Shown here: in pieces, positions 1-64,000 of the stretch
Position numbering within the stretch: position 1 is the stretch's first letter
How the letters are laid out: each line of letters opens with the position of its first letter
Source: Nitrospirota bacterium
GTDB lineage: Bacteria; Nitrospirota; UBA9217
NCBI GenBank assembly: GCA_035623825.1
Contig: DASPSR010000049.1
Location: 1-64,000, forward strand
Reading direction: 5' to 3'
Length of the DNA stretch: 64,000 nt
Program-made: the position numbers and the translations under genes
The notes under the pieces: generated by a model
Databases searched by the model: none
What the model saw: only the letters and a program-made list of their open reading frames with translations
What the model was told of the DNA's origin: nothing

Positions 1-289
1 TCCTGCCTTCACCGAGAAGTTCAATCGCTACACTGGAAACGCTGCCCTTGTGCTGCTCGGCAAAGACCCATACTCCCTTGTATGCAGAAAGATCCTTCGC
101 CGCTGCCACGGCCTCTTCGCTGGTCCGCTCGATTGCCTTGAACTCGCAAGCCTCGATGCAGGCGCCGCACATGGTGCAGGCCTCGGTGATGAAGGCCTTG
201 CCGTCGCGCATCTCAATCGCGGCGAACGGGCACGCGGTAACACATGTCTCGCACGCCGTACATTTCTCCGGTATGACTCGAACGCTCAC
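1..289 (-). CDS. etfA: Electron transfer flavoprotein alpha subunit with N-terminal 2x[4Fe-4S] ferredoxin domain (partial, runs off left edge)
   Basis: Not in the ORF track; translated by hand from GTG at 289 (SD AGGAG at 296-300): MSVRVIPEKCTACETCVTACPF...EACTMCGACIEACEF...YKGVWVFAEQ...VAIELLGEGR. Two CxxCxxCxxxC motifs, then the EtfA N-terminal VWVFAEQ motif. Lies downstream of etfB. Confidence 0.9.
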   Translation of the reverse strand, partial: MSVRVIPEKCTACETCVTACPFAAIEMRDGKAFITEACTMCGACIEACEFKAIERTSEEAVAAAKDLSAYKGVWVFAEQHKGSVSSVAIELLGEGR

Positions 290-379
290 GGGTTGCTCCT
301 TGAACTTCAGAGAGTAGAGGGGCGAGGACAGGCAAATAGGACAAGTCTGTTTATCTGATAGCCTGTCATCCGCCGTCTG

Positions 380-1165
380 TTAAATCAATGACTGCTCTTT
401 AAGGTTTTTCACGACCTGCTCGACCTGCTGCTCTATTGTGCCGGAAAGCATCTCGCGCTTGCCGCGCGGTGCAGGCGGGAAAATCCTCACGACCTTGGTG
501 GGGGAACCCTTGAGGCCGATCATGTTTTCGTCTGCATCGATATCTTTTGCCGTCAGGGGCGCGACCTTAAGGCTCTTGGCCTTCATCTTTCCCTTGAGAG
601 AGGGCAGCCTGGGCTGGTTGATATCTTTCACCACCGTAATGAGAGCGGGGAGAGAGGTCTCGACCACGTCATAGCCCTCGTCCATCATGCGCTCCGCTGT
701 CATTTTGCCGTTTTTGATGTTCTCGATCTTCCTTATATATGCGACGAAAGGGATCCCCAGCATGTCCGCGGTCTCCGGCCCAACCTGTGCCGTGTCTCCG
801 TCTATGGCCTGCTTCCCTGCGATCAAAAGGTCGAAATTCCCGAGCTTGCTGATGCCCCTCGCGAGCGTATATGAAGTGGCCCAGGTGTCCGCTCCGGCGA
901 ATGCCCGGTCTGACAGGAGCACGACGTCGTCAACACCCATGGCCACGGCTTCCTTGAGCGCCTCAGCCGCCTGCGGCGGCCCCATGGTCAGAGCCGTTAC
1001 CTTGCCGCCGTGCTGTTCGCGCAGGCGGAGCGCCTCTTCGAGTGCGTACATGTCATAAGGGTTGATGATGCTCGGGACGCCGTCGCGGATCAAGGTGTTG
1101 GTCTCCCTGTTGATCTTCACTTCCGATGTGTCCGGAACTTGTTTGACAAGAACGATGATATTCAT
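380..1165 (-). CDS. etfB: Electron transfer flavoprotein beta subunit (bifurcating-type motifs)
   Basis: KQVPDT, INPYD, ADTWATS, GKQAIDGDTAQVGP and GLKGSPT motifs. Confidence 0.95.
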   Translation of the reverse strand: MNIIVLVKQVPDTSEVKINRETNTLIRDGVPSIINPYDMYALEEALRLREQHGGKVTALTMGPPQAAEALKEAVAMGVDDVVLLSDRAFAGADTWATSYTLARGISKLGNFDLLIAGKQAIDGDTAQVGPETADMLGIPFVAYIRKIENIKNGKMTAERMMDEGYDVVETSLPALITVVKDINQPRLPSLKGKMKAKSLKVAPLTAKDIDADENMIGLKGSPTKVVRIFPPAPRGKREMLSGTIEQQVEQVVKNLKEQSLI

Positions 1166-1311
1166 CGGGATCTCCCTCGCAGGCTTGAATCTGCCGTGAC
1201 ATTCAAAATGCCCCGAAAAAGCAAATCTAAAATAAGCGCTGCATTCCGAGCTCCAGAATTCAAACCGTGTGGTGCCCGTATTTTTAGATGGAATTAATTC
1301 GTCGTTCGGGC

Positions 1312-2469
1312 TTACTTCTGGCGCGATGCTTCCTTGATCATGTCGAGGGCAATGACGTTCCTCTGGATCTGGTTCGTTCCTTCGTAGATCTGGAGGATCT
1401 TGGCGTCACGCATCATCTTCTCGACAGGGTAGTCCTTCATGTAGCCCGAACCGCCCATGACCTGTACAGCGTCCGTGGTCACCTTCATGGCCACATCCGT
1501 CGCGAAAAGCTTGGCCATGGCCGATGCGCGGGAGAAGTCCTTCGCACCGCTATCGATAAACCGGGAGACCGAGTAAATAAGGGATCGCGCCGCCTCGGTC
1601 ATGGTCTGCATGTCGGCAAGCATGTGCTGGACAGCCTGGAACGAGGTGACGGGCTGGCCGAACTGGACCCGGTGTCGGGCGAACTTGATTGCCTCGTCGA
1701 TAGCGCCCTGCGCCACACCGACACCCTGGGCCCCCACACCCGTTCGGGAACTGTCGAGTGTCTTCATGGCAACGATGAACCCCATTCCTTCCTTAGCGAC
1801 AATGTTTTCCTTAGGGATGCGGCAGTCGTTGAATATGAGCTCGGTCGTGGATGAAGCGCGGATGCCCATTTTATTCTCTTTCTTGCCGAAGGTGAAGCCT
1901 GGCGTACCTTTTTCCACTATGAAGGCAGATGCGCCACGGGCGCCCTTAGACTTGTCCGTAATGGCGATGATGGTATAAACATCTGCTACGCCGCCATTTG
2001 TGATCCACTGTTTGGTGCCGTTGATCACGTATTCATTGCCGTCGAGCCTGGCGGTGGTCTGAATGCCGCCGGCATCGCTTCCCGCGTTCGCTTCGGTGAG
2101 GCCAAACGCCACGAGCTTCTTGCCGGTGGCGATATCCGGGAGGTACTTCTTCTTCTGGGCTTCGGAACCGTGGAGGAGGATAGGGTAGGTGCCGAGGGCA
2201 TTTGCAGCGTAACTGGTCGAGACACCGAGACAGGCCTTGGACAGTTCTTCGACGACGATGCAGAGTTCGAGGCTCTTTTTCCCCAAACCTCCGAACTCTT
2301 CAGGGATATAGATGCCGAAGAGGTCCGATTGGGCCATGACTTTCATGATGTCCGAGGGGAACTTGTTCTGCTCGTCGAGCTCGGCGCGCACCGGCACGAT
2401 CTTTTCGACGGCGATTTGCCTGGCGAGATCCCGCATCATTATCTGTTCTTCTGTCAGCAGGTAGTCCAT
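1312..2469 (-). CDS. Acyl-CoA dehydrogenase (butyryl-CoA dehydrogenase-like)
   Basis: FGLTEANAGSD, KQWITNG, KMGIRAS, RVQFG and the catalytic YEGTNQIQR motif. Confidence 0.95.
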   Translation of the reverse strand: MDYLLTEEQIMMRDLARQIAVEKIVPVRAELDEQNKFPSDIMKVMAQSDLFGIYIPEEFGGLGKKSLELCIVVEELSKACLGVSTSYAANALGTYPILLHGSEAQKKKYLPDIATGKKLVAFGLTEANAGSDAGGIQTTARLDGNEYVINGTKQWITNGGVADVYTIIAITDKSKGARGASAFIVEKGTPGFTFGKKENKMGIRASSTTELIFNDCRIPKENIVAKEGMGFIVAMKTLDSSRTGVGAQGVGVAQGAIDEAIKFARHRVQFGQPVTSFQAVQHMLADMQTMTEAARSLIYSVSRFIDSGAKDFSRASAMAKLFATDVAMKVTTDAVQVMGGSGYMKDYPVEKMMRDAKILQIYEGTNQIQRNVIALDMIKEASRQK

Positions 2470-2539
2470 TGATCCTCCGCGTTGTCTCGTTTTATTAAGG
2501 TATTAAAATCGCGACATTCAGGATGCAGGCCGCTCATCG

Positions 2540-3520
2540 TCACCATCGTACGAGGGCCGATGCCCACGTCAGGCCCCCTCCGAATGCTTCGAGCAGAAGT
2601 AGATGGTTCTCTTTTATTCTGCCGTCTCGGACCGCTTCGTCCAAGGCCATGGGAATCGAGGCCGCCGATGTGTTGCCATATTTGGGGAGATTGAGCACCA
2701 CTTTTCCCATCGGCATGTTCAGGCGTTGTGCCATGGCCTGGATGATCCTCAGATTCGCTTGGTGCGGCACGAGAAAATCGATCTCTTCGGGGTTTACCTT
2801 GTTGTGCTCCAGCGCTTCCTGGACGACGCCTTCGAGCGCCCGCACGGCAGCCTTGAAGGTTTCATTGCCCTTCATTTTGACGAAGTGCATCCGTCTGCGG
2901 ATCGTTTCGTGCGATGCCGGTTGCTGGGCTCCACCGGCAGGAACTTGGATCAAGTCTCCGAACATACCATCCGAGTGAAGGTGAGTCGAAAGGATCCCGC
3001 GCTTGCCCGCGTGCCGTTGTATCACGGCCGCACCGGCGCCGTCTCCAAAGAGGATGCAGGTCGTTCTATCTTCCCAGTCCGTGAAGCGCGACAGGATCTC
3101 GGCACCCACGAGGAGGATATTCTTATAAGTATCAGCCTTGATGAAGGCGTTGGCAATGGACAGCCCGTAGATGAAGCCGGAACAGGCCGCGTAGATGTCG
3201 AAAGCAGCCGCTTTTTTGGCCCCGAGCTTTTCCTGGAGGACACATCCCATGCTCGGCAGGATCATGTCAGGCGTCATGGTCGCTACCAGGATCAGATCCA
3301 GCTCGTCTGCTCCGATCCCAGCGGCCTTGAGGGCCTTCCGGCTTGCCTCATAGGCGAGGTCCGAGGTGGTCTGGCCTTTTTCCGCTATTCTGCGTTCCTT
3401 GATGCCTGTACGTTCGGTGATCCATTCATCGCTGGTGTTGACGAGCTTTTCCAGATCTTGGTTGGTGATGACCTTCCTGGGCGCATACGATCCGGTCCCT
3501 GTTATGCGTGCATGGATCAT
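2540..3520 (-). CDS. fabH: 3-oxoacyl-ACP synthase III
   Basis: Catalytic triad motifs AACSGF, PHQAN and GNTSAAS; follows plsX. Confidence 0.97.
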   Translation of the reverse strand: MIHARITGTGSYAPRKVITNQDLEKLVNTSDEWITERTGIKERRIAEKGQTTSDLAYEASRKALKAAGIGADELDLILVATMTPDMILPSMGCVLQEKLGAKKAAAFDIYAACSGFIYGLSIANAFIKADTYKNILLVGAEILSRFTDWEDRTTCILFGDGAGAAVIQRHAGKRGILSTHLHSDGMFGDLIQVPAGGAQQPASHETIRRRMHFVKMKGNETFKAAVRALEGVVQEALEHNKVNPEEIDFLVPHQANLRIIQAMAQRLNMPMGKVVLNLPKYGNTSAASIPMALDEAVRDGRIKENHLLLLEAFGGGLTWASALVRW

Positions 3521-4530
3521 TTGGGTTTATCCAGCTCCATGTTTTTTTCGATATCCTCTTGGATGTGCTTGTTCACGTCGCTCTTAGCAAGTTCCATGGC
3601 CACGCGGACTGCATTTTTTATCGCCTGGTCTGACGAGCGGCCATGGCTGATGAGGCTGATGCCGTTAATGCCGACGAGCGGGGCGCCGCCGTACTCTGCG
3701 TAGTCGATGCGGCGCTTGAGCGCGCGGAAGGCCGGCCGCATCATGACATATCCGAGCTTCCGGATCAGGTTGTCGCCGATGTTCTCCCGGATCATGAGTC
3801 CGATGGTCTCGGCCACGGCTTCGGAGAGCTTGAGCACGACGTTCCCGATAAACCCGTCGCAGACGACGACGTCTGCTTTGCCGCTCATCACGTCGCGACC
3901 TTCCACATTGCCGATGAAGTTGAGCGAGGTCTCCGTCAGGAGCTTGAATGCCACCTTGGTGAGCTCGTTCCCCTTGGTCTCCTCTTCGCCGATGGAGAGC
4001 AGGCCAACCCTGGGATTGGGTTTCTTAAGGAGATACTTAGCGTATACGTCTCCCATGACAGCGAATTGCAGGAGATGGTTCGGCTTGCAGTCCACGTTGG
4101 CACCCACATCCAGCACGATACAGGTGCCTTTCATGGTCGGCATGAAGGTCGCAATGGCCGGACGTTCTACACCTTCGAGCGGTCCGAGGACGAAGAGCGA
4201 CGTGGCCATGGCAGCGCCGGTATGCCCCGCACTGATCACGGCAACAGCGTCGCCGCTCTTGACGAGTTCGTTGGCTACGCGGATGGAAGAGTCTTTCTTC
4301 CGGCGATAGACCGTTACCGGTGAATCGAGCATATCCACTACTTCAGTGGCAGTCCGTATCTCTATTGGGAGAGTTTTTGCTTGGTGGTGCTTCTTGAGCT
4401 CTGCCTGGATCAGTTCCTCAATCCCGACGAGGATGATGCCAGCCCCGTACTCTTTCGCCGCCTGCACGGCCCCTGCAACGACAGCATGAGGCGCGAAGTC
4501 TCCCCCCATGGCATCAACAGCTATCTTCAT
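3517..4530 (-). CDS. plsX: Phosphate acyltransferase
   Basis: IAVDAMGGDFAP, DVGANVD, CDGFIGN and HGRS motifs; rpmF-plsX-fabH synteny. Confidence 0.97.
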   Translation of the reverse strand: MKIAVDAMGGDFAPHAVVAGAVQAAKEYGAGIILVGIEELIQAELKKHHQAKTLPIEIRTATEVVDMLDSPVTVYRRKKDSSIRVANELVKSGDAVAVISAGHTGAAMATSLFVLGPLEGVERPAIATFMPTMKGTCIVLDVGANVDCKPNHLLQFAVMGDVYAKYLLKKPNPRVGLLSIGEEETKGNELTKVAFKLLTETSLNFIGNVEGRDVMSGKADVVVCDGFIGNVVLKLSEAVAETIGLMIRENIGDNLIRKLGYVMMRPAFRALKRRIDYAEYGGAPLVGINGISLISHGRSSDQAIKNAVRVAMELAKSDVNKHIQEDIEKNMELDKPK

Positions 4531-4542
4531 ACCTGCTCCCCT

Positions 4543-4598
4543 GCAATATAAAAGGCAAAGGGGAATACCGCAAAAGTCAGCATCTTCCCTTTGCCTTT
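4543..4598 (-). terminator. Stem-loop with T-rich tail between rpmF and plsX (intrinsic terminator or attenuator)
   Basis: AAAGGCAAAGGG (4551-4562) pairs with CCCTTTGCCTTT (4587-4598); on the minus strand the stem ends in a T-rich tail. Confidence 0.65.
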
Positions 4599-4611
4599 GA
4601 GAACGCGCATA

Positions 4612-4794
4612 TTATAACTGTTGTACGGTTACAATTTCACGGCCTTTGTAGGTGCCGCACGACAGGCAGGCATGGTGGGGCTTTTTGACCTCCTGACATT
4701 GCGGGCAGACCGAGAGGTTTGGGGCCCTGAGGTGCTTGTGGGTACGCCTTTTATCCCTGCGGGATTTGGATGTTTTGTGTTTTGGATTGGCCAT
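4612..4794 (-). CDS. rpmF: 50S ribosomal protein L32 (zinc-ribbon type)
   Basis: MANPKHKTSKSRRDKRRTH...CPQC...PHHACLSCGTYKG. Confidence 0.97.
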   Translation of the reverse strand: MANPKHKTSKSRRDKRRTHKHLRAPNLSVCPQCQEVKKPHHACLSCGTYKGREIVTVQQL

Positions 4795-4812
4795 GTTTCG
4801 TGTATTACTCCT

Positions 4813-5328
4813 TTATTTTTTGAGTAGATCCTTCAGTACTGAAAATGCGCCGAACTCACCGCCACCGTCCTTACGGCAACCGCAATCGACCTCATTGAGG
4901 TTCGTCCCGCATACCGGGCAGAGGCCCTTGCAGTCGGGAGCATGGAGCGGTACCATGGGGATCGAGATGAGCAACTGCTCCTCTACGAGTTCCGCGGGGT
5001 CGATCTGGTCGCCTTGGTAGAACTCCATATCAAGCTCGGACCTCTCGAGCTCATGTTCCTGAGACGTCCCCAAGGAACTCACCGGCGCAAGGCTGATATC
5101 CATTCCCACGTCGATCTTGTAGGGAAAGTTTATCAAGCATCGGCTGCACTCGAGAGTGGGCTCGGCCTTTACCCGGCCCGTTATATTGAGGATGCCTGCT
5201 CCTGTCGGCTTGATACTGAGAACCGCAGTGAAAGCTGTGGACGCCGTCCCTTTGTTGAACAGATCAATCCTGTGCTCAAGCTCCAGGGTAAGCCCCTCCG
5301 GCGGTATGTCATTGATCTTGATAGCCAT
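4813..5328 (-). CDS. yceD: YceD/DUF177 large-subunit rRNA accumulation protein
   Basis: CSRCL and CKGLCPVCG-N motifs; immediately upstream of rpmF. Confidence 0.92.
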   Translation of the reverse strand: MAIKINDIPPEGLTLELEHRIDLFNKGTASTAFTAVLSIKPTGAGILNITGRVKAEPTLECSRCLINFPYKIDVGMDISLAPVSSLGTSQEHELERSELDMEFYQGDQIDPAELVEEQLLISIPMVPLHAPDCKGLCPVCGTNLNEVDCGCRKDGGGEFGAFSVLKDLLKK

Positions 5329-5358
5329 TTTATTTGATCCCGGGGCTTTAAGTCTCGA

Positions 5359-5387
5359 ATTATATAAAGAAGCTCCCGTTTTGTCAA
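5359..5387 (-). promoter_or_regulatory. Consensus sigma70 promoter for the yceD-rpmF operon
   Basis: Minus strand TTGACA-17 nt-TATAAT, a perfect consensus. Confidence 0.85.
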
Positions 5388-5495
5388 GAAAAAAGACCGG
5401 ATTGCCTAGCTGCGATTGATTCAGCGCGAGAGGGGACCGGCCTAGACAAGGCCAGATAAGAGCAGGCGATTATAGATCATGAGGGGAAAAGGGTG

Positions 5496-6869
5496 TCAGG
5501 CGGCTGCCGTAACCGTTTTAATGGCTTTATAGACGATTTCAAGCATCCGTTTCATGTCGCTCAGCGTAATCGAAAGCGGTGGCATGAGCACGATGACGCT
5601 CCCGAGGGGTCTGATAATGAGACCGTGCTTCCTTGCTTCCTGGATGACCCGGCTGCCGATTTTTTCTTCCAGCAAGTATGGTTCCTTCGTCTCCTTGTCC
5701 TTCACCAACTCGATGCCAACCATGAATCCCTTCTGCCTGATCTCGCCCACATGTTCAAGTTCAGCGAAACGATTCAATTCTTTCTTAAGCAGCGTTATCT
5801 TTGGTCGGAGCCGCTGGAGCGTCCTCCCCTTCTTAAAGAGATCGATGTTTGCGATTGCAGCAGCGCAGGCGAGCGGATTGCCGGTATACGTGTGGCCGTG
5901 AAAAAATGTTCTCAGATCCCGGTATTCGCCAAGGAATCCCCGGTAGATCTCGTCAGTGGTAAGCGTCGCAGCGAGCGGAAGGAACCCTCCGGTGAGACCC
6001 TTGGCCACCGCCATGATGTCCGGGAGAACCCTCTCATGCTCGCAGGCGAACATGGTGCCCGTCCTTCCGAAACCCGTAGCCACCTCATCAGCTATCATGA
6101 GGATGTTGTATTTGCTGCACAGATCCCTGATCTTCCTCAAGTATCCCGGTGGCTGCATAAGCATGCCTGCCGCGCCCTGAACCAGGGGTTCGATGACGAG
6201 TGCCGCGGTTTCGTGACGATGGCTGTAGATCACCTCCTCAGCCTGTTCCGCGCAAGCGATCCCGCAGCCGGGATATGTCCTGCCGAGGCTGCATCGATAG
6301 CAGTAAGGCGACTCAATCTTCCTCGTATGAAAGAGGAGGGGTTGATAAATGGAATGGAACAGGTCGATGCCGCCGACGCTCACGGAACCGATGGTGTCGC
6401 CGTGGTATGCCTCTTTGAGGGAGATGAAGCCGGTCTTGGAACGGTACTCGTTTCCTTTTTGCTGCCAGTACTGAAATGCGATCTTGATCGCGATCTCAAC
6501 GGCCGTTGAGCCGCTGTCTGAATAGAAGACTTTTGAGAGACCTTTAGGCGCAATCTTTACCAGCTTTTCGGCAAGAAGAACAGCGGGCACGTTCGAAAGT
6601 CCAAGCAGCGTGGAATGTGCAATCTTCTCCAGTTGAGCTGATACGGCAGCGTTGATTTTCTTATTGAGGTGGCCATGGACCGTGACCCAGAGCGATGACA
6701 CGCCATCAATATAGTTCCTCCCGCGGATGTCGGTGAGTATGCTGCCGGAGCCGCTCTCGATGATGACCTGCGGTTCCTTTTCCCAATCAAGCATCTGGGT
6801 GAATGGGTGCCAGATATATTTTTTATCGAGTCTCTCTAGGCGGCCTGGGGAGGGGCGCTTTCGTGGCAA
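5496..6869 (-). CDS. bioA: Adenosylmethionine-8-amino-7-oxononanoate aminotransferase
   Basis: IWHPFTQM, DGVSSLWV, DSGSTAVE, YHGDT, DEVATGFGRTG, AKGLTGG and HGHTYTGNP motifs. Confidence 0.95.
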   Translation of the reverse strand: MPRKRPSPGRLERLDKKYIWHPFTQMLDWEKEPQVIIESGSGSILTDIRGRNYIDGVSSLWVTVHGHLNKKINAAVSAQLEKIAHSTLLGLSNVPAVLLAEKLVKIAPKGLSKVFYSDSGSTAVEIAIKIAFQYWQQKGNEYRSKTGFISLKEAYHGDTIGSVSVGGIDLFHSIYQPLLFHTRKIESPYCYRCSLGRTYPGCGIACAEQAEEVIYSHRHETAALVIEPLVQGAAGMLMQPPGYLRKIRDLCSKYNILMIADEVATGFGRTGTMFACEHERVLPDIMAVAKGLTGGFLPLAATLTTDEIYRGFLGEYRDLRTFFHGHTYTGNPLACAAAIANIDLFKKGRTLQRLRPKITLLKKELNRFAELEHVGEIRQKGFMVGIELVKDKETKEPYLLEEKIGSRVIQEARKHGLIIRPLGSVIVLMPPLSITLSDMKRMLEIVYKAIKTVTAAA

Positions 6870-6914
6870 GGACGAGTTCTCCGTTTCTTATTCCAATGGA
6901 TGTGCACTGACGAT

Positions 6915-6942
6915 ATTATATTTTGTCCGATCTTTTTGTCAA
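6915..6942 (-). promoter_or_regulatory. sigma70 promoter for bioA
   Basis: Minus strand TTGACA-16 nt-TATAAT. Confidence 0.7.
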
Positions 6943-6955
6943 TAACAAAAAGGTC

Positions 6956-6985
6956 TTGAAATGTTTGGATTCTTTCTGGTAAAAT
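6956..6985 (+). promoter_or_regulatory. Putative sigma70 promoter for degQ (extended -10)
   Basis: TTGAAA-18 nt-TAAAAT with TGn immediately before the -10; back-to-back with the bioA promoter. Confidence 0.5.
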
Positions 6986-7032
6986 ACAATTTGTTCTCTG
7001 TAGCCTGACATCAGGAGGAGCTTTTTAAAACC

Positions 7033-8532
7033 ATGACCAATAAAAAGAGATTCTATTTCTCCGCCGCATTCATTCTTGTCCTTGGCATCTTTGTCGGCCT
7101 TGTTCTGTCTTCGCACCTCGGCGTTATCTCCCCGCTTCCAGCCAAGAGCCAGATATCGTCCAAGTCCGTTGAGATCCTCACCCAGCTGAGTGATGCGCAG
7201 TCCGAGGTCGCCGCAGTTGCTACACCTTCCGTGGTGAACATTTCGACGACGAGGGTCATCAAGTCCCGAGAGGAGGCCCCCTTCGACCTGTTCGAGGATC
7301 CGTTCTTCCGTCGATTTTTCGGAGATCAGTTCCCGCATCCCAACATTCCGAAGGAACATAAAGAGCAGAGCCTTGGGTCTGGCGTCATCGTTTCCGAAGA
7401 TGGATACATCGTTACGAATAACCACGTCATAGAAAAGGCCGAAGAAATAAAGGTGTTGCTCTCGAACAAGAAAGACTACAAGGCCGCTCTCATCGGGGCG
7501 GACCCGAAGACCGATATTGCCGTCATTAAGATTGACGCCAAAGGGCTGACGGCGCTCCCTTGGGGCGATTCCAACAGGCTGAAGGTGGGGGAGATCGTAT
7601 TTGCAATCGGCAATCCCTTCGGACTGAACCAGACCGTGACCATGGGCGTGATCAGCGCAGTCGGACGGGCGAACGTGGGTATCGCGGATTATGAAGACTT
7701 TATCCAAACCGACGCGGCTATTAACCCGGGCAACTCGGGAGGGGCACTTATCAATGCCCGCGGCGAACTCATTGGGATCAATACGGCCATCCTCTCGAGG
7801 ACTGGCGGGTACCAGGGTATCGGGTTCGCCGTGCCGAGCAGCATGGCCAGACAGGTCATGGATAGCCTGGTGAAGTACAAGAAAGTGGTGCGCGGCTGGC
7901 TCGGAGTGAGCATACAGGAGGTCACCTCGGACCTTGCGGAAGAGTTCGGGGTGAAGGACCTGAAAGGTGCGCTCGTGAGCGGCGTCATGAAAGGAAGCCC
8001 GGCAGAAAAGGCCGGTATCAAACAGGGCGACGTGATACTGCAGTACAACGATAAGGTCGTCGAAGATACCGGGCACCTCAGGAACATGGTCTCGCAGACA
8101 CCCATCGGGACGAAGGTCAAGGTCAAACTGCTTCGCCAGAAGAAGGAAGTGGAAGTTGAGGTGCTCATTGCGGAGCTGCCGAAGAAAATGGCCGAAGCGC
8201 CATCACGAAACGCTGAAAATCCAGAGGAAAACGAGGAGGAGAGCAGTGCTCTCACCGGGCTTGTTGTCCGCGAGCTTACTCCTGATCTTGCCGCACGCCT
8301 GGGAATTGATGAGAGTGAAAAGGGCGTTGTGGTCGTGAAGGTCGATCCCAACAGCAAGGTGTTCGAGGCCGGCATCAGACCCGGGGACATCATCCTCCAG
8401 ATAAACCAGAAGAACATCGCTACGATAGAGGATTATAAGAAGGCCGCGTCAAAGCTGCGGGCGACAGAGAGAGCGCTGCTTCTTATACGCAGGAAGGGCG
8501 AAGACCTGTTTGTCACGGTCAGACCAGAGTAG
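7033..8532 (+). CDS. DegP/DegQ (HtrA) family serine protease with two PDZ domains
   Basis: N-terminal TM/signal segment; TNNHV, DIAV and GNSGG catalytic triad; two PDZ-like repeats; SD AGGAGG. Confidence 0.95.
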   Translation: MTNKKRFYFSAAFILVLGIFVGLVLSSHLGVISPLPAKSQISSKSVEILTQLSDAQSEVAAVATPSVVNISTTRVIKSREEAPFDLFEDPFFRRFFGDQFPHPNIPKEHKEQSLGSGVIVSEDGYIVTNNHVIEKAEEIKVLLSNKKDYKAALIGADPKTDIAVIKIDAKGLTALPWGDSNRLKVGEIVFAIGNPFGLNQTVTMGVISAVGRANVGIADYEDFIQTDAAINPGNSGGALINARGELIGINTAILSRTGGYQGIGFAVPSSMARQVMDSLVKYKKVVRGWLGVSIQEVTSDLAEEFGVKDLKGALVSGVMKGSPAEKAGIKQGDVILQYNDKVVEDTGHLRNMVSQTPIGTKVKVKLLRQKKEVEVEVLIAELPKKMAEAPSRNAENPEENEEESSALTGLVVRELTPDLAARLGIDESEKGVVVVKVDPNSKVFEAGIRPGDIILQINQKNIATIEDYKKAASKLRATERALLLIRRKGEDLFVTVRPE

Positions 8533-8635
8533 CTCGTCGCTCTAAAAGGCGCGCCGTCGGTCCCGTACCAGGTCCTGTCCATGCCATCATTACATCCATG
8601 TTATTCTTTCATATCGCTCAAAGGAGGTGAGATAA

Positions 8636-9655
8636 ATGGGACTTGTCCTTATCCGTATACTGTTTGTTTTGTTAGGCACCCTGCTCGGGTACTATGTGTC
8701 TACGCAGCTCTACGACCAGGTCAGCAAGACAGAAGGAATGGCGATTGGCTTTGGCGTTGCAGTGTTTATCATTCTTACTGAATTCCTGTTCAGAAAGGTA
8801 TCATTAAAGGTCATCGTCGGAGGTATTCTCGGATTCATCCTCGGTTTAATGTCTGCAAATATCATCGCGGCCCCTCTCAAACTTGTCCCGCTGGAGCGGA
8901 GCATCGTGAACTTCATTCTTCTCCTGATGAACGGCTTCTTCGGCTACATCGGCATTGCCATCGGCATCAGAGAGGGGGAGAAGTTCAACCCTGCGAACAT
9001 CAAGAAGCTCTTTAAAGGCGGCGGGGAGGAAAACATCAAGATCATGGACACGAGCGTGATCATCGACGGCAGGATTGCCGATGTCTGTGAAACGGAATTT
9101 CTGGACGGGACGATACTCATCCCGCAATTTATCCTGCACGAGCTTCAGCACATTGCCGATTCATCCGATTCCCTCAAAAGGGCGCGAGGAAGGCGCGGGC
9201 TCGATATTCTGCATCGGATCCAGAAGATGAGCCACATGGAGGTGCGAATCACCGAGGAGGATTTCCCTAAGATCCGCGACGTGGACAGCAAGTTGATTGC
9301 ATTGGCCAAGAAGCTCGGTGCCAAGGTGATAACAAACGACTTCAACTTGAACAAGGTAGCGGAGCTCCAAGGCGTAAAGGTGCTGAATATCAACGACCTG
9401 TCGAATTCCGTCAAGCCCGTGGCATTGCCGGGGGAAAGCATGCGGGTGTTCGTGCTGAAAGAAGGGAAGGAGTCCGGCCAGGGCGTCGCGTATCTTGATG
9501 ACGGTACGATGATTGTGGTGGAGAACGGCCGCAAGTATATCAATAAGAACGTGGAGGTGGCGGTCACGAGCGTGCTGCAGACCGCGGCGGGGAGAATGAT
9601 CTTCACGAAGCTCAGGGAAGACATGGAGCATGAGTTGCAGCATGTGGAACGGTAG
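8636..9655 (+). CDS. Membrane PIN/TRAM domain protein (YacL family)
   Basis: N-terminal TM helices; MDTSVIIDGRI, RGRRGLDIL, TNDFNLNKVA and GVAYLDDGTM motifs. Confidence 0.92.
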   Translation: MGLVLIRILFVLLGTLLGYYVSTQLYDQVSKTEGMAIGFGVAVFIILTEFLFRKVSLKVIVGGILGFILGLMSANIIAAPLKLVPLERSIVNFILLLMNGFFGYIGIAIGIREGEKFNPANIKKLFKGGGEENIKIMDTSVIIDGRIADVCETEFLDGTILIPQFILHELQHIADSSDSLKRARGRRGLDILHRIQKMSHMEVRITEEDFPKIRDVDSKLIALAKKLGAKVITNDFNLNKVAELQGVKVLNINDLSNSVKPVALPGESMRVFVLKEGKESGQGVAYLDDGTMIVVENGRKYINKNVEVAVTSVLQTAAGRMIFTKLREDMEHELQHVER

Positions 9656-9772
9656 CCTCGGGGCGATCATAACGCGCAGATCGCTAAATGCCGGTTGTCT
9701 CGGTGATTCGTTGTCGTGATTTTGGTATTATTGGGATCCGAGGGATTTGGGATTTCAATTTAAGGAGGTTCG

Positions 9773-10516
9773 ATGTCAGGACATTCTAAATGGGCAACAA
9801 CAAAACATAAAAAAGCTGCGATCGACGCAAAACGCGGCAAGGTCTTTACCAAGATCACCAAGGAGATCACGGTTGCGGCAAAGTTGGGGGGGGGCGATCC
9901 CGGCGGGAACCCCCGGCTCAGAACGGCTGTCGCCAAGGCTAAGGCCGTCAGTATGCCCGCGGACAATATCAAGCGCGCGATCCAGAAAGGAACTGGCGAG
10001 CTTCCGGGAGTCTCGTACGAGGAAGTCACTTTTGAGGGCTACGGACCGGGTGGTGTGGCGGTGATGGTTGAGTCTATGACCGACAACCGGAACCGCACGG
10101 TATCGGATATCCGGCATATATTCAGCAAGGCAGGCGGTAACATGGGCGAGGCGGGGTGCGTTTCGTGGATGTTTCACAAGAAGGGCTATATCGTGGTCAG
10201 CCGCGCTAAGGCTGATGAGGATAAGCTCATGACCCTCGCCCTCGATGCGGGAGCCGAGGACATGCAGACCGAGGACGATAACTTCGTCATCACTACGCCT
10301 CCGAACGATTTTGAGAAAGTGAAAAAGGCGCTCGATGACGCAGGGGTGCCCTTGGAGGTCGCTGAAGTCACCATGGTTCCCCAGACTTACGTCAATCTCG
10401 ATGGCAAGGAGGCCCAGCAGATGCTGCGGCTTGTCGAGTCACTTGAAGACAACGATGACGTCCAGAACGTGTATGCGAACTTCGACATTCCTGAGGAGAT
10501 CATGAATGCAGTGTAG
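9773..10516 (+). CDS. yebC: YebC/PmpR family protein
   Basis: [22 protein letters not shown] and DDVQNVYAN motifs; upstream of ruvC. Confidence 0.96.
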
Positions 10517-10527
10517 ACCACGGCGTG

Positions 10528-10620
10528 CTGAACTGAAAATTGAACGTTGAAATTCGAGAGGGATAAAGGAAAGGCCTGAAATTATAGTCTCCAATTTTTC
10601 AATTGTCTTTTTAATAATTT
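10528..10620. repeat. Degenerate heptamer tandem repeats forming loose inverted arms
   Basis: CTGAAAA/TTGAACG/TTGAAAT on the left, CCAATTT/TTCAATT on the right. Confidence 0.4.
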
Positions 10621-10647
10621 TTCTTTGATAGGACGGGGGGAGGATTT

Positions 10648-11202
10648 ATGAGGGTGCTGGGGGTTGATCCAGGTACGCTCACGAGCGGATTCGGCATCGT
10701 GGCGGAAGAGGACCATAAGTTGTTCTATGTGGTGTCGGGCGGTATCAGCCCGTCCGCAAAACAACCGTTCCCGAAGAGGCTCAAAAAGATCTACGAGGAA
10801 ATCGAAAAAATCATCGATAAGTACAAGCCGCACGTGGTCGTCATCGAGGATTTGTTCGTTTCCAAGAACATAAAATCGGCTCTCAAGCTCGGACACGCGA
10901 GAGGGGTCGCCATCTTGGCGGCCATGAACGCAGGGCTGCCTGTGTTCGAATATGCTCCTCTGGAAGTGAAACAGGCGGTAGTCGGCAACGGAAAGGCGGA
11001 GAAGAAGCAGGTGCAGATTATGGTAAAAACCCTGCTCGATCTTCCCAAGGTACCGCATCCGGCCGATGCGGCAGACGCATTGGCAGCAGCGATCTGCCAT
11101 ATTCACTCTTCGAGGCTCAGAGAAATACTCAAGTCACCACCGTCCCTCCGGCAAAGGAGCCGGGGTATGAGCACATTCAGGGTCACGGGTAGGATGCGAT
11201 GA
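10648..11202 (+). CDS. ruvC: Holliday junction resolvase
   Basis: LGVDPG, IEDLF, LGHARG, KQAVVGNG and DAADALAAAICH motifs. Confidence 0.96.
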   Translation: MRVLGVDPGTLTSGFGIVAEEDHKLFYVVSGGISPSAKQPFPKRLKKIYEEIEKIIDKYKPHVVVIEDLFVSKNIKSALKLGHARGVAILAAMNAGLPVFEYAPLEVKQAVVGNGKAEKKQVQIMVKTLLDLPKVPHPADAADALAAAICHIHSSRLREILKSPPSLRQRSRGMSTFRVTGRMR

Positions 11203-11804
11203 TTGCTTCAATCAGGGGCAGGCTCCGACGCAAAGGGACCGATTATCTGATCGTGGATGTTGCCGGGATCGGCTATCAGGTGCAGGTCCCGCTTTCTACC
11301 TATTATAGCATTCCCGATGACGGCGAGGAAGTCAGCCTCCATATCCACACGCACATGCGCGAGGATTCGCTTTCGCTCTTCGGCTTTCTGACCCAGGAAG
11401 AGAAAGAGATGTTCCTTCTTCTTATCGGAGTTTCCGGGATCGGCACGAAACTCGCGCTTTCTATCCTTTCCAGCCTGTCCGTGCCCGACATTTCTCTCGC
11501 CATCCAGGCTTCCGATGATTCCCGGCTCCGCTCCATACCGGGAATCGGCAAAAAGACGGCTGCGCGGATGGTCCTTGAGCTGAAAGACAAGGTAAAACTC
11601 ATTGCGCCAGCGGCAGCCTCGATGCAGGGCCAGACGACGCCGGCACCATCCGGTGATGTCGAGGATGCGGTTTCGGCACTCGTGAATTTGGGGTATAAAA
11701 GGCCGCTGGCCCAAGAGGCGCTCAATAAGATCCATCAAAAAAGCCCCGGGCTCACGGTGCAAGAGCTTATACGGGAAGCGCTGCAAATATTGATGAGAAG
11801 GTAG
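11199..11804 (+). CDS. ruvA: Holliday junction branch migration protein
   Basis: REDSLSLFGF, VSGIG, IPGIGKKTA and ALVNLGY motifs. Confidence 0.96.
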   Translation: MIASIRGRLRRKGTDYLIVDVAGIGYQVQVPLSTYYSIPDDGEEVSLHIHTHMREDSLSLFGFLTQEEKEMFLLLIGVSGIGTKLALSILSSLSVPDISLAIQASDDSRLRSIPGIGKKTAARMVLELKDKVKLIAPAAASMQGQTTPAPSGDVEDAVSALVNLGYKRPLAQEALNKIHQKSPGLTVQELIREALQILMRR

Positions 11805-11846
11805 TGCAAGGCAGAAGGACGAGAAACGAATGACGAGGCAAGACTG

Positions 11847-12866
11847 ATGCCGGAGCGAATCATAGAGCCTGAAAAGGGAGATGACGACGTCCAACTCGAC
11901 CGAAGCCTGAGACCGCTCAGGTTCAAGGATTTTGTAGGACAGGACAGGATCAAGGAAAACCTGCATGTATTCATCGAGGCGGCAAAGGGAAGAGGAGAGG
12001 CGCTAGATCACATACTGTTCTGCGGTCCGCCGGGACTCGGTAAGACCACCCTGGCAAACATCATAGCGCACGAGCTTGGCGTGGGAATAAAAACGACCTC
12101 CGGTCCCGTGCTGGAGAGGGCCGGAGATCTGGCAGCTATCCTCACGAATCTTCATGAACGAGAAGTGTTGTTCATTGACGAGATACACCGCCTGAACCGT
12201 GTGGTGGAAGAAATCCTCTATCCTGCCATGGAAGATTTCCAGCTTGATATCATTATCGGCCAAGGACCGGGAGCACGCTCCATCAAACTCGATCTTCCAT
12301 ACTTTACCCTTGTCGGCGCTACTACAAGGACCGGCCTCCTGACCTCGCCTCTCCGTGACCGGTTCGGTGTGATCGATAGACTTAATTTCTATGGTGCCGA
12401 CGAGCTCCGTACGATCGTCCAGCGATCCGCAAGCCTTTTAAATGCAAAGATCGATCCCGCCTCAGCCGCCGAGATCGCGAAGCGTTCACGGGGTACCCCG
12501 AGGATCGCCAACCGCCTGCTCCGCAGGGTGAGGGATTTCGCCCAGGTGAAAAACGAAGGGGTGATCACCCGTGATGTTGTTTTGGCTGCCATGGAGAGAC
12601 TGGCGGTGGACGAAAGGGGTTTTGACCAGATGGACCGCAGGCTTATGCTCACCATCATCGATAAGTTCGACGGTGGCCCGGTCGGACTCGAGACCCTCGC
12701 AGCGGCATTGAATGAAGAAAAGGATACCATTGAAGACGTATATGAGCCGTTCCTTATTCAGGAGGGTTTTCTCGACCGCACCCCCCGCGGCAGACAGGCG
12801 ACGCGACTCTCCCTTGAGTATTTCGGCAGGAAGAAAATCTCAACGGCGCAGGAACGGCTGCTGTAG
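11847..12866 (+). CDS. ruvB: Holliday junction branch migration DNA helicase
   Basis: [22 protein letters not shown] and RTPRGR motifs. Confidence 0.98.
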
Positions 12867-13102
12867 GCGGAGTTGACCCGGGCAACGTCCGGGGCAGGAG
12901 AACGGGACGCTTTCGCGATCATCGCTTATGACGAGCAATGGGAACAGATGCTAATAGCGGCGAGCATTCGTGTCATAACTATCTTGCATGATAGCCCAGC
13001 TCTCCAAAATTGCGAAGCACTGAAGTATTCCTGCGTGCTTAGATGGCGGCCCCGGAAGTGAATAGTGCCCGGTTCTGAAGACTGGCTTTATCGAATTACG
13101 AA

Positions 13103-13669
13103 ATGAAGATCCTGTTCCACATATGCTGCGCGCCATGCGCGCTCTATCCCTATTACAGAATGAAGGAAGAAGGGATGGATCCGTTCGGTTATTTTTACAA
13201 TCCGAATATTCATCCCTTTATGGAATATAAAAGACGGCTGGATACAGTGAAGGACTTTTCTCTCCGTGCGGGACTCGAGGTCCGCTATCGGGACGGTTAT
13301 GACTTGGACGAATTCCTTGCGCGTGTCGCTGGCAGAGGGTCATTGCGGTGCGAGCAATGTTACCGGATGCGACTGGACGCCGCCGGTGCAGCGGCGCGGG
13401 AACTCGGGTTCACTGTCTATACGACGTCCCTCTTGTACAGCAAATATCAAAAGCATGATCTCATCAAGGGGATAGCCGAGGAAATGGCATCAGATCATGG
13501 CATCGAGTTCTACTATGAAGACTTCCGACGGGGATGGCGCGAAGGGATCATGGAGTCGAAGGCCATGGGGCTTTACCGCCAGCAGTACTGCGGTTGTATC
13601 TACAGCGAACGGGATCGGTATTGGAAAGCGGGAGAAAGGGACACAAAGGGGAAAGGAACGGTGCGGTGA
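13103..13669 (+). CDS. queH: Epoxyqueuosine reductase QueH (DUF208)
   Basis: HICCAPC, FYNPNIHP, RCEQCY and YRQQYCGCIYS motifs. Confidence 0.9.
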   Translation: MKILFHICCAPCALYPYYRMKEEGMDPFGYFYNPNIHPFMEYKRRLDTVKDFSLRAGLEVRYRDGYDLDEFLARVAGRGSLRCEQCYRMRLDAAGAAARELGFTVYTTSLLYSKYQKHDLIKGIAEEMASDHGIEFYYEDFRRGWREGIMESKAMGLYRQQYCGCIYSERDRYWKAGERDTKGKGTVR

Positions 13670-13695
13670 TAGGGACGTGTCGTGCTCTTGGTAAC

Positions 13696-14799
13696 ATGAT
13701 CAGTTCTTTCAAGACCTTTCGGCTGAACATGGTAATATGTGTCGTATTCCTTTTTCTCTCCCCTGCCTCATTTGCCTCTGAAAACATTCGTGTTGCCTTG
13801 GCGGATAACCAAAGAACCGTGACGCTCAAATCTCCAGAAGGACTCGTCGTGGAGGGCGCTCCATTAGGAGGACATGGAGAGAAGAAAGTGGTGTTCGGAT
13901 CCGCCTCCGTGGGTGCCAAAGTTGTACGCATAAGGTCCAGGGGGGACGTTACTCAGGTAAACGGCGGCAGTTATCGCGGATGGATAGAGCTCAGGAAGAA
14001 AAAGAACGGCCTTCTCCTCGTTATCAATGAGCTTGATATAGAGCAATACCTCCTGGGAGTCATCGCCGCTGAAGTCCCTCAAGACTGGGACATTGAGGTT
14101 CTGAAAGCTCAAGCCGTGGCTTCAAGGACCTTTGCGCTCTACCAGAAAAGAACATCGGGGAAGAGACCCTATCACATCCTCGCCACGGTGGACGGACAGG
14201 TTTATTCCGGGAGAAACGGGGAACGTGAGAACGCCGTGAGGGCCGTGAGAGAGACAAAGGGGATCGTCATCGTGTATGATGGAGAGGTGATCCCGGCGTT
14301 TTATCATGCGAGTTGTGGTGGCCATACTGAGGATGCCGCGGAGCTTTGGGGCATTGATGTCCCGTACCTCAAGGGCGTTGACTGCGAATGTCAGGAGATT
14401 TCGCGATACGGCTTGTGGGAAAAAAGGATATCCGCCACTAAGCTTGCGGCCCTGCTCGGCCGTCAGGGATATCGCTTGAACGGTATCACGGGAATTGAAA
14501 TGGACAGTATTACCCCGGCTGGCAGGGTGCGACAGGTAGCGGTACGACACGCCGGCGGGACCGTGTTCATACCTGCGGAGACATTGCGTGCGGCGGTAGG
14601 GTATTCTTTCCTTCCGAGTGTATTTTTTGAGCCGGCCATGGAGGGAAACGAAGTGGTGTTCTACGGAAGGGGCCTAGGCCACGGTGTAGGTTTGTGCCAG
14701 TGGGGCGCGAAGGAAATGGCGCGCCATGGTTCTGATTTTAGATCTATTCTTTCGCACTACTATCCGGGGACTGCCTTGAAGAGGATAGAGGAGCTTTAG
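13696..14799 (+). CDS. SpoIID/LytB domain protein (start uncertain: 13696 or 13729)
   Basis: Signal peptide; EQYLLGVIAAE, EVLKAQAVASRTFA, FYHASCGGHTE and GHGVGLCQWGA...YYPG motifs. Confidence 0.9.
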   Translation: MISSFKTFRLNMVICVVFLFLSPASFASENIRVALADNQRTVTLKSPEGLVVEGAPLGGHGEKKVVFGSASVGAKVVRIRSRGDVTQVNGGSYRGWIELRKKKNGLLLVINELDIEQYLLGVIAAEVPQDWDIEVLKAQAVASRTFALYQKRTSGKRPYHILATVDGQVYSGRNGERENAVRAVRETKGIVIVYDGEVIPAFYHASCGGHTEDAAELWGIDVPYLKGVDCECQEISRYGLWEKRISATKLAALLGRQGYRLNGITGIEMDSITPAGRVRQVAVRHAGGTVFIPAETLRAAVGYSFLPSVFFEPAMEGNEVVFYGRGLGHGVGLCQWGAKEMARHGSDFRSILSHYYPGTALKRIEEL

Positions 14800-14801
14800 T
14801 C

Positions 14802-15602
14802 ATGGGGAAGAAATCATCCCGAGCACGTCTTCGCCGTAACAACGTTGTCGAGCATGTCCAATTGCAGAAAGCAAGCCACAATTACCCGGCATTCATTCTG
14901 TCCATATGCATTATCGTCTGTCTGGCGATTGCCGCGAACATGCGGAACGATATTTATAAAACACCGGTCACCATGTGGAGGGATACTGCTCATAAGTCGC
15001 CGATGAAGCGGAGAGCGCACGAGAACTTCGGTCAGGCGCTCTCAACAGCGGGTTTATACGGCGAGGCCATGCGGGAGTTCAAGACAGTCCTCGCCACGAA
15101 AGACGACGGGAGCGTACCTCCCCGAGACCTTTACCGGGAGATCGGCGTGGTCTATTTCCGGGTGGGAATGATTGACGATGCCATTGCATCCTGGCAGACG
15201 GGACTGCGATATTCTCCCCTTGATGCCAGCCTCCTGAATAACCTCTCAATAGCGTTCTTAAAGAAAGGACGGTATGATGAAGCTGACGCGACCGCCCGTA
15301 TGGCGCTTTCCGCAGTCCCAGGCATGCCGCAGGCCCTGAATACGCTGGGAGAGGTTTTTATGGCTCAGGGAGAGTACGACAAGGCGTCCGAGTATTTCCT
15401 CATGGCTATACAGAGGTCACCGGAAGACAAATATAAATACTGGAACGCAGCGCTTGCATTTGAGAAAGCGGGCAAGTATGACATGGCGTATCGATATATG
15501 AGTGCGTACGCCGTCATGGAGCCGGATCCCGCTGGAAGGCAGAGGGCCTTTCAAATGCTGAACAGACTGAAGAAACCGCCGGCAGGGGACCAGATGCCAT
15601 AG
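14802..15602 (+). CDS. Membrane-anchored TPR protein resembling the C-terminal half of TMTC-like glycosyltransferases
   Basis: One TM helix, then MRNDIYKTPVTMWRDTAHKSPMKRRAHENFG, then about 5 TPR-like repeats. Confidence 0.8.
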   Translation: MGKKSSRARLRRNNVVEHVQLQKASHNYPAFILSICIIVCLAIAANMRNDIYKTPVTMWRDTAHKSPMKRRAHENFGQALSTAGLYGEAMREFKTVLATKDDGSVPPRDLYREIGVVYFRVGMIDDAIASWQTGLRYSPLDASLLNNLSIAFLKKGRYDEADATARMALSAVPGMPQALNTLGEVFMAQGEYDKASEYFLMAIQRSPEDKYKYWNAALAFEKAGKYDMAYRYMSAYAVMEPDPAGRQRAFQMLNRLKKPPAGDQMP

Positions 15603-16067
15603 GCAGCAGATGCTATTCCAGGTTACCGCCAGTATCTCGATGTAACGCCCCGCTAAGGAACGACGGTTTCCTTGCTGCTTTCCCAAGCATCTCCTCATTG
15701 ATAATTGAAATGAAGCGCTGATTGACCGATTTTAAAGCCCGTTGTCCTCATGTCTCCCAGGGTTTGTATCAGGCCCAAGCCTCCTGTTCGGTCGGTAGGG
15801 AAAGTGCTTCGTCCGCTTTTTTCACGCCCGGTATCGAGTCAATCGTGGGATATGTCAGTCGAATGACGACTTCGTTCAGTTTTTGCCTGTGTATCTATGA
15901 GTGGGGGATTGATTAAGTCCCTCCCGACTGCGCGATTTTTCTCTCAAATGTTCACTGGACGAGGAAGCGTTTTGATGTCTGATTGAGTTGAGGGGCTATT
16001 GGGGCCGAATAACCCGATTACCAGTCTTAGCGCTGCACAGGCTGCCGTTCTGATTCTTTCCGAACCG

Positions 16068-16868
16068 TCAATTCGTTTTAGGCTGCGAAGGATTTATGGG
16101 GATCGCTTTTGGTTGGGACTGCTGAGCCCCGGCGGCCGGTAGAGTCCCGGACTTTTCGGAAGGAGCAGATTTCGACTGTGTGCCGGGGACTGGATCCTGT
16201 TTTGGGGCAGTGAGCATCGGCGGGCTTTCGATTATGATAATGGTTTTGTGGTCCTTGATTTTGAATCCCGTTTCAGGCAATTTTGACGCATAAGCAGAGG
16301 CGATGAGTGCTCCCTGATCCGCACCATTTTGCTCGAGATATCTCGTCAAAGCTACAGACCTTTCTGCCGAAAGCGTCCTTGCGTCTTTCGGGGGTATCTT
16401 TCTCTTCCCCTTGCCTTGCGCCGGCACCGGATCGGTTGTGTTGCCGATGATGATTTCTCTCCCTTTCAGTTCTGTGCTTCTGATCAATGTAGCGATCTTC
16501 AGACGGAGCTGGGGGCTGTCTTTTGCAAAGGTGACCGAACGGGGAGTATAGAGCGCCTGCTCCGCAATGTTGACCACGACCCTTCTTCCTGCGGACGTTA
16601 CCTCTGCTTTTCCGGCTTTTATTTCATCGCTCAGCCCCATGCCCAGGACTTCCACAACGGGATTGATCCATGCCGTTTCTCCTGTTTCTTTAGATTCCCT
16701 TTCCTTGTATTTTTTCAGCTCGGCCTTTGCCTTGTCCAGTTCAGGCATGCCAGCCTTCATCCGCGCGAGATCAGCAGCCATGGGCCTGAACGTCGAGAAA
16801 TAGAAGAGCGCTGCGGCTGACAGAGCTGCACAGAGCAACGCTGCCAAGAGGTACGTTGCAATCTTCAT
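16068..16868 (-). CDS. Membrane-anchored protein with degenerate OmpA/MotB-like C-terminal domain
   Basis: TM helix and coiled coil; IIIGNTTD...TLSAERSVALTRYL resembles the GHTD...LSxxRA motif; Pro/Gln-rich tail; SD GGAGGT. Confidence 0.65.
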   Translation of the reverse strand: MKIATYLLAALLCAALSAAALFYFSTFRPMAADLARMKAGMPELDKAKAELKKYKERESKETGETAWINPVVEVLGMGLSDEIKAGKAEVTSAGRRVVVNIAEQALYTPRSVTFAKDSPQLRLKIATLIRSTELKGREIIIGNTTDPVPAQGKGKRKIPPKDARTLSAERSVALTRYLEQNGADQGALIASAYASKLPETGFKIKDHKTIIIIESPPMLTAPKQDPVPGTQSKSAPSEKSGTLPAAGAQQSQPKAIPINPSQPKTN

Positions 16869-16921
16869 GGGAACCTCCCCGTATCAACGATAGTTTCTAT
16901 ATCACGACATCCGGAATGCTG

Positions 16922-18115
16922 TCACGCGAGTTTGCGGGCGGCCCGTTCTATTCGGTCAAGTCCCTTGACGATGGTATCCAGGGATGTGGCATAGGAGAGC
17001 CTTATGTACGCATCGGCCCCGAAGGCATCTCCTGAAACAAGCGCTACCTTCGCCTCCTCGAGCAGATAGGCCGCGATGTCCGAGGAACCTATTATCCGCT
17101 TTCCGTTGACGCTTTTTCCGAAGAGCGGAGATACCCGGGGAAAAGCGTAAAACGCGCCCACGGGCATTAGACAGGACATGCCCGGTATCTTGTTGAGTCG
17201 TTCAACCATGTACTTTCTCCGCTTGTCGAACTCGATGTTCATAGTTTGGATAAAATCCTGCGGACCGCGAAGCGCCTCCACAGCGGCCTTCTGAGATATG
17301 GATGCGGGATTCGAGGTGCTCTGGCTCTGGATATTAGCCATGGCAGTGATAACTTCTTTTGGTCCTGCGGCATACCCGATGCGCCATCCGGTCATGGCGT
17401 GGGACTTGGACACGCCATTCACAACAATGGTTATGTCCTTGATCTCCGGGCCGAGCGATGCGATGCTGAGATGCTGGAAGCCGTCGTAGATGAGTTTTTC
17501 ATATATTTCGTCGGAGATGACGTAGATCTTGTGCTTCACAGCGACTGCTGCGATTTCTTCAAGGGTCTTTCTGTCATAGGCAAGGCCCGTCGGGTTGGAA
17601 GGGCTGTTCAAGATGATGGCCTTCGTTTTGCGGGTCAAAGCCTTTTCAAGCTTTTTTGCCGAGAGCTTGAATCCTTCTTCTTCCGTAGTCTCAACGATGA
17701 CAGGCGTGGCGTCATTCAAAATGACCTGGTCTGGGTACGAGACCCAGTATGGTGAAGGGATGATCACCTCATCCCCTGGATCGAAAAGCGCTTCCGCGAT
17801 GTTGTACAGGCTGTGTTTCGCACCGCATGATATCAGGATCTGGGATTTCTCATATGCGAGTCTATTGTCTCTTTTGAATTTTTCTATTACCGCTTCCTTG
17901 AGATCATCGGCCCCCGAGGCTGGCGTGTACTTGGTAAAACCGGATTGGATCGCCTTCTTGGCGGCTTCTTTTACGTTCTCCGGGGTATCGAAATCCGGCT
18001 CACCGACTCCGAAGTCTACAACATCAATGCCCGACGCCTTCATTTCCTTGGCCTTGGCTGCCGTTGCCAGCGTTGGGGAAGGCTTTATCGCTGCTGCCCT
18101 TCTAGCAATTCCCAT
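16922..18115 (-). CDS. Aspartate aminotransferase (class I PLP-dependent)
   Basis: GEPDFDTP, NSPSNPTG, DEIYE and SKSHAMTGWRIG motifs. Confidence 0.93.
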   Translation of the reverse strand: MGIARRAAAIKPSPTLATAAKAKEMKASGIDVVDFGVGEPDFDTPENVKEAAKKAIQSGFTKYTPASGADDLKEAVIEKFKRDNRLAYEKSQILISCGAKHSLYNIAEALFDPGDEVIIPSPYWVSYPDQVILNDATPVIVETTEEEGFKLSAKKLEKALTRKTKAIILNSPSNPTGLAYDRKTLEEIAAVAVKHKIYVISDEIYEKLIYDGFQHLSIASLGPEIKDITIVVNGVSKSHAMTGWRIGYAAGPKEVITAMANIQSQSTSNPASISQKAAVEALRGPQDFIQTMNIEFDKRRKYMVERLNKIPGMSCLMPVGAFYAFPRVSPLFGKSVNGKRIIGSSDIAAYLLEEAKVALVSGDAFGADAYIRLSYATSLDTIVKGLDRIERAARKLA

Positions 18116-18294
18116 GCTCGATAAGAATCCTTTCTTCGACTGTGATGACGTACATAGATCGAAATTTTTTTAGCATATACGCTTGGTAAAGTCAAATAGT
18201 TTCTTGCTCCTGCGGGCAAAAGTGGATTGTTATTCATTTATCTTGTCTGCAAGAGCGTTTATCGGCTTTGTTCCCCGAGGATGCCAATCCCCGG

Positions 18295-18323
18295 TTGCAA
18301 ATGAACCAGAAGTGTGTTAAACT
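18295..18323 (+). promoter_or_regulatory. Putative sigma70 promoter
   Basis: TTGCAA-17 nt-TAAACT with TG extension, upstream of 18344. Confidence 0.55.
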
Positions 18324-18343
18324 TTTTTTATTTTGGAGGCAGC

Positions 18344-18721
18344 ATGTTCGGTTTCTTCCTTCGCTGGTCCATGAATCTGCTTGCCTTGGTCACGGCCGCA
18401 GTCCTCATTAAAGGGATCAGGATACAGAGCATCGAAATGGGTATTCTTGCCGCCGGCATTCTCAGCATCGTGAATGCCGTAATCAGGCCGGTGGTGCTCA
18501 TGTTGACTCTTCCGATAAATCTTCTCACGCTCGGGCTGTTCACGCTCGTCATCAATGCGCTCATGCTCCAGCTGGTCTCCGCCGTCGTCCCCGGGCTTGT
18601 CATCGAAGGATTCTGGGCAGCGTTCTGGGGCGCCTTCGTGATCAGCCTGGTGAGCTGGCTCCTGAACCTCTTTGTGGGTAGCGACGGCAAAATGATGTAT
18701 ATCCGTAAAGTGAAGCGGTAA
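18344..18721 (+). CDS. YvlD/DUF360 four-TM membrane protein ('phage holin family')
   Basis: NAVIRPVVLMLTLPINLLTLGLFTLVINA signature; SD GGAGG. Confidence 0.88.
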   Translation: MFGFFLRWSMNLLALVTAAVLIKGIRIQSIEMGILAAGILSIVNAVIRPVVLMLTLPINLLTLGLFTLVINALMLQLVSAVVPGLVIEGFWAAFWGAFVISLVSWLLNLFVGSDGKMMYIRKVKR

Positions 18722-18873
18722 GGAGACAGAGAATGAGCTATCTGGACTCCTCGATTCCTCCAGTATCTTAATGCCGACCGTTATTTCCTGCTGCTGCAAA
18801 CATGTCGGCTTGGGCGGACAACCGGCGTGATATACTACTTACATAATAAATTTGAGAAAGAAACGAAAAAGAC

Positions 18874-19836
18874 ATGGTACGTAGGAGAGCGTTTGTACTT
18901 ATCATCATAGCGACAATGCTCGTGTGGAGCGCCTGCCAGCGACAGGAACAGATCCCTGCCGCGGGTAGGCTTAAAATCGTGACGACGCTGTTCCCGCTTT
19001 ACGATTTCGTGAGGAATATTGGCGGGGACAAGGTGGAAGTAAGCTTGCTGCTGCCGCCGGGAGTCGAGCCCCACAGCTTCGAACCAAAACCGAACGATAT
19101 CGTCAGGGTGAAAAAAGCGAACGTCTTTATCTATACCAATAGATATATGGAACCTTGGGCGATGGACATCCTCAGGGGTGCCGGCAGGAGCGATCTTCTG
19201 GTGGTTGATTCCAGCGCGAGCGTGACTTTTTTGCCTGCACGGGAGCAGCAAGGGGAGGCCGAAGAGAGCGTCGATAGCCATGGGGCTGAGAATCTTCATG
19301 CCCTGAGGATGGACCCTCACATATGGCTTAGCATTCCGAACGCTGAGAAGATGGTGGATAACATCGCAGCCGGCCTTGCCGCCCGGGACCCTGTGAATAG
19401 GGAATCCTATTATAAGAATGCCGAAGCCTATAAATCTCAGCTGCGCCGCTTGGATCGGGAATTCCAGGAGGGCTTGTCGGTGTGCAGAACGAGGATGTTC
19501 GTCCATGGCGGGCATTACGCGTTCGGCTACCTGGCTGACCGGTATGGGCTCTCGTACATCTCGGCCTATGCCGTGTCCGCAGATGCCGAACCCACGCCGG
19601 TCAAGCTGGCGAAGCTTATAAATACAATGAAAAGCAAATCCCTGCGATTTATCTTTACCGAAGAGCTGATCTCTCCGCGGACGGCGAAGGTCATCGCCGA
19701 GGAGACAGGCGCGACCATCCTCAAGCTGAACGGCATCCATAATCTGAGCAAGGAGGACATGGAGCGGGGGGCGACGTATATTTCTCTCATGGAACAGAAT
19801 CTCGAAAATCTCCGCAAGGGGCTGCAATGTCGGTAG
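18874..19836 (+). CDS. znuA: Zn/Mn ABC transporter substrate-binding lipoprotein (ZnuA-like)
   Basis: Lipobox-like VWSAC; EPHSFEP, DPHIW and HYAFGY metal-ligand motifs. Confidence 0.88.
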   Translation: MVRRRAFVLIIIATMLVWSACQRQEQIPAAGRLKIVTTLFPLYDFVRNIGGDKVEVSLLLPPGVEPHSFEPKPNDIVRVKKANVFIYTNRYMEPWAMDILRGAGRSDLLVVDSSASVTFLPAREQQGEAEESVDSHGAENLHALRMDPHIWLSIPNAEKMVDNIAAGLAARDPVNRESYYKNAEAYKSQLRRLDREFQEGLSVCRTRMFVHGGHYAFGYLADRYGLSYISAYAVSADAEPTPVKLAKLINTMKSKSLRFIFTEELISPRTAKVIAEETGATILKLNGIHNLSKEDMERGATYISLMEQNLENLRKGLQCR

Positions 19837-20612
19837 AGGTGCTGCAGGTCACAGGAATCGGTTTTAGCTACAACACAGTGGAGGTGCTGAGCGACATCTC
19901 CTTCAGCGTAAGTTCCGGAGACTACTTGGGAATCGTCGGCCCGAACGGTTCGGGAAAGAGCACGCTGATCAAGGCCATTCTCGGGCTTGTGCAGCCCGTG
20001 CAGGGTTCCATCAAGCTGTTCAACACGCCCCTGCAACAGTTCACCGAGTGGCGGAAGATCGGTTACCTTCCTCAACGACTCAAGTTCGCCGACCCCCATT
20101 TCCCGGGGACTGTGGAAGAGATCATCAGGCTCGGACTTCTTGCGGGGAAAAAGATTCCCCGATCGCGCACGAAAAGCGATGACGATGCGGTTGAGAAAAT
20201 TCTGCAGCTGATGGGGATTTCGCAGATCAGGAAGAGGCTGATCGGTGAACTCTCCGGAGGACAACAGCAGAGGGCCCTCTTGGCGCGGGCCGTAGTGGGA
20301 GGGCCGGACTTGCTTATTCTGGATGAACCGACCACGGCTCTCGATCCGGAAACGAGGGGCAATTTTTATGCCCTTCTGCACGATCTCAACCGCATGCACA
20401 ATACGACGGTCATCCTCGTCACACACGATACCTGGAGCATCGGCAAGTATGCTACTCGGTTCCTATATCTGGATAAACGAGTGGTTTTCGACGGCACCTT
20501 CGAGGACTTCTGCCATTCCGAGGAAATGACACAGTTCTTCGGAGAATATGCCCAGCACCAAATCTGCCACCGGCATGATGCCGAGGGGAGTGGTAATAAT
20601 GGGTTTCGGTGA
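19827..20612 (+). CDS. znuC: Metal ABC transporter ATPase (ZnuC-like)
   Basis: GPNGSGKS, LSGGQQQR, LDEPT and VTHD motifs; C-terminal HQICHRH. Confidence 0.88.
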   Translation: MSVEVLQVTGIGFSYNTVEVLSDISFSVSSGDYLGIVGPNGSGKSTLIKAILGLVQPVQGSIKLFNTPLQQFTEWRKIGYLPQRLKFADPHFPGTVEEIIRLGLLAGKKIPRSRTKSDDDAVEKILQLMGISQIRKRLIGELSGGQQQRALLARAVVGGPDLLILDEPTTALDPETRGNFYALLHDLNRMHNTTVILVTHDTWSIGKYATRFLYLDKRVVFDGTFEDFCHSEEMTQFFGEYAQHQICHRHDAEGSGNNGFR

Positions 20613-21438
20613 GGTCATCGGGTACGGATTCATGCAGCGGGCTCTCATCGCCGGGATGCTGATAGCAGTGCTCTGCGCCATTCTCGGCGTCTTTCTGGTC
20701 CTCCGCCGGTTTTCCCTGATAGGCGACGGACTCGCCCACGTCACCTTCGGGAGCGTTGCCGTGGCGCTCCTTCTGCGCGTCGACCCGGTCTATACGGCGG
20801 TCGCAGCGATCCCCATAGTGCTTATCTCGTCGCTGGGCATTCTCAAGCTCACGGAAAAGGCCAGAATTTACGGAGACGCGGCCATCGGTATCGTGTCATC
20901 CTTTGGCATCGCGTGCGGCGTCCTTCTAGCGAGCGCGGCGGGGGGATTTAACGTGGACCTCTTCAGTTTCCTCTTCGGCAGCATTCTGTCAATCAGCCCG
21001 GACGAATTGCTGATTGCTGTTGCGCTCTTCGTGGTCGTCATAGCGACGGCTGGCTTCTTCTATAACGACCTCTTTGCCATTACCTTCGATGAAGAGCTGG
21101 CGAAGAGTTCCGGCATCAGAACCGGGAGAATCAACGGGGTGCTGGTACTCCTCACGGGACTAACCGTGGTGCTGGCCATGAAGCTGGTGGGCATCATGCT
21201 CATTTCCGCCCTTCTGATCGTTCCAGCGGTAACGGCGCTGCAGGTAGCCCGAGGGTTCAAGACCACCATCCTGACGGCAGCCGGCTGCGCCGTGCTGTCT
21301 GTCGCTGCGGGAATATTTTCCTCCGTTGTCCTGAATCTTCCGGCAGGGGGCGCCATTGTCGTAATCAATATAGCCCTGTTCGTCGCGGCGTACGCCCTCC
21401 GGAAGACGCGGATGCGGCGCCGCGGGGTGCTGTCGTGA
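20599..21438 (+). CDS. znuB: Metal ABC transporter permease (ZnuB-like)
   Basis: FMQRAL, SLIGDGLAH, LFGSIL and FDEELA motifs. Confidence 0.88.
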   Translation: MGFGEVIGYGFMQRALIAGMLIAVLCAILGVFLVLRRFSLIGDGLAHVTFGSVAVALLLRVDPVYTAVAAIPIVLISSLGILKLTEKARIYGDAAIGIVSSFGIACGVLLASAAGGFNVDLFSFLFGSILSISPDELLIAVALFVVVIATAGFFYNDLFAITFDEELAKSSGIRTGRINGVLVLLTGLTVVLAMKLVGIMLISALLIVPAVTALQVARGFKTTILTAAGCAVLSVAAGIFSSVVLNLPAGGAIVVINIALFVAAYALRKTRMRRRGVLS

Positions 21439-21499
21439 TGCCGATATGATGAGGGACGGTATGGCGCGAATGTGGCCCGTCCCTGTGGGGACACCGGCG

Positions 21500-21520
21500 A
21501 GCCGGGACCCGGCTTTTTCT
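21500..21520 (+). terminator. Intrinsic terminator after znuB
   Basis: AGCCGG-GAC-CCGGCT followed by TTTTCT. Confidence 0.6.
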
Positions 21521-21667
21521 CCGTTGGAGGGAGCGGTCGACTCCTGCCGCGGAAAATGCTGTTCCATGAGGATGGGGCTATAAAGCTCCCATTGATGACC
21601 GCGAGAGAATCTTTGCTGCTGCCATGAACAGAGGATCTCCGTCGGGGAAATGCGGAGGTGCGCGAGA

Positions 21668-22915
21668 ATGCCGAACGAGAGTTTTGAACACAGGAAGGGT
21701 ATCTTGATCTTTTCAATAATGCTCGTACTGGTGGCTGCAGTCTCAATCGGGGCCGCTGCCGGATACTCTCTGTCGGGTAATGACAAGGCCGGTCTCCTTT
21801 TGTTCATGGCTCTCTTGCCGGCTGTACCGCTCCTGTCGTATCTTCTCTACAGAAAAATGATTTTCCCCTATTACCGGCGATTGGAGGATTCGAACCTGGA
21901 GCTCCATCTAAAGCATGAGGAACTGCTCGATATCAAGGACGACCTGTTCATAAAATTTCTTGGCATCTATGACGTAAACTACGCTGCCAATTCGCCGCAC
22001 CTTTTCAAAGACCGCATGAAAGATGTTGCTGACATTACGGCCAGGGTCATGGAGGCCGATGCCTGCTTCATCTTTCTATACGACAGGATGAAAGATGAAC
22101 TCGTGTTTGAGGCGGCTAACAAAGATTACGTAGGGAAGGGAGAGGACGCCCGCATACCGCTCGGCGAGGGGATCGAAGGCTGGGTCGGGAGGAGGCTTGA
22201 GCCCGTAATGTCGAAGGATTTCCGGAATGATGCACGGTTCCGCGAAATATCAGGACTAACCCTTGCCCGATATTCGTCAATATATTGCCTCCCCCTCTAT
22301 GTGTATTCAAACGGGGCTCTTGTGGGCGTGATGGATGTGCTATACGGCAAGGCGAAGAACTTCACTGACGAGGAAATCAATTTTTTCACGACCCTGTCGG
22401 GAATCATTGCCACAACCGTCCAGAACGAGCAGATGCAGTTAGAACTCCAAAAGATGAATATGGAGCTTGAGCAATGGGTGGCGGAGAAAACCGAGGAGCT
22501 AAGGGCTTCCGAGGAGCGTTACAGGACGCTCGTTGAAAACGCCTGCGAGTCTATCTTCGTTCTCGCCGGGAACGGCGATATCGTCTTTGCGAACGAACAG
22601 GCGGCTCTCCTGACCGGTTACAGCAAATATGACCTCTTACATAAGAACCTGTTCGAGCTTTTTGTCGATTCCAGCAAGCCCAAAGAAATCCTCACGGAGG
22701 TTGTTCAGGGGCGCCAGTCAGTCGGGCACGGGGATCTCAAGCGGACCAACGGCACAGTCGTACCGGTGGAGGTTAGCGCGGTCGGGCTCGTCCTGATGGG
22801 CAAGCGCTTTGTCCAGTCCGTTGTACGTGACATGTCGTCGCGTGTACGTCTCGAGAAGCTCCTCGAGGAGAAAGAAAGCCAAATATCCTCTCTCAAGTCT
22901 AAGCTCAAGGTATAA
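21668..22915 (+). CDS. Membrane sensor with 2 TM, GAF, coiled coil and PAS domains, no output domain
   Basis: Two TM helices; GAF motifs (LGEGIEGWV...PL...LVGV...FTDEE); SEERYRTLVENA PAS start; VVRD PAS end; short coiled-coil tail; SD GGAGGT. Confidence 0.85.
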   Translation: MPNESFEHRKGILIFSIMLVLVAAVSIGAAAGYSLSGNDKAGLLLFMALLPAVPLLSYLLYRKMIFPYYRRLEDSNLELHLKHEELLDIKDDLFIKFLGIYDVNYAANSPHLFKDRMKDVADITARVMEADACFIFLYDRMKDELVFEAANKDYVGKGEDARIPLGEGIEGWVGRRLEPVMSKDFRNDARFREISGLTLARYSSIYCLPLYVYSNGALVGVMDVLYGKAKNFTDEEINFFTTLSGIIATTVQNEQMQLELQKMNMELEQWVAEKTEELRASEERYRTLVENACESIFVLAGNGDIVFANEQAALLTGYSKYDLLHKNLFELFVDSSKPKEILTEVVQGRQSVGHGDLKRTNGTVVPVEVSAVGLVLMGKRFVQSVVRDMSSRVRLEKLLEEKESQISSLKSKLKV

Positions 22916-22960
22916 ATCTTAAGTTTCTGCGCAGGTATTTCTGTTCATTTTATTTTGGTC

Positions 22961-22989
22961 TTTACATATCTACGAACCTGTGGTATAAA
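22961..22989 (+). promoter_or_regulatory. Putative sigma70 promoter for the lptCAB-rpoN operon
   Basis: TTTACA-17 nt-TATAAA with TG extension. Confidence 0.6.
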
Positions 22990-23041
22990 TTATGCATATG
23001 GCGGCCCTGAAGGCCGCCATAATGATCTTCTTTTATCAGTT

Positions 23042-23608
23042 ATGAAGGTAATAGTAAAATTTTTCAAAGTCTTCGCGGTACTCCTCATCTTTGCCGCGTT
23101 ATTCTATGGCGGGTATCTGCTGTTACGCGGAGCAGATCTTACCATGCCATCGCTGTTCAAGCCGGTTCCCGGCACACGACTGCTTATGAGTATGGAAGGT
23201 TTCAGGCTCGCACAGTCGGAAAACGGCAGGGTGTCCTGGCGTGTGAATGCACAGAGCGCCAATCTTTATGCAAATAAAGAGGCGCAACTGCTGGATGTAG
23301 AGATTGTATTTACAAGCCCCGACGCGAAGGAAGCGGCGCTCCTCGGGGAAGTGGGGGTCATGGACACCTCTACGGGAAATGCTTCTATACGTCGTGTGTC
23401 GCGAGAAGTAAGAGTGGTAACGAATGACGGCTATCTTCTGACGACCGACTCCCTCATGTGGAAGGCCGGCGAACGTCTCGTGCAGACACCCGACCCTTTC
23501 AAACTGCTTGGCAGTGAGATCTACCTTGAGGGGCGTGGACTGACGGCGAACGTCGATCTGCATGAAATCGTTGTGAACAATCATGTTAAAGCTGTGCTTC
23601 AGGAATAG
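23042..23608 (+). CDS. lptC: LPS export periplasmic protein LptC
   Basis: N-terminal TM and beta-jellyroll pattern (LTTDSLMW...GRGL); upstream of lptA/lptB. Confidence 0.8.
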   Translation: MKVIVKFFKVFAVLLIFAALFYGGYLLLRGADLTMPSLFKPVPGTRLLMSMEGFRLAQSENGRVSWRVNAQSANLYANKEAQLLDVEIVFTSPDAKEAALLGEVGVMDTSTGNASIRRVSREVRVVTNDGYLLTTDSLMWKAGERLVQTPDPFKLLGSEIYLEGRGLTANVDLHEIVVNNHVKAVLQE

Positions 23609-24080
23609 TTTCTTATTGGTTGCTTCCGTTGTCCTCGTTGCGGCAATGCCAGTAACCCGCGGACCGGAGAAGGGCGAACGGGAGCCCATTGTAATCACGT
23701 CTCGCAGCATGGAGGCAGAAAAACTTGGTGATAAGGTGACGTTTAAGGGAGATGTGATCCTCAAAAAAGAGGGGATGACGCTCAATGCTGATTCGATGGT
23801 CGTCTTTTATGATGTCCCGACCAAGGGCATTCGGGAGGTCCAGGCATTCGGCAATGTCGTGGTGCGGAAGGAAGGCAGGGTAGCATATTCGAACAAGGCG
23901 ACCTATGACAGCCGTCAGGAAAAGATTGTGCTCACCGGCGATGCGCGCATCATAGAAAACGAGAACCAACTCGGGGGTGAGAAAATAACACTGTTTATGC
24001 GTGATGATCGCAGTATAGTAGAGGGAGGGAAAGTCCTTTTCTACCAGGACAAGCAGGTCGAAGGCAGGAAGAGGCGATAA
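23583..24080 (+). CDS. lptA: LPS transport periplasmic protein LptA
   Basis: PIVITS...FKGDV...ADSM...AFGNV...LTGDA OstA-like pattern; synteny. Confidence 0.88.
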
Positions 24081-24090
24081 TAAGACAATA

Positions 24091-24816
24091 ATGACGCAGG
24101 CTCTTGAGGCAAAAAAACTGGAAAAGAGCTACCGAGGCAGGAAGATCGTCCGGGGAGTAAGTGTTCAAGTCAAGTATGGAGAAGTTGTCGGCCTGCTCGG
24201 ACCGAACGGTGCGGGAAAGACTACCACCTTTTACATGGTCGTAGGGCTTGTGAAGCCGGACCAGGGCAGAGTGCTTCTAGATGGCAGAGACATCACGAGG
24301 ATGCCGATGCACCAGAGAGCGCGCAATGGAATCGGCTATTTGCCGCAGGAACCTTCTGTGTTCCGGAAACTCAGTGTCGCCCAGAATCTCATGGCTATCC
24401 TTGAGACCATGGATCTATCGACGCTCGAGCGTCAGGAACGGAAGGACAGCCTTTTGCATGAGCTGGGCATCGCGCATCTCTCTGAGAGCAATGCATATAC
24501 GCTCTCGGGCGGGGAACGGCGACGCCTCGAAATCGCAAGAGCACTGACGCTGTCACCCAAATTCATCTTGCTGGATGAACCGTTCGCAGGCATCGATCCC
24601 CTTGCGGTACAGGATATCCAGGGAATCATCTCTCTCTTGAAGAGCAAGGGGATCGGGATTCTGATCACCGATCATAATGTGCGGGAGACTCTCGCCATCA
24701 CCGACCGTGCCTACATCATCAGCGAGGGGAAGATCATTGAAGCGGGGACGCCGGCGGAGATTACGGCCAGCCCGCGGGTCAGAGAATTTTATCTGGGTGA
24801 GGCTTTTCGGTTATAA
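24091..24816 (+). CDS. lptB: LPS export ABC ATPase
   Basis: [37 protein letters not shown] and [10 protein letters not shown] motifs. Confidence 0.97.
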
Positions 24817-24861
24817 TAATAAGTAGAGATCCGAGATCTCGAATTACGTGCAATTCACTCT

Positions 24862-26340
24862 ATGGAAGCCAGACTCGAACTAAAACTTTCACAGAAGCTC
24901 ATCATGACGCCTCAGCTACAGCAGGCCATAAAGCTGTTGCAGCTGTCGAGGCTCGAACTGGTACAGTCCATTTCACAGGAACTCGTTGAAAATCCCGTAC
25001 TTGAAGAACTTGCTCAGGAAGCGTCTGATGAAACCTCGGAATCCGAGGGGGAATCCGCTTCTGATTCTGATGCGGTGTCAGCGGGAGAATCCGTACCGGA
25101 AGGCAATGAGCCGGAGACGGGAGAGACAGCAGAGCTTAAGAGCGATCTTGAGCTCAGCCCCCAGTGGGATGAATATCTCAACGAATTGGGAGATGGCCGC
25201 GATTACGGCTACACCGAAGCTGATGAGAAAGAGTTGCCTTCCTATGATCAGACTCTCTCGAGGATGCCTTCGCTCAGCGACCATCTCCTGTGGCAACTCC
25301 GGCTCTCTACGTCCGAGCCCGGCGTGGTAAAAAGTGGAGAATGGATCATTGGCAATATTGATGATGACGGGTACCTGAGGGCCACGCTTGAAGAACTTTC
25401 ACAGCAGTCCGGCATCCAGGTTAAGGACATGCAGCGTGCGCTCGAACTGGTTCAGAGTTTCGATCCGATGGGCGTGGGAGCGCGTGACCTCCAGGAGTGC
25501 CTGCTTATCCAGGTGAAACAGCTGGACCTGCAGGGCACGCTCGTCGACAAGATCATCAAGAATCACCTCCCTGATCTCGAGAAGAGGAAATATCCGAATA
25601 TTGCGAAGGCCCTCAATGTCACACCCCAGGATGTGATGGAGGCATCGCAGGTCATAATCCACGAACTGGAGCCGAAGCCGGGCAGACCCTTTGTTGAATC
25701 CGATACGAACTACGTCGTGCCGGATGTCTATGTGATCAAGGTGGAAGACCGTTATGTCGTGCAGCTCAATGACGAAGGGCTGCCCAAGGTTCGTATCAAT
25801 CCTTATTACAGGAAGCTTCTCAGCCGCAAGGAGAGCGTGGACAAGGTCACCAAGGAGTATATAGAGGAACGGCTTCGCTCGGCACAATGGCTCATCAAAG
25901 GGATGGAACAGAGGAGCAAGACAATCTACAAAGTTGCCGAAAGCATCGTCAAGTTCCAGCTGGAGTTTCTGGACCAGGGGATCTCCCATCTCAAGCCCAT
26001 GGTGCTGAAGGACGTAGCCGAGGATATCGGAATGCATGAATCCACGATCAGCCGTGTGACTACGAACAAGTACATGCATACTCCGCAAGGAATTTTCCCA
26101 ATGAAGTTCTTCTTCACGACGGGTTTTTCCGTTGCAGCGGGCACCGAGGTTTCTTCCCTGACAGTGAAGGATGTCATTCACAAGATGGTGAAGGAAGAGG
26201 ATCCGTCCACACCGCTTAAAGACCAGCAGATTGTCGAGGCCCTGAAGGCAAAGGGAATCGACATCGCGAGGCGGACCGTTGCAAAATACCGAGAAGAGCT
26301 CAGAATCCCGCCGACTAGTGTGAGGAAGCGAATGGGATAG
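24862..26340 (+). CDS. rpoN: RNA polymerase sigma-54 factor
   Basis: MTPQLQQAIKLLQL, HESTISR and the RpoN box ARRTVAKYRE. Confidence 0.98.
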   Translation: MEARLELKLSQKLIMTPQLQQAIKLLQLSRLELVQSISQELVENPVLEELAQEASDETSESEGESASDSDAVSAGESVPEGNEPETGETAELKSDLELSPQWDEYLNELGDGRDYGYTEADEKELPSYDQTLSRMPSLSDHLLWQLRLSTSEPGVVKSGEWIIGNIDDDGYLRATLEELSQQSGIQVKDMQRALELVQSFDPMGVGARDLQECLLIQVKQLDLQGTLVDKIIKNHLPDLEKRKYPNIAKALNVTPQDVMEASQVIIHELEPKPGRPFVESDTNYVVPDVYVIKVEDRYVVQLNDEGLPKVRINPYYRKLLSRKESVDKVTKEYIEERLRSAQWLIKGMEQRSKTIYKVAESIVKFQLEFLDQGISHLKPMVLKDVAEDIGMHESTISRVTTNKYMHTPQGIFPMKFFFTTGFSVAAGTEVSSLTVKDVIHKMVKEEDPSTPLKDQQIVEALKAKGIDIARRTVAKYREELRIPPTSVRKRMG

Positions 26341-26388
26341 GATGCGCATAAGGATGTGCTTATTTCAACATTGGGCAAGGAGGGCACT

Positions 26389-26919
26389 ATGCAGGTCACA
26401 GTAATAGGAAGACACATCGAGGCGACAGATGCGCTCAAGCAATATGCGCAAGAGAAGTTCAGCAGGTTGGAAAAGTACCTGCCGAACTCAGTTCAGGCAG
26501 TCGTTACCCTGTCGGTCGTCAAGAAGGTCCACCACATAGCGGAGGCAGTGATAAAATCCAACGGTGTGTTGATACAAGCCTCGGAAGAAACCGAGGAAAT
26601 GTATTCGGCAATTGATCTGCTCGTCGAAAAGATTGAACGGAGGGTCAGGCGCTATAAAGAGAAGTTGGTGGACCATAAGCACCAGACGAACAAGTCAGCG
26701 ACGCTCTCTTCGGCGCCGCCCTCTCATGAGGACAGGATCCCGCAGATCATCAAGATAAAGCGCTTTGATCTCAAACCCATGCTCCCTGAGGAAGCCGTCA
26801 TGCAGATGGAGCTCCTGGACAAAGACTTTTTCATATTCTCGAACGCGGGCAGCGGACATGTCAATGTCATTTATAAGAGGAAAGACGGAAATGTCGGCCT
26901 GATCGAACCCGCAGTGTAG
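26389..26919 (+). CDS. hpf: Ribosome hibernation promoting factor (long HPF)
   Basis: GRHIEATDALK, MYSAID, KPMLPEEAVMQM and YKRKDGNVGLIEP motifs. Confidence 0.93.
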   Translation: MQVTVIGRHIEATDALKQYAQEKFSRLEKYLPNSVQAVVTLSVVKKVHHIAEAVIKSNGVLIQASEETEEMYSAIDLLVEKIERRVRRYKEKLVDHKHQTNKSATLSSAPPSHEDRIPQIIKIKRFDLKPMLPEEAVMQMELLDKDFFIFSNAGSGHVNVIYKRKDGNVGLIEPAV

Positions 26920-26931
26920 AGGATCCGCGGG

Positions 26932-27408
26932 ATGGCAAAGATTAGAGACCTGCTTGAGGATGACCTGGTTCTCGAAGAGATCAAGGCAACCGACAAACTT
27001 GGAGTGATCCGCGAATTCGCTGAGGTCCTCCAGGCAGCGGGGAGGATCAAAGACGCTGAGGCTCTTGTCCGTGTCCTGCTCGAACGTGAGTCACTTGGAA
27101 GCACCGGCATCGGCGACGGCGTGGCCATTCCGCACGGGAAACTCAGTTTTATCAGCGATATGATTGTTGCGTTCGGCAGGTCGAGCCGGGGTGTTGATTT
27201 CCAGTCTCTTGATGCAAAGCCAGCTTATCTTTTTTTTCTGCTCGTGGCGCCTGACGACAAGCCGGGAGACCACCTCATTAAGACCCTTGCCCGCATTTCC
27301 CGCATACTGAAAAACCCGGCGTTACGGGAAAACCTGACGCGCACAGCGGATCGGCAGGAAATCAAAAGACTGCTATACGAAGAGGACAGCAAATACCCTC
27401 AGAAATGA
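26932..27408 (+). CDS. ptsN: PTS IIA(Ntr)-like protein
   Basis: RESLGSTGIGDGVAIPHGK; position in the rpoN operon. Confidence 0.9.
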   Translation: MAKIRDLLEDDLVLEEIKATDKLGVIREFAEVLQAAGRIKDAEALVRVLLERESLGSTGIGDGVAIPHGKLSFISDMIVAFGRSSRGVDFQSLDAKPAYLFFLLVAPDDKPGDHLIKTLARISRILKNPALRENLTRTADRQEIKRLLYEEDSKYPQK

Positions 27409-28289
27409 AAGTTACCGTAAAAGACGTGGCAGGAAACGCAACCGTTATCTCAGGCGGCTCCGGCCTCGACAGGGAAGTGATGTCTCCGCAGGTTTGCACG
27501 CCCGAACTCTCGTCTCCTCTTTCCTGGAGAGGCATGACATCGAGCGTTGTTCATCTTCTCCCGCGCCAGATTGCCTACCTCTGTTCTCTTCCGGAACGGG
27601 AACGGATGCGTATCATTCGGGCCATAATACGCAAGAAGCCTGCCTGCATCGTCGTGAGCGGTGGCACCGTTTGCAGAGAGCTAAACGATAAAACAGAGGC
27701 TGCAGCAATCACCATGATTAAGAGCGGGAGAGTGTCGGACATGGCCCGTCTTCTCGCGTCGAAACTTACGCCGAGCGTCAGTCTCCACGGTGTGCTCGTA
27801 CAGATCTTCGATCTCGGGACGCTCATTATCGGCGAGAGCGCCATTGGTAAAAGCGAGGCGGCACTTGATCTGGTGCTTCGAGGTCATAAACTTGCTGCCG
27901 ACGACATGGTCATCATCGAAAAGATCGGCAGCGATATAGCAGGCCATGCCACTGAGATGGGCGCTGACCTGTTGCAGATCCGAGGGCTCGGTATCATCAA
28001 TATCCGTGCGTTGTACGGCGAGTCGGCAACGGTGGACTCCTGCAGGATCGGGCTTGTCGTGGAACTGGAGGAATGGAAAAAGGGACATCACTACAGCCTC
28101 GTAGGACTGCGTGAACGGCGCTATAAACTCCTCGGCGTCAATCTGCCCTATCTCAAACTGCCGGTGAAAACAGGACGGAATATGGCTACGCTCATCGAGG
28201 TGGCTGCCAGGAACCAGATGCTCAAGAACAAGGGTATCTATACCGCGAGAGAACTTAACAGAAGGCTGAAAAAGCGGCTCATCGTATGA
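27405..28289 (+). CDS. hprK: HPr kinase/phosphorylase (divergent motifs)
   Basis: HGVLV, GESAIGKSE, ADD, LQIRGLGII and PVKTGRN motifs. Confidence 0.9.
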   Translation: MKVTVKDVAGNATVISGGSGLDREVMSPQVCTPELSSPLSWRGMTSSVVHLLPRQIAYLCSLPERERMRIIRAIIRKKPACIVVSGGTVCRELNDKTEAAAITMIKSGRVSDMARLLASKLTPSVSLHGVLVQIFDLGTLIIGESAIGKSEAALDLVLRGHKLAADDMVIIEKIGSDIAGHATEMGADLLQIRGLGIINIRALYGESATVDSCRIGLVVELEEWKKGHHYSLVGLRERRYKLLGVNLPYLKLPVKTGRNMATLIEVAARNQMLKNKGIYTARELNRRLKKRLIV

Positions 28290-29149
28290 AACAGACGCGC
28301 ACAGTAGTGGTCACAGGGCTTTCAGGCTCAGGTCGGAGCGCCGCGATGAAGGCGTTCGAGGATATGGGATTCTACTGTGTCGACAACCTCCCGCTGGTGC
28401 TTCTTTCGGCATTCGTCGAGTTTGCTCGCGGGGCCGAAGATGTGGTCCATTCCGCGATCGGTATTGATATCAGGGAGAGGGGTTTTCCTGAACGGTTCCC
28501 GGCCCTTTACTCCTCTCTCAAGGCCGCCGGCCACGCGATAGAGATGCTCTTTCTCGATGCCTCCGATCAGACTTTGGTGCGGCGTTTTAGCGAAACGCGG
28601 AGACCTCATACGCTCGCCCGGGGGACCACACCTCTCATAGACGGCATCAGAAAGGAAAGGTCGGCACTCGGCGAGGTTAAGAAGCTGGCTGACCGGATCA
28701 TCGACACATCGGATTATACGGTCCACGACTTGCGGCAGGCAGTGGAACGCCACTACTCTTGGGTGGGTGCAGGCAGGCCCATGGTGGTCACGATCGTCAC
28801 CTTCGGTTATAAATACGGAGTGCCGTACGACTTGGACCTGATGTTCGACCTGAGGTTCCTGCCGAATCCCCACTTTGTGCCTGAATTGAAGGCGTATACG
28901 GGCGAGGATGCGAGGGTAAGGGAGTATGTTATGGCAAAGCCTGATTCCGCGGAGTTTCTGTCTAGGCTTCTTGCATTCCTCGAATTTCTTCTACCCCGTT
29001 ACCGCGGCGAAGGAAAGAGCTATCTGACGATAGGATTCGGGTGTACAGGCGGGAGGCATCGTTCGGTCGTGCTGTCTCTCATAATAGCGGAACGGCTGAG
29101 AAAGATTGGCTACGAGGTTAACGTCAAGCATCGGGATATAGGTGTCTGA
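28286..29149 (+). CDS. rapZ: RNase adapter RapZ/YvcJ
   Basis: TGLSGSGRS, VDNLP, RRFSETRRPH, RFLPNP and GCTGGRHRSV motifs. Confidence 0.95.
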   Translation: MKQTRTVVVTGLSGSGRSAAMKAFEDMGFYCVDNLPLVLLSAFVEFARGAEDVVHSAIGIDIRERGFPERFPALYSSLKAAGHAIEMLFLDASDQTLVRRFSETRRPHTLARGTTPLIDGIRKERSALGEVKKLADRIIDTSDYTVHDLRQAVERHYSWVGAGRPMVVTIVTFGYKYGVPYDLDLMFDLRFLPNPHFVPELKAYTGEDARVREYVMAKPDSAEFLSRLLAFLEFLLPRYRGEGKSYLTIGFGCTGGRHRSVVLSLIIAERLRKIGYEVNVKHRDIGV

Positions 29150-29152
29150 AGA

Positions 29153-29202
29153 GGGCTCTTGAGTTCACAGCATCTCAAGCGGGGAGAGAGGGGCAAGAGC
29201 CC
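29153..29202 (+). other. Intergenic stem-loop between rapZ and PTS IIA
   Basis: GGGCTCTTG...CAAGAGCCC inverted repeat, with an alternative inner CTTGAG/CTCAAG pair. Confidence 0.5.
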
Positions 29203-29231
29203 CGCAAGTCTTCCTAACAAGGAGAAGGGGA

Positions 29232-29633
29232 ATGATCGGACTGGTAGTGGTATGTCATGAAGATATGGGCTCTGAACTGGTGAAGGCCGCCGAGATGATC
29301 GTGGGAAAGATCGACGCAGTGGCAGCGGTCAGCGTGAAGCAGGAGAGCGCTCCGGATGTGCTCCGGGACGAGATCCAGGCTGCCATAAAGAAAGTCGACC
29401 AGAAGAAAGGCGTCATGCTGTTTACCGATATGTTCGGCGGGACCCCCTCGAATATCGCCCTTGCGTTCCTCGGAGAGAACGTCGAAGTTGTAACAGGCGT
29501 CAACCTCTCGATGCTAATAAAGTTTGCCAATCACCGGGATGAAAAAACCCTGCCCGAGCTGGCAAAGCTCGTGCAGGTGGCTGCACAGAAGAGCATCGTG
29601 ATCGCCAGCCAGATGCTGAAGGGGAAGAAGTAA
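29232..29633 (+). CDS. PTS mannose-class IIA
   Basis: VVVCHE (phospho-His), TDMFGGTPSN and GVNLSML motifs. Confidence 0.92.
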   Translation: MIGLVVVCHEDMGSELVKAAEMIVGKIDAVAAVSVKQESAPDVLRDEIQAAIKKVDQKKGVMLFTDMFGGTPSNIALAFLGENVEVVTGVNLSMLIKFANHRDEKTLPELAKLVQVAAQKSIVIASQMLKGKK

Positions 29634-29640
29634 ATTCTCA

Positions 29641-30138
29641 ATGGTTGTCTTCATCCGCATAGATGACCGCCTTATCCACGGACAGGTCGTGGAAGGATGG
29701 GTGAATTTTCTGAAAGCGACCTGTATCATGGTCGCTGATGACCACGTTGCGGCGAGCGCGCTCCAGAAGTCCATCATGGAGATCTCCGTGCCGCAAGGAC
29801 TGAAGGTCGCTATCGGCAATGTGGAAGAAATTTGCGCTCAGCTACGCACGGCGGCGTTCGATACCGAGCGGGTCATCCTGCTCTTCTCGAACCCTGCTGA
29901 CGTCCTAAGAGCGCTGAAGTCAGGTCTTGATTGCCAGGTGCTGAACATCGGCGGGATGCATTATGTCCAGGGGAAGCGCAAGCTCATGGATGTGCTTGCG
30001 GTCGATGACGCAGACCTTGACGCGCTCAGGGAGATTTCCGCCAGAGGCGTAAAAGTCGATATCCAGACGGTTCCAACGCAGCGGCCGATGTCGCTTGACA
30101 AGGTATTCAAGGCCTGCCATCTTGCGGAAAAGCCGTAG
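29641..30138 (+). CDS. PTS mannose-class IIB
   Basis: RIDDRLIHGQV and LNIGGM motifs. Confidence 0.93.
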   Translation: MVVFIRIDDRLIHGQVVEGWVNFLKATCIMVADDHVAASALQKSIMEISVPQGLKVAIGNVEEICAQLRTAAFDTERVILLFSNPADVLRALKSGLDCQVLNIGGMHYVQGKRKLMDVLAVDDADLDALREISARGVKVDIQTVPTQRPMSLDKVFKACHLAEKP

Positions 30139-30201
30139 TTTCCGGCTCGAGGAATATGAACGGCGGACGGCGGGTTTTTTTTGAGGCGTGAATTCACGTT
30201 C

Positions 30202-30981
30202 ATGGACATGATGACCTTCGATCTGCATATTTTGCTTTCTATTGTTGGCGTGGCCTTTGTTGGAGGGGTCATTGGACTCGATAGGACCGCCGTAGGGCAG
30301 ATCATGGTCTCTCAGCCCATTGTCGCTTCACCGATTACGGGATGGATGCTTGGCGATGTTACGACTGGGCTTGTTATCGGAGCGGTGCTCGAACTCATTT
30401 GGGTACTCGACATTCCGGTAGGCACATTTGTCCCGGCGAATTCTACCATCGGAGCGGTGTCGGCTACAGCCATCGCCGTCCTTGGAAGCAGGGGCAGTGC
30501 CCCGCTGGACAGGATCGGATTCAGCATCCTCCTGACCACTGGCATGGTCCCGGTAACAATGATGGTTGACACTCTGGTGAGGAAGTGGAACTCACGGCTT
30601 GCGGAGACGGCCGTCGCCGCGTCGGGCGAAGATGCCGAACGCAAGCTGGCTCAAGCCCACCTCTCCGGGCTTCTGATTTTTTTTCTAAAGTCCTTCGTTC
30701 TCTATTTAGTGTTCCTTCCCGTGGGTCTCGGTGCCGTGTTCCTGTTCGGTCGCCTGCCGGAGAAGTTCCACAGTGCCATGACGCTGTTCGTGAAACTTCT
30801 CCCCTTGCTCGGTGCCGCCATCGTGGCACGCAAACTATCGGTGAGGACACTTGACCGGTTTCTGCTGGCCGGGTTTTTGACGGCGGCGGTATTCACCTTG
30901 TTGTTTCATGTCCCTGCGCTCGTGGTGGCCGCGATGGTCATCAGTGCAGGCTTTCTGGGGGCTCGATTCAGTGAACGGTGA
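30202..30981 (+). CDS. PTS mannose-class IIC (start uncertain)
   Basis: LDRTAVGQIMVSQPIV...GLVIGAVLELIW...PVG; hydrophobic. Confidence 0.87.
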   Translation: MDMMTFDLHILLSIVGVAFVGGVIGLDRTAVGQIMVSQPIVASPITGWMLGDVTTGLVIGAVLELIWVLDIPVGTFVPANSTIGAVSATAIAVLGSRGSAPLDRIGFSILLTTGMVPVTMMVDTLVRKWNSRLAETAVAASGEDAERKLAQAHLSGLLIFFLKSFVLYLVFLPVGLGAVFLFGRLPEKFHSAMTLFVKLLPLLGAAIVARKLSVRTLDRFLLAGFLTAAVFTLLFHVPALVVAAMVISAGFLGARFSER

Positions 30982-31753
30982 GGACAGAGAGATCGGCGTC
31001 TCGGACCTGAGAAGGGTTTTCTGGAGGTCATTCCTGATCCAGACATCGTGGAGCTTCGACCGCATGCAGTCTCTGGGCTTTGCATACGCTATTCAGCCCG
31101 TTCTGAAGAAGCTATACCCGAACCTGTCCGAATATGAGTCCCGGCTGAAGTTCCATATGGAGTATTTCAATACCCAGCCGTACCTTGCCACATTCATTCT
31201 TGGTGCGGTAGCACGGCTGGAACAGGAAAGAGCTTCGAGTAACGACAGATCCCCTGACGTGTCGGGGATAAAGACCGCCCTCATGGCCCCGCTCGGCGCA
31301 CTTGGTGACAGTTTCTTCTGGGGTTCGCTCAAACCGCTTTCGGCTGTCGTTGCCACCGCGCTCCTCCTCGCCGGTGCATGGTGGGCCCCTATTGTATTCT
31401 TGGTTGTTTACAATATCGTGCATATAGGGCTCAGGGCTGCGGCCCTGGTAAATGGCTATAAGAGTGCCGGCGACGCCGTGGCGTTTAATGCCCGTTACAA
31501 CTTCACGAGGATTGCAAAGCAGTTTAAAGCAATATCGCTCTTTGTTGTGGGCGGGATTCTTGGATCGCTTCCAGCCTGGCGTCCGGAATTCAGGCTTGCC
31601 GTTCCTTATCCCGGTATTGTCACCGCGGGAATGGGCTTTTCCCTGACACTCGTACTGGTTGCGGTTCTGAGGAGAGCGGGGTCCCCAGTAAAACTTATGC
31701 TCGGGCTTGCCGCTCTTTGCCTTGCTCTGGCTTACGGAGGGGTCATTGAATGA
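30971..31753 (+). CDS. PTS mannose-class IID
   Basis: WSFDRMQSLGF, YFNTQPY and LMAPLGALGDSFFW motifs. Confidence 0.9.
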   Translation: MNGEDREIGVSDLRRVFWRSFLIQTSWSFDRMQSLGFAYAIQPVLKKLYPNLSEYESRLKFHMEYFNTQPYLATFILGAVARLEQERASSNDRSPDVSGIKTALMAPLGALGDSFFWGSLKPLSAVVATALLLAGAWWAPIVFLVVYNIVHIGLRAAALVNGYKSAGDAVAFNARYNFTRIAKQFKAISLFVVGGILGSLPAWRPEFRLAVPYPGIVTAGMGFSLTLVLVAVLRRAGSPVKLMLGLAALCLALAYGGVIE

Positions 31754-32019
31754 AACAAAAAGAACTGTTGATCGAGAACAAGCTTGGCCTCCACGCAAGG
31801 GCCGCAGCGCAGATCGTGAGATCCGCGAGCGCATTCTCGTCCAAGATAACGCTGGTCAAGGATGGTCTCGAGGTGGACGGAAAGAGCATCATGGGGATCA
31901 TGATGCTTGCTGCCGCCAAAGGGAGCAATATCATGCTTCAGGTGGATGGCGCTGATGAGGAGCAGGCGGTTGCAGGGCTCGAGAAGCTTTTCAGAGATAA
32001 ATTCGGAGAGAAGGAATAG
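31750..32019 (+). CDS. ptsH: Phosphocarrier protein HPr
   Basis: GLHARAAA (His15) and KSIMGIM (Ser46). Confidence 0.96.
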   Translation: MKQKELLIENKLGLHARAAAQIVRSASAFSSKITLVKDGLEVDGKSIMGIMMLAAAKGSNIMLQVDGADEEQAVAGLEKLFRDKFGEKE

Positions 32020-32061
32020 AAAAAAGCCACTTGGCAGTGAACAGGGAATAGGGCGGAGATA

Positions 32062-33816
32062 ATGCACGAAATAGTGTACAGAGGAATTGTGGCATCACCG
32101 GGCATCGTGATCGGCAGAGCGTATCTACTCGATCGTCGCAAAGTCGTGGTAGCAGGCCGAAGGATCGATGATATCAATGTAAAGGACGAAGTGGCTCGCT
32201 ACAAGCAGGCGGTCGATCGCTCGAAGAGCCAGTTGGAAGAGCTCAAGAAGCGCTTCAGTAAAGGTCTCGGCAAATCACACCTCTACATTCTAGATACACA
32301 CATTATGCTGCTCGAGGACAAGATGCTCATTGACGGGACGGTCAAGCGTATCAGGGAGTCGCAGCTGAACGCCGAGGGCGCGCTCACGGAGACCATCGCC
32401 GCGATCGGGCTCAAGTTCGACACAATCGAGGATGAGTATCTCCGCGAGCGCAAGCACGACGTGGAGCAGGTGGGTGAACGAATTTTAAGAAACCTTGTGG
32501 GGCATAAGCAGGAGAGCCTTGCCGACATCAAGGACGAGGCCGTGATAATCGCTCACGATCTTGCGCCCTCCGACACCCTCATGATGCGGAAGGACAAGAT
32601 ACTCGGCTTTGCCACGGATGCGGGGAGCCGGACATCCCATACCGCCATCCTTGCACGCTCACTCGGAATTCCTGCCGCAGTCGGCCTCGAGAATATCACT
32701 GCCGCGGTCAAAACCGGAGATGTGGTCATCCTTGACGGCATTCACGGTGTGGTGATCGTCGATCCCGATGAGGAGACGTTCCTTGACTATCTTAAGAAAC
32801 AGCGCAGATATAAATACTTCGAACAGGAACTCGAGAAGCTAAGGACGCTTCCCGCTGTAACCCTCGACGGTCACATGGTACAGCTTCAGGGCAACATCGA
32901 GCTGCCTGAAGAGGTCGCATCCGCGGCGGAACATGGGGGTGCGGGCATCGGCCTCTATCGTACGGAATTTCTCTTTCTGAACAGGCAGACCCTGCCGACG
33001 GAAGAAGAGCACTACAATGCCTATCGCCATGTCGCTGAGAAGGCCGGTCCTCACGAAGTAGTGATTCGGACGCTCGACGTGGGCGGGGACAAGGTTGGCC
33101 TGCCCGGTGGTTTCGAAAAAGAAGCGAATCCCGCGCTGGGGTTGCGGGCAATCCGTTTCTGCCTCCAGAAACAAGACATCTTCAGGACCCAGCTCCGCGG
33201 CATACTTAGAGCAAGCGCCCATGGGAATATTAAGATCCTTGTCCCCATGATCTCAGGACTCTCAGAACTTTACGAAACAAAGAAAATCCTTGAAGAAGTA
33301 AAGTCGGAACTCAGGTCCGAAGGCAGGGATTTCAATGAACATGTGGCGGTCGGAGTGATGATCGAGATCCCGTCTGCCGCTATGATAGCTGACCTCCTTG
33401 CCGCTGAGGTCGATTTTTTCAGCGTGGGCACGAACGACCTGATCCAGTATACGCTCGCGATCGACCGCCAGAACGAACATGTTGCGTACATGTACGAGCC
33501 GCTCGACCCCGCTGTGCTGCGTCTGCTCCACCGAGTTTCGGACGCAGCGCTCCGGGCGAAGGTAACACTCGCGATGTGCGGCGAAATGGCTGGAGACCCG
33601 CTCTATGCGGCAATCCTTCTCGGAATGGGGTTCCAAAGCCTCAGCATGAACGTTGCCTCTATTCCATGGGTGAAAAAGGTTGTCAGGTCGGTACGTATGC
33701 AGGACGCGGTAGAGCTTGCTGAACTTGTGATGCGGCAGCCGACAGCCGCCCTGGCAAGGAAAACCGCAGAGAACTTTATGGAAGAAAGATTCCCGGACCT
33801 GGTGGCGGAACTGTGA
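32062..33816 (+). CDS. ptsI: PEP-protein phosphotransferase (Enzyme I), no GAF domain
   Basis: GSRTSHTAI, GIGLYRTEF, RTLDVGGDK, GTNDLIQY and MCGEMAG motifs. Confidence 0.97.
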   Translation: MHEIVYRGIVASPGIVIGRAYLLDRRKVVVAGRRIDDINVKDEVARYKQAVDRSKSQLEELKKRFSKGLGKSHLYILDTHIMLLEDKMLIDGTVKRIRESQLNAEGALTETIAAIGLKFDTIEDEYLRERKHDVEQVGERILRNLVGHKQESLADIKDEAVIIAHDLAPSDTLMMRKDKILGFATDAGSRTSHTAILARSLGIPAAVGLENITAAVKTGDVVILDGIHGVVIVDPDEETFLDYLKKQRRYKYFEQELEKLRTLPAVTLDGHMVQLQGNIELPEEVASAAEHGGAGIGLYRTEFLFLNRQTLPTEEEHYNAYRHVAEKAGPHEVVIRTLDVGGDKVGLPGGFEKEANPALGLRAIRFCLQKQDIFRTQLRGILRASAHGNIKILVPMISGLSELYETKKILEEVKSELRSEGRDFNEHVAVGVMIEIPSAAMIADLLAAEVDFFSVGTNDLIQYTLAIDRQNEHVAYMYEPLDPAVLRLLHRVSDAALRAKVTLAMCGEMAGDPLYAAILLGMGFQSLSMNVASIPWVKKVVRSVRMQDAVELAELVMRQPTAALARKTAENFMEERFPDLVAEL

Positions 33817-34020
33817 CTGGGACAGAACACGAGGCGTGCAGTCCTCTTACCTGCAGCCGTGCGCGAATGAAGAGCGCATGAATTGTTGTTAAACCGGTAT
33901 CGAATTCGGGCTTAAATCAGTTTTTCTATCCTTTTTATATCTTTGTGCATAATATATTTTCTGCCGGCTCTGTATCTTCGTACTGCATTACGGCGGTGAA
34001 TAGGCAGGACAAGGTAATAA

Positions 34021-35148
34021 ATGCAGATCCCGGACCGAGAAATCGATAATACCGCGAGCGTCGGTGAGAACACGCAAAGTACAGCCAGGATCCATGATGG
34101 GAATATCTATGAGGCTGCAAAACGTTTTGACATCGACAAGGAAGATATCATCGACTTCAGCTCGAACGTAAATCCGCTCGGCCCGTCTTCTGCGGCGAAG
34201 CGGGCGACCAAGAGATCTCTCGCGTTCATTGACCGTTACCCTGATCCCGAAATGAACGGTCTTCGGAAAGCGATCGCCCGCTATTACGGGGTCAAACCCT
34301 CGCACATTGTCTGTGGCAACGGATCAAGCGGGCTAATTCACCTGATCCCTAAGGTATTCAGGCCGAGAAAGACCCTCATCCCTATACCGACCTTTCCTGA
34401 ATATGCAGCCGCCGTGGAAAACGCAGGCGGTCAGGTTGTCACGTTCCCTCTCAAGGAGCGCGAAGGATTTCGTGTGGACCCTCTCGAGATGGCCTTTGCG
34501 CTCAAAGGCATGGACATGGCGTTCTTCTGCAATCCCAACAACCCTACGGGTTTCCTCATCGAGAAGGCGGAAATGCTCGAAATCCTTCAGCACGCGCTCC
34601 AGCAGGGAGTCCGACTGGTGGTTGACGAGGCATTTATGGACTTTAGCAATTCCGATTCGGTCGTCAAGGATGCCGTACAATCCTCTCACATCATCTGCCT
34701 CAGGTCTTTTACGGAGTTCTTCGGTCTGCCGGGGCTCCGGATCGGATATGCCGTGACCGACGATACAACTGCTACTTGCCTCAGGGACGGCCAGGAGCCC
34801 TGGGCAGTGAGTATCCCGGCGGAGCAAGCCGCGATTGCCGCACTGAACGACTGGGGTTATATCAAAAAGACCCGTAGGCTGATCGAGAAAGAGCGCCGTC
34901 ACCTGCTCTCAGCCCTGCGGATCCTGCCCGGCGTGGAGCCGTTCCCTTGTCCGGCAAATTTTATCTTGATCAAACTCACCTCGATTGATTCATGGGAACT
35001 GGCGGAGAAGCTCGGTCAACGCGGTCTCCTTGTGCGCGATTGCTCTACGTTTCCAGGCCTTGGCAATGGCTACGTGAGGATTGCCGTGCGCACGCGCAGT
35101 GAGAACAAGCGCCTTGTGCGGGCGATCAGGGAACTCCTCATTGCGTGA
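34021..35148 (+). CDS. Threonine-phosphate decarboxylase (CobD)/HisC-like PLP enzyme
   Basis: DFSSNVNPLGP, YPDP, CNPNNPTG, DEAFMDF and RDCSTFPGL motifs; the PLP-lysine motif reads SFTEFFGLPGLRIG. Confidence 0.8.
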   Translation: MQIPDREIDNTASVGENTQSTARIHDGNIYEAAKRFDIDKEDIIDFSSNVNPLGPSSAAKRATKRSLAFIDRYPDPEMNGLRKAIARYYGVKPSHIVCGNGSSGLIHLIPKVFRPRKTLIPIPTFPEYAAAVENAGGQVVTFPLKEREGFRVDPLEMAFALKGMDMAFFCNPNNPTGFLIEKAEMLEILQHALQQGVRLVVDEAFMDFSNSDSVVKDAVQSSHIICLRSFTEFFGLPGLRIGYAVTDDTTATCLRDGQEPWAVSIPAEQAAIAALNDWGYIKKTRRLIEKERRHLLSALRILPGVEPFPCPANFILIKLTSIDSWELAEKLGQRGLLVRDCSTFPGLGNGYVRIAVRTRSENKRLVRAIRELLIA

Positions 35149-35168
35149 AACTCCTTCCGAAAAATATT

Positions 35169-35197
35169 TTGCAAAAATGTACTCTCTGTGATAGAGT
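35169..35197 (+). promoter_or_regulatory. Putative sigma70 promoter upstream of the small Zn-ribbon ORF and alr
   Basis: TTGCAA-17 nt-TAGAGT with TG extension. Confidence 0.45.
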
Positions 35198-35382
35198 AAA
35201 ACTGAACTTTATGAAAATATGGCGGATTTTGTGCGCCGCCTGCGAGAAGGAGCTCATTTGCCGCTCGAGAACGCGCTTACGCGTCAGCGTTTATCAATTA
35301 CACATACGAATGTGCAAGGCTGGGCTTTTCAATCCCGTAATGCCCGTTCACTCTTTGCGGAATGGAAATCGGAGGGTCGACC

Positions 35383-35577
35383 ATGGAACCCATCATGTGC
35401 CCCTTTTGTGGCGGAACGAATCTTTTTCAAGAAGATGATTACAGCCTCGAAATGGATTTCGAATATTGGACTATTCATCATTGGGAGTGTCTGGACTGCG
35501 CACAATCATTCGACAAGATAGAAATACTACCCGCATCGAACACCTTTGAGGAGATCAATGAGAGCACCATACACTGA
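35383..35577 (+). CDS. Small acidic zinc-ribbon protein (64 aa), unknown function
   Basis: SD GGAGG at 35371; MEPIMCPFCGG...HWECLDCAQSF; 3' end overlaps the alr start. Confidence 0.7.
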   Translation: MEPIMCPFCGGTNLFQEDDYSLEMDFEYWTIHHWECLDCAQSFDKIEILPASNTFEEINESTIH

Positions 35578-36724
35578 AGCGGCTCCTGATTGTACGGCGT
35601 CTTCTCATTCCGATTCTTGCAGGCCGACCGTTGCAAAGATCGACCTGCAATCGCTCTCTCACAATTACAACGAGGTGCTGAAACGTGCAGGAGGACGAAA
35701 AATCCTTGCCGTGGTCAAGGCGCAGGCGTACGGACACGGAGCGATCGGGGTTGCCCGGCATCTCCTAAAACTCGGCGCTGATATGTTGGGTGTCGCTCTG
35801 GTCGAGGAGGGGAGGGAGCTTCGTGCGGCCGGCATCGAGGCGCCGATCCTAGTGATGGGCGCTGTTTTTCCGGAACAGGCAGAGGCGATAGCAGCGCTAG
35901 GCCTCACGCCGGCGGTCTACGATATTGCAGTCGCGCGTGCCGTTGCCGATGCCGCCCGGAAGCTGAAGGTTACGGTCACGGTGCACATAAAGATCGACAC
36001 TGGCATGGGGAGGATAGGGGTCTCTCCTTCGTCGGCCGAAGATTTCATAGCCGACTTGATGAGCCTTGACGGGATAACGGTGCAGGGCCTGATGACGCAT
36101 TTCGCCGATGCGGACCTGCGGGATAAAAGGTTCGCCTCGGAGCAGATGGATCGTTTTGAGTCTGTCCTGAAGAAGCTCGATTCGCGTGGTATAGCCATCC
36201 CCCTTCGTCATGCGGCCAACAGCGCCGCAGTGCTTGATTGCCAGCGGGCGCTTTTCACCATGGTCAGGCCGGGGCTGATGCTGTACGGGTATAATCCCCT
36301 TGAAGGAGAGGGCGTTGACGCTGATTTGAGGCCGGTCCTTTCCCTGGTGACCCGTATTGCATTCCTGAAGAAGGTCCCTGCGGGGGTCCCCATAAGCTAC
36401 GGAAGGACATTTGTCACAAAACGGGAGAGCGTGATCGCCACGATCCCCATCGGGTATGCGGACGGCTACAGCCGCGGACTTTCGAATAGAGGAGAGGCCA
36501 TTGTCCGAGGAATCAGGGTGCCGGTGGCAGGCCGAGTATGCATGGATATGACCATGCTTGACGTGACGGACGTTCCCGCCGTAAGCCAAGGAGATGCGGT
36601 GGTGTTGATCGGAAGCCAGGGCCGCGAGCGGATTACGGCAGTCGACATAGCCGACCGGACGGGCACCATCCCGTACGAAGTGCTCTGCGGGATCAGCGGC
36701 CGGGTGCCGAGGCTGTATGTATGA
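35558..36724 (+). CDS. alr: Alanine racemase
   Basis: AVVKAQAYGHG, KIDTGMGRIG, HAANS, SYG, GYADG and GRVCMD motifs. Confidence 0.96.
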   Translation: MRAPYTEAAPDCTASSHSDSCRPTVAKIDLQSLSHNYNEVLKRAGGRKILAVVKAQAYGHGAIGVARHLLKLGADMLGVALVEEGRELRAAGIEAPILVMGAVFPEQAEAIAALGLTPAVYDIAVARAVADAARKLKVTVTVHIKIDTGMGRIGVSPSSAEDFIADLMSLDGITVQGLMTHFADADLRDKRFASEQMDRFESVLKKLDSRGIAIPLRHAANSAAVLDCQRALFTMVRPGLMLYGYNPLEGEGVDADLRPVLSLVTRIAFLKKVPAGVPISYGRTFVTKRESVIATIPIGYADGYSRGLSNRGEAIVRGIRVPVAGRVCMDMTMLDVTDVPAVSQGDAVVLIGSQGRERITAVDIADRTGTIPYEVLCGISGRVPRLYV

Positions 36725-36849
36725 AGTTTTTAGCGTGCAGATGCAGGAGCATTATAATTTGTATCTGAGACTATGAGAGCGGAGAAGAAATCACTGCTAA
36801 GTTACAAAATATCAGATCAAAGCCGTCAATTGAGTGAGCGAAGCTCCGT

Positions 36850-37620
36850 ATGAACCGCTGGCTTGAATTCCTGGGCCGTAAGACATCGCACCTCATAAGA
36901 GAGATGGGCGGCGTGTTTATATTCCTGACCCATGTTCTCCGCGGGGCTGCTAGTAGGCCGTTCTATCTGAAGAATCTCTTAAATCAGATGGAGCAGATCG
37001 GCGTGAATTCCGTCCCCGTCGTGCTTACGACGGCGATCTCGACGGGAATGGTGCTGGCGCTCCAGAGCTATACGGGGTTCAAACGATTCGGTGCAGAGTC
37101 GCTCATCGGCGCGGTGGTTTCGCTATCCATGACGAGGGAGCTCGGCCCTGTGCTCACAGGGCTCATGGTTGCAGGCAGGGCCGGGGCCGCGATGTCTGCG
37201 GAGCTGGGGACGATGAAGGTTACCGAACAGATCGATGCGCTCTATACCCTGGCCACTGACCCGATGAAATATCTCGTCGTTCCCCGTTTTCTTGCCAGCA
37301 CGATCATGATGTTCTTTCTCACTGCGCTCGGGATGTTCATCGGGATCGTTGGAGGGTATTTTGTCGGCGTGAAGGTGCTCGGCACGAATCCCGTCACCTA
37401 CATCAACCAGAGCATAGACAATACGGAAGTCTCGGATATTTGGTATGGCCTTATAAAAGCATCGGTGTTCGGGGCGGTGGTAGGACTTATCGGCTGCTAT
37501 AAGGGGTTCAACACCGAGGGAGGAGCGGAGGGGGTTGGTAAGGCCACAACCGGCGCGGTGGTGGCTGCCTGCATTCTCATAATTGTTCTTGATTACTTGC
37601 TGTCGGCGTTGCTGTGGTAA
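36850..37620 (+). CDS. mlaE: MlaE-family ABC permease
   Basis: RELGPVLTGLMVAGRAG, AELGTMKVTEQIDAL and GVGKATT motifs. Confidence 0.95.
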   Translation: MNRWLEFLGRKTSHLIREMGGVFIFLTHVLRGAASRPFYLKNLLNQMEQIGVNSVPVVLTTAISTGMVLALQSYTGFKRFGAESLIGAVVSLSMTRELGPVLTGLMVAGRAGAAMSAELGTMKVTEQIDALYTLATDPMKYLVVPRFLASTIMMFFLTALGMFIGIVGGYFVGVKVLGTNPVTYINQSIDNTEVSDIWYGLIKASVFGAVVGLIGCYKGFNTEGGAEGVGKATTGAVVAACILIIVLDYLLSALLW

Positions 37621-37722
37621 AGAGGAGTCAATGATGAAATGCAAACTTCACCCTTCAATCATGAACAGCTTTTACTATCGATGCGCCGTGCTGCAGCCTG
37701 ATGTTTGCGTTTTGAAATTGTT

Positions 37723-38469
37723 ATGATAGAGATAATCAATGTGCATAAAAGCTTCGGCGATCTCCATGTGCTCCGGGGAGTGAACCTTACGGTGGAGAAG
37801 GGAGAGAGCATGACGGTTATCGGCGGCAGCGGCAGTGGCAAGAGCGTTCTCATCAAGCACATCATCGGGCTCCTCTTTCCCGACAAGGGGCGGGTGGTCG
37901 TTGACGGGCAGGTTCTGAACAATCTCGATGAGCATGGCTTGAACGAGATTCGGAAGAAGTTCGGAATGCTGTTCCAGGGTGCGGCGCTCTTCGACTCCCT
38001 GACGGTCTGGGAGAACGTGGGATTCGCCCTGAAGCAGCACACGAGGCTGTCTGAAAGGGAGATAAGGAGTATCGCAACGGAGAAACTCGCTCATGTCGGA
38101 CTGAAGGACGTAGAGGATAAGATGCCTTCTGAGCTCTCCGGCGGAATGAAGAAGAGGGTGGGACTGGCCAGGGCGATCGCCATGGACGCGGCCATCATCC
38201 TCTATGATGAGCCAACGACAGGACTCGATCCTATTACGGCCGACGCAATTAATGACCTGATAGTCGATCTCAGGAAGAAGCTCGGCGTAACGTCCGTAGC
38301 AATCACCCACGATATGCATAGCGCGTATAAGATCTCCGACCGGATAGCCATGCTCTATAAGGGTGAAATCCTGGAGGTCGGGACGCCCGCACAGATAAAA
38401 AATTCTCCGAGTCCCGTTGTCCAGCAATTCATAACGGGCAGCGCGGTCGGGCCCATAACCGCGGAGTGA
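37723..38469 (+). CDS. mlaF: MlaF-family ABC ATPase
   Basis: GGSGSGKS, LFQGAALFDS, LSGGMKKRVGLAR and YDEPTTGLDP motifs. Confidence 0.95.
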   Translation: MIEIINVHKSFGDLHVLRGVNLTVEKGESMTVIGGSGSGKSVLIKHIIGLLFPDKGRVVVDGQVLNNLDEHGLNEIRKKFGMLFQGAALFDSLTVWENVGFALKQHTRLSEREIRSIATEKLAHVGLKDVEDKMPSELSGGMKKRVGLARAIAMDAAIILYDEPTTGLDPITADAINDLIVDLRKKLGVTSVAITHDMHSAYKISDRIAMLYKGEILEVGTPAQIKNSPSPVVQQFITGSAVGPITAE

Positions 38470-38512
38470 TGGGGAAGCGGATATCTAATTTCAGGAAGAC
38501 TGAGGTGCCTGC

Positions 38513-39952
38513 ATGTTCAAACTGAGCGCTGAGGCCAAGGTGGGGTTGTTGGTGCTCGTTGGATCGATCATTCTTCTCTATATGACCTTTGCTGTCGGCA
38601 AGTACGAGTTCGGAGAAAAAAAGGGATACACCATTCAGGCGATCTTCGATTCGGTAGCCGGGCTGGATGAAAAAGCGGCAGTGCGCATGGCAGGGGTCAA
38701 GATCGGCACCGTGGAGAGGGTTGTGCTTTCCGACAGCCGCGCCAAGGTCATCATGCGTATCGATCCCGGTGTACGGATTGAGCACGGTGCCCAGGCGATC
38801 GTCAAAACGATGGGACTTCTGGGGGAGAAGTATGTCGATATCATTCCACCGGACCGCCTGCGTACGAACGATTCCGGCTCCGGGTCAGTCAGCGATCCAC
38901 CTGCTGCCGAGCAGGCACGGTATTACCAGCCCGGTGAGACGATCCAGAAGACCGCTTCGCCCAGCGATGTGGACAAACTCGTGGCCCAGCTCAGTGGCAT
39001 CGCCGATGACGTGAAGCAGGTGACGGCGTCCCTGCGGCAGGTCTTTGGCACCGAGCGGGGCACGCGGTCGATGGAGGACATCCTGGCCGACCTGCGCCAG
39101 ACCACGGCAAACATCAAGGACTTTTCCCACGCGCTCCGGAGTGACGGAACCGAGCTGGTCATGAGATTGAACGAACTGACCGCGAGCCTGAACAGCGTCG
39201 TTAGCGAAAATCGTGACAATCTTAAGGTTACGATGGAAAATATCCGCGAAGCGTCAAAGAACGCGGAAATGGCATTGGCTTCCATTGAGGATGCATCACG
39301 AAAGATAGATCGAGGAGAGGGAACACTCGGGAAGCTCGTGACCGACGAGAGCATGTATAACAGCATCGACAGCGCTGCCAAGGGGATAAGCGATTATACC
39401 TCTCGTGTCGAGCGCTTGAAGACGACCATCGGCTTCCGGAGTGAATACATGTTCCCGCAGGTCAAGGACTATTTCACGCTGGAGCTCAAGCCCCGGACGG
39501 ACCAGTACTATATCCTCGAGCTGGTTTCCGACCCGTTCGGCAAATTCTCGCAGACACAGACGACATCCACGCCTCCCGGGACCACCGTCGTAACAAACAC
39601 CTATGAGTACAAACTCAAGTACACCATCGAGTTTGCCAAGCGATTCGGCAACCTCGCATTTCGCATGGGATTGATCGAGTCCACAGGCGGAGCCGCCGTG
39701 GACTACTTTGCCCTCGATGACAGGATCAAGTTCAGCTTTGACGTCTGGAACACCGATAGCAAAGAACCTAACAACACGAGGGCGCACATGAAGGCGACGG
39801 CCACTTACGACCTGAACAAGTTCTTCTTCATCGACGCCGGCTATGACAATTTCCTGAACCCCAAACTGGCCTTTCCCTTTGTGGGGATAGGGCTGCGATT
39901 CAGCGACGAGGATTTAAAATACTATCTCGGGAGCGTGCCGATGCCTAAGTAA
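38513..39952 (+). CDS. mlaD: Long MCE/MlaD protein with helical stalk and beta-rich C-terminus
   Basis: EAKVG TM; MCE motifs VAGL...VRMAGVKIG...GLLGEKYV; GEGTLGKLV; alternating amphipathic beta strands in the last ~180 aa. Confidence 0.9.
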   Translation: MFKLSAEAKVGLLVLVGSIILLYMTFAVGKYEFGEKKGYTIQAIFDSVAGLDEKAAVRMAGVKIGTVERVVLSDSRAKVIMRIDPGVRIEHGAQAIVKTMGLLGEKYVDIIPPDRLRTNDSGSGSVSDPPAAEQARYYQPGETIQKTASPSDVDKLVAQLSGIADDVKQVTASLRQVFGTERGTRSMEDILADLRQTTANIKDFSHALRSDGTELVMRLNELTASLNSVVSENRDNLKVTMENIREASKNAEMALASIEDASRKIDRGEGTLGKLVTDESMYNSIDSAAKGISDYTSRVERLKTTIGFRSEYMFPQVKDYFTLELKPRTDQYYILELVSDPFGKFSQTQTTSTPPGTTVVTNTYEYKLKYTIEFAKRFGNLAFRMGLIESTGGAAVDYFALDDRIKFSFDVWNTDSKEPNNTRAHMKATATYDLNKFFFIDAGYDNFLNPKLAFPFVGIGLRFSDEDLKYYLGSVPMPK

Positions 39953-39982
39953 TTTCACGCCGTTTTTTAACGGGATGCGACC

Positions 39983-40011
39983 TTGACTTTTGCGGGGCAG
40001 TCTCTTAGAAT
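39983..40011 (+). promoter_or_regulatory. sigma70 promoter for galU-lon-thiL
   Basis: TTGACT-17 nt-TAGAAT. Confidence 0.65.
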
Positions 40012-40029
40012 GACGCAAAGGAGCGAATC

Positions 40030-40899
40030 GTGCAGAAAGGGATTATAAAGGCGGTTTTCCCAGCCGCGGGTATGGGTACGAGGTTTCTACCGGCGACGAA
40101 GGCGTCTCCCAAAGAGATGCTCCCGCTCGTGGACAAACCTCTGATACAGTACGTGATTGAAGAGGCTGTGCAGTCGGGCATTGAAGAGGTCGTGCTGGTC
40201 ACCGGGAGGGGCAAACGGGCGATCGAGGATCATTTCGACGTGGCATTCGAGCTCGAAGAGGACCTCAGGGCAAAGGGCAAACATAAACTGCTTTCCGAGG
40301 TGCAGCGCATCGCCAACATGGTGACGTTTTGTTATATCCGCCAGAAGAAGGCCCTCGGCCTTGGTCACGCGGTTTTGACGTCCAAGAGGGTCGTGGGGAA
40401 TGAACCGTTCGCCGTGCTCCTCGGGGACGACATCATTGATTCGGATGTTCCCGCGCTCAGACAGATGATGGTTGTTTATGAGAGGTATCCGTCCACGATT
40501 CTTGCCATCCAGAAAGTACCGAAGTCCCAGACACAGCACTACGGTATCATTGACGCAAAAGAAATCGAGGAAGGCATCTACCTTGTAAAAGATCTTGTGG
40601 AGAAGCCTGCGCCCCATGAGGCGCCGTCGAACCTTGCAATCATCGGCCGATATATACTGACCCCTGAGATTTTTGGGGAACTAGAGCGAACACGACCCGG
40701 CAAAGGCGGTGAGATACAGTTGACCGACGGCCTTAGGTTGCTTATGGAAAGACAGCCGATCTACGCATACGAGGTCAAGGGCGTTCGGCATGATGCCGGC
40801 GATAAACTGGGATTTTTGAAGGCCACCGTCGAGTTCGGGTTGAAGAATGAGGAGTTTGGCACGGAGTTCAGGAACTACCTGCAGCATTTGAAATTGTGA
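40030..40899 (+). CDS. galU: UTP-glucose-1-phosphate uridylyltransferase
   Basis: PAAGMGTRFLPATKASPKEMLP, VEKP and GEIQLTD motifs. Confidence 0.96.
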   Translation: MQKGIIKAVFPAAGMGTRFLPATKASPKEMLPLVDKPLIQYVIEEAVQSGIEEVVLVTGRGKRAIEDHFDVAFELEEDLRAKGKHKLLSEVQRIANMVTFCYIRQKKALGLGHAVLTSKRVVGNEPFAVLLGDDIIDSDVPALRQMMVVYERYPSTILAIQKVPKSQTQHYGIIDAKEIEEGIYLVKDLVEKPAPHEAPSNLAIIGRYILTPEIFGELERTRPGKGGEIQLTDGLRLLMERQPIYAYEVKGVRHDAGDKLGFLKATVEFGLKNEEFGTEFRNYLQHLKL

Positions 40900-40962
40900 A
40901 GATCCGCTGATGACAGCGGATCGGAGCGAAAATGATAGCTTACCCAGTGCGAGGAGGATGAT

Positions 40963-43374
40963 TTGGCGAAAACGGAAACAAAAAACATCGATCTCCAGCA
41001 ATCCATCGAAATACCGAAGAGGCTGCCACTGCTCCCGATCAGGGACATCGTGGTCTTCCCGTATATGGTCCTTCCGCTCTTCGTCGGCAGAGAGATGTCC
41101 ATCAAGGCGATCGAGGTGGCGCTTGAGGGAAACCGCATGATATTTCTGGCCTCCCAGAAGGATATCAATGTGGAAAATCCCTCCCCATCCGATCTGTATT
41201 CCGTTGGCACTGTAGGGGTAATCATGCGCATGCTGAAGCTGCCGGACGGCCGCATTAAGATACTCGTTCAGGGAGTGGCGCGGGCTAAGACGCTCAAATT
41301 CCTTCAGAAGGAACCCTTCTATCAGGTGGAGATAAAGACATTCCCCGATGTTTCCAACCCGGTTTCGATCGAGACCGAGGCGTTGATGCGGAATGTGAAA
41401 GAGCAAATTGAGAAACTGGTGTCCTTCGGGAAGGTCATCCTGCCCGACATTATGGTGGTCATCGAGAACGTGGACGACGCGGGCAAACTCGCCGATCTTG
41501 CCGTTGCTAATATGGGGCTCAAGGTCGAGCAGGCGCAGGATATTCTGGAAATTACAGATCCGATCCAACGGATCAAACGAATCAACGAAGCCTTGGGCAA
41601 GGAGATCGAACTTCTCTCCATGCAGCAGAAGATTCAGGCCGATGTTCGCGGCGAAATCGACAAGACGCAGCGGGAATACTTCCTGCGCGAGCAGCTGAAG
41701 GCGATCCAGCGGGAGCTTGGCGAGACCGATGATCGGTCCGAAGACCTGCGCGAACTGCGCGAGAAGATAAAAGAAGCGAAGATGCCTGAGAAGGCTGCCA
41801 AAGAGGCGGAGAAACAGCTCAGGAGGCTTGAACGGATGCATCCGGACGCTGCGGAGGCCTCCATGACCAGGACGTACATCGAATGGCTCGCTGACCTTCC
41901 GTGGAGCAAGGCGACCAAGGACAACCTTGACCTTAAGGCGGCGCACAGGGTTCTCGAGGAAGACCATTACGATCTTGAAAAGGTAAAGGAGAGGATTTTG
42001 GAATACCTCTCCGTCCGCAAACTCAAGGAGAAGATGAAAGGCCCTATCCTCTGTTTCGTCGGCCCTCCGGGAGTGGGCAAAACATCGCTAGGAAAGTCCA
42101 TCGCTCGGGCATTAGGCAGAGAATTTGTCCGCATTTCTCTGGGAGGAGTCCGGGACGAGGCGGAGATCCGAGGCCACCGGCGGACCTACGTCGGCGCTCT
42201 GCCCGGCAGGATCATTCAGGGCATCAAGACCGCCGGTTCCAACAATCCCGTTTTCATGCTGGACGAGATCGACAAAATCGGTGCCGACTTCCGCGGAGAC
42301 CCGTCCGCGGCCCTGCTCGAGGTGCTCGACCCCGAACAGAACAACTCGTTTAGCGACCACTACATCGGACTGGCTTTCGACCTTTCGCGTGTGATGTTCA
42401 TCACGACCGCAAACATGACAGATCCCATCCCATCGCCGCTCAGGGACAGGATGGAGATTATCAATCTGTCTGGCTACACCGAACAAGAGAAACTCGGCAT
42501 CGCGAAGAGTTACCTGATCCCCCGGCAGATGCTGGAACACGGCATAACGGAAAAGCAGATCAGCATACCGGATAAGACCGTCCTCCAGGTCATTGCGCAG
42601 TACACGCGCGAGGCGGGCGTGAGGAACCTGGAGCGAGAGATCGGCCACCTCTGTCGCAAGGTCGCGAGGAAGATTGCCGAGGGCGAGACCGGCCTATTCA
42701 CGATTACACCGAACAACCTCCACCAATACTTGGGGGTACCCAAGTACCTGCCGGAGGTCGAGCGTGAGAAGGACGAGGTGGGTGTTGTGACCGGACTTGC
42801 CTGGACCGAGACCGGCGGAGATGTGCTGTATATCGAGGCGACCACCATGCGCGGCAAGGGAAATCTTACGCTCACCGGTCATCTCGGCGACGTTATGAAG
42901 GAATCAGCACACGCGGCGCTTACCTATGTGCGCTCCCGGGCCGGGGAACTGGGCATCAAGATCGAGCAATTCGGGAAGACAGATGTCCATATCCATGTGC
43001 CGGCGGGAGCCATTCCCAAGGACGGACCGTCGGCGGGGGTTACCATGGCCACCGCGCTTGCATCGGTCTTCATGAACTCACCGGTGAAAAAGGACCTCGC
43101 CATGACCGGTGAAGTTACTCTCAGGGGACGGGTTCTGCCCATCGGCGGCCTCAAGGAGAAAACACTTGCGGCCAAGCGGGCGGGGATCAAGACTATGATC
43201 ATTCCGAAGCAGAACGAAAAGGACCTCGACGACATACCGAAAAATCTCAAGAAAGACATGAAATTCATTTTTGTCGAGACCATGGACGAAGTCATATCGT
43301 CTGCACTCCGCAAAAAACCGCCGCGCCGGATAGCACACCAGAGACTTCCCGGCAGGTCCCGGGCCACACACTGA
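40963..43374 (+). CDS. lon: ATP-dependent Lon protease
   Basis: [24 protein letters not shown] (catalytic Ser) and IGGLKEK motifs. Confidence 0.98.
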
Positions 43375-43377
43375 TCC

Positions 43378-44382
43378 ATGAGAATATCAGACCTGGGAGA
43401 ATTTGGCCTGATTCGGAATATCCAGAGGTTGTCGTTCCGGAAAACGTCTAAAGCGCTGATCGGTATCGGAGACGATGCCGCGGCGCTGAAGGTTGCCTCA
43501 TCAAAGGTACTCCTCGCCACGACGGATATGCTCCTCGAAGAAGTGCACTTCGACCTCTCCTTCACGGATCTTTATTCCCTGGGGTGGAAATCTGCAGCTG
43601 TAAATTTGAGCGATATCGCCGCAATGGGGGGAGTCCCCTGCTATTGCCTGACCGGGCTCGGAATTCCGGATCAAGTCACCGCAGAACAGATCATGGAATT
43701 TTATCGCGGGTTCAATGCTCTATTGAAAATGCACAGGGCGACTCTCGTTGGTGGAGATACGTGTCATTCCCGGAATGGGATGGTGATCAGCGTTACCGTT
43801 CTCGGCGAAGTTGAGAAAAAGAACCTCCTTTCCCGCGCCGGAGCCCGGCCAGGAGACAGGGTGTTCGTGACGGGCACCTTGGGAGGTTCAGCCGCAGGAC
43901 TGGAGATTCTGCAGAAAGGTATAAGGAGCAAGGGAGCAGAGGCGAAAAGACTGATTACAGTGCATCTTCGCCCAGTTCCGCGCACGGCGGAAGGCAGGGC
44001 GATCGCACGGTCCGGATGCGCAAGCGCGATGATCGACATCAGCGACGGGCTCTCATCCGACATCGCCCATATCTGCGAACAGAGCGGCGTTGGAGCAGTA
44101 ATATACGGGGACAGAATACCGATTTCTCCTTCACTCATGAGGCTTTCCAGTCGCCTCACGATGCCGGTGCTGCATTACGCGCTGTCTGGTGGGGAAGATT
44201 ATGAACTCCTGCTCACGGTACCGCCCGGCAAGCTAAACAAACTGCAATCGCTGCATCTCCCCGTAACCGAGATCGGAAAGATTACACGAAGCAAAGCGCT
44301 GATGCTCGTGGACCATACTGGCAGGAAGAACACCCTTCAGCCGACGGGGTACGAACATTTCCGAAGGATGAAGAGAACCTAG
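43378..44382 (+). CDS. thiL: Thiamine-monophosphate kinase
   Basis: GEFGLI, GIGDDAA, NLSDIAAMG, DISDGL and GGEDYELL motifs. Confidence 0.95.
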   Translation: MRISDLGEFGLIRNIQRLSFRKTSKALIGIGDDAAALKVASSKVLLATTDMLLEEVHFDLSFTDLYSLGWKSAAVNLSDIAAMGGVPCYCLTGLGIPDQVTAEQIMEFYRGFNALLKMHRATLVGGDTCHSRNGMVISVTVLGEVEKKNLLSRAGARPGDRVFVTGTLGGSAAGLEILQKGIRSKGAEAKRLITVHLRPVPRTAEGRAIARSGCASAMIDISDGLSSDIAHICEQSGVGAVIYGDRIPISPSLMRLSSRLTMPVLHYALSGGEDYELLLTVPPGKLNKLQSLHLPVTEIGKITRSKALMLVDHTGRKNTLQPTGYEHFRRMKRT

Positions 44383-44414
44383 AACGCTCGAGGAGACAGA
44401 CCGCAGGTATTCTC

Positions 44415-44858
44415 ATGAAGTATATCAGAGACCGCATTAGAAGCTTTTTCCATCTGAAAGACTCAGCGAACAGACTGGCATCCGCTTTCGCCCTCGGAGT
44501 GTTCATTGCGTTCACACCTACCATAGGATTGCACACGATCAGCTGTCTCTTTTTTGCCTGGATATTCAGGTTGAGCAAGCTCGTGGTTCTCACCGGGGCT
44601 TTCATCAACAATCCCTGGACCATCGTCCCCCTGTACGGCTTCTGCCTGTGGTTTGGCATCAGGATCACGGGCAGTGACGTGGTGACCCCTCGCATCGCGT
44701 GGAATGATCTCACGGTAACGAATGCTTACCTCATCCTCAAACCCTATCTGTGGCCATTTATCGCAGGGACCCTCGTGGTCGGGGCCGTTGCCGCAATTGT
44801 TTCTTACGGTATTATGTACTGGGCCATTGTACAGCACAGAAAAACGGATCTACCATGA
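44415..44858 (+). CDS. DUF2062-family membrane protein
   Basis: LASAFALGVFIAFTPTIGLHT...INNPWT pattern. Confidence 0.8.
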   Translation: MKYIRDRIRSFFHLKDSANRLASAFALGVFIAFTPTIGLHTISCLFFAWIFRLSKLVVLTGAFINNPWTIVPLYGFCLWFGIRITGSDVVTPRIAWNDLTVTNAYLILKPYLWPFIAGTLVVGAVAAIVSYGIMYWAIVQHRKTDLP

Positions 44859-45006
44859 GCCGATTGCCGGCTCATTGAATGCGCGTCCTGTATCGTTGAG
44901 TCCCTTCGGTATGTGCTGATGCTCATGCCAAGGGTTACAGGACCGGCCCATTGCCGCTTTCCGGGTGCCCCATGGCGCATGCGAAATAAAGCGCAGCGAA
45001 AAAAAT

Positions 45007-45058
45007 GGCATAGCCGCTATGCCGCACTATTGACTGTTTGAATCATGTGGATTAAGAT
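45007..45058 (+). promoter_or_regulatory. Perfect palindrome (possible operator) followed by a sigma70 promoter for the GT cluster
   Basis: GGCATAGC-C-GCTATGCC at 45007-45023; TTGACT(45030)-17 nt-TAAGAT(45053). Confidence 0.55.
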
Positions 45059-45110
45059 ATCGTACTGTTAACTCGGACAGAAATACAGGGTTCAGGATGG
45101 AGGACAGGGT

Positions 45111-46133
45111 CTGAAGGCACCGCTTGTTTCTGTTGTGATCGTGAATTGGAACGGAAAGCATCTTCTGGGCGAATGTCTCGAATCGCTCCGCCGCCAGACG
45201 TTCCAGGATTTTGAAATCGTCATTGTCGATAACGACTCGCGAGATGGTTCCGTAGAGTACATCCGCGAGCGGTATCGGGAAGTCAATCTCGTCACTCTGC
45301 CGGTCAATAAGGGATTTGCCGGCGGCAATAACGCCGGGATACGGATCGCCTCCGGAAGCTATATCGCGCTTTTGAACAATGATACAAAAACCGATCCAAC
45401 CTGGCTGGAGAACTTGATCAAGGAGGCAGAATCAAACCCTGCCGCCGGAATGCTGGCGTGTAAGATTCTTTCTTACAGTGATCCTGACATAATCGATAAT
45501 GTCGGGCTTCTCATATACCGCGATGGCCTCGCCAGGGGGAAAGGCAGGCTTGAACGAGACCGGGGACAGTACGATCAGAAAGGCGAAGCGCTTTTCCCGA
45601 GCGGGTGCGCCGGATTATATCGCAGGAATCTTCTGGAAGAAACGGGCCTTTTCGACGAGGAGTTCTTCGCGTATGCCGATGATGTGGATCTCGGACTTCG
45701 CGGAAGGCTGACGGGCTGGGGATGCGTCTACGTCCCCGCAGCAAAAGTGTACCACAAGTATTCGTCCTCCTCGGCTTCTTATTCTTCGCTGAAGGCTTTT
45801 TTAGTTGAACGAAACAGGGTGTGGGTGCTGCTCAAGTACTATCCTGCCGAGCTTATTGTTGCGAGCGCATACTTCACCGCCAAGCGTCTCCTGCTGCAGT
45901 TCTACGGCGCGCTATCCGGGAAGGGGGCCAGCGGCAGGTTCACAGCTGAAAACAGCATGTTTCACGCGGTCACTGTGTTGCTGCGGGCATGGTGCTCAGC
46001 ACTTGCGGCCACACCGCAGGTGCTGAGACAACGGTGGGAGTTTGCCAAGAAAAAACGTATCGGACGGCGTGAGTTCTACCGGTTAATTCGCGAGTTTGGG
46101 ATCTCGGCGTCAGAGATAGCGCTGAGGGACTAG
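45111..46133 (+). CDS. Glycosyltransferase family 2 (WbbL-like); probable CTG start at 45111, otherwise GTG at 45135
   Basis: PLVSVVIVNWNG, VDNDSRDGS, NKGFAGGNN, LLNND and FFAYADDVDL motifs. Confidence 0.9.
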   Translation: MKAPLVSVVIVNWNGKHLLGECLESLRRQTFQDFEIVIVDNDSRDGSVEYIRERYREVNLVTLPVNKGFAGGNNAGIRIASGSYIALLNNDTKTDPTWLENLIKEAESNPAAGMLACKILSYSDPDIIDNVGLLIYRDGLARGKGRLERDRGQYDQKGEALFPSGCAGLYRRNLLEETGLFDEEFFAYADDVDLGLRGRLTGWGCVYVPAAKVYHKYSSSSASYSSLKAFLVERNRVWVLLKYYPAELIVASAYFTAKRLLLQFYGALSGKGASGRFTAENSMFHAVTVLLRAWCSALAATPQVLRQRWEFAKKKRIGRREFYRLIREFGISASEIALRD

Positions 46134-46136
46134 ATT

Positions 46137-46826
46137 ATGAAGACATTGATAATTGTGCCAGCATATAACGAGGAAGAAAGCCTTCCCGGGGTGATACGCG
46201 ACCTGAGGGAGAACATCCGGTTCGCAGATATATTAGTCGTGAATGATGGTTCGCGGGATGCGACGGCGCGGACTGCCGAAGAGATGGGTGTCGTGGTTGT
46301 AAGCCTTCCGTTCAACCTCGGCATCGGCGGGGCGATGCAGGCAGGATATCTATACGCTGAGCAGGGAGGCTATGACATCGCCGTCCAATTTGACGGCGAC
46401 GGCCAACACCTTGCCGGGGAGATAGAGAAGTTGCTGCGCCAGATAAATGAAGGGAGCGCTGATCTCGTTGTTGGTTCCCGTTTCTTGAAGCGGGGGCGGT
46501 ATAATGCCTCTGTCTTCCGGAAAATAGGCATATGGATTTTTTCAGCTGTTCTTTCCCGAATCCTCGGAATGCCAGTGACCGACAGTACCTCGGGTTTTCG
46601 AGCTGCAAACCGCCGGGTGATCACATTTTTTTCCCGCACATATCCTGACGATTACCCGGAGGTGGAGGCGCTCGTCCTCCTTCACAAGGCAAAAATGCGG
46701 ATAGCCGAGGTGCCGGTCAGCATGCGCGAGCGCACGGGAGGAAGATCCTCAATAACCCCTATCCGTTCGGCGTATTACATGATAAAGGTTCTCTTGGCGA
46801 TCTTTATCGATTTGCTTAAAAAGTGA
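46137..46826 (+). CDS. Polyprenol-phosphate glycosyltransferase (DPM-synthase-like GT2)
   Basis: VPAYNEE, VNDGSRD, NLGIGGA, FDGDGQH, VGSRF and TDSTSGFRA motifs. Confidence 0.88.
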   Translation: MKTLIIVPAYNEEESLPGVIRDLRENIRFADILVVNDGSRDATARTAEEMGVVVVSLPFNLGIGGAMQAGYLYAEQGGYDIAVQFDGDGQHLAGEIEKLLRQINEGSADLVVGSRFLKRGRYNASVFRKIGIWIFSAVLSRILGMPVTDSTSGFRAANRRVITFFSRTYPDDYPEVEALVLLHKAKMRIAEVPVSMRERTGGRSSITPIRSAYYMIKVLLAIFIDLLKK

Positions 46827-46834
46827 GGTGGACA

Positions 46835-47209
46835 ATGGACCTGTTAAAAATTCTGGCAATCGTTGGAAGCGGGACGGTTTTGTTCCTCGTGATCGAACTG
46901 ATACGGCGAGGACGACTCAAAGAGCGCTATTCACTGCTATGGCTTTTTGCCAGTGGAGTGCTGCTGATCCTCTCATCATCGAGGGATATTCTCAAATATA
47001 TTTCAGACATGATGGGCATCTATTATCCGCCTTCGTTTCTTTTCCTGCTCGCGTTTTTGTTTCTGCTTCTGATCACCCTGCACTTCTCTGTGACTATCTC
47101 GGGGCTTTCGGAAAAAAATAAAAGGTTGGCTCAAGAGTTGGCGCTGTTACGCCAGGAAATGCGGGAATCCATCGGCAGGAGGCATGTCGACAGACCGGGG
47201 AAGGAATGA
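46835..47209 (+). CDS. DUF2304-family small membrane protein
   Basis: IRRGRLKERYSLLW...GIYYPPSFLF...KRLAQELALL; follows the DPM-like GT2. Confidence 0.85.
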   Translation: MDLLKILAIVGSGTVLFLVIELIRRGRLKERYSLLWLFASGVLLILSSSRDILKYISDMMGIYYPPSFLFLLAFLFLLLITLHFSVTISGLSEKNKRLAQELALLRQEMRESIGRRHVDRPGKE

Positions 47210-47294
47210 AGAGGGGAAATTATTCTTTACATTGCTAGGCGGACGTGTTACATAGTATACGCACGTACTGCACAAAAGGAGGATATGCAACCAA

Positions 47295-48479
47295 ATGGGG
47301 TCATTTCGCGGTAGCTTGGAAAAGATATTCCATAGCAATCGGTTTAACGCCATTGCGTTCGGCGTCATTGCGGCAATAATCCTGATAGCGTATTCCAATA
47401 CCTTTACGGCAAGCTTTCACTTTGACGATACCGCATCGATTGAAGAAAATTATCTGATTAAACGCGTGACCATGGATAATCTCATCAGCATCATGAAGGG
47501 CGTCCGGCCCGTGGTCTACCTGAGCATCATGCTCAATTACCAACTGAGCGGCCTGAATGTGGTCGGATGGCATGTTTTCAACATTGGACTTCATGTTGCC
47601 AACAGCTTTCTCATCTATCTGCTTATCAGCAGGACGCTGAGTTTGCCGACATTGGCAAAACGGTATGCTGATAAGGCGAAGAGGATGGCCCTGTTCGCTG
47701 CGCTTCTGTTTGCGGTACACCCTATCCAGACAGAAGCCGTCACCTACATCATAAGCCGCACTGAATTGCTGGCAACCTTTTTTTACCTGGCCGCATTTCT
47801 GTTGTTCATCCAGGGGACGCAGAAGCGCGCCTCTTCATATTATATCGGCGTCTTTTTCTCATCTCTCCTGGCTATTGGATCAAAAGAGTGGGCGGTGACC
47901 CTGCCCGCAATGCTCATGCTTTATGATTATATGTTTTTTTCGGAGGGAAATATAAAAAATGTCCTGTCCCATTGGAAGGCATTCGTGCTTGCAGCTTTGC
48001 CGTGGGGTTTGCTCGCTTATAACTTAAATTTAACCTCCGGTACAAGTGTTGGATTCAATGTGTCAACTCCGAGCGGCATAACCCCTGTTTCATACCTGCT
48101 GACTTCGTTCAATGTTATCTGGACCTATGTCAGGCTTTTGATCTTTCCGGTCAATCAAAACCTCGATTACGATTACCGGATTGCCAAGACACTGTTTGAA
48201 TTCCCTACATTACTGTCCTTGTTGGGACATGTAGCCCTCGTAGGGATAGCATTCTGGCTCTATAAAAAGAGAGGATGGCAATTAACATTCTTCGGGGTGG
48301 CGTGGTTTTACATAGCATTATCTCCTGTGCAGAGCTTTGTGCCGGTCATCGATGTCATTTTTGAGCATAGGCTCTATATGCCATCGATCGGGTTCTTTCT
48401 TGTTTTTGTCGTTGCCTATGAGAACTTCTTCGAATGGTGGGAAACAAAACAGTTGATAAGGAGAAGTTCCGCAGCATGA
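47295..48479 (+). CDS. TMTC-like GT-C membrane glycosyltransferase lacking the C-terminal TPR region
   Basis: YSNTF...FHFDD, RPV, HVFNIGLH, LFAVHPIQTEAVTYIISR, SKE and FEHRLYMPSIG motifs; multi-TM. Confidence 0.85.
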   Translation: MGSFRGSLEKIFHSNRFNAIAFGVIAAIILIAYSNTFTASFHFDDTASIEENYLIKRVTMDNLISIMKGVRPVVYLSIMLNYQLSGLNVVGWHVFNIGLHVANSFLIYLLISRTLSLPTLAKRYADKAKRMALFAALLFAVHPIQTEAVTYIISRTELLATFFYLAAFLLFIQGTQKRASSYYIGVFFSSLLAIGSKEWAVTLPAMLMLYDYMFFSEGNIKNVLSHWKAFVLAALPWGLLAYNLNLTSGTSVGFNVSTPSGITPVSYLLTSFNVIWTYVRLLIFPVNQNLDYDYRIAKTLFEFPTLLSLLGHVALVGIAFWLYKKRGWQLTFFGVAWFYIALSPVQSFVPVIDVIFEHRLYMPSIGFFLVFVVAYENFFEWWETKQLIRRSSAA

Positions 48480-48845
48480 AGCAGAAACGGGGATACATGC
48501 CGTAGAGGACTTCATAATCCGGTTCTTCCTGCGCGCATGACCCCCTCAGTGAGATTCCTGTCCGTCATTGTGTGTCGGGTAGCTGTGCTCCCGCCATGAC
48601 GGATAAGATGCCAAGCAGTATCGATGAACTTCCAGCCATATCATTTTCACTTTGTAAGTGTTTCATCCTCCGCCGCACGAAAGTTCTCTGCTGCGAACAT
48701 CATGGTTAACGTATGATGCCACAGCAAGGCATCTCTTCCCGGCCAAACCTGATCCTTCAGTGTGCTATAAAACTTTTATTGTGCGGGAGCATCACTGACT
48801 GTCCTGAAGGGATTGAATTCGATCAGTTTTGAGACGGCGAAGATG

Positions 48846-48878
48846 GTATTTTATGCCGGAACGGCAATAAAATACTTT
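48846..48878. terminator. Strong AT-flanked hairpin upstream of the patatin promoter
   Basis: GTATTTTAT-GCCG-gaa-CGGC-a-ATAAAATAC followed by TTT. Confidence 0.5.
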
Positions 48879-48904
48879 ACACTCTTTTGACATGATGCTA
48901 TCAT
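48876..48904 (+). promoter_or_regulatory. Putative sigma70 promoter for patatin
   Basis: TTTACA-17 nt-TATCAT with TG extension. Confidence 0.55.
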
Positions 48905-48946
48905 TGTTATCTGAAAAAAGCGATTTTAGGTTCTACTGGAGCATCT

Positions 48947-49909
48947 ATGGAGCCGAAGGTATGTCTGGCGCTGGGGGGTGGGGCGGCGAGGGGACTTGCG
49001 CACTTGGGGGTACTCAAGGTCTTCGAGGATGCCCGAGTGCCGTTCGGCATGATCGCAGGCACCAGCCTGGGCGCTCTGATCGGCGGACTTTACGCGTCGC
49101 AACCCGATGCTAAGTACTGGATGGGCCGGGTGGAGCAGTACGTAAGAAGTTTCCGGTCCCGGAAGACCCGCCTTACGTTCCTCCAGAGACTGGAACAGTC
49201 TGATAACGTGGACCATGGATTCTTCACCGACATGGCCAACCTGATCCGCAAGGGGTACTTCTGGGGGGTCACCGCCACCAAGCCAGCTTTCATTTCCGAA
49301 AAAGAATATGAGGACTTCATCTACCCCTTGATCCCCGATATCACGATCGAGCAGACCAAAATCCCCTTCAGCTGTGTCGCTACGGATATCCGTAACGGTC
49401 ATCGAGTCCTCTATACGAGCGGTTCGCTCCGCAGGGCTATAAGCGCAAGCTGCGCCCTGCCGGGCATATTCCCGCCGGTTGTTGACGGCGATAAACTACT
49501 CGTCGACGGCGGGTGGGTGGAGCGCGTTCCCGTGCACTGTGCCAAGGACTTGGGTGCCGATATTGTCATCGCGGTGGATGTGTCAAGCGAAATCGGCGGG
49601 TTTGAAGATAAGGTGGGGTTGGACGTGGTCCTCCGCGCAGATGCCGTGACCCGTATCTATCTGAACGAGCTGCTTATGGAGAAGGCGGATGTTGTCATCC
49701 ACCCCGAGGTGGGCGCAACGCACTGGGCAGACTTCAGCAATCCGCGGGATCTGTACCGGCAGGGAGAGACCGCGGCTCTTGAAAAACTCGTGACCGTCAA
49801 AACCGTGATACACAGGGCTGCCGTGACCCCTGTTCAGCAGAAAACAATTGCCGAGCAGATTAAAAAGATCACAGACAAGATCATCGAAAAAGTCGTTGGA
49901 GGGAGCTAA
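48947..49909 (+). CDS. Patatin-like phospholipase (RssA/NTE type)
   Basis: GGGAARGLAH, GTSLG nucleophile and VDGG motifs. Confidence 0.93.
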   Translation: MEPKVCLALGGGAARGLAHLGVLKVFEDARVPFGMIAGTSLGALIGGLYASQPDAKYWMGRVEQYVRSFRSRKTRLTFLQRLEQSDNVDHGFFTDMANLIRKGYFWGVTATKPAFISEKEYEDFIYPLIPDITIEQTKIPFSCVATDIRNGHRVLYTSGSLRRAISASCALPGIFPPVVDGDKLLVDGGWVERVPVHCAKDLGADIVIAVDVSSEIGGFEDKVGLDVVLRADAVTRIYLNELLMEKADVVIHPEVGATHWADFSNPRDLYRQGETAALEKLVTVKTVIHRAAVTPVQQKTIAEQIKKITDKIIEKVVGGS

Positions 49910-50266
49910 GTACACGCCGCATCGCACCCGGGCGTTTCGACAGGTATTTTCTCCAGGTATCAACCATTCCTTATCCCAGACAGAGGGGACGACGTTTCAT
50001 TCTTCCGATCCCTCCTTCTCGCGGGTTTCTGACTGCGAACTCGTGTCCGGCATCCCCCGGGTGAATTCCCGGAAGACCGGCTCAGGACGCCAAAGAACCA
50101 GAAGCAACCGGCAGAGAACCGGCCGAAGCGATGAGCGTGGGAGAAGGAAACACGATGGTTCTGGAGTGCCGAATGCGGAACGCTCATTCATTGGTCAATG
50201 GAACCCCGCTATAATAACACCGGCGATCTAGTGTCGGGTAGCTCAAAACGTGGGTATATTCTGAAG

Positions 50267-50965
50267 ATGCATGTGCCAATCATCATTGCACACCGCGGCG
50301 ATTCATCAAGAGCCCTCGAAAATTCGCTTGAAGCGCTTCGCCTTGCGCTCTCTCTCCCCGCAGATATGATTGAGATAGACATACGGAGGAGCCTGGACAA
50401 CGCGCTCTACGTGATGCACGACAAGCACACCGGCAGGACCGCTGACAAAAATGTCGATATAGAACGGTCCACCTCGGAAGAAATATCACGGCTAACGCTG
50501 AAAAACGGTGAACCCATTCCTACACTCACGGATGCTCTCAATGTCGTGGGAGGAAATATTGGCTTGAATCTTGAGATCAAGAGCGATGGAGCGGGGAGGC
50601 TGACGGCCGAGCACCTCCGGGACTTCGAGCATCGGGGTACCGTGCTGATCTCGTCTTTTCTGGAGGCAGAGATCCTATCTGTCCGAGATGTCGCCCCCTT
50701 TATCGCCATATCCGGTATTTTTGATTCATTCACCGTGAAAAATCTTTCAGCGTACCGTGCAAAAGGATACAGCTTGATAAGCCTGAGAAAGCAAACGGTG
50801 AGCAGAGAGTTGATAAAAGCCTGTCACGATCACGATGTCAAAGTATACGTCTGGACAATCAATGGAGAGGACGAGATGGAGAAATTTATACTCTGGGAGG
50901 TGGACGGTATTTACACCAATAAGCCGTCAGTATTAAAAGGCCTGCTGCACGGATTGCAGCGGTGA
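50267..50965 (+). CDS. Glycerophosphodiester phosphodiesterase (start uncertain)
   Basis: IIAHRG...ENS, IEIDI, VMHD, NLEIK, ISSF, WTIN and VDGIYTN motifs. Confidence 0.92.
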   Translation: MHVPIIIAHRGDSSRALENSLEALRLALSLPADMIEIDIRRSLDNALYVMHDKHTGRTADKNVDIERSTSEEISRLTLKNGEPIPTLTDALNVVGGNIGLNLEIKSDGAGRLTAEHLRDFEHRGTVLISSFLEAEILSVRDVAPFIAISGIFDSFTVKNLSAYRAKGYSLISLRKQTVSRELIKACHDHDVKVYVWTINGEDEMEKFILWEVDGIYTNKPSVLKGLLHGLQR

Positions 50966-50976
50966 GGGGGGCAGGC

Positions 50977-52584
50977 ATGTCCGGTAATGGCGATCCCAGC
51001 CTCGATCGAACCTTCGACATTATCGTGATTGGCGGGGGCATTACGGGCGCCGGCACCGCACGGGACGCGGCGCTTCGCGGTCTTTCCTGTTTGCTCCTCG
51101 AAAAAGGAGACTTCGCTTCGGGCGTGACGTCCAGATCCACTCGCCTGATTCATGGAGGCCTGCGGTATCTGGCGAATTTCGAGATGGGTCTGGTAGCCGA
51201 GTCTCTCCGCGAACGAGCCATCTTACGCCGGCAGGCGCCTTATCTCATTCATCCTATGCCAATACTCATTCCCATCTATAAGGGCGATCAGCATGGAAGA
51301 ACGGTCATTTCCATCGGTATCCATCTTTATGATATGCTGTCACACGAGAAGGAAATCCCGCACTATTTTGTCTGCGGGAGAGAAAAAGCGTTGCGATTCG
51401 AGCCTCGCCTGAACCAGGAAGGCCTCAAAGGCAGTGCACTGTTCTACGACCATCAGATCATGATGCCAGAACGACTCGTAATCGAGAACATAATTGGAGC
51501 CCGCGAAGCAGGGGCCAAAATGCTGAACTATGTTCGCGCAGAGAGGATCGAAGAGACGAACACCGGCATCGCTGTCGCGGCGCGGGACGTTCTAACAAAT
51601 CGGGCACATACCTTCCGCTCGAAAGTCCTGATCAATGCGGCAGGCCCATGGATAGATATGGTTCGGGCGGCCGGACACATCGATACCAACAGAATCATAT
51701 TCCCGACGAAAGGGATCCATCTCGTTTTCCCTAAATTCTCCGAGCAAGCTTTGTTCGTTTCAGCCCGGGACGGAAGGATGTTCTTTATCATTCCTCTTGA
51801 TGCGTACTCTCTCATTGGCACGACGGATACGAGATACCAGGGCGATCTGGATGAGGTGCATGCCGACAGCGATGATGTGAACTACCTCCTCGTTCAAAGC
51901 AGGCGAATCCTGCCGGGTATGAACCTCACACGAGAGAGGATCCTTTATACGTATGCGGGGATACGACCGCTCGCCTTTTCGGGATCGAGCGAGTCCAAAA
52001 TATCACGCAAGCATCGGGTCATCAGGGAGGGGAGGAACAAAAGGGTCATCACAATCGCGGGAGGCAAACTCACAACCTACCGGGCAATGGCGAAAGACGT
52101 CATGGATGCGGCGTGCGGGACGCTGGGCGTGAAGAGCGTCTGCATCACAGATAAGAAGCCATTGGCTGGCGGCCTGCCTACTGGGTACGATGATTACCTG
52201 AAGGCAGCCGTGCCTGAGATGTCGGCACGGCATAAGCTTAGCGTGGAGACTGTGCGCCATTTAATCCAGCTCTACGGCTCGCGAGCACAACGGGTGCTCG
52301 ATCTCGTCGCGATGGATCCGGACCTGGGTGAGGCCATCTCACCAGAGAGCAGGGACATCTATGCCCAGGTTTTGTACAGCGTACTGGAGGAAGGTGCGAA
52401 GACTCTTTCCGACATCATTCTCCGCAGGTTGCATCTCGGGATGACTGGAACACGAGGGCAGAAGCAGGCAGAAAAGATCGCCGAAATCGCGGGGAAAGAA
52501 CTCGGGTGGTGCCGGGAAGAAGTGCGACATTATGTGGATGATTTCAAAAAGGAACTGATCAAGGACAATGCGTGTCTGAAATAA
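50977..52584 (+). CDS. glpD: FAD-dependent glycerol-3-phosphate dehydrogenase
   Basis: GGGITG, SRSTRLIHGGLRYL, NAAGPW, IGTTD, GIRPL and GGKLTTYR motifs. Confidence 0.93.
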   Translation: MSGNGDPSLDRTFDIIVIGGGITGAGTARDAALRGLSCLLLEKGDFASGVTSRSTRLIHGGLRYLANFEMGLVAESLRERAILRRQAPYLIHPMPILIPIYKGDQHGRTVISIGIHLYDMLSHEKEIPHYFVCGREKALRFEPRLNQEGLKGSALFYDHQIMMPERLVIENIIGAREAGAKMLNYVRAERIEETNTGIAVAARDVLTNRAHTFRSKVLINAAGPWIDMVRAAGHIDTNRIIFPTKGIHLVFPKFSEQALFVSARDGRMFFIIPLDAYSLIGTTDTRYQGDLDEVHADSDDVNYLLVQSRRILPGMNLTRERILYTYAGIRPLAFSGSSESKISRKHRVIREGRNKRVITIAGGKLTTYRAMAKDVMDAACGTLGVKSVCITDKKPLAGGLPTGYDDYLKAAVPEMSARHKLSVETVRHLIQLYGSRAQRVLDLVAMDPDLGEAISPESRDIYAQVLYSVLEEGAKTLSDIILRRLHLGMTGTRGQKQAEKIAEIAGKELGWCREEVRHYVDDFKKELIKDNACLK

Positions 52585-52645
52585 TCGGGCATACAAGATC
52601 AAAACGAGGCAGCATGGTCATCCGGTAACGGATGGAGAACTTCCT

Positions 52646-53095
52646 ATGAACTGGGCGCATGTGCATCTCATGATAAATCATTTTCCGGTCATCGGTACTC
52701 TTGGGGCTGTTCTTCTGCTCGTTTATGCTCTTGTCAGGAAAAGCGAAGATGTGAAGAAAGTGAGCTTGGGCCTGTTCGTGCTCATCGCATTGACGACCCT
52801 TGCTGTATATTTCACGGGTCAGAAAGCCGAAGAAGCGGTCAAGAATCTTCCAGGTGTAACCGAAGCCTATATCAGCAGGCACGAGGAAGCGGCTTCTCTT
52901 GCGCTTGTGTTGATGGGAGCGCTGGGCGCCATAGCCTTCGTCGGGCTTTTCCTGCTCCGACGATCCGGCTCCATACCGAGATGGGTCGTGATCTTGGTAC
53001 TCGTGTTGTCTCTGGTTGTCGCGGGAGCCGTCGGCCTGACGACGAACCTTGGCGGCCAGATCCGCCATCCTGAAATTCGGGACCATGCTAAATGA
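52646..53095 (+). CDS. Four-TM His-containing membrane protein (DUF2231-like)
   Basis: AHVHLMINHFP N-terminus, RHEE and GGQIRHPEIR. Confidence 0.7.
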   Translation: MNWAHVHLMINHFPVIGTLGAVLLLVYALVRKSEDVKKVSLGLFVLIALTTLAVYFTGQKAEEAVKNLPGVTEAYISRHEEAASLALVLMGALGAIAFVGLFLLRRSGSIPRWVVILVLVLSLVVAGAVGLTTNLGGQIRHPEIRDHAK

Positions 53096-53150
53096 GATAT
53101 AGTACGTCTCTTTTTTAAATATTCGTGGGGAGGAAATCACCGGAGGTCTT

Positions 53151-54050
53151 ATGGCTCAGTTGATGAAAGGGATCGATATTTCTTCAAAGATCATAGCGGC
53201 GGTCAAGGAAGAGACTGCCCGGCTCTCGAAGCACGGCATTCGGGCTGGCCTGGCTCTAATGCTCGTAGGTGATGACAGGTCATCCTACATGTACTATCAG
53301 GCTATCCAAAGCGCAGCGGTACGGGTCGGGATCGATATCTTTAACCATACCTTACCCGCCACAGCGTCCATGAACGAGATTTTGAATCTGATAAAAACGC
53401 TCAACAACGACGAGCGAGCAAACGGCATCCTCGTATTCATGCCGCTTCCTCCTCACATCGACACCAGAAAGGTAGTAAACGCTATCGCGCCTGAAAAGGA
53501 CGTCGATGGACAGGGCGCAATTTCTGTTGGCCGTCTTTCGGCGGATGAGTCTACGTCCCAGCTCTTCGAGTCCGGGATTACTCTGTCCGTCAGGTCAACC
53601 TTTCTTCCATGTACGCCTTACGGCGTCATGAGGATGTTGGAACATTACGGCGTTGATCTTAAGTCGAAGAAGGTTGTGATAGTCGGCAAAAGCTTGGCAG
53701 TTGGCAAACCGCTCGCGATGATGATGCTCGCCAAGGAGGCTACAGTCACCGTCTGCCATCGTGAGACCAAGGACCTCGGCGGTGAGACCAGACTGGCCGA
53801 TATTCTTTGCACCGCGACCGGACGACCGGGTCTGATTAAGGCTGACATGGTAAAAGAAGGTGCGGTTGTTGTGGACATCGGGATCAACGTCTTGCGGGAC
53901 GGAAGGACTGTAGGGGACGTCGATTTTGAGCCGGTCTCGAAGAAGACATCCCTCATTACACCCGTACCCGGAGGAGTTGGCCCAGTGACCATTGGCATCC
54001 TTCTGAGAAACACGGTTGTTTCCGCCAAACGCATGGTAGGTGTTGGCTGA
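53151..54050 (+). CDS. folD: FolD-family methylene-THF dehydrogenase (divergent)
   Basis: KDVDG, PCTP, GDVDF and ITPVPGGVGPVT motifs; the cyclohydrolase Lys and Gln are substituted. Confidence 0.9.
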   Translation: MAQLMKGIDISSKIIAAVKEETARLSKHGIRAGLALMLVGDDRSSYMYYQAIQSAAVRVGIDIFNHTLPATASMNEILNLIKTLNNDERANGILVFMPLPPHIDTRKVVNAIAPEKDVDGQGAISVGRLSADESTSQLFESGITLSVRSTFLPCTPYGVMRMLEHYGVDLKSKKVVIVGKSLAVGKPLAMMMLAKEATVTVCHRETKDLGGETRLADILCTATGRPGLIKADMVKEGAVVVDIGINVLRDGRTVGDVDFEPVSKKTSLITPVPGGVGPVTIGILLRNTVVSAKRMVGVG

Positions 54051-54217
54051 TGCGAGGAGACCGGGATCAGAAAGCAGCGGAAGGAAGTCTATTCTCTTGA
54101 TATCCGGTCGCATTGCGGTCGGGATAAACAAGAACGGCGCCGGCGGACAAATATCTGCCGCACAAAATGCCCGTGCCGATCACCGGTTGTGAGCTGTCCC
54201 GCGGACCGCTGAAAAAG

Positions 54218-55399
54218 CTATTTCGGGGAGACCTTCAGTTCCAGGGAATTCGCCGTCGAGTTCACGACTTCGACCGTAAAAGCGCCGAAATCCCTGAGCA
54301 GCAGATCATCGGAAAGGGTCTGGGTGCTCACCTTGGAATCAACCGATATTCGTGCTGTCGTCCCGTTAAAGCTCCGCTCATGTAAATCCTTAATGCCGCG
54401 GACCTGGTTCCTGAGCACGTCTTTGAACTTCACGAACTGGGTTTTATTCAGGCCCGTTATTGTGATGTCGACAGACCTCGTACCGCCTGCCTCCCGGGAG
54501 TAGACGGCGAGAATCTTCTCCATCATCTGCTCCGCTGCCTGATTTGACGCTTTCTTAAGAGCATCGATTCCAGCGGTGGTATCAGTGATGTGCACGGCGG
54601 CGGCGTGGGTAGTTACCGTCGCTATCACCTGGCCCGTATCGGTGCGAATCGCCTTGGCAGAAAGGTCAGCCTGCACCGATTTCATCCCACCTCCGACATC
54701 GCCGTACAATTTGGCAACCGCGTTGCCCACGATCACGACCTCGGCGTCTGCCTGATTGCCCAGCGTCTTGGCCTGTTCAGCAGAAAGGTTCTGGATTTTA
54801 TATGCCGCAGTCACCTTGATCTCTTTTGCGGCAGCAGCGTGGTCGATAAATTCAAAACCCTTTTGCGTAAAAACATCCATGAAAGTGTTCTCCACGACGC
54901 CGATATCCGTCTGCTCTCCCTGATATCCCCACCACCAGGCGTGCCACTCGCGTCCGACATTCTGTTCAGCGATCATGATCATGGTCCGGGGCTTATGCAT
55001 CTGGCCGAGGAGAATGCCGATGGCGGAAAGATCGTTGTTTAGCTGGCCCAGAGCGACCTCGGCGTTTATACGGACACGCAGCAGTCCATTGTCTGTGGTC
55101 TCGCTCGCGATATTATAATGCTTGATGTACCCCTTTGTCTGCGAGAGGATCTTGTCGCTGATGAGCTGATAGTTCTCGACCTGGGTCTGAGAATCGATCA
55201 GGATGCCGACAGCCATTTCGACCGCCCTCTTTTGGGCGTCCTCAAGCGCGGCATCGCGTGCCATGTCGACCGCTCCCTGCTGTATCGCAGCAACACCCTC
55301 AGCCGTTACTACCTTCGTCTCCTGGGCCGAAGCAGCGTGTGTGAACATCAGCAACCATAGAGATAGAGGCAAAACCCATAATCTTGTGACGCGCACCAT
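54218..55399 (-). CDS. Secreted protein with FlgT N-terminal-like domain
   Basis: SD AAGGAGGT before ATG 55399; signal peptide ending ASA; VTAEGVA...ARDAALEDAQKRAVE...GILIDSQT...GYI pattern. Confidence 0.75.
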   Translation of the reverse strand: MVRVTRLWVLPLSLWLLMFTHAASAQETKVVTAEGVAAIQQGAVDMARDAALEDAQKRAVEMAVGILIDSQTQVENYQLISDKILSQTKGYIKHYNIASETTDNGLLRVRINAEVALGQLNNDLSAIGILLGQMHKPRTMIMIAEQNVGREWHAWWWGYQGEQTDIGVVENTFMDVFTQKGFEFIDHAAAAKEIKVTAAYKIQNLSAEQAKTLGNQADAEVVIVGNAVAKLYGDVGGGMKSVQADLSAKAIRTDTGQVIATVTTHAAAVHITDTTAGIDALKKASNQAAEQMMEKILAVYSREAGGTRSVDITITGLNKTQFVKFKDVLRNQVRGIKDLHERSFNGTTARISVDSKVSTQTLSDDLLLRDFGAFTVEVVNSTANSLELKVSPK

Positions 55400-55585
55400 C
55401 TGGCTACCTCCTTCGAACATATACGTAACTATATCAGAGACGACCTGTGCGGTCAAGGCCAGAGGTACCGAACCCCAACCACCGGAAAGGTGTTCAGTAG
55501 AGCCCGTTGGCACAAATTTTCTGGATATTTTGGAGGAGAGGTGATAAAATTTGAAAAACGAGAAATTTGAGCGAGGAATCGCTTC

Positions 55586-56296
55586 ATGTCCAGGCTGTCC
55601 GTGAATATCGACCATATAGCTACGATTCGGCAGGCGAGAAAGGGTGTCGAACCCGACCCGATTGCCGCGGCCGTAATCGCCGAACTAGCAGGCGCAGATG
55701 GTATCATCGCGCACCTCCGGGAAGACCGGCGACATATTCATGACCGCGACCTGAAGCTGCTCCGCGAGATTGTGCAGACCAAGCTGAACCTCGAAATGGC
55801 TGCAACCGAAGAGATGCGGCTGATCGCGGTACAAACCAAACCGGATATGGCAACGCTTGTGCCGGAGAGAAGGGAAGAGCTTACGACCGAAGGAGGGCTC
55901 GAAGTGGCTTCCCGTGTCCCTTTTCTTACTGAGTATGTCGCACATCTCAGGCGAGGAGGGATTGCCGTCAGCCTCTTTATCGATCCTGACGAAGAGCAGA
56001 TCGAGGCGTCGAAAAGGACCGGCGCGGACTGGGTGGAGATACACACGGGCGCGTACGCGAACGCCAGGGCCGGAAAAGAGCGCGAACGGGAACTCTTGAA
56101 GATCGTAGAGAGCGCAAGGCTCGCGGCAAGCCTGGGACTACGCGTGGGCGCAGGCCACGGCTTGAACTATTCGAACGTGCAGCAGATTTCCCGGATTTCT
56201 GAAGTGCAAGAGCTGAACATCGGCCACAGCATTATTTCACGAGCATCGCTCGTCGGGCTTGAGCGTGCCGTGAGAGAGATGAAGCAATTACTTTGA
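55586..56296 (+). CDS. pdxJ: Pyridoxine 5'-phosphate synthase
   Basis: [33 protein letters not shown] and NIGHSI motifs. Confidence 0.97.
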
Positions 56297-56340
56297 TTTT
56301 TCAGCTTTGAATTTTGAGTTTGCGGTGCATGGAGGGAGAC

Positions 56341-56745
56341 ATGATCATCGGTATCGGTATTGACCTGGTGAAGATCGACCGTATCGACAAGGCTGGAAAG
56401 AATCATTCAGGATTTATTGAGAGAGTATTCACTGAGCGGGAGCGTGCATACTGCTCCCGGCAAAAATTTCCGGCGCAGCACTATGCGGGCAGGTTTGCGG
56501 CCAAAGAGGCCGTGCTCAAGGCCATCGGCACGGGGTGGAGCGCCGGCGTGAAGTGGACGGATATCGAGGTGCTTCATGGCGACGGCGGAGGTCCGATCGT
56601 AAACATATCCGGGAGGATCAAGGACCTCATGGACCTTAAAGGCGTCAAGCAAATACTGCTCAGCTACTCCCATGATGAAGGTTATGCCGTGGCTCATGTG
56701 GTGCTCGCGGGAGGCACGGTACATTCGGCAAGTGAACCGCGATAG
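56341..56745 (+). CDS. acpS: Holo-ACP synthase
   Basis: GIGIDLV, AGRFAAKEA and SYSHD motifs. Confidence 0.96.
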   Translation: MIIGIGIDLVKIDRIDKAGKNHSGFIERVFTERERAYCSRQKFPAQHYAGRFAAKEAVLKAIGTGWSAGVKWTDIEVLHGDGGGPIVNISGRIKDLMDLKGVKQILLSYSHDEGYAVAHVVLAGGTVHSASEPR

Positions 56746-56790
56746 AAAGTGTTTGTGGTAAGCGCTCACCCTCATGAACGGGAAAAACTG

Positions 56791-58332
56791 ATGAAGATTG
56801 CTACAGCAGCGCAGATGAGGAACATCGACCGCAGGGCGATCAAGGAATTCGGCATCCCCGGTCCGGTCCTTATGGAGAACGCGGCAGCGTCCGTTATGGC
56901 CGAGATGGACTCCTTCTTCGACGGTCTTGCCGGCGTGAAAGTCGGCATCATCTGCGGCAAGGGCAACAACGGCGGAGACGGCATGGCTTTGGCCCGGCGG
57001 CTCATGATACGCGGCGTGCCGGTTCGGGTAGCGTTGCTTGCCTCCTTCGGCACAGTCACGGGTGAAGCGAAGGTCAATCTGTCCATCCTCAGGAAGACAT
57101 GTGTCGAGATTATCGAAAATGCGTCGACAGGTGCCATTGCCGATGTTGTAGCGTGGTCCGATATTCTGGTCGACGCGCTCATCGGCGTAGGTCTCTCAAC
57201 GGCCCTCACGGGGACCTATGCTTTTGCCGTGGAGATGATGAATGCGTCGGGTAAACCTCTGGTTGCCGTAGACATGCCCACCGGCATCAACGCCGACACG
57301 GGTGATGTCATGGGATCGGCGATCAGGGCTGACCTTACGGTCACATTCGCGCTCCTTAAGCGCGGACTCGCGCTCCATCCTGGCGCGCGGCATGCCGGAA
57401 CGGTGCGGATTGCCGATATCGGCATCCCGTTCGAGGTCATGGAAAAGGAAAAAATTAACACTCATCTTTTAGATCGCGGGTACGCATGGGGTCTTCTCGG
57501 CCGCCGAGCCCCGGATTCGCACAAGGGCGATTTCGGCCACCTCATGGTCGTTGCCGGTTCACTCGGAAAGGCCGGGGCGGCGGTCATGGCCGCCCGCGGC
57601 GCCCTTCGGGCCGGCGCAGGACTCGTGAGCGTTGCCACGCCGAACAGCCTCGTCTCCATTATTCAACAGCAAATTTTCGAGGCCATGTGCATTCCATCAG
57701 CGGAAAGCATCGACGGGACATTTGGCATTGGAGCAGAGGATGAACTGCTCAAGGCTGCTGCGAGGCTGAGCGCCTGTGCTGTCGGACCTGGTCTTTCGAC
57801 CCACTATGAGACGGTCCAAATGGTGCGGATGCTGGTTCAACGTCTTACCATCCCAATGGTGATTGACGCAGACGCGATAAACGCTCTTGCCGGCTCTCTC
57901 GATGTGCTCAAGAAGACCAAAGCGCCTGTCATCATGACGCCTCATCCCGGCGAACTGGGCAGGCTTCTCGGCATCTCATCCGGAGATGTGCAGAAGGACA
58001 GGATTGGCGTTGCAGCCGCTTTCGCCGCGAAATACAAGATAATACTCGTGCTCAAAGGCGCTGGCACGGTGATAGCGATTCCCGACGGCCGTCTGTTCGT
58101 CAACTCCACGGGGAACCCCGGCATGGCGACGGGCGGCACGGGTGATGTGCTTACCGGTATGATTGGCAGCCTTTTGGCGCAGGGATATACCGCAGCGGAA
58201 GCATCATGCCTGGGTGTCTATCTCCACGGCTTGGCAGGCGACCTGGCTGCGAAGGAGAAAGGCGAGACAGGCATGATTGCCGGGGATCTGATAGAGAAGA
58301 TCCCGGATGCGATAAGCGAAGCCATGAAATGA
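56791..58332 (+). CDS. nnr: Bifunctional NAD(P)HX epimerase/dehydratase
   Basis: LMENA, CGKGNNGGDG, HKGDFG, DADA, TPHPGE and GGTGDVL motifs. Confidence 0.95.
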   Translation: MKIATAAQMRNIDRRAIKEFGIPGPVLMENAAASVMAEMDSFFDGLAGVKVGIICGKGNNGGDGMALARRLMIRGVPVRVALLASFGTVTGEAKVNLSILRKTCVEIIENASTGAIADVVAWSDILVDALIGVGLSTALTGTYAFAVEMMNASGKPLVAVDMPTGINADTGDVMGSAIRADLTVTFALLKRGLALHPGARHAGTVRIADIGIPFEVMEKEKINTHLLDRGYAWGLLGRRAPDSHKGDFGHLMVVAGSLGKAGAAVMAARGALRAGAGLVSVATPNSLVSIIQQQIFEAMCIPSAESIDGTFGIGAEDELLKAAARLSACAVGPGLSTHYETVQMVRMLVQRLTIPMVIDADAINALAGSLDVLKKTKAPVIMTPHPGELGRLLGISSGDVQKDRIGVAAAFAAKYKIILVLKGAGTVIAIPDGRLFVNSTGNPGMATGGTGDVLTGMIGSLLAQGYTAAEASCLGVYLHGLAGDLAAKEKGETGMIAGDLIEKIPDAISEAMK

Positions 58333-58383
58333 TCCCGGCAAAAAGAGCGAAAGTGTAAAATTCAGAACAATGGTGGTGACATC

Positions 58384-58842
58384 ATGCTGACCGCGAAAGA
58401 TATCATGACCAGGGACGTCGTAACGGTTAAACCGGAGACCTCCATAGAGGAACTAGCTTCCCTCCTCATGAAGAATGAGATCAGCGGAGCGCCGGTCCTG
58501 GACGATGCGGGCTCGCTGTTCGGGATCGTGACCGAGAACGATCTCATCAGCCGAAACAAGCGTCTGCACATCCCAACGGTGGTAAGCTTCCTCGACGCAG
58601 CTATCTACATCGAGAGCTCCAGGAAATTCGAGGAGGAAGTGAAGCGCATGGCCGCGACCAAGGTCGGTGATATCTGCATCCGAAAAGTTGTCACGATCAC
58701 AGGAGAAACGACGGTAGTGGACATTGCCACGATCATGGCCGAGAAAAAAGTGCACCTGCTCCCGGTTATCGAGGGGGGCAAGGTCATCGGCATAGTCGGC
58801 AAGCGAGACATGGTCAAAGCCGTCGGACGGCAGGTTGAATGA
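58384..58842 (+). CDS. CBS-domain protein
   Basis: Two CBS repeats (ISGAPV...GIVTEND; LPV...GIVGKRD). Confidence 0.92.
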   Translation: MLTAKDIMTRDVVTVKPETSIEELASLLMKNEISGAPVLDDAGSLFGIVTENDLISRNKRLHIPTVVSFLDAAIYIESSRKFEEEVKRMAATKVGDICIRKVVTITGETTVVDIATIMAEKKVHLLPVIEGGKVIGIVGKRDMVKAVGRQVE

Positions 58843-59339
58843 TGTTCAGCGTGATCACGTCTAGCCCGGAGCAAACCTGGCAGGTTGGCCGAATACTTGG
58901 ATCACGACTCCAATCAGGCGACACGGTCTGCCTATACGGCGATCTCGGTGCAGGCAAGACGAGCTTTTCCTACGGCATCGCGCTGGGGCTTGAAGTGCAT
59001 GATCAGTATATCACCAGTCCGACGTTTACCTTTGTGAACGTGTACAAGGGGCGGGTTCCGTTTTACCATATTGATCTCTACCGTCTCGAAGAACCCGAAG
59101 AGCTAGAGGGAATCGGATTCGAGGAGTATATTGATTCCGACGGCGTGACAGTGATAGAATGGGCCGAGCGCGCGGAGGATGAACTCCCTGCGGAACGGCT
59201 CAGCGTGTATCTCAACTACGTAGATGATCGTAGCCGCGAGATAGGATTCCTGGCCGAAGGGGAAAGGTACGAGAAACTGCTGCATGACTTGAGCAGACAA
59301 TTAGTCGGCAACAGGATTTTTTACACAGAAAAGGGATAG
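58839..59339 (+). CDS. tsaE: tRNA threonylcarbamoyladenosine biosynthesis ATPase
   Basis: GDLGAGKT, SPTF, HIDLYRL and IEW motifs. Confidence 0.96.
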   Translation: MMFSVITSSPEQTWQVGRILGSRLQSGDTVCLYGDLGAGKTSFSYGIALGLEVHDQYITSPTFTFVNVYKGRVPFYHIDLYRLEEPEELEGIGFEEYIDSDGVTVIEWAERAEDELPAERLSVYLNYVDDRSREIGFLAEGERYEKLLHDLSRQLVGNRIFYTEKG

Positions 59340-59442
59340 CGTCATCAGGATAGACCGTTTCAAATGAGGCGGGACGTCGAATAGGTCATGCGGCATGCCG
59401 TCCCTTCTTCGTGATAAAGAACGCTACGGGTGAACTCACGGA

Positions 59443-60294
59443 ATGAAAAAAATCGGTATCATCGCAAAAGATATCCCTGCTGCGCAGAAGGCGGCGAAGA
59501 AGCTGATGGCGTGGCTCTTGTCGCGGGGGAAGAGAGTATTCATTGACAACCAAACCGCTGCGTCCATGAACGTGCAAGGATATGACCGTGCCGAAATCCC
59601 CTCCCTTGTCGAAATGCTGATAATTCTTGGTGGCGACGGGACACTTCTGTCTGCTGCAAGGCATGTGGCCGATGCACATGCCGAAGTCCCCATCTTCGGT
59701 GTGAACCTCGGGAGTCTGGGATTCATGGCTGAGGTCTCGCTCGATGAGCTGTACGACAACCTGGAAAAGGCGATAGCGGGCAAGCTCGAGACCGAGGACC
59801 GGATGATGCTCACAACGAGCGTCCTACGCAGAGGACGGCGTGTAGCACGGTACCGCGTCCTGAACGACGCGGTTATCAACAAAGGTGCCCTCGCGCGCAT
59901 GATGGAGCTTAAAGTATCGGTGAATGGCGGCCACCTTACCACACTTCGATCTGACGGCCTGATTGTCGCAACACCGACGGGTTCGACGGCCTATTCGCTT
60001 TCTGCAGGGGGCCCCATCATCCATCCGACCATCCACTGCTTTGTGGTGACGCCGATATGTCCGCATACGCTCTCCAATCGCCCGATTGCCCTGCCTGATA
60101 GTGTGGTGGTCACCGTGCGCCTGATCTCGCAGAGCGAAGATGTGTCGCTTACACTCGATGGACAGATTGGTTTTTCACTCGAACGGGACGATATCGTTGA
60201 AATAAGGCGGTCCCGGTTCAGGATGAGGCTGATTAAACATCCCTCCAAGGGCTATTACGAAATCCTGCGGACCAAACTGAAGTGGGGAAACTGA
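59443..60294 (+). CDS. nadK: NAD kinase
   Basis: GGDGTLL, LND, DGLIVATPTGSTAYSLSAGGP and PICPH motifs. Confidence 0.97.
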   Translation: MKKIGIIAKDIPAAQKAAKKLMAWLLSRGKRVFIDNQTAASMNVQGYDRAEIPSLVEMLIILGGDGTLLSAARHVADAHAEVPIFGVNLGSLGFMAEVSLDELYDNLEKAIAGKLETEDRMMLTTSVLRRGRRVARYRVLNDAVINKGALARMMELKVSVNGGHLTTLRSDGLIVATPTGSTAYSLSAGGPIIHPTIHCFVVTPICPHTLSNRPIALPDSVVVTVRLISQSEDVSLTLDGQIGFSLERDDIVEIRRSRFRMRLIKHPSKGYYEILRTKLKWGN

Positions 60295-60483
60295 GTAAAG
60301 GCCAAAGCGCAAGTTCCAACATGCACAGCGGATCCCACCGCTATCACGTCATTGAGCACGGACCATAGAAAGAGTGGCCAATCGTCTTTTTTCCGCTGGT
60401 TCGCCTGGTTGTCTTACAAGCTAGCTCCATCTGGCCGATGAAGTTCGGGCTTTCATGTGCGCAGGGAAGATCCGGAGATTGCA

Positions 60484-61263
60484 ATGAATGACATTCAACG
60501 CGAGCTATTAGATATCGTAACACAAGTCAGGACGCATGTTGAGTACTTGAAGGCGCTGGGGGTGGGCTCAATCGAGCAGATCCCTTCCGGGATCGCTTCC
60601 CTGACGGCAGTTGGTATCCCTTATGCGGTGAATGCGCCGCAAACCGCTGCAGCCGCGAGCGAAAATGTACCAGGGTCGGGGAAACCGGCAGAGTCTCGAT
60701 CCGGGGGACTTACGGCCGTCCGTGCTGAACTCGGGGAGTGCACCCGGTGCAAACTTTCCAAGGGGAGAAAGAACATCGTCTTCGGCGAGGGCAACCCGGC
60801 CGCGGTGCTTGTGTTCGTGGGCGAGGGGCCAGGGTATGAGGAAGACCAGCAAGGGAGACCATTCGTGGGTGCGGCCGGACAGCTCCTGACGGACATTATC
60901 GTTAAAGGCATGAAGCTCCGACGCGATGACGTTTACATCTGCAATATTGTAAAATGCAGGCCGCCGGACAACCGGAACCCCGAGCCGGATGAGATAGAGG
61001 CCTGCGAGCCGTTCCTTATCAAGCAGTTCCAGGTGATTAAGCCAAAGTGTATCATCGCCCTCGGCAATGTCGCCGTCAAAACTCTGCTCAAAACCAAAGA
61101 GGGGATCACGTCGCTCCGCGGACGGTGGCATACGTATCAGGGAATCCCGCTCATGCCCACATTTCATCCCGCGTACCTTCTCAGAAATCCGGCGGACAAG
61201 AAACTCGTTTGGGAAGATATTAAGAAAGTCATCGCGAAGATGGAGAGTGCGCAGAAGGGATGA
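60484..61263 (+). CDS. Family-4 uracil-DNA glycosylase (Fe-S)
   Basis: CTRCKL, GEGPG, PFVG, KCRPPDNR and HPAYLLR motifs. Confidence 0.93.
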   Translation: MNDIQRELLDIVTQVRTHVEYLKALGVGSIEQIPSGIASLTAVGIPYAVNAPQTAAAASENVPGSGKPAESRSGGLTAVRAELGECTRCKLSKGRKNIVFGEGNPAAVLVFVGEGPGYEEDQQGRPFVGAAGQLLTDIIVKGMKLRRDDVYICNIVKCRPPDNRNPEPDEIEACEPFLIKQFQVIKPKCIIALGNVAVKTLLKTKEGITSLRGRWHTYQGIPLMPTFHPAYLLRNPADKKLVWEDIKKVIAKMESAQKG

Positions 61264-61570
61264 AGCGGATCTTGCGTTACTGGCGGCGGAAGGCAGATCT
61301 ATGAAGATGCCAATCTGTCACCCGTATCCCGAATTCTGAATTCTGATATCGAGGATCGTATCTGCGCACTATGGAGGATAGGATGTATCGTGGGTAACTG
61401 TTGGGCCGCAGGCGCCGGATTCCCAGCACACGTGCGCTTCAAGATCGTTCATCACCAGGCGGGCGGCGATACAGTGTCAGCGCGTGATGCCCGACTCGGC
61501 CAACGGCACCTCTGAAAGACTTAGGCTGTACGTTAAAAAAGCTCAAAGAAAATACCGAAAGCGAATTTTG

Positions 61571-61687
61571 GGATTCAGATGCACGCAGAAGAAGCGGATT
61601 TACGGGAAATGCGCAGGCCGCTGCGACATAGCAAATCACGGTTCCCCATGAACATCATCCGCTTTCGTCTGCCCAAATCTGTGGTCC
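61571..61687. repeat. Imperfect long inverted repeat (REP-like) upstream of mutS
   Basis: Left arm GGATTCAGATGCACGCAGAAGAAGCGGAT; reverse complement of the right arm GGACCACAGATTTGGGCAGACGAAAGCGGAT. Confidence 0.55.
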
Positions 61688-61706
61688 GGTGATTTCCCCA
61701 TATTTC

Positions 61707-64000
61707 ATGGATGACTTGACTCCTCTAATGAAGCAGTACCGCGAGATCAAACGCCAGCACCTTGACGCGATTCTGCTTTTCCGCATGGGCGATTTTTACG
61801 AGATGTTCGACCAGGACGCGGTGACCGCGTCAAAGGTTCTCGAGATAACGCTTACTGCACGCAACAGATCCAAGGGCATCGAGACGCCGCTCTGCGGGTT
61901 CCCGTATCATGCAGCAGAAGGCTATATCGCTAAGCTCATCCGGCGGGGATTTAAAGTCGCGGTCTGCGAACAGGTGGAGGACCCCAAACTCGCGAAGGGC
62001 ATAGTGAAACGAGAGGTGATCCGCGTAGTAACGCCGGGAACGGTGCTCGACTCGAACCTGCTCGATGCGAAGGATAACAATTACCTCGCCTCCCTCTGTC
62101 CGGCGAAGGAAGGTTACGGACTTGCATTTCTCGATATTTCAACGGGAGACTTCTTCGTTGCCCAAATAGACGGGACCGGCAATTTCGCGGAACTGGATAC
62201 TATGCTGGCACGGTTTACTCCCCGTGAGATCGTACTGCCCAGGGGTTATCAGATCGATACAGGGCTTTCGAGCCTGCTTCGGCAATACACGCAGGCGATT
62301 AACACGCACGACGAGTGGACGTTCGACTGGCAGACCGCCAATCGTGCTCTTCTCGACCATTTCAAGACTGCCTCACTTGAAGGATTCGGCTGCAGTGGCA
62401 TGAAGATCGGCATCTCCGCTGCGGGTGCGGCGCTCCGGTATATTGAGGAGACACAGAAGACCAGTCTCGAGAACATTCGCAGGATAAAACCCTTTCTCAC
62501 GCAATCGTACATGGTTCTTGATCCGTCATGTCAGAGAACTCTTGAACTGGTCAAGAACATCTACGACGGCTCCTTAAAAGGAACGCTTCTTTCTGTCCTT
62601 GATTTCACTGCCACTTCCATGGGCGGAAGAAAACTGCGTGAATGGCTTCTGAACCCGCTCATGGATGCAGTCGAGATCGAGCGCCGGCATGAGGCAGTGA
62701 CCGAGCTCAGGGAAGGACACCAGCTTCGCGCTGACCTGAGGACTGTCCTCGGCAAGGTGTACGATCTGGAAAGGCTCATAAGCCGGGTGTCACTTGGTGT
62801 GGCAAACGCACGGGATCTGCTCGCACTCAAGCAGTCATTTGCGTCGCTTCCGCAGGTCCGCCAGCTGTTATCCAATTGCAATTCCCGCCTGACATACGCC
62901 TTGACGGAAGAATGGGATGACCTCCGGGAGGTCTTTCAGCGCATCGACAGCGCTATTGCTGATGACCCGCCTTATACCTTGCGGGAAGGAAGGTTGATCA
63001 AAAAGGGGTACAACCGGGAACTGGATGAACTTCGGTCCATTAGCTCCGAAGGCAAGGGATGGATAGCTGGCATCGAACGTCGCGAACGTGAGCGCACGGG
63101 CATCGGTTCGCTCAAGGTGAGCTACAACAAGGTCTTCGGGTACTATATCGAGGTGACGAAGACGAATCTCCAGAATGTACCGCCGGATTATATCCGGAAA
63201 CAGACGCTCGCAAACGCGGAACGGTTTATAACACCGGAACTGAAGGAATATGAGGATAAGGTGCTCGGCGCCGAGGAGAAGATACTCGACATGGAGTACC
63301 GGCTGTTCCAGCAGGTACGGGAATCAGTGGCCGGATCGACCGTAAGAATTCAGGATATGGCGCGGCGGCTTGCCGTTCTCGACTGCCTGGCATCCCTCGC
63401 GGAAGCGGCGGCCAAGAACAATTACACCAGGCCGGCGATCCTCGAAGGAGACACGCTGCGGATCATTGATGGCAGGCATCCTGTAATCGAACAGGTTTCA
63501 GCTGAAGAGCGATTCATCCCGAACGACACAATTCTGGACTGCGAAGAGAATCAACTCGTGATCCTCACCGGGCCGAACATGGCTGGAAAATCTACTTATA
63601 TGCGGCAGGTGGCCATGATCACGATCATGGCGCAGATGGGCAGCCTCGTCCCCGCACGCGAGGCGCAGATAGGCCTCGTGGACAGGATATTCACACGCGT
63701 GGGTGCGTCCGACTTCATCTCCCACGGCCAGAGCACCTTCATGGTTGAGATGAACGAGACCGCAAACATCCTGAATAACGCGACGGATCGCAGCCTCATC
63801 ATCCTCGATGAGATCGGGAGAGGAACGAGTACCTTCGACGGCATCAGCATAGCCTGGGCCGTGGCCGAATATATCCATGCAAAACTCAGGGCCAGGACCC
63901 TTTTTGCCACGCACTACCATGAACTCACCGAACTTGCGCTCACCATGGACCGTGTGAAGAACTACACGGTTGCCATCAAGGAATGGAACGACCAGATCAT
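61707..64000 (+). CDS. mutS: DNA mismatch repair protein MutS (partial, runs off right edge)
   Basis: Not in the ORF track; translated by hand: MDDLTPLMKQY...LLFRMGDFYEMF...TGPNMAGKSTYMRQ...STFMVEM...DEIGRGTST...FATHYHEL. Confidence 0.97.
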   Translation, partial: MDDLTPLMKQYREIKRQHLDAILLFRMGDFYEMFDQDAVTASKVLEITLTARNRSKGIETPLCGFPYHAAEGYIAKLIRRGFKVAVCEQVEDPKLAKGIVKREVIRVVTPGTVLDSNLLDAKDNNYLASLCPAKEGYGLAFLDISTGDFFVAQIDGTGNFAELDTMLARFTPREIVLPRGYQIDTGLSSLLRQYTQAINTHDEWTFDWQTANRALLDHFKTASLEGFGCSGMKIGISAAGAALRYIEETQKTSLENIRRIKPFLTQSYMVLDPSCQRTLELVKNIYDGSLKGTLLSVLDFTATSMGGRKLREWLLNPLMDAVEIERRHEAVTELREGHQLRADLRTVLGKVYDLERLISRVSLGVANARDLLALKQSFASLPQVRQLLSNCNSRLTYALTEEWDDLREVFQRIDSAIADDPPYTLREGRLIKKGYNRELDELRSISSEGKGWIAGIERRERERTGIGSLKVSYNKVFGYYIEVTKTNLQNVPPDYIRKQTLANAERFITPELKEYEDKVLGAEEKILDMEYRLFQQVRESVAGSTVRIQDMARRLAVLDCLASLAEAAAKNNYTRPAILEGDTLRIIDGRHPVIEQVSAEERFIPNDTILDCEENQLVILTGPNMAGKSTYMRQVAMITIMAQMGSLVPAREAQIGLVDRIFTRVGASDFISHGQSTFMVEMNETANILNNATDRSLIILDEIGRGTSTFDGISIAWAVAEYIHAKLRARTLFATHYHELTELALTMDRVKNYTVAIKEWNDQI

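Follow-up and report, generated by a model that had tools for sequence, protein, structure and literature searches.

Conserved fission of a TMTC-like glycosyltransferase gene in Nitrospirota into a catalytic core and a helix-TPR tail

Introduction

The animal proteins TMTC1-4 are protein O-mannosyltransferases of family GT105 in CAZy, within the GT-C/PMT clan, and use Dol-P-Man as the mannose donor for protein Ser/Thr residues. According to the available parts of the study by Eisenhaber et al. (PMC7801869), they have 11 membrane helices with the N-terminus in the cytoplasm, carry seven motifs and continue into TPRs on the same chain. Another O-mannosyltransferase, TMEM260, likewise combines a GT-C core with a TPR domain, and in the accessible sections of the source (10.64898/2026.03.17.711096) its TPRs are both needed and enough to recruit the acceptor peptide. 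It differs, in the same sections, in being a single chain of another family with an extra Rossmann-like domain that holds the catalytic base. TMTC-like proteins abound in bacteria, with 49,543 library clusters at an E-value of 1e-10, and a function, be it activity, sugar or acceptor, was not found for them in the literature searched.

In Pseudomonas aeruginosa, the genes for TfpW and TfpX presumably sit behind pilA. The two proteins, a membrane glycosyltransferase and an interacting accessory protein, modify type IV pilin (available parts of 10.1101/2020.04.19.049825). In the GacI-GacJ-GacK-GacL system of Streptococcus pyogenes, GacI and the DUF2304 protein GacJ provide GlcNAc-P-undecaprenol for the GT-C enzyme GacL, and the GT2 protein PpgS is similarly stimulated by Rv3632 (available parts of 10.1101/180810). 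GacL modifies a polysaccharide, and the accessible text describes no separate helix-TPR subunit for it. In the papers found, which come mostly from outside the subscription journals, a split or adaptor-type bacterial GT-C or TMTC protein is not described.

Results

A catalytic core that ends after ten helices

The window analysed here is a stretch of 64,000 nucleotides from a Nitrospirota bacterium (contig DASPSR010000049.1). The original prediction had singled out two of its open reading frames, both on the forward strand and 31.7 kb apart, as halves of one TMTC-like glycosyltransferase.

47295..48479, + strand: catalytic core, 394 aa, TMTC-like GT-C with helices 1-10 and no TPR
14802..15602, + strand: free tail (candidate adaptor), 266 aa, with a basic N-terminal leader, helix 11, an RN..W..KSP linker and TPRs
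48480..48946, no strand: intergenic stretch after the core, helix 11/TPR remnant absent

The motifs named in that prediction are all present in the core: FHFDD at residues 41-45, HPIQTEAV at 142-149 with R155, SKE at 196-198 and EHRLYMPS at 357-364. The reading frame and the structural model also agree with it that the protein ends one helix past EHRLYMPS, without TPRs. The AlphaFold model (pLDDT 83, pTM 0.87) contains ten membrane helices, with long external loops 1 and 4. The core thereby shows the multi-pass helical fold of the GT-C superfamily, with a pair of acidic residues in external loop 1, and D44-D45 is invariant among 90 core homologues. All ten top rows of a Foldseek search were GT-C proteins, the best being Pmt4, AglB, ArnT, STT3 and ALG3, at weak E-values (best 0.003, none at or below 0.001). 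In Pfam, PMT_2 matched the core at 6e-5, which is under the cut-off, and it matched 63 of the 90 homologues. No NCBIfam model covers the core, sequence searches of the PDB gave no match to it, and PDB searches by sequence or fold returned neither a TMTC structure nor TMEM260.

Counterparts of all seven TMTC motifs lie within helices 1-10, most of their residues being invariant among the 90 homologues; M1-M7 were taken from Table 4 in the available text of PMC7801869 and placed by eye rather than by alignment with the human sequence. M1, M3, M4, M5 and M7 are present and invariant or nearly so, with conservative changes in RxE, DY and EHRxY. M2 is represented by RP only, and M6 by two invariant prolines at a wider spacing. 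The likeness to TMTC1-4, as listed in the available text (PMC7801869), thus covers DD of M1, RP of M2, RxE of M3, KExxT of M4, DY of M5 and E-HR-xY of M7, and the core segment LLFAVHPI is as in TMTC3. The part of M2 that contacts mannose is not kept. The Pfam profile TMTC_DUF1736 (PF08409), which covers loop EL4, had no match in the 90 homologues or in the whole genome, fused paralogues included, and we therefore call the core TMTC-like rather than TMTC. A eukaryotic DUF1736 cluster was among the feature matches of the core (0.96).

The core gene has a dN/dS of 0.10-0.12. Gene and stop codon are identical in contigs from two public peat runs, which may be the source of the assembly itself, and the stretch is present in peat metagenomes. 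No RNA run was listed among the sequencing runs containing the stretch, a scan for promoters and terminators stayed at chance level, and tRNA and Rfam searches of the 64-kb window gave no match.

The tail gene supplies the missing segment

As predicted from the letters, the tail gene opens with the segment that the core lacks: one hydrophobic helix at residues 29-47, then the pattern RN..W.D...K.P...R.H.N.G, then TPRs. While a TMTC carries 11 helices and TPRs in one chain, ten helices are here encoded by one gene, and helix 11 and the TPRs by another. The two halves tile without overlap on P0102, the closest fused relative (611 aa), as had been anticipated. The core corresponds to its residues 1-396 (63% identity) and the tail to 407-597 (31%), with a gap of 10 residues in the linker. 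An alignment with P0102 and nine fused paralogues from the window's genome puts the end of the core and the start of the tail in the loop that precedes the last helix. This loop joins helices 10 and 11 on the cytoplasmic side, and either half can therefore insert with its native orientation. The leaders of free tails are mostly basic (33 positive and 6 negative of 50 scored), which would fit an N-in orientation with the TPRs in the periplasm.

Six-frame profile searches of positions 48480-48960 found no trace of helix 11 or a TPR, in line with what had been noted downstream of the core. Upstream of the tail gene there was likewise no trace of a core, the best E-value of the remnant searches being 0.8. 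The tail has a dN/dS of 0.19-0.26, and its homologues form a family of their own with lengths of 191-281 aa, fused lengths being excluded by design.

The split is old and shared across the family

Among the best 120 core homologues (lengths 216-690 aa searched), 119 are 374-438 aa long without TPRs and one is fused; the named ones come from Nitrospirota genomes obtained from metagenomes. The end point of the core is the same in relatives down to about 55% identity. The same split recurs among 64 genomes of the same Nitrospirota family: the core is found in 45, always in single copy, and the window's tail type in 51. Both are present in 42 genomes, the core only in three, this tail type only in nine and neither in ten, and the genera with the one are also those with the other (13 of 19), although the genomes are related and not independent samples. 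In the nine genomes with the tail type only, the core is frameshifted in four, partial in two and absent from three (assemblies of 330-490 contigs), and the three with the core only are assemblies of 250-550 contigs. The proposed pairing of the tail at 14802 with this core also holds, since this tail type occurs in 42 of the 45 core-bearing genomes and is the sole tail in G013 and G076.

Five well-assembled family genomes were chosen to ask which TMTC-like enzymes they hold, and in four of them (G013, G063, G065 and the single-contig G076) the split core is the sole one, with tails kept. The suggestion that the tails are companions of fused enzymes is unsupported, tails being kept in these four genomes, where fused enzymes are absent, and none being free in 13 genomes with fused enzymes only. 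Tiling, absence of remnants, short homologues and the family-wide survey all agree with the fission originally proposed, and the halves represent a clean, old and conserved gene fission.

One core, several tails

Tails were counted with a profile of helix 11 and the first TPR in 41 genomes, based on 150 of 171 matches, and all but one of the short-frame matches among these were fetched and inspected. Besides the window's own, there are at least 65 free tails in 19 family genomes, 1-10 in each, and none shares its frame with a core. At least one is present in each of the 17 core-bearing genomes of the 41. Five short-frame matches outside the family turned out to be fused or cut. The number of tails per single core ranges from 1 to 15, and several tails for one core would fit exchangeability.

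The genome of the window encodes four free tails, three of which the original prediction had not seen, and about ten fused paralogues. The tails are located behind spoIID, behind a type IV pilin, behind a multiheme-cytochrome/NHL cluster and behind a GtrA-GT2 fusion among fused paralogues. Their dN/dS values are 0.19-0.35, compared with 0.26-0.27 for a fused paralogue, and both the core and the tails are under purifying selection. The 66 family tails all resemble, on average, the tails of the 154 fused relatives of the core more than those of 18 fused paralogues found in genomes of the family itself (0.33 versus 0.27), and they therefore derive from the core's subfamily. They share the signature KSPxKxRxH, and within the predicted docking motif R and W are conserved in at least 90% and KSP in 80-90% of the 66. 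A tree of the tail segment (72 columns) was too short to resolve, and a homologue search with the pilin-linked tail gave no match.

The neighbours of the tails are mixed and often housekeeping genes. Four genomes (G008, G019, G023 and G024; loci L087, L102, L114 and L118) have two to three different tails in or around a ruvB-queH-spoIID cluster, which makes it a hot spot. In two unrelated genomes a free tail adjoins cytochrome c biogenesis genes of the CcsB/CcsA type (L173:370-3131 and L109:3410-5131), and cytochrome genes also adjoin tails in G003, G008, G014, G023 and G024. In the window's genome, a multiheme cytochrome cluster with an NHL-repeat gene is followed by a free tail and then by two fused TMTC-like genes (G000:C53:1156-13117, L023).

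The pilus locus provides a further site. A free tail is inserted before the ATPase gene in five of 30 pilus ABC loci of the family, and the pilin gene is directly there in 21. The pilin behind which the tail sits is rich in Ser/Thr (17-21%) in the four loci where it was seen. The pilus-slot tails differ in length (open frames of about 200-430 aa), which suggests separate insertions. The copy in the window's genome has a type IV pilin rich in Ser/Thr on one side and the pilus ABC genes on the other (G000:C35:24676-26407; L022:6677-8408). A Geobacter parallel of this pilin locus was not found in the literature searched.

Split cores outside the family

A scan of 251 genomes of the phylum, with up to seven candidates scored per genome, matched 40 genomes outside the family, of which eight had a short core and 32 had fused proteins only. 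Two of the eight were dropped, G145 with core and tails cut by contig ends and G263 with a cut core. All six genomes with a verified short core, from six families, carry free tails (1-15 short-frame matches). None of 13 fused-only genomes, picked for few contigs out of the 32, has a free tail; 62 of their 63 matches are fused, and the lone short match (G085) is a contig-end piece. G149, which is 1.8 Mb in size and comes from another family, combines a single core with 15 short-frame tail matches, of which 11 were checked, and lacks a fused tail (L237-L243). Its core belongs to the clade of the window's family, and transfer of the system is possible.

A free tail lies within 4 kb of the core at six of seven distant split-core loci, two of which are from one genome and one of which duplicates G095; no tail was found within 4 kb of the core in L192. 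In L228 the genes form an operon with overlapping frames in the order GT2-DUF2304-tail-core, and the tail also precedes the core in L227 (GT2-tail-core) and in L183 (tail-core, a deltaproteobacterial record). A frameshift could not give rise to this order.

The family cores form a single clade with a support of 99-100, inside which the fused P0102 is nested. P0102 is likely a re-fusion, the alternative being a chimeric assembly. The state changes between split and fused 7-8 times across the subfamily tree, and strongly supported branches require at least five of these changes. An AU test of monophyly rejected one common origin for all split cores (p 2e-69, on the 45 rows remaining after removal of P0102, one duplicate and three long outgroup rows). 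Read from the tree, the core-tail junction was repeatedly opened or closed, the direction of each change not being resolved by it. In the ESM Atlas there are also TPR-less clusters of 363-390 aa labelled Planctomycetota and Bacteroidota, which may represent a wider split or fragments.

A predicted core-tail complex

The binding of the two proteins anticipated by the original prediction is also what modelling predicts: ESMFold2 gave a complex with a score of 0.89 in three runs. This concerns one core-tail pair, and the best score of three unrelated controls was 0.00. Of 157 solved complexes 116 attained a score of 0.89, as did two of 215 mismatched pairs, a calibration that is roughly valid with own alignments. 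Contacts agreed at 94% or more and the pLDDT of the partners was at least 87. Helix 11 and the RN linker are predicted to pack on core residues 28-43, 134-151 and 285-293. We take the prediction as a sign of fit rather than of binding, because two parts of one divided gene may score well through their resemblance to the fused fold. Conservation is higher at the interface (0.87) than in the other residues (0.77), but the interface overlaps with the catalytic motifs; for the hydrophobic interface residues the difference was not significant (8 residues, p 0.07).

Neighbouring genes and the likely sugar donor

The genes next to the core and the tail in the window are as follows.

45135..46133, + strand: another GT2 encoded in this operon, kept next to the core in many but not all cases
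46137..46826, + strand: GT2 with PpgS (polyprenyl-phospho-GalNAc synthase) as best match, E-value 5e-32, under the family cut-off
46823..47209, + strand: small membrane protein with DUF2304, of the GacJ/Rv3632 family, which probably activates the GT2, a role taken from the available parts of 10.1101/180810
13534..14799, + strand: SpoIID/LytB-domain gene, directly upstream of the tail, from which 2 bases separate it; its place beside this tail type is conserved

The GT2 and DUF2304 genes adjoin the core at 43 of the 48 closest core loci, three of the five exceptions being cut by contig ends, while DUF2304 lies beside one of 23 fused loci, although identity thresholds bias this comparison. The window thus contains a linked polyprenyl-phosphate sugar synthase and DUF2304 protein of the kind found in three-component systems. 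No flippase gene lies beside the core, and a GtrA-like gene is near it in one relative (L036). Because a PpgS-like GT2 and a DUF2304 protein stand next to the core, as in GacI/GacJ and PpgS/Rv3632, the donor is, by analogy, likely a lipid-linked HexNAc rather than mannose. Mannose, suggested by the comparison with TMTCs in the original prediction, is not what these genes point to.

Cores often adjoin polysaccharide-synthesis loci. On the other side of the GT2 operon, a DUF2062 gene (window positions 44415-44858) is kept upstream in many relatives and weakly matches a BspA family model, under the cut-off. Reading of the frames places the window's tail type behind spoIID in 14 of 17 core-bearing genomes, and in six of these the assignment was confirmed with Pfam.

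Discussion

On balance, we favour the reading that the two genes encode one glycosyltransferase, in which a single core is probably shared by interchangeable tails that choose envelope proteins, and for which a lipid-linked HexNAc is the probable donor. The GT2 and DUF2304 proteins would produce undecaprenyl-phosphate-GlcNAc or -GalNAc, which would be flipped before the core transfers the sugar to Ser/Thr of an exported protein. The predicted assembly brings core and tail together in the inner membrane, where helix 11 and the RN..W..KSP linker would contact loop EL4 of the core and its helices 1 and 3 at their periplasmic ends, and the TPRs may hold the acceptor protein as those of TMEM260 do. 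The spoIID-linked tail would be the near-universal partner and the other tails lineage-specific additions, with the type IV pilin and multiheme-cytochrome clusters as candidate clients. More tentatively, the system may be a modular, ligase-like form of protein glycosylation, in which a housekeeping core serves up to 15 plug-in adaptors encoded beside their client genes (pilin, cytochromes and envelope enzymes). With the same reserve, docking might use a conserved one-helix interface that was opened and re-fused several times.

That the core works with the spoIID-linked tail alone, as a fixed pair, seems to us rather unlikely. The other tails would then be spare copies, membrane-anchored TPR scaffolds with separate roles (cytochrome c assembly being one example) or companions of the fused enzymes. 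This would agree with one tail type being near-universal and sufficient in G013 and G076, and with the patchiness of the extra tails, some of which lie in fused-gene clusters or between cytochrome c assembly genes. However, the extra tails retain the predicted docking motif at dN/dS values of 0.19-0.35, several are kept in G063 and G065, which have no fused enzyme, and G149 has 15 tail matches for one core and no fused tail, while the 13 fused-only genomes with their 62 fused tails have none that is free. A similarly low probability is given to the halves assembling into an enzyme whose acceptor is an envelope glycan or lipid-linked polymer, such as O antigen or a peptidoglycan-linked one, with tails placing it at SpoIID, the pilus or cytochrome export. 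Here the GT2, DUF2304 and GT-C genes have the layout of GacI-GacJ-GacL, which serves polyrhamnose decoration, and of three-component glycan systems generally (available parts of PMC11127046 for the latter). Polysaccharide genes often lie beside the cores, the conserved tail follows the gene of a peptidoglycan enzyme, and many neighbours of tails are housekeeping genes. The mycobacterial and streptococcal examples, however, inform on the donor and not on the acceptor, the characterised relatives with GT-C and TPRs (TMTCs and TMEM260) modify proteins as far as the available sources describe them, and some tails stand between a Ser/Thr-rich pilin and its ABC genes.

It is very unlikely that the core acts alone as a TPR-less, GacL-like enzyme, with the tails as unrelated leftovers of the ancestral gene from which both came. 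The joint occurrence of core and tail within the family and beyond it, operons that combine the two in either order, the nesting of fused P0102 in the split clade and the predicted complex all speak against this reading. It would accommodate the location of all seven TMTC motifs in helices 1-10, the many GT-C enzymes without TPRs, the missing nearby tail in L192 and the three of 45 core-bearing genomes without the window's tail type; these three are the assemblies of 250-550 contigs. A recent truncation, pseudogene or assembly error would be in keeping with mostly fused relatives in the wider family, as among the best 150 library matches of the core. Its probability is close to nil: the similar length of the relatives with an end point shared to about 55% identity, a dN/dS near 0.1, the absence of a downstream remnant and the identical public contigs rule it out.

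Compared with TMTC1-4, the system proposed here is bacterial, consists of two genes with several tails per core and is described from genes and models. The fused bacterial TMTC-like proteins are direct homologues, with 36-63% identity over the core, in a single chain. With GacI-GacJ-GacK-GacL and PpgS-Rv3632 it shares a GT2 polyprenyl-phosphate HexNAc synthase and a DUF2304 activator near a GT-C enzyme, but a flippase is not conserved beside the window's core. TfpW/TfpX are of another family with another sugar, and here the tail alone is found in the pilin locus (five of 30), the core being elsewhere. The natural split parts catalysis from targeting and marks helix 11 with the TPRs as an autonomous docking module; it makes the role of the TMTC TPRs testable by tail swaps and names a likely donor pathway. 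If the tails are exchanged, the glycosyltransferase could be retargeted by replacing a subunit of 100-350 residues, and if it is a modular ligase, tail swaps would reprogram it and the natural variants would dissect TMTC substrate selection.

In the window's genome, fused TMTC-like genes, the GtrA-GT2 fusion and a free tail are clustered at G000:C56:16729-26009 (L021), together with two membrane proteins of 397 and 479 aa without a Pfam match. This cluster is a second, separate candidate locus for lipid-sugar glycosylation.
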